This document shows, one piece after another, positions 1 through 5,077 of a stretch of 5,077 nucleotides of DNA. A program made the position numbers and the translations under genes. Where the stretch lies: the IMG/VR virus record IMGVR_UViG_2681813201_000009; one strand, 5' to 3'. The notes under the pieces were generated by a model that ran no database searches, was not told where the DNA came from, and saw only the letters and a program-made list of their open reading frames with translations. The stretch's first letter is position 1. The number at the start of each line of letters is the position of its first letter. Source of the DNA: a virus. Taxonomy: Duplodnaviria; Heunggongvirae; Uroviricota; Caudoviricetes.

Positions 1-3000
1 TTTTGACAATATCGCCTTCAATCTGGTTGGCTGACAGTTTCCCCTTAATCTGACAGTTCTCATTAATCGTGACGTTGTTGAGCGTCCCTGAGTTCGCATT
101 CACACTGCCACTGATATCCGCATTTTTCGCCGTCAGTCGCCCGTCCGGCGTCAGGGAAAATGCCGGAGGATTGCCGGATGACGTGATACTCACCGCAAAC
201 AGCCGCTTCAGGAACACATCGTTCATGAACAACTGATTCCCCTGCGCCACAAATAACGGCGTGCTGTTGCCGTTCTCCGGATTTATCATCGCGATACGGT
301 CAGCCAGCAGCAGTATGTTGCTCAGTGGCTGGCCATCAGTATCCTCAATCCCTGCACCAATCCCGGCCACATAGGGAATGCCGTCTTTCGTTTTTTGAAC
401 CTTCAGCATGTACAGCGCAGCCAGGTCATCATTTGTGTCCTTCTGCACGCGCTGTATCTGCTGAATGGTGGCGCTCTGGTCTTCCAGCGTTTTACTGACC
501 GTCTGTGTGATTTCATTGCGGGTTTCGGTGATGGAGGTCTTCATCTCCGCCATCTCATCCGCAAGCTGGCTGTTATCTATCAGCTCCCACAGCCCCTGAG
601 CCAGATGCAGTTTTCCTATTTTTTCCCGAAACAGCCCCAGATACCCTTCTGCATCATTGCTGGCCCGTCCACTGGCTTCCACAAAAGCAGATTTACCCAC
701 CAGGTTGACGCTGCGCACATAAAACCAGAAATCCTTTCCGGGCTTAATGTGCGGACCGGAGACACTCCACTGACTGCCGGTCCCCAGATAACGGGCAGAG
801 GTTTCCACCTGTGCGGCGTCTGCAATTTTTGCCTCCGAAAACCAGAACTCAAACTGCACCGTCGGGTCATAAATGGTCAGTTTCGGGACTGCCGTTATCT
901 GAAAATACCCCGGCGTCAGTTCAACACCGGCAGGCGCTGCCGGTGCGTTAATCCGGAACGTGGTGGTGGCGGGTTCGCCCTGCTGGCCATAGCTGTTAAT
1001 CGCCCTGACTGTCAGGGTGTATTCCCCGAGAGGCAGGCCACTGAAACGGTGCTCCGTATCGGCAGTGATGGCGGTGGTCACCAGACGGCTGTCTTCTCCG
1101 CTTCCGCTGGTCAGGCGCAGACTGAAGCGCACACCCTTCACCACCCGCGGCGTGTCCCATTTCGCCTGTGCCAGATACTGACCGTCAGCCGCGCTCACCT
1201 CCACCGTCAGGTGCTGCACAGCCGGCGGGATGACGCTGTTCAGCGAACCGGACAGTGGCTCAAAGCTGGCCCCGTTATCCACAATGGCTTCTTTTTCCGG
1301 TACGTGCTGCACCGCCGTGATGGCAAAGGTGCCGTCCGTGTTTTCCCGGATGGAGACACAGCGGAACAGGCGACGACGCAGTGACGGCAGGGAGAGTCCC
1401 CATACACCGTATGTCTCCACACCATCAGGCAGGGTGCTGACCTGTATCCGGTCCGGCGCGGGGTGTGCGGTGATGTCCACACTCACCGGCTTACCGCTGC
1501 CGTTAATCAGGTTCACCGTGGCGGCACCTGTCTCCGGCAGGGTCACCTCACGGTCCAGCGTCAGGGTGCGGGTGGCAGCATCAATGGACAGGACACGTCC
1601 GCCGGTCAGGGTCCCGGCATAGTCATTATCACAGATTTCAATAATGTCACCGGGTGTGTGCCGCAGCCCCTGAGACCCGAGCGTGAAATCCACCGTCTGC
1701 GTTTCCAGCAGTTCGGTCTTTATCACCCACAGTCCGGCACGGTGGGCCTGACCGCGGCTGGTACAGCCGAACGCGTCCATCTTCAGCAGGTTGCGTCCGT
1801 AGCGCAGTATGGCTTCCGGGTCTTCCACCAGTTCCGTGGAGGTCTGCCAGCCGTTCTGCGGGTCGGTGTAATTCACCTCCACCGCCGTGTGGCGGTCCTT
1901 CAGGGCGCTGAAGCTGTAGCGGAACCCCACGCCGTTATCATCCACCACCACATCGCTGTTGGTGTACGGCAACACCACATCCGACGGACGGTCCTGAACG
2001 AACGTCAGCGTCTGGCCGTTCCATACCGGCATACAGCGCATCGCCGAGCAGAAATCACTGAGAACGTCCCACGCCTTACGCTGTTGTGACAGGTACGCAT
2101 TAAAGGTCATCCGCGGCTCTGTCCCTCCGAAGCCGTCCGGGACACGCTGGTCACAGTACTGCCCGATGGCATACAGCGCCCACTTGTCCACATCCGCGGC
2201 CCCCAGGCGTTTTCCCATGCCGTAGCGCGGGTGAGTCAGCATGTCCCACAGGCACCAGGCCGGGTTGTTGCTGTATGCCGGTTTCAGGCTGCCGTCCCAG
2301 ATGCCGCTGTACGTGCGTTTTTCCGGGTCATAGTTTGACGGTACCTGAATGATGCGACCGCGGATATGGTAGTTCACCGTCATCTGCTGGCCGCCGAACT
2401 GCTCCGCATCCACCTGCAGCCCCACAATGGCCGTGTTCGGGTAGCACTGTTTCACATCGATGATTTCGGTGTATGACGACCAGAGCGTCTTATTCTGCAG
2501 CTGGTCCGTGGTGCTGTCCGCCGTCTCCCTGACCATCCGGATGTTAAAGGGGCGGGGAGGCAGATTATCCAGAATCACCGAAGCGAGGAACTGTGAGGTG
2601 GTCTTGCCGTTAATGGTGACATCCTTTTCCGTCACCCAGTTACCGTTACGCTGCAGCTGAATCAGCAGGCGGACGGATGCCGGGTTACGGTCACCCTGTG
2701 AGGTGGTCTGCACCAGTGACTGCACCCCGAAGGTGACCCGCAGGCGGTCAATGTTCGCGGACGTAATGGTGCGCGTCACCGGCTTTGCCTTCGTCACTTC
2801 CACGCCCAGTGCGGTTTCAGAGCCGGATGACTCAAAACCTTCCGGCGGTGTCTGCTCCTGCTCCCCGGCGCGCCAGACCGCGGTCACACCGTGTATCACG
2901 GGATTGCCGTCCGTGTCCGTCAGTGGGGTTTTGTTCACCAGAATACTCTGCAGCCCCTTCACCGGACCTTCAATCGGCCCTTCACCAATGGCGTCAATCA

Positions 3001-3076
3001 CGCTCATCATCTGCGTGGACTTAAGATTGTCCTTTGCCTCTACCGGCGTGTGCCCCTTGCCGCCCCCTTTACCCAC
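1..3076 (-). CDS. J: Host specificity protein J / central tail fibre (tail tip), N-terminal ~1025 codons; the C-terminal receptor-binding end lies beyond position 1
   Basis: Hand scan of the minus-strand frame (plus-strand triplets starting at positions congruent to 2 mod 3) from 2 to 3076 found no TTA/CTA/TCA, i.e. no in-frame stop. The N-terminus reads (V/M)[37 protein letters not shown]... and the window-edge end reads ...[21 protein letters not shown]; both resemble lambda J as I remember it ([24 protein letters not shown]... and ...ENCTINGTLRAEKIVGDIVK). Start is GTG at 3076..3074, with an in-frame TGA upstream at 3152..3154 and no in-frame ATG between. It is missing from the ORF track because there is no stop inside the window. 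Confidence 0.9.
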
Positions 3077-3080
3077 TCTG

Positions 3081-3092
3081 TCCCCCTCTCCT
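3081..3092 (-). promoter_or_regulatory. Shine-Dalgarno region for J (minus-strand AGGAGAGGGGGA, 4-11 nt upstream of the GTG start)
   Basis: The reverse complement of 3077..3093 is caggagagggggacaga, immediately followed by GTG. Confidence 0.5.
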
Positions 3093-3116
3093 GTCTGATG
3101 TCTGAATCTGTTTATG

Positions 3117-3150
3117 CCAGAAAACAACAGGCACCCCGGAGGGTGCCTGT
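3117..3150 (-). terminator. Candidate rho-independent terminator on the minus strand (10-bp GC-rich stem, 4-nt loop, then U-rich tract)
   Basis: Plus-strand 3127..3136 acaggcaccc and 3141..3150 gggtgcctgt are perfect reverse complements around loop cgga. On the minus-strand RNA the hairpin is followed by UGUUUUCU (plus 3117..3126). It begins 1 nt after the stop of the small ORF (3152..3154). There is no T-tract on the plus side. Confidence 0.45.
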
Positions 3151-3151
3151 G

Positions 3152-3271
3152 TCATGACGGAATAAAATTTCTGAAACTCTTCACATTTCCGGCAATTGCC
3201 TGTAGCCGCAATAATGACGCTGCATTACTTTTTTGATGCCTGAAAAATAACTCCATAACGTTAATCTTCAT
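3152..3271 (-). CDS. Small hypothetical protein, 39 aa (MKINVMELFFRHQKSNAASLLRLQAIAGNVKSFRNFIPS), in an AT-rich I-J insert; moron candidate
   Basis: ATG at 3271..3269 is preceded by GGGAGAG (plus 3276..3282) with a 4-6 nt spacer. 39 sense codons end at TGA 3152..3154, which directly abuts the terminator hairpin. Local GC is about 38% (50/130 counted for 3151..3280) against visibly GC-rich flanking genes. It is below the length cut-off of the supplied ORF track. No homology is recognised; a short ORF in AT-rich DNA can arise by chance. Confidence 0.35.
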   Translation of the reverse strand: MKINVMELFFRHQKSNAASLLRLQAIAGNVKSFRNFIPS

Positions 3272-3279
3272 CGTTCTCT

Positions 3280-3317
3280 CCCGCAGCTCCGCTAACTCTG
3301 CGGGATTTTTTTATTTT
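3280..3317 (+). terminator. Candidate rho-independent terminator on the plus strand (antisense to the late operon)
   Basis: Stem cccgcag (3280..3286) and ctgcggg (3298..3304) flank an 11-nt loop, followed by atttttttatttt (3305..3317). On the minus strand the same hairpin is preceded, not followed, by the A/T run, so it would stop only rightward (plus-sense) transcription. It lies between the I stop and the small-ORF Shine-Dalgarno. Confidence 0.4.
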
Positions 3318-3994
3318 CATCCCCGCCCGATAACCACCACTTTCCCGTCTCCGCCCTCATCACGGGTGCTGATGTCCTGGGATATCCGTCGTGAACCAAC
3401 CAGCATTTCACCATAAGGCACCGGCATCGGGTTCCCCTGGGCAATCATGTTATCCAGTGACGAAAAATACGTGTTCTGTTTACCGTTATCCGTCGCCCTG
3501 TACTCCGGTGTTTTTGCCTTCGGTGCCAGCATCTGGGCCACACCGCCCAGTATCATGCTGGCACCCAGTGAGAACAGCATCGTGGTGGCAGTCAGCCCTC
3601 CGGCACTCAGGGCTGCGCCCCACAACGCCATCGTTGCGCCGGCGGTGAAGAAAGAGCCCACGATGGCTGCTGCCCCCAGCACAATCTGCAGTCCGCCCTT
3701 TCCGGCCCCGGCCAGTCGCGGCACAATATGGATGACCGCCCCCTCACCCAGAGGTTCGTGAAGACGGGCGTACACCGCCTCCGGTGCCGTGTCCTCACCG
3801 CGAATACGTATCTGGTACCAGCCTTCGTTCATCTGACGGCGGAATCCCGGCATCTGCAGCGACAGGGCACGGATGGCTTCCGCTGCCGTGTTCACGTACA
3901 GGCTGAGGCGGCGGCCAAATCGTTGCAAATCCCCGTGAAGGCAGATGCGTGCCAGTGGCGGTGACGCCAGACAGAATGCGTTCGTCGTTGCCAT
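3317..3994 (-). CDS. I: Tail tip assembly protein I (N-terminal ubiquitin-like beta-grasp region, Gly-rich hydrophobic middle, C-terminal domain)
   Basis: ORF track 3317..3994 (-), 225 aa. N-terminus MATTNAFCLASPPLARICLHGDLQRFGRR... and C-terminus ...GEMLVGSRRISQDISTRDEGGDGKVVVIGRG resemble lambda I as I recall it. A GGGAGAGG Shine-Dalgarno (plus 4006..4013) sits 11 nt upstream of the ATG. Stop is TGA at 3317..3319. Confidence 0.9.
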   Translation of the reverse strand: MATTNAFCLASPPLARICLHGDLQRFGRRLSLYVNTAAEAIRALSLQMPGFRRQMNEGWYQIRIRGEDTAPEAVYARLHEPLGEGAVIHIVPRLAGAGKGGLQIVLGAAAIVGSFFTAGATMALWGAALSAGGLTATTMLFSLGASMILGGVAQMLAPKAKTPEYRATDNGKQNTYFSSLDNMIAQGNPMPVPYGEMLVGSRRISQDISTRDEGGDGKVVVIGRG

Positions 3995-4635
3995 TTTTCA
4001 GAATACCTCTCCCGTTTACTCAGTTGTTCAGGCAGATGGTGAAGCAGTTCACCGTTGCCGCAGTATATGGCGGCATGATTGGCCACCGATGCGCCAAAGC
4101 AGCACAGCAGGATATCGCCCGCCTGTGCAGAGGACAGGGGCACCCGGTAAAAACCAGTCGCCGCCATATTGTCCAGGTAAAGGTTCTGACCGTTGCGCCA
4201 CCAGTCATCCTCACGCACAAAATCCGGCAGCGTTATCCCCGCCAGATGGTATGCATCCCGGAACAGGGTGTAACAGTCCGTCACCCCGTGCTCAAAACGA
4301 CGCCCGGTCAGGTGCGGCACACAGCGGAATTTGTGAATTTCCCCCCGGCAGACCAGCCACCAGGGCAGGGCACTCTTTATCTGCAGCCGCCGGTCGGCCT
4401 CGCTCAGCCAGGGCAGACCACCAGGGTGGCTGTGAACCAGCGCCACAATCTCCCCCTGCATCTCTGCCTGCAGCCAGTCTTCCGGCGCAATACGAAAATA
4501 CGCCTCCGGCTCTGCGGAGATATTCACGCAGGGCTGGTACCGTTCGCCCTCCGGGGTGCCTATCACGAAGCCGCACGACTCCGCAGGCGCACACCGCCGG
4601 GCATGCACCAGAATCGCTGATTCAGTCTGTGTCAT
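3892..4635 (-). CDS. K: Tail tip assembly protein K (JAB/MPN-like domain with JAMM motif plus NlpC/P60-like domain), 248 aa
   Basis: This is the MTQTES... portion of ORF-track entry 3892..4896 (-). The start ATG is at 4635..4633, 10 nt after the L stop; the upstream 87 codons of the track ORF overlap L out of frame and are not taken as coding. A JAMM-type motif HSHPGGLPWLSEAD (H-x-H-x7-S-x2-D) is present, followed by NlpC/P60-like Cys (DCYTLF) and His (NHAAIY) signatures. The 3' end overlaps I by 103 bp. Confidence 0.88.
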   Translation of the reverse strand: MTQTESAILVHARRCAPAESCGFVIGTPEGERYQPCVNISAEPEAYFRIAPEDWLQAEMQGEIVALVHSHPGGLPWLSEADRRLQIKSALPWWLVCRGEIHKFRCVPHLTGRRFEHGVTDCYTLFRDAYHLAGITLPDFVREDDWWRNGQNLYLDNMAATGFYRVPLSSAQAGDILLCCFGASVANHAAIYCGNGELLHHLPEQLSKRERYSEKWQRRTHSVWRHRHWHASAFTGICNDLAAASACT

Positions 4636-4645
4636 AAAACAGGAT

Positions 4646-5077
4646 TTACTGCGAAAGTTTATTGATGGAAAGGAAACCGCCAAAATTAGCCACCATGCCG
4701 CGCATCTCACACCCGCGCATGCACTTGCTGCATCTGTCCTTACGGATATCCGTGGTGGGTTTATCGAACTCATCCGCCACAGCCCCGCCCGTGTAACCAC
4801 ACTCATCAGAGCGGTAGGTCCACATACAGGTGTTCGCCAGCATGATACGACCGGGAAACAGCGCTCCGTCCGTCTCCGTCGGTGTTGCCAGCACAAACGA
4901 GGCCGTCATGGCCGTCAGCTCTGACATCTGCTCCACCACCCACCGGTCAGTCAGCTCCTGCTCCGGGTCGGCCTCCGGATTGCCTGCCACAAAGTTCACC
5001 GCATCCAGAAAACGCGCATACACCCGGCGGCGGACCACCGTGGCACCCACCAGGCTCTGCAAATCCTCCGCCATCCC
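4646..5077 (-). CDS. L: Tail tip assembly protein L, C-terminal 143 codons; the N-terminus lies beyond the window end
   Basis: ORF track 4646..5074 (-) plus one further in-frame codon to the window edge. The sequence ...FPGRIMLANTCMWTYRSDECGYTGGAVADEFDKPTTDIRKDRCSKCMRGCEMRGMVANFGGFLSINKLSQ matches the lambda L C-terminus as I recall it, including the Cys cluster. Stop is TAA at 4646..4648. Confidence 0.9.
   Translation of the reverse strand, partial: GMAEDLQSLVGATVVRRRVYARFLDAVNFVAGNPEADPEQELTDRWVVEQMSELTAMTASFVLATPTETDGALFPGRIMLANTCMWTYRSDECGYTGGAVADEFDKPTTDIRKDRCSKCMRGCEMRGMVANFGGFLSINKLSQ

Follow-up and report, generated by a model that had tools for sequence, protein, structure and literature searches.

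The I–J junction of the window

The window, a stretch of 5,077 nucleotides of viral DNA, contains the lambdoid tail genes L, K, I and J, all of which lie on the minus strand. The reading frame of J, taken from position 3076, continues for 1025 codons without a stop until the end of the window. Because gene I occupies positions 3317-3994 and J begins with the GTG codon at 3076, both on the minus strand, the gap between the two genes covers positions 3077-3316 and is 240 bp long (Table 1). The corresponding gap in lambda is 60 bp (I ends at 15444 and J starts at 15505), as had been correctly stated in the original prediction on this DNA, in which the junction was described as an AT-rich insert. 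The base composition agrees with this description, as the GC content is 0.38 over positions 3151-3250 versus 0.55-0.69 in the flanking tail genes. The heptamer that is found twice directly upstream of the ribosome-binding site of J differs in copy number between relatives, with four copies in L137 and none in several variant types.

Table 1. Features at the I–J junction; positions are those of the window
Feature	Position	Strand	Details
Gene I	3317-3994	-	
I stop codon	3317..3319	-	TGA
I–J intergenic spacer	3077..3316		~180 bp longer than that of lambda
Predicted sRNA gene, EcOnc22/PasB family	3217..3312	+	Covariance model, alignment to PasB, CRAC peak after coordinate offset
Probable -10 element	3210..3215	+	AATAAT; same aligned position kept in three otherwise divergent promoter types
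Conserved sRNA core, predicted single-stranded	3246..3271	+	AAUAACUCC...GUUAAUCUUCAU; conserved, without conserved pairing
sRNA intrinsic terminator	3280..3312	+	Stem CCCGCAG (3280-3286) / CTGCGGG (3298-3304), 11-nt loop, A and seven T (3306-3312)
39-codon ORF	3152..3271	-	Product MKINVMELFFRHQKSNAASLLRLQAIAGNVKSFRNFIPS
Most conserved block	3152..3189		TCATGACGGAATAAAATTTCTGAANNTCTTCACATTT; ~30-70 nt upstream of the sRNA start
Tail-sense terminator-like hairpin	3116..3150	-	ACAGGCACCC-UCCG-GGGUGCCUGU, then UGUUUUC; ~40-70 nt upstream of the J start
Heptamer TGTCTGA, two copies	3092..3105		Directly upstream of the J ribosome-binding site
J start codon	3074..3076	-	GTG; GGAGAGGGGGA ahead of it at ~3081-3092

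The spacer is 100% identical to that of phage VT1-Sakai, which is the Sakai prophage Sp15 of E. coli O157:H7, and likewise to that of a few other Stx phages. The same spacer is present in about 150 phage records with 73-85% identity to the one in the window, and approximately 800 of 5426 complete E. coli genomes (~15%) carry it, with a median of 3 and a maximum of 9 copies. The tail genes that flank it in the window show ~92% identity to those of Sp15 and 95.6% to those of phage CP-1639. With only ~92% identity to Sp15 in these genes, the window represents a different prophage that harbours the same cassette. A search for a conserved 24-mer of the spacer in one genome per species gave a single match, on a 460-bp contig of a marine bacterium; this is probably a contamination and is uninformative on the distribution. 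Among the variants, it is the middle of the spacer that differs strongly.

A predicted small RNA gene on the plus strand of the spacer

The plus strand of the spacer carries a predicted sRNA gene, which lies between I and J and is antisense to the tail operon. Its 3′ end falls within the T run at 3306-3312, which ends 4 nt from the stop codon of I. With a 7-bp GC-rich stem followed by U7, the end of the gene has the form of a Rho-independent terminator with a long U tract, the module that binds Hfq. Among 21 variants, the seven pairs of the stem are invariant save for one mismatch in one sequence, and the loop is hypervariable. Since there is no T run on the minus strand, this terminator should not halt tail-sense transcription. 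It is the second intrinsic terminator of the spacer and had been overlooked earlier.

Upstream of the gene, the hexamer AATAAT at 3210-3215 is probably the -10 element of the sRNA promoter, judging from its conserved place in the alignment. In other variants the hexamer reads TATAAT or TATCAT. The -35 region of the window is poor, whereas the E2348/69 type has a good promoter (TTCACA-16-TATAAT). Scanning both strands of positions 2800-3600 with the sigma-70 consensus returned no site; the original prediction had seen no convincing sigma70 promoter for the minus-strand ORF. A tail-sense candidate picked by eye, TTGCCG-17-AGAAAT, was considered as a promoter for a minus-strand sRNA and rejected, as it scores only 8/12. 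The 5′ end of the plus-strand RNA would be at ~3222 if transcription starts 7 nt past the -10 hexamer, or at 3237 when aligned to PasB of strain E2348/69; the hexamer sits 22 nt upstream of the published, approximate 5′ end of PasB. What is seen is thus a conserved -10-like hexamer without a consensus promoter call, and the published sizes of ~85 nt and 83 nt (see below) are compatible with a start set by 3210-3215.

What the variants retain in the body of the RNA is a run of U close to the 5′ end, together with the CU-rich core AACUCC...UUAAUCUUC. The consensus fold revealed no covariation or conserved pairing in the body, and the terminator stem alone is structurally conserved. The CUCC within the core is complementary to the Shine-Dalgarno motif GGAG, and we regard positions 3246-3271 as a candidate seed. 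Hfq-dependent sRNAs that act in trans are usually built in this way, with an unstructured body, a CU-rich core and a terminator. When the whole window was scanned against Rfam 15 (E <= 1), there was no match to any family, among them AgvB, AsxR and STnc100; Rfam 15 has no family for the EcOnc22/PasB RNA.

The predicted RNA belongs to the PasB family

PasB is an 83-nt sRNA encoded in prophage PP6 of the EPEC strain E2348/69 (NC_011601.1, 1466343..1466261, minus strand; Pearl Mizrahi et al. 2021, Sci Adv, PMC8550237, Table S6). It has been validated by Northern blotting, is Hfq-dependent and has 37 RIL-seq interactions, including core and accessory mRNAs, and its level is higher under non-activating conditions (PMC8550237). 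Its distribution is the subject of Zhu, Shabalina and Storz (2026, bioRxiv 10.64898/2026.05.13.724894). In E2348/69, the plus-strand genes I and J, with the end of I at 1466255 and the start of J at 1466496, enclose a spacer of 240 bp. PasB is encoded in this spacer in antisense orientation to the tail operon, and its 3′ end is 6 nt away from the stop codon of I; the predicted RNA of the window therefore has the same location and orientation as PasB.

The two spacers can be aligned from end to end. PasB corresponds to positions 3237-3312 on the plus strand of the window with 80% identity over 76 ungapped columns, and the window has an 8-nt deletion near the 5′ end. In addition, 18 of the 23 positions of the PasB Northern probe, taken as its reverse complement, agree with window positions 3284-3306. 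A covariance model was also derived from 13 variants of the spacer, from which the window's subtype was left out. In the window, the model found a sole match at 3217-3312 on the plus strand with 78.8 bits (E = 5e-16). The same place in Sp15 of Sakai was found with an identical score (78.8 bits, E = 5e-16), PasB of E2348/69 scored 115.3 bits (E = 2e-24), and lambda gave no match to this model. By homology to validated members, the RNA thus falls into the EcOnc22/PasB family. It shares with PasB the slot, the orientation, the terminator stem and the core motif, whereas the terminator loop differs and the window promoter, with AATAAT and a poor -35, is weaker by consensus. With ~80% identity, the 8-nt deletion and these differences in loop and promoter, the targets of the window RNA may differ from those of PasB.

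The identical Sakai spacer probably carries EcOnc22

EcOnc22 is described by Tree et al. (2014, Mol Cell, PMC4104026, Table S2) as an RNA of Sp15 on the plus strand, which is ~85 nt long on Northern blots and destabilised in a Δhfq strain; EcOnc23 (Sp14) and EcOnc24 (Sp11) are given there as its homologues. A table of that article names, among the most Hfq-enriched intergenic regions, ECs2161...ECs2162, which are J and I of Sp11, and ECs2942...ECs2945 of Sp15. The latter region includes the I–J spacer, and this evidence is given by gene name and is free of coordinates.

The coordinates of EcOnc22 were published on NC_002695.1, while our analysis used NC_002695.2. To place the peak we looked at the shift between both versions at other loci. 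At AgvB, the Rfam match is displaced to the right of the EcOnc01a peak by 137-146 nt, and the E2348/69 homologue of EcOnc42, at a distance of 21 kb from the spacer, calls for a shift between 119 and 218 nt. When a shift of 128-146 nt was applied, the CRAC peak of EcOnc22 fell at ~3228-3306 on the plus strand, within the predicted RNA. The peaks of EcOnc22, EcOnc23 and EcOnc24 occupy the same relative place in the I–J spacers of their three prophages. From this coordinate offset, rather than from a published sequence, we infer that EcOnc22 is the PasB-like segment and not the J-proximal part of the spacer. A Rho-independent terminator was not flagged for EcOnc22-24 by Tree et al. 2014 (PMC4104026).

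EcOnc22 and the window do not differ inside the spacer, and only the surrounding tail genes diverge, being ~92% identical. Both RNAs are encoded by the plus strand, in antisense orientation to the tail operon, and the ~85 nt of EcOnc22, which is Hfq-dependent and present in several prophage copies, fit the 76-95 nt predicted here. All these data make it highly probable that the spacer is a self-contained plus-strand sRNA gene of the EcOnc22, PasB family, antisense to the late tail operon. Most likely, the element in the window is thus an already described prophage sRNA.

A conserved block and a tail-sense hairpin precede J

The J-proximal third is the most conserved part of the spacer. The block at 3152-3189 is conserved also in the sample of loci that was selected by the I protein, where the search pattern did not force it. 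In variants with gaps of 421-715 bp, the 3′ portion of this block is found again ahead of every tandem module. Possibly, this block is an UP element or the site of a regulator.

Next to this block, a hairpin of 10 bp is formed by the minus strand at 3150..3127. It is GC-rich and is followed by TGTTTTCTGG, a weak U tract. This is the terminator-like hairpin that had been reported 1 nt past the stop codon of the minus-strand ORF, and it is indeed present. The fold at 3127-3150 has a z-score of -3.4, and the consensus fold contains 13 pairs, one of which shows a compensatory change from CG to UA in 3 of 12 variants. In sequence, the hairpin looks like a unidirectional terminator that would face the late operon. 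It may shield J and the genes downstream against transcription in the absence of Q antitermination; alternatively, its role may be to stabilise the mRNA that lies upstream.

A larger role of the spacer was considered on this basis, in which the 3127-3150 terminator and the antisense sRNA together would form a two-part device for the control of J, with the intact ORF possibly as a third layer. If so, transcription that is not antiterminated would be halted by the terminator directly ahead of J and of the cargo genes beyond it. After induction, the sRNA would bind to the junction of I and J in the late mRNA and set the dosage of J or the processing of the mRNA, and a translated layer could be added by the small ORF, which is intact in the subtype of the window. 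We consider this device unlikely.

The I–J junction is a recurrent cargo slot

We compared the gap in 67 close relatives in which both I and J were present in the locus. In 51 of them the gap is 234-260 bp long and holds one sRNA module. Three loci have a gap of 421-425 bp with two modules, and one locus has a gap of 715 bp with three tandem modules, which score 111.6, 75.2 and 31.4 bits. The remaining 12 loci, with a gap of 851 bp, carry an antisense Cu,Zn superoxide dismutase gene (sodC), assigned by its match to PF00080 (E = 3.9e-32). This sodC form has its own terminator and, downstream of it, a PasB-like segment (86.5 bits). Its homology to the RNA-only spacers sets in just past the -10 hexamer, in keeping with a start of transcription at this point. 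The comparison of the junctions thus revealed a variable slot with gaps of 234-851 bp.

The I–J junction is a recurrent slot for cargo, which can be an sRNA, tandem sRNAs or sodC. It may be regarded as a modular array of sRNA cassettes with one to three tandem modules that are exchangeable with sodC. As in the prophage sodC morons of the close relatives, which occupy the same I–J gap in the same antisense orientation and are followed by a PasB-like segment, the cargo of the window is antisense to the tail genes; in contrast to them, the window has no sodC and instead has the RNA module together with the tail-sense hairpin, which is absent from the sodC variant.

The original prediction had ascribed a moron architecture to the spacer. 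As a standard we applied the term in the sense that it is said to have in the work of Juhala et al. from 2000. The site corresponds to this architecture, as it is extra DNA (240 versus 60 bp) of distinct composition (GC 0.38 versus ~0.6) with signals of its own in a variable slot. Of the signals of an autonomous transcription unit, the terminator is clear, and the promoter is a candidate deduced from the -10 hexamer. The cargo, on the other hand, is an RNA gene, and a conserved protein-coding cargo was not found.

The sodC form also bears on whether the spacer might have no function at all. It could be the remnant of a decayed moron, for example of sodC, and the RNA could be noise or a leftover 3′ UTR that binds Hfq. 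Since the PasB-like segment lies downstream of the sodC terminator, the sRNA could have originated as 3′ sequence of sodC, and the high variability of the central part of the spacer is in line with such a decay. However, conservation of the upstream block, the core motif and the terminator extends over divergent spacer types, and some phages have tandem copies of the module. Moreover, the spacer is maintained in several copies in many E. coli genomes, and the RNA is abundant, stabilised by Hfq and rich in interactions in two pathotypes. A spacer without function is thus very unlikely.

The minus-strand ORF is not conserved as a protein-coding gene

The 39-codon ORF on the minus strand had been proposed to encode the cargo of the spacer. 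The ORF at 3152-3271 and the GGGAGAG upstream of its ATG are present in the sequence as described; the GGGAG motif is 5 nt upstream of the ATG and the putative ribosome-binding site covers 3277-3283. The product is basic and, read from its sequence, has no hydrophobic membrane-spanning stretch, in agreement with its earlier description as small, basic and without transmembrane segment.

To study the conservation of the ORF, we collected 118 loci via the conserved 24-mer and 80 loci via the I protein, which gave 59 distinct spacer variants with the element. The ORF is intact, with 39 or 41 aa, in 18 variants, including nearly all of the window's subtype. In 27 variants the same ATG is followed by a frameshifted or truncated frame of 10-54 aa with an unrelated C-terminus, and in 14 variants the ATG is changed to ACG or ACA. 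A frameshift, a premature stop or the loss of the start therefore affects 41 of the 59 variants, which is the outcome that the original prediction had named as speaking against a protein. In E2348/69, where the sRNA is abundant, the ORF has only 22 codons. Within the 39-aa class, the variable codons comprise 7 non-synonymous changes and 1 synonymous change, which gives no sign of purifying selection on the ORF.

Most variants retain the beginning of the ORF, with its ATG and first four codons (MKIN). However, the conserved start of the ORF, ATGAAGATTAA, is complementary to GUUAAUCUUCAU in the conserved core of the sRNA, and the GGGAG of the putative ribosome-binding site is the reverse complement of the stem of the sRNA terminator. 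The core and the terminator of the sRNA, which lie on the opposite strand, thus account for the conservation of the 5′ codons and of this site. Searches with the 39-aa peptide gave no Pfam family, and in PHROG only a chance-level match to a cytidyltransferase profile of 678 positions (E = 0.26). The coordinates of the ORF, the peptide and the names of the flanking genes are absent from the accessible part of the supplements of the Sakai Ribo-seq study on small genes (PMC5597208); this is a weak negative, because reads from repeated prophage sequence may have been discarded.

We found no evidence that the ORF at 3152-3271 codes for a protein; it is most likely a by-product of the terminator and core of the sRNA on the opposite strand. 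A protein moron, in which the basic 39-aa peptide is made from the late transcript or from a promoter of its own and confers a phenotype on the lysogen or the phage, could draw on the presence of the ORF, of the GGGAG motif and of the downstream hairpin, yet with the frame broken or without its start in most variants, the excess of non-synonymous changes and the empty database searches we regard it as extremely unlikely. The plus-strand ORF at 3114-3236 (40 aa) was likewise rejected as a coding candidate for lack of conservation: a +1 shift directly past the ATG is seen in the majority variant, and the E2348/69 type has no ATG. A PHROG search with its product returned nothing. Some phage records annotate 'hypothetical proteins' in the spacer, with inconsistent coordinates.

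An equally improbable reading is a type I toxin-antitoxin-like pair, possibly decaying, with the minus-strand ORF as toxin mRNA and the plus-strand sRNA as antitoxin: the sRNA at 3217-3312 does overlap the start of the ORF at 3271 and its putative ribosome-binding site, and a strong terminator follows directly past the ORF, but a conserved hydrophobic toxin ORF under the antisense RNA is lacking, the ORF is broken in most variants that retain sRNA and hairpin, the consensus scan gave no tail-sense promoter upstream of it, and the sRNA is Hfq-dependent with many trans partners. Hfq dependence and many trans partners are a better fit to a trans-acting regulator than to a dedicated antitoxin.

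Discussion

The plus-strand sRNA gene is the reading that best accounts for the I–J spacer. Its transcription would probably start a few nucleotides past the AATAAT at 3210-3215 and would end at the unidirectional intrinsic terminator with its U run, resulting in an RNA of ~76-95 nt. The RNA would be made in the lysogen from its own promoter and could dock on Hfq via the U tail and the terminator hairpin. The CU-rich unstructured core is predicted to pair with target mRNAs, probably at ribosome-binding sites, where CUCC could meet GGAG. After induction, an action in cis on the I–J junction is also possible, given the perfect complementarity of the sRNA to the late tail transcript. For the window RNA, expression, Hfq-dependent stability and interactions in trans are predicted from the identical Sakai sequence and from the homologue in EPEC.

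Other prophage RNAs to compare are the anti-sRNAs AgvB and AsxR and the convergent sRNA pairs at the PR′ moron site of lambdoid prophages (Tree et al. 2014). Like the predicted window RNA, they are short and prophage-borne, bind Hfq, have their own terminators and represent cargo other than protein at a site that tolerates insertions. They differ in being located downstream of PR′/Q and in their sequences, which are unrelated to the window RNA. AgvB and AsxR were rejected as the identity of the element, as they are found at the PR′ site and not in the tail operon and neither gave an Rfam match in the window. Both work as sponges of core sRNAs; the comparison with the window RNA is confined to the features named above.

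Parts of this description may be new. The equivalence of EcOnc22-24 and PasB is not stated in the accessible parts of PMC4104026 and PMC8550237 and may be one of them. The variants of the slot with tandem modules or with sodC may also be new, and the same may hold for the conserved tail-sense hairpin. The accepted view of how such elements work is unaltered by our results. They do correct a plausible mis-annotation, as the conserved product of the spacer is most likely an Hfq-dependent sRNA and not a hypothetical protein. In addition, they join two literatures, in which EcOnc22-24 of EHEC and PasB of EPEC are names for one and the same family.

Alternative contents of the I-J gap

Twelve of the 67 I-J loci (L138, L142, L150, L170, L172 and their relatives) have 851 bp between the stop of I and the start of J. 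This gap is occupied by an antisense sodC, encoding a Cu,Zn superoxide dismutase (PF00080, E = 3.9e-32), which has its own terminator and is followed by a PasB-like segment. When the sodC form was compared with the RNA-only spacers, the shared sequence was found to start directly 3′ of the −10 hexamer of the sRNA. In four other collected loci (L184, L187, L189 and L192), the gap contains two or three sRNA modules in tandem, and every one of these modules has a separate terminator and one copy of the AAATTTCTGAANNTCTTCACATTT block. The three copies in L192 scored 111.6, 75.2 and 31.4 bits with the covariance model of the sRNA family.

Immediately upstream of J, the conserved tail-sense hairpin shows a compensatory change from CG to UA at one pair, and it is absent from the sodC variant. 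The heptamer TGTCTGA is present twice at 3092-3105, adjoining the J ribosome-binding site on its upstream side; four copies were observed in locus L137, and the repeat is missing from several variant types.

Features in the window and in the collected relatives
Feature	Location	Strand	Remarks
Terminator-like hairpin, tail-sense, conserved	window 3116-3150	(-)	inside the late operon
Tandem sRNA modules	L184, L187, L189		I-J gap 421-425 bp
Tandem sRNA modules	L192		I-J gap 715 bp
'Hypothetical proteins' in spacer	L002 (phage 1720a-02) 1633-1785		database annotation
'Hypothetical proteins' in spacer	L003 (PhiR12_1) 1602-1700		database annotation
Homologue of E2348/69 sRNA linked to EcOnc08/21/42	L126 (Sakai Sp15) 34156-34337	(+)
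Rfam STnc100 match	L126 (Sakai Sp15) 34338-34547	(-)	176.7 bits; adjoins the preceding homologue

Database annotations and a single distant match

The coordinates and frames of the 'hypothetical proteins' annotated in the 1720a-02 and PhiR12_1 spacers disagree, and these entries probably reflect annotation errors across the sRNA gene. Among one-genome-per-species contigs, the conserved 24-mer gave a single match, in a 460-bp contig of the marine bacterium Parendozoicomonas haliclonae (L125, NZ_FWPT01000051.1). This very short contig probably represents E. coli prophage contamination of the assembly.

Comparison with Sakai prophage Sp15

A convergent sRNA pair, which served solely for coordinate calibration, lies downstream of stx1B in Sp15 (34156-34547). 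In the window, J (1-3076, minus strand) is an unbroken reading frame of 1025 codons; the Sp15 annotation splits the corresponding region (9219-12691) into two truncated, overlapping CDSs. The long form of I comprises 225 aa from the ATG at 3994 and shares about 100 nt with the end of K (3892-3994, minus strand), an overlap that lambda also has. For Sakai I, RefSeq holds a shorter version of 579 nt, whereas the long form is found in GenBank AP000400. The window and Sp15 are 100% identical within the spacer and about 92% identical elsewhere, which suggests that recombination moves the spacer cassette separately from the tail genes.

Follow-up and report, generated by a model that had tools for sequence, protein, structure and literature searches.

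The window, by which we mean the whole stretch of 5,077 nt analysed here, carries lambda-like tail genes on its minus strand, with the end of L followed by K, I and J. Its region 3000-3400 agrees in every position with phage VT1-Sakai (100% identity; prophage Sp15 of E. coli O157:H7 Sakai) and shares 98-99.8% identity with several further Stx phages, and a window coordinate is converted to that of the Sakai chromosome (NC_002695.2) by the addition of 2,899,614. The spacer between I and J measures 240 nt in the window, as compared with 60 nt in lambda and 32 nt in Erwinia phage 49. In the relatives of the window it ranges from 232 to 853 nt, and its cargo varies. The features of this junction are collected in Table 1.

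In VT1-Sakai/Sp15, J is represented by two overlapping CDSs in AP000400 which are annotated as 'truncated protein by a mutation' (window ~1900-2025, minus strand; AP000400 13525-13648), and production of functional tail tips is probably not to be expected from this copy of the gene. Since J is mutated in Sp15, a role in tail expression of the hairpin described below is moot for the Sp15 copy.

Table 1. Features of the junction between genes I and J, in window coordinates
Feature	Coordinates	Strand	Details
Tail assembly gene I	3317..3994	-	Upstream neighbour of the I-J spacer; Pfam Lambda_tail_I, 1.6e-15
sRNA gene EcOnc22 (PasB family)	3222..3312	+	Runs antisense to the late operon and ends at the T7 run 3306-3312, 4 nt away from the stop codon of I
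sRNA terminator	3279..3312	+	Stem TCCCGCAG / CTGCGGGA (3279-3286 / 3298-3305), 11-nt loop, T7 run 3306-3312
sRNA promoter, predicted	3186..3215	+	-35 TTTCCG (3186-3191), 18-nt spacer, -10 AATAAT (3210-3215); weak allele
CRP-box-like palindrome	3170..3185		TGTGA-N6-TCAGA with AAA/TTT flanks; within the most conserved spacer block, 3161-3192
'Small ORF'	3154..3271	-	39 codons and stop; overlaps the sRNA and its promoter in antisense; not a conserved gene
Intrinsic-terminator-like hairpin, late-operon strand	3117..3150	-	Reads ACAGGCACCC-UCCG-GGGUGCCUGU (3150-3127), then UGUUUUCUGG (3126-3117); stem 3150-3141 / 3136-3127, loop UCCG 3140-3137
Host-specificity gene J	1..3076	-	Start GTG 3076-3074; Shine-Dalgarno GGAGAGGGGGA at ~3090-3080

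Structure of the hairpin upstream of J

A preliminary description of this DNA had reported a strong terminator-like hairpin inside the late operon, with a perfect 10-bp GC-rich stem, a tetraloop and a tail on the minus-strand RNA, placed about 40 nt upstream of the J start. All of these features were confirmed in the present study. The inverted-repeat search gave two arms of 10 nt (3127-3136 and 3141-3150) that are 100% complementary and stand 4 nt apart, and seven of the ten pairs are G-C. Among eight terminator-like sites found in the window, where 3.9 would be expected by chance, this one ranked first, and its U tract ends 40 nt before the start GTG of J. Folded by itself, the 34-nt hairpin has a free energy of -20.9 kcal/mol (z = -4.6), which was equalled by none of 200 shuffles. 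In a context of 71 nt the value is -27.5 kcal/mol (z = -4.9), and the stem is retained in both the MFE and the centroid structure of the 281-nt I-to-J transcript, with no sign of instability in that context.

The tail was scored in the manner of TransTermHP. On the minus strand, the U tail UGUUUUCU has six U among its first eight letters and a score of -3.81, which is comparable to what the annotated pre-J terminators reach in phi80 (-4.27) and HK97 (-4.83); the plus-strand reading of the same hairpin is without a U tail (score -2.10, two U). The U tract of the window allele (UUGUUUUCU) is interrupted and weaker than that of most alleles (UUGUUUUU). By its structure the hairpin looks like an ordinary intrinsic (Rho-independent) terminator, and termination at this site is predicted from the sequence. 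The element is unannotated and is of a known terminator class.

Cargo of the I-J spacer

The preliminary description had further proposed that the hairpin ends the transcript of an insert expressed in the lysogen, that is, a minus-strand moron mRNA encoding the 39-aa ORF (3271-3154). A plausible Shine-Dalgarno sequence, GGGAGAG, does stand 6 nt before the ATG of this ORF, its stop codon lies 4 nt before the hairpin, and morons with promoter, gene and terminator are known at the I-J slot, as in the case of MorF of phi80. However, the ORF is not conserved. In an alignment of 30 distinct alleles with the short type of spacer, only 14 had the ATG, the ORF measured between 4 and 54 codons, and its reading frame was not constant among the alleles with respect to the invariant promoter block. 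The Pfam search of the 39 codons gave no family, and no minus-strand promoter was found by a relaxed sigma-70 scan of 3050-3600, in which the sole promoter-like site on either strand was the plus-strand one listed in Table 1. In addition, the ORF is antisense to an experimentally detected sRNA and to the promoter of that sRNA and, as a weak further point, the RIL-seq table of EPEC holds no sense-strand spacer fragment among the matches listed. The view of the spacer cargo as a same-strand small protein expressed in the lysogen is wrong, no forward-strand protein cargo was found for the hairpin to terminate, and we regard it as highly improbable that the hairpin ends an mRNA of this kind. What stands from the proposal is a late-strand terminator-like element at the I-J insertion site; a lysogen-expressed minus-strand transcript of the small ORF is not supported.

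The known lysogen RNA of the spacer (EcOnc22, or PasB in EPEC) is read from the other strand and ends at a separate terminator (3279-3312). Because the scan of the window against Rfam at E <= 1 gave no match, this sRNA was identified from the literature. Table S2 of Tree et al. (2014, PMC4104026) lists EcOnc22, EcOnc23 and EcOnc24 as plus-strand Hfq-CRAC peaks in prophages Sp15, Sp14 and Sp11, and the same paper describes for EcOnc22 a northern band of ~85 nt which is destabilised without hfq. The three peaks fall into the I-J spacer of their respective prophages at equal relative position. In EPEC, PasB is given as an sRNA of 83 nt in prophage PP6 (NC_011601 1466343-1466261, minus strand) in Table S6 of Pearl Mizrahi et al. 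(2021, PMC8550237), and the tables of that work also hold RIL-seq chimeras of PasB and a log2FC of -6.8 in a DESeq2 table that we have taken as the hfq comparison. PasB sits between I (end 1466255) and J (start 1466496), antisense to both.

Window 3242-3312 has 81% identity with EPEC PasB over 73 nt. The PasB northern probe covers the sRNA terminator and matches the window except in the loop, and the distance from the sRNA 3' end to the I stop is 4 nt in the window versus 6 nt in EPEC. The similarity of terminator and seed, together with the same I-J position and orientation, places the cargo in the PasB/EcOnc22 family. As judged from these comparisons, the spacer carries on its plus strand an sRNA gene that has a predicted promoter and a terminator of its own and corresponds to the Hfq-bound EcOnc22. 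The published RNAs, EcOnc22/23/24 (PMC4104026) and PasB (PMC8550237; Zhu et al. 2026 preprint), share with it the plus strand, the binding to Hfq, a length of ~83-85 nt and an end 4-6 nt from the I stop. They are a feature distinct from the hairpin, on the opposite strand, and no mention of the late-strand hairpin was found in the available portions of Tree 2014, Pearl Mizrahi 2021 and the Zhu 2026 preprint.

The 5' end of the sRNA is predicted at ~3222 from the -10 element, or at ~3236 by homology with the reported 5' end of PasB. Towards its 3' end, the second inverted repeat of the spacer runs into T7 when read on the plus strand and therefore forms a plus-strand terminator, of which the stem is invariant across alleles and the loop variable. 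At the position of the predicted promoter, other alleles have TTCACA-16-TATAAT, a match of 11/12. The insert resembles a moron in that it is I-J DNA beyond that of related phages with adjacent genes. An own promoter and terminator, with expression in the prophage, belong to the plus-strand sRNA (the northern and Hfq-CRAC results in Sakai lysogens are taken from the literature); on the minus strand, which has no promoter there, no unit with its own promoter and terminator was found. The single-stranded conserved core of the sRNA (window 3242-3275, plus strand) reads AACUCC..UUAAUCUUCA, with AACUCCUU in most alleles, and is complementary to Shine-Dalgarno-type sequences. The sRNA as a whole is also a perfect complement of the late I-J mRNA and might therefore affect the late transcript in cis, as an antisense RNA.

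The centre of the CRP-box-like palindrome lies upstream of the predicted sRNA start by ~44.5 bp, a spacing that departs from the classical -41.5 by 3 bp. The block 3161-3192, within which it lies, is nearly invariant over the 30 alleles and recurs with every sRNA module in tandem arrays. As the palindrome is a single CRP-box match in the window, with 0.26 expected by chance, it is not significant alone. PasB is reported to be more abundant in LB than in DMEM, which would be compatible with cAMP-CRP control acting at this candidate site. A CRP-dependent forward promoter that would serve J from the same conserved block was considered and dropped; with class I or class II spacing, transcription would begin within the hairpin or directly behind it, and a usable -10 element is lacking.

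The assignment of EcOnc22 to 3222..3312 relies on an offset of +140 nt. Direct conversion of the published peak (2902714-2902774, plus strand) places it at window 3100-3160, over the hairpin, which would make the hairpin part of a plus-strand Hfq-bound RNA. However, the coordinates of Tree 2014 lie ~140 nt below those of NC_002695.2, at least from 1.42 to 2.34 Mb, as calibrated on AgvB (+137 to +146) and Esr41 (+140 to +169), and EcOnc59 passes the filter of that study ('>100 bp from coding regions') only with ~+140, by which it is placed in the cfa leader. After the offset, the EcOnc22 peak comes to lie at window 3237-3306 (plus strand), on the PasB-like RNA. An RNA of ~85 nt fits 3222/3236-3312, no plus-strand terminator follows the hairpin, and we give next to no credence to the unshifted placement. 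Owing to the ~140-nt shift, EcOnc sRNAs that are mapped straight onto the current Sakai record land on the wrong feature. The earlier Sakai record, which we take to have had a length of 5,498,450, would differ by 128 nt from the current one of 5,498,578. The 'Rho Term' column in Table S2 of Tree 2014 was set aside as evidence, AgvB, which has a terminator, being in the blank group.

Variation of the spacer and the hairpin

For comparison of the spacer, 78 I-J junctions were sampled from IMG/VR relatives of I, EPEC and the window, with the spacers extracted by BLAST anchoring. A terminator-like hairpin stands before J in 66 of the 78, as two unrelated versions. The most frequent arrangement (class A, 53 junctions, spacer 232-262 nt) consists of the sRNA gene, the promoter block, the window-type hairpin and J. 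In class C (nine junctions, spacer ~344 nt) the same sRNA and block are followed by an unrelated hairpin, AACCCCGGUAUC-UGCU-GAUACCGGGGUU and UCUGUUU (-21.8 kcal/mol), which is non-homologous to that of the window and occupies the same place before J. Class D (four junctions, spacer 420-714 nt) has two or three tandem sRNA modules with the promoter block in each, and the hairpin once, beside J. Class B (12 junctions, spacer 853 nt) carries an antisense sodC gene (Pfam Sod_Cu, 3.9e-32) in place of the sRNA promoter and is without a forward terminator before J; the hairpin is hence dispensable. A scan for the promoter block gave 196 copies, with the window-type hairpin next in 132 and the class-C hairpin in 53. 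Since the remaining 11 blocks are internal to tandem arrays, the hairpin occurs once per array, adjoining J.

The tandem arrays were seen at L064, L067 and L069 (spacers 420-424 nt) and at L072 (714 nt; 2179-2895), where two or three PasB-like modules lie between I and J. The conserved promoter block and a separate plus-strand terminator are present in each module, and the modules have in common the motif AACTCCTTAA, which is complementary to a Shine-Dalgarno sequence; their bodies are otherwise different. In the sodC class (L070 ~2175-3030, L047 and 10 further loci), the antisense Cu/Zn superoxide dismutase gene has its own terminator and takes the place of both the forward hairpin and the sRNA promoter. 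Downstream of sodC, the 3' portion of the PasB-like sRNA (~100 nt, including the terminator) is still present, and this retained part could therefore arise as a read-through or 3'-UTR-derived RNA.

Over 16 distinct alleles of the window-type hairpin, 98.1% of the stem cells are paired, as against 33-49% when the partner is slid. One pair of the stem shows a compensatory change from C-G to U-A; the change was seen in four alleles, and U-G intermediates also occur. The covariation score was matched by 16 of 500 shuffles for these 16 closely related alleles; the signal is modest because the alleles are close relatives, and for the same reason the conservation could partly reflect recent ancestry. 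The loop is variable (UCCG, UCAG, CACG, CGGUGA), and in the other alleles the U tract is kept or better. Two alleles, L023 and L079, combine the 5' arm of one hairpin variant with the 3' arm of another, which leaves a C.A mismatch in L023 and a U.G pair in L079. Such mixed arms point to homologous recombination, with a crossover within the hairpin loop, between the sRNA-side and the J-side modules.

In complete E. coli genomes, the 61-nt hairpin module was found in 2653 copies in 744 of 5426 genomes (median 3 per genome), and it is without annotation in all matches listed. The species-representative E. coli genome is evidently without the element, and in the species-representative genomes of other taxa a degenerate hairpin pattern gave chance matches in unrelated taxa only. 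Two E. coli matches that span 3080-3188 only (H53 and H55) were considered as cases of a hairpin without the sRNA, and were rejected as ordinary junctions with a divergent sRNA allele.

Possible roles of the hairpin

Hairpins of a similar kind stand at the same slot in other phages. In HK97 (AF069529, 15107-15129), a 'terminator putative' is annotated 12 nt before J, after the moron gp22 and the 'reverse moron' gp23, of which the latter has its own terminator on the other strand. HK97 is like the window in the slot between the tail assembly genes and J, in the use of the late-operon strand, in the distance of a few to 40 nt before J and in the reverse insert with its own terminator upstream. 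It is unlike the window in that there is no sequence similarity and that its inserts are protein genes, where the window has a reverse sRNA gene and no forward gene. As a literature search for 'reverse moron' found no paper, this comparison rests on the GenBank annotation. The rho-independent terminator of the moron MorF is annotated in phi80 (FN582354, 16718-16746) 8 nt before J and, like that of the window, is a strong hairpin with a U run within the late operon, just before J; unlike it, it ends a forward lipoprotein gene (MorF), whereas the window has no forward gene or promoter. In lambda (L234; NC_001416, ~15466-15493), AAACCGCC-UGCG-GGCGGUUU and UGUCAUUU lie in the 60-nt I-J gap, ~20 nt before J, and fold with -15.1 kcal/mol (z = -3.5). 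This hairpin differs from that of the window in its shorter stem, its unrelated sequence and the absence of an insert, and it is without annotation in the record. No terminator-like hairpin was found in the 32-nt I-J gap of Erwinia phage 49.

P22-like phages have an 'ant moron' that includes the antisense RNA sar and precedes the tailspike gene; this insert is thought to affect how often polymerase from the late promoter reaches that gene (PMC2629481). The likeness to the window lies in a variable, independently expressed insert that includes a small antisense RNA just 5' of the gene for a receptor-binding protein; the phage group and the genes are others, and there is no homology. The hairpins before J in the window, HK97, phi80 and lambda are likewise not homologous to one another. 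The annotated pre-J terminators of HK97 and phi80 and the unannotated hairpin of lambda make a forward terminator upstream of J a recurrent feature of the slot.

A moron is an independently expressed insert in a phage late operon, and in the standard model its terminator stops ordinary polymerase and is read through by Q-modified polymerase. In the late transcription of lambda, terminators are read through by polymerase modified by Q. We believe, with somewhat better than even confidence, that the hairpin is an intrinsic late-strand terminator at the J-proximal edge of the I-J slot, at which unmodified polymerase would stop and which Q-modified polymerase would pass. In this phage the slot is occupied by the Hfq-dependent sRNA gene, which is in reverse orientation and has a predicted promoter and a terminator of its own, and polymerase without the Q modification may head from I to J, either by stray read-through across the sRNA gene or by divergent initiation at the A/T-rich sRNA promoter. 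We infer that it would be the transcripts of such polymerase that are terminated in vivo at the hairpin, so that it is kept out of J and of the genes beyond, and that Q would override the stop, the modified polymerase passing the hairpin in lytic growth. By analogy, this logic of stop and read-through fits the terminators annotated just upstream of J in HK97 and phi80.

Some of the same observations may be read in other ways. The hairpin may be without a current function, either as the leftover terminator of an ancestral forward moron or as a conserved linker between exchangeable modules that serves as a homologous-recombination junction, and we hold this to be unlikely. The crossover inside the hairpin in L023 and L079 would be in keeping with it, as would the sodC class without a hairpin and the fact that the hairpin-bearing phages are close relatives. 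It is less easily reconciled with a stem that appears to be maintained by compensatory change while the loop is free to vary, or with the unrelated terminator-like hairpin of class C. The class-C hairpin and the non-homologous ones of lambda, HK97 and phi80 at the same place point to repeated retention or acquisition. Alternatively, since Q-modified polymerase should ignore terminators, the hairpin would exist in lytic growth only as an RNA structure, and it may act mainly on the late mRNA, as a stem that protects either the 3' end of the upstream tail-gene segment or the 5' end of the J segment. The hairpin is indeed highly stable, with -20.9 kcal/mol, and is retained in the long transcript, and the sRNA is fully complementary to the late mRNA at 3222-3312, 70 nt upstream of the hairpin; protection of the J segment would matter if pairing of the two RNAs triggers RNase III cleavage just upstream. 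A conserved U tract right after the stem, on one strand only, is nevertheless the signature of a terminator and needless for a stabiliser, and a main action on the late mRNA seems to us quite unlikely.

Countertranscript attenuation is known from the replication control of pT181 and pIP501. In the window, the antisense sRNA might in the same manner bind the nascent I-J RNA, decide on termination at the hairpin and thereby set the expression of J, and the geometry is suggestive, with an antisense RNA gene, a terminator and a ribosome-binding site each adjoining the next. No conserved antiterminator pairing was found, however; the sole upstream copy of ACAGGCA (3205-3199) is specific to the window allele and absent from the other alleles. 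With late transcription being Q-modified and terminator-resistant, and with lambda having a terminator-like hairpin without any sRNA, such attenuation appears extremely doubtful. A joint gating of J by the late-strand terminator and the reverse sRNA gene, in a dosage-dependent or conditional manner, either via attenuation or via sRNA-guided cleavage of the late mRNA upstream of a J-protecting hairpin and tuned by a CRP-responsive host signal, is very unlikely in our judgement. If it were true, a CRP-responsive signal would tune the production of the tail tip or the leak-through into J and the downstream cargo genes.

Overall, we retain the reading of the hairpin as a late-strand terminator that stops unmodified polymerase, and the main value of the present analysis is the correct annotation of the spacer, of which the antisense strand carries an Hfq sRNA gene known from the literature and the late strand a probable terminator, and which has no small protein gene. 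The I-J spacer is present in ~800 of 5426 complete E. coli genomes, often with 3-9 copies per genome, the matches listed being largely from O157:H7 and other STEC, and it is left blank by PGAP and in the phage records among those examined. The finding holds no surprise for phage specialists. The slot just upstream of J has repeatedly taken up reverse-oriented cargo, in the form of single or tandem PasB-like sRNA genes or of sodC, which mostly has a forward terminator as its border towards J. This rule is useful for the annotation of lambdoid prophages and for sRNA deletions that spare J.

Follow-up and report, generated by a model that had tools for sequence, protein, structure and literature searches.

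Why should a hairpin followed by a run of T residues, arranged as a transcription terminator on the plus strand, sit at the very end of a gene that is read from the minus strand? The question is raised by a 5,077-nucleotide stretch of phage DNA, analysed at its full length and referred to here as the window. It comes from the tail-tip region of a lambdoid prophage of EHEC type, and genes L (partial), K, I and J are on its minus strand. Tail assembly gene I occupies positions 3317..3994, and is identified by a match to Pfam Lambda_tail_I (E = 1.6e-15) and by the annotations of related records. The 5' part of J, the tail tip and host specificity gene, fills positions 1..3076. It begins with a GTG codon at 3076-3074, encodes Pfam GpJ domains, and in the window runs uninterrupted by stop codons for at least 1025 codons. 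The I stop codon is TGA at 3319-3317. The gap between I and J is 240 nt (3077-3316), compared to only 60 nt in lambda, and the hairpin is found at its I end.

Our answer is that the hairpin and its U-run very probably terminate an antisense small RNA (sRNA), and supply the hairpin-plus-poly(U) 3' end to which Hfq binds. Note that Hfq-binding modules need such an end, according to a paper that cites Otaka 2011 and Ishikawa 2012. The sRNA at the hairpin is already known; the same sequence was detected in 2014 and a homologue from EPEC was validated in 2021. Published experiments, with identical or homologous sequence, show that the RNA exists, the strand it comes from, its size, its Hfq dependence, and its many RNA partners. 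Our own analysis shows the anatomy and conservation of the terminator, the structure of the module around it, and the homology. The exact start of the RNA, its seed, and a trans mode of action are deduced. Our additions are the placing of EcOnc22, EcOnc23 and EcOnc24 in the PasB family, a module anatomy with a variable putative seed, and arrays of up to four modules. The original prediction had offered an antisense RNA as one option, and this option holds; a trans-acting, Hfq-dependent sRNA was not recognised. That an antisense sRNA gene was correctly predicted from a terminator seen in the raw sequence makes the hairpin a useful positive control.

An intrinsic terminator on the plus strand abuts gene I

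The plus strand at positions 3279-3317 reads tCCCGCAG-ctccgctaact-CTGCGGGa-tttttttatttt. The terminator hairpin (3279..3305) consists of an 8-bp stem, in which 3279-3286 pairs with 3298-3305, and an 11-nt loop (3287-3297). It is followed by the T-run, T7 A T4, at 3306..3317, and the RNA's 3' end would be expected within 3306-3312. The stem is G+C-rich, with 6 G-C pairs among the 8, and at least seven U residues form the 3' end, as is characteristic of an intrinsic terminator. In the minus-strand sense, AAAUAAAAAAA comes before the palindrome and GAGAACGAUG after it, and there is no U-run. The T-run adjoins the I stop codon, and its last T is the one base common to both. Direct reading, folding and a terminator scan thus agree with what had been described at the outset: a T-tract on the plus strand only, the place of the hairpin, and its abutment to the I stop.

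Folding of positions 3272-3313 with ViennaRNA gave the 8-bp stem and 11-nt loop at -13.2 kcal/mol (z = -3.33), and none of 200 shuffled sequences was as stable. The same stem was retained when the longer segment, 3222-3313, was folded (-20.3 kcal/mol, z = -3.89). The terminator scan, covering 2900-3500, found two sites where 0.3 +/- 0.6 were expected from shuffles, and the plus-strand hairpin is one of them. Note that the scan gave another register for this site (5 bp, 3288-3304). Both the folding results and the comparison of variants point to the 8-bp register instead.

Across 25 distinct variants, 96.9% of cells in the stem alignment were compatible with pairing and four pairs were invariant. 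At pair 5, C-G is replaced by U-A in two variants and by U-G in a third; the U-G form pairs in plus-strand RNA only. Conversely, the loops vary freely, with more than 10 different versions of between 3 and 11 nt, while the T-run is conserved. Measures of covariation were not above controls, and only one pair has changed on both sides, because the stem hardly varies. Judged from the alignments, support for the predicted terminator is a stem that is conserved while its loop varies freely, rather than covariation. These pair counts come from an alignment of the terminator only, and not from the full-length alignment. For the latter, of 31 sequences, RNAalifold returned no consensus structure, as the most diverged variants have their 5' arm wrongly placed by MAFFT. 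Of the 31, 25 variants were folded and, in all 25, the minimum-energy fold contained the terminator and left the region upstream open. Mean unpaired probabilities in this upstream region were 0.46-0.87 across the folded variants.

The identical sequence encodes an Hfq-bound RNA in EHEC

A 281-nt query spanning the gap matched 147 phage records in all, with 100% identity to VT1-Sakai, CP-1639 and Stx2a_WGPS6. The sequence of NC_049945 is also identical to the window here. Using a 221-nt query, matches were found in 750 of 5426 complete E. coli genomes, at a median of 3 places per genome; the sRNA module is widespread. In particular, E. coli O157:H7 Sakai has the same gap (3077-3316), base for base, in its prophages Sp11, Sp14 and Sp15. 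Table S2 of Tree et al. 2014 (PMC4104026) lists a plus-strand Hfq-CRAC peak for each of these prophages: EcOnc22 (Sp15), EcOnc23 (Sp14) and EcOnc24 (Sp11). The northern probe, GGGAGAGAACGATGAAGATTAACTGATGAGTTA, is common to all three EcOncs, and the EcOnc22 row alone has entries for northern analysis (~85 nt) and for the delta-hfq strain ('Destabilised') (PMC4104026). The first 23 nt of the probe are the window minus strand from 3282 to 3260, and all three Sakai copies match alike. The rest of the probe has 1 substitution and 2 indels compared to the sequence. Since the probe is minus-strand sequence, it detects plus-strand RNA immediately upstream of the hairpin.

The printed EcOnc22 peak is at 2902714-2902774 (PMC4104026). 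Note that the EcOnc coordinates in Table S2 belong to an older version of the Sakai genome, and lie ~136-146 nt below those of NC_002695.2 around 1.9-2.9 Mb. The shift was calibrated using AgvB1, a 60-nt sRNA of known sequence (+136 to +146), and the EcOnc42 and EcOnc04 probes agree. After correction, the EcOnc22 peak would fall within window positions 3236-3306. If the coordinates are taken at face value, EcOnc22 is instead placed at 3100-3160, on the other hairpin in the gap. This placement was dropped after calibration of the shift with AgvB1 and three probes.

Read totals for EcOnc22, EcOnc23 and EcOnc24 are near-equal, which is consistent with multi-mapping to identical copies. As the three Sakai copies are identical, expression is not assignable to any one of them. 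The EcOncs and the RNA of the window are the same gene; sequence and strand are alike, and there is no sequence difference. The published entry consists of a CRAC peak, the size seen on the northern and the effect of hfq loss, without RNA ends, promoter, seed, targets or a link to PasB.

The J gene of Sp15, and that of Sp14, is annotated in Sakai as two overlapping CDSs (e.g. ECs_2943 / ECs_2944), while J is a single frame in the window. In a naive ungapped comparison of window positions 1886-4386 with Sp15, 94 positions were mismatched; for J, window positions 1-3076 were compared with NC_002695.2 2899218-2902690. The split J in Sakai, and the scattered differences, indicate that the window comes from a close relative of Sp15 and not from Sp15 itself, despite the identical I-J gap.

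PasB of EPEC is a homologue at the same site

In EPEC strain E2348/69, PasB is an 83-nt RNA encoded by the minus strand (1466343-1466261) of prophage PP6 (Pearl Mizrahi et al. 2021, Table S6, PMC8550237). It was verified by northern analysis with probe AATCCCGCAGTGATCGCGGAGCT, which is minus-strand sequence of the homologous hairpin. The same study (PMC8550237) recorded 37 RIL-seq interactions for PasB, ranking it 15th in the EPEC network, and chimeras with many unlinked RNAs. In cells lacking hfq, PasB was down by 2.4-6.8 log2 units (PMC8550237). According to the RefSeq annotation, the PasB coordinates sit between a tail assembly gene and gpJ, antisense to both. PasB aligns to window positions 3237-3312; its published 3' end corresponds to 3312, and its 5' end, defined by read coverage, to 3237. 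A blastn search of a phage collection with PasB gave 81.7% identity over 86% of its length (E = 1e-9). In NC_049945, PasB matches at one place only, 48933-49002, which is window 3243-3312. A preprint by Zhu, Shabalina and Storz (2026; 10.64898/2026.05.13.724894) describes PasB as embedded in a phage structural-gene operon, and NC_049945 is one of its three representative phages.

PasB and the window RNA share the I-J site, the antisense orientation, and a 7-bp CCCGCAG/CTGCGGG stem core followed by A and T7. Upstream, they share the position of the -10 element, a GCGTTA start motif, and the conserved core. In contrast, the body of the window variant is 7 nt shorter and its loop is different. 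The PasB promoter is also nearer consensus (TTCACA-16-TATAAT, compared to TTCCGG-17-AATAAT in the window). Within the core, which is AACTCCATAACGTTAATC in the window and AACTCCTTCACATTGATC in PasB, several positions differ; hence, the target set of the window variant may differ too. On comparison of sequence and position, EcOnc22/23/24 of EHEC and PasB of EPEC are one sRNA family at one conserved site. The equivalence of EcOnc22 and PasB is not stated in the two Pas papers: the preprint does not contain the term 'EcOnc', and Table S6 of the 2021 paper gives PasB no EHEC homologue. The experiments with EcOnc22/23/24, and those with PasB, bear out the rightward antisense transcript that had been proposed to start in the insert and end at the hairpin.

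Putative promoter, body and proposed action of the sRNA

The sRNA gene occupies plus-strand positions 3222..3312 if the 5' end is placed from the promoter, at ~3222 (91 nt). Placed from the PasB alignment, the 5' end is at 3237 (76 nt). Compared to these lengths, the EcOnc22 northern signal is ~85 nt, and the 5' end is uncertain by ~15 nt. The RNA may also be processed within the U-run. The putative -10 box (AATAAT, 3210..3215) is a hexamer conserved in position across related modules. The candidate -35 element, TTCCGG at 3187..3192, is weak and is separated from the -10 box by 17 nt. In a consensus promoter scan that covered 2900-3500, no site had as many as 9 of 12 matches. Given the poor -35 element, and the lack of a match in the scan, the promoter call rests on the positionally conserved -10 hexamer and on homology. 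A GCGTTAC-type start motif is found 6 nt after the -10 box, so the start is expected near G3222. Further upstream, a conserved A/T-rich block, GGAATAAAATTTCTGAAACTCTTCACATTT (3161..3188), is invariant in alignments; it is part of the repeated module described below, and heads every module of the tandem arrays. The section at 3161-3177 is possibly placed like an UP element.

Just 5' of the terminator is a conserved, mostly unpaired core (3249..3278), made up of AACTCCATAACGTTAATCTTCAT and a pyrimidine stretch. This is the probable seed and Hfq-contact region. Rfam cmscan searches of the whole window, with E <= 10, found no relevant family, and returned only two chance snoRNA matches elsewhere.

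We propose that a sigma-70-type promoter inside the insert, with AATAAT at 3210-3215 as its -10 element, would start RNA synthesis near 3222, or at 3237 if PasB homology is the better guide. The resulting RNA of 76-91 nt would stop in the U-run, at ~3306-3312, and antisense transcription would so be kept out of I, K and L. Hfq would then bind and stabilise the sRNA, which would most likely pair with mRNAs in trans, through the open stretch at 3249-3278. We infer action in trans from the RIL-seq partners of PasB. Note that termination is the ordinary role of an sRNA's own terminator. Hence, a device just to block antisense transcription, as raised in the original prediction, is superfluous as a separate explanation. 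The same prediction had allowed for a tiny plus-strand gene. This is not what the sequence holds: the RNA has only a 4-codon ATG frame, with no Shine-Dalgarno sequence, and the frame is absent from PasB.

A conserved module that can form tandem arrays

We scanned viral contigs for the invariant block TCATGACGGAATAAAANTTCTGAA, and obtained 120 loci with 164 module instances, representing 70 distinct modules. Each module starts with the block AATAAAATTTCTGAA..TTCACATTT, and a -10-like hexamer is found ~20 nt further on. The hexamer is present in 63 of the 70 distinct modules (TATAAT in 24, AATAAT in 16, TATCAT in 12, CATAAT in 8, GATAAT in 2, and TATAAA in 1). In 59 modules it is at index 30, and a (G/A)(C/G)GTTAC motif is found 6 nt later. 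After this start motif come a U-run and a variable body, the conserved core AACTCC..TTAATCTTCAT, the stem CCCGCAG/CTGCGGG, and A followed by T7. Loops differ among the 70 distinct modules, while the positions of the -10 box, the start motif, the core and the stem are kept. A contig scan with a 17-nt pattern, CTGCGGGATTTTTTTAT, yielded chance matches in unrelated phyla only.

For 112 evaluable loci, we counted one module in 95, two in 6, three in 2, and four in 9. Most prophages, including the one in the window, therefore carry a single module. The arrays share the promoter block and the frame of the terminator, and include two module classes with a diverged stem. They occupy the J-I gap and consist of 2-4 diverged PasB/EcOnc22-like modules, with a period of ~230 nt. 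Each module of an array has its own upstream block, -10 box, GCGTTAC motif and terminator; the body and seed differ. Four modules are present at loci L108, L114, L118, L120, L035, L059, L063, L064 and L080, three at L029 and L058, and two at, for example, L126, L103, L011 and L037. Tandem Repeats Finder did not detect the four modules of the L108 array, as divergence between the copies is too great.

In the 2026 preprint, repeated acquisition, and not tandem duplication, is given as the origin of multiple pasB copies, and the minimum pasB-pasB distance is 28 kb (10.64898/2026.05.13.724894). Given this distance, and the proposed repeated acquisition, the tandem arrays appear to be undescribed. 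We offer, as a tentative idea that is more likely wrong than right, that the I-J gap is a cassette site, at which sRNA modules have been duplicated and diversified into a small library of Hfq-dependent regulators within the tail operon. During lytic growth, the RNAs might also act in cis on the late I-J transcript.

Alternative roles for the hairpin and its RNA

On the minus strand, the sRNA module overlaps an open reading frame (ORF) of 39 aa (3152..3271), with a Shine-Dalgarno-like sequence, GGGAGAG, 6 nt upstream of the ATG. The ORF is intact in the window. It bears on an alternative in which the RNA is a cis-antisense regulator, pairing with the late I-J mRNA to trigger processing, as OOP does, and perhaps blocking translation of the ORF. 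The RNA is complementary, along its whole length, to the late transcript in the I-J gap, and covers the Shine-Dalgarno sequence and first 12-17 codons of the ORF, while a terminator-like hairpin closes the unit on the minus strand. Moreover, ~47 of the 120 related loci have the ORF intact, at 38-41 aa and with the same residues at its N and C termini; in two loci with upstream extensions it has 69 and 55 aa. However, 69 of the 120 have no intact ATG-started ORF in that frame, the PasB locus of E2348/69 among them. Several variant groups have ACG in place of the start codon or lack it altogether, and the body has indels whose lengths are not divisible by three. In E2348/69, the TATAAT box of the sRNA is in the ORF region, and we take the TAA held by its complement as the putative interrupting stop. 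The conserved ends of the peptide coincide with nucleotide constraints on the plus strand, namely the core of the sRNA and the upstream promoter block found at the head of each tandem-array module. The peptide is not hydrophobic and belongs to no Pfam family; its single PHROG match is at chance level (E = 0.26). Furthermore, over 130 nt separate the RNA from the ribosome-binding site of J, and PasB forms its chimeras with many RNAs that are unlinked. We consider a cis-antisense role improbable, and note that it would be compatible with action in trans. The appearance of a Shine-Dalgarno sequence and an ATG is the complement of the pyrimidine-rich, CAU-containing core of the sRNA. Hence, the suggestion that the stem modulates translation of the small ORF is not supported. 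We judge the ORF to be non-coding or not conserved; its translation in the window variant itself is possible. A type I toxin-antitoxin pair was also considered, and was rejected on the loss of the ORF from the same 69 loci, the lack of hydrophobicity, and the lack of a Pfam family.

Two further alternatives were weighed. In one, the palindrome acts in the late mRNA, after the I stop, as a stabiliser or translational coupler, and the plus-strand T-run is incidental. The palindrome is perfect, so the stem also forms in minus-strand RNA, and the I-J gap of lambda likewise has a hairpin. Conversely, the T-run is conserved on the plus strand only, and the variant class with U-G at pair 5 would lose that pair in the late mRNA. 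The lambda hairpin corresponds to window positions 3127-3150 and not to the plus-strand terminator, and the plus-strand RNA has been seen experimentally. We regard such a minus-strand element as very improbable. The other alternative is a pure insulator, with the hairpin only halting stray antisense transcription into I, K and L, and the short transcript a functionless by-product. While the terminator is exactly at the end of I, every module has a dedicated and positionally conserved -10 box, a start motif, and a conserved unpaired core. The RNA is abundant, Hfq-bound and Hfq-dependent, and PasB is the 15th ranked member of its network, with 37 interactions. Multiplication of modules into arrays of up to four would also be needless for an insulator, and we find this explanation scarcely credible. 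An Hfq-dependent antisense sRNA, with its own terminator, is the reading that we prefer.

The hairpin with a counterpart in lambda is a separate feature. It is terminator-like in the late-mRNA strand (3117..3150, minus), and has a 10-bp stem (3150-3127) followed by TTGTTTTCTGG. While it flanks the sRNA module, it forms no part of the sRNA. The hairpin at 3127-3150, with UUGUUUUCUGG after the stem, is ~40 nt upstream of the J start and folds at -27 kcal/mol (z = -4.25). Lambda has its hairpin, AAACCGCCTGCGGGCGGTTTTG, at the same position and in the same orientation within the 60-nt gap. Among variants of the hairpin, we found one U-G-compatible change per strand and one full compensatory change. 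In our reading, the I-J junction had this hairpin first, and the sRNA module (~3155-3316) would be an insertion between the hairpin and the end of I. Its possible roles include attenuation, with read-through by Q-modified polymerase, and that of an element for mRNA processing or stability. Between this hairpin and the J ribosome-binding site is a short repeat of variable number. The heptamer TGTCTGA (plus-strand sense) is present twice in the window, at a site (3091-3105; minus-strand sense TCAGACATCAGACA) just 5' of the J Shine-Dalgarno sequence. There are three to five copies in related loci, for example L106, L016, L083, L019 and L064.

Comparison with known systems

AgvB and AsxR (Rfam RF02702 and RF02703) resemble the window RNA in being short, Hfq-bound sRNAs, encoded at moron-like insertion points in EHEC lambdoid prophages. 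Unlike the window RNA, they are found downstream of PR', near the stx and lysis genes, rather than within the tail operon. GcvB and FnrS are the RNAs that they sponge. Identity with either was rejected, given their location at the PR' moron site and the absence of an Rfam match in the window at E <= 10.

The OOP RNA of lambda is also a short phage RNA, which is transcribed against an operon of the phage and stops at an intrinsic terminator. Its overlap is with the 3' end of cII, and its action, via RNase III, is in cis. The window RNA differs in that it overlaps intergenic sequence only, and its homologue, PasB, has many trans partners in EPEC.
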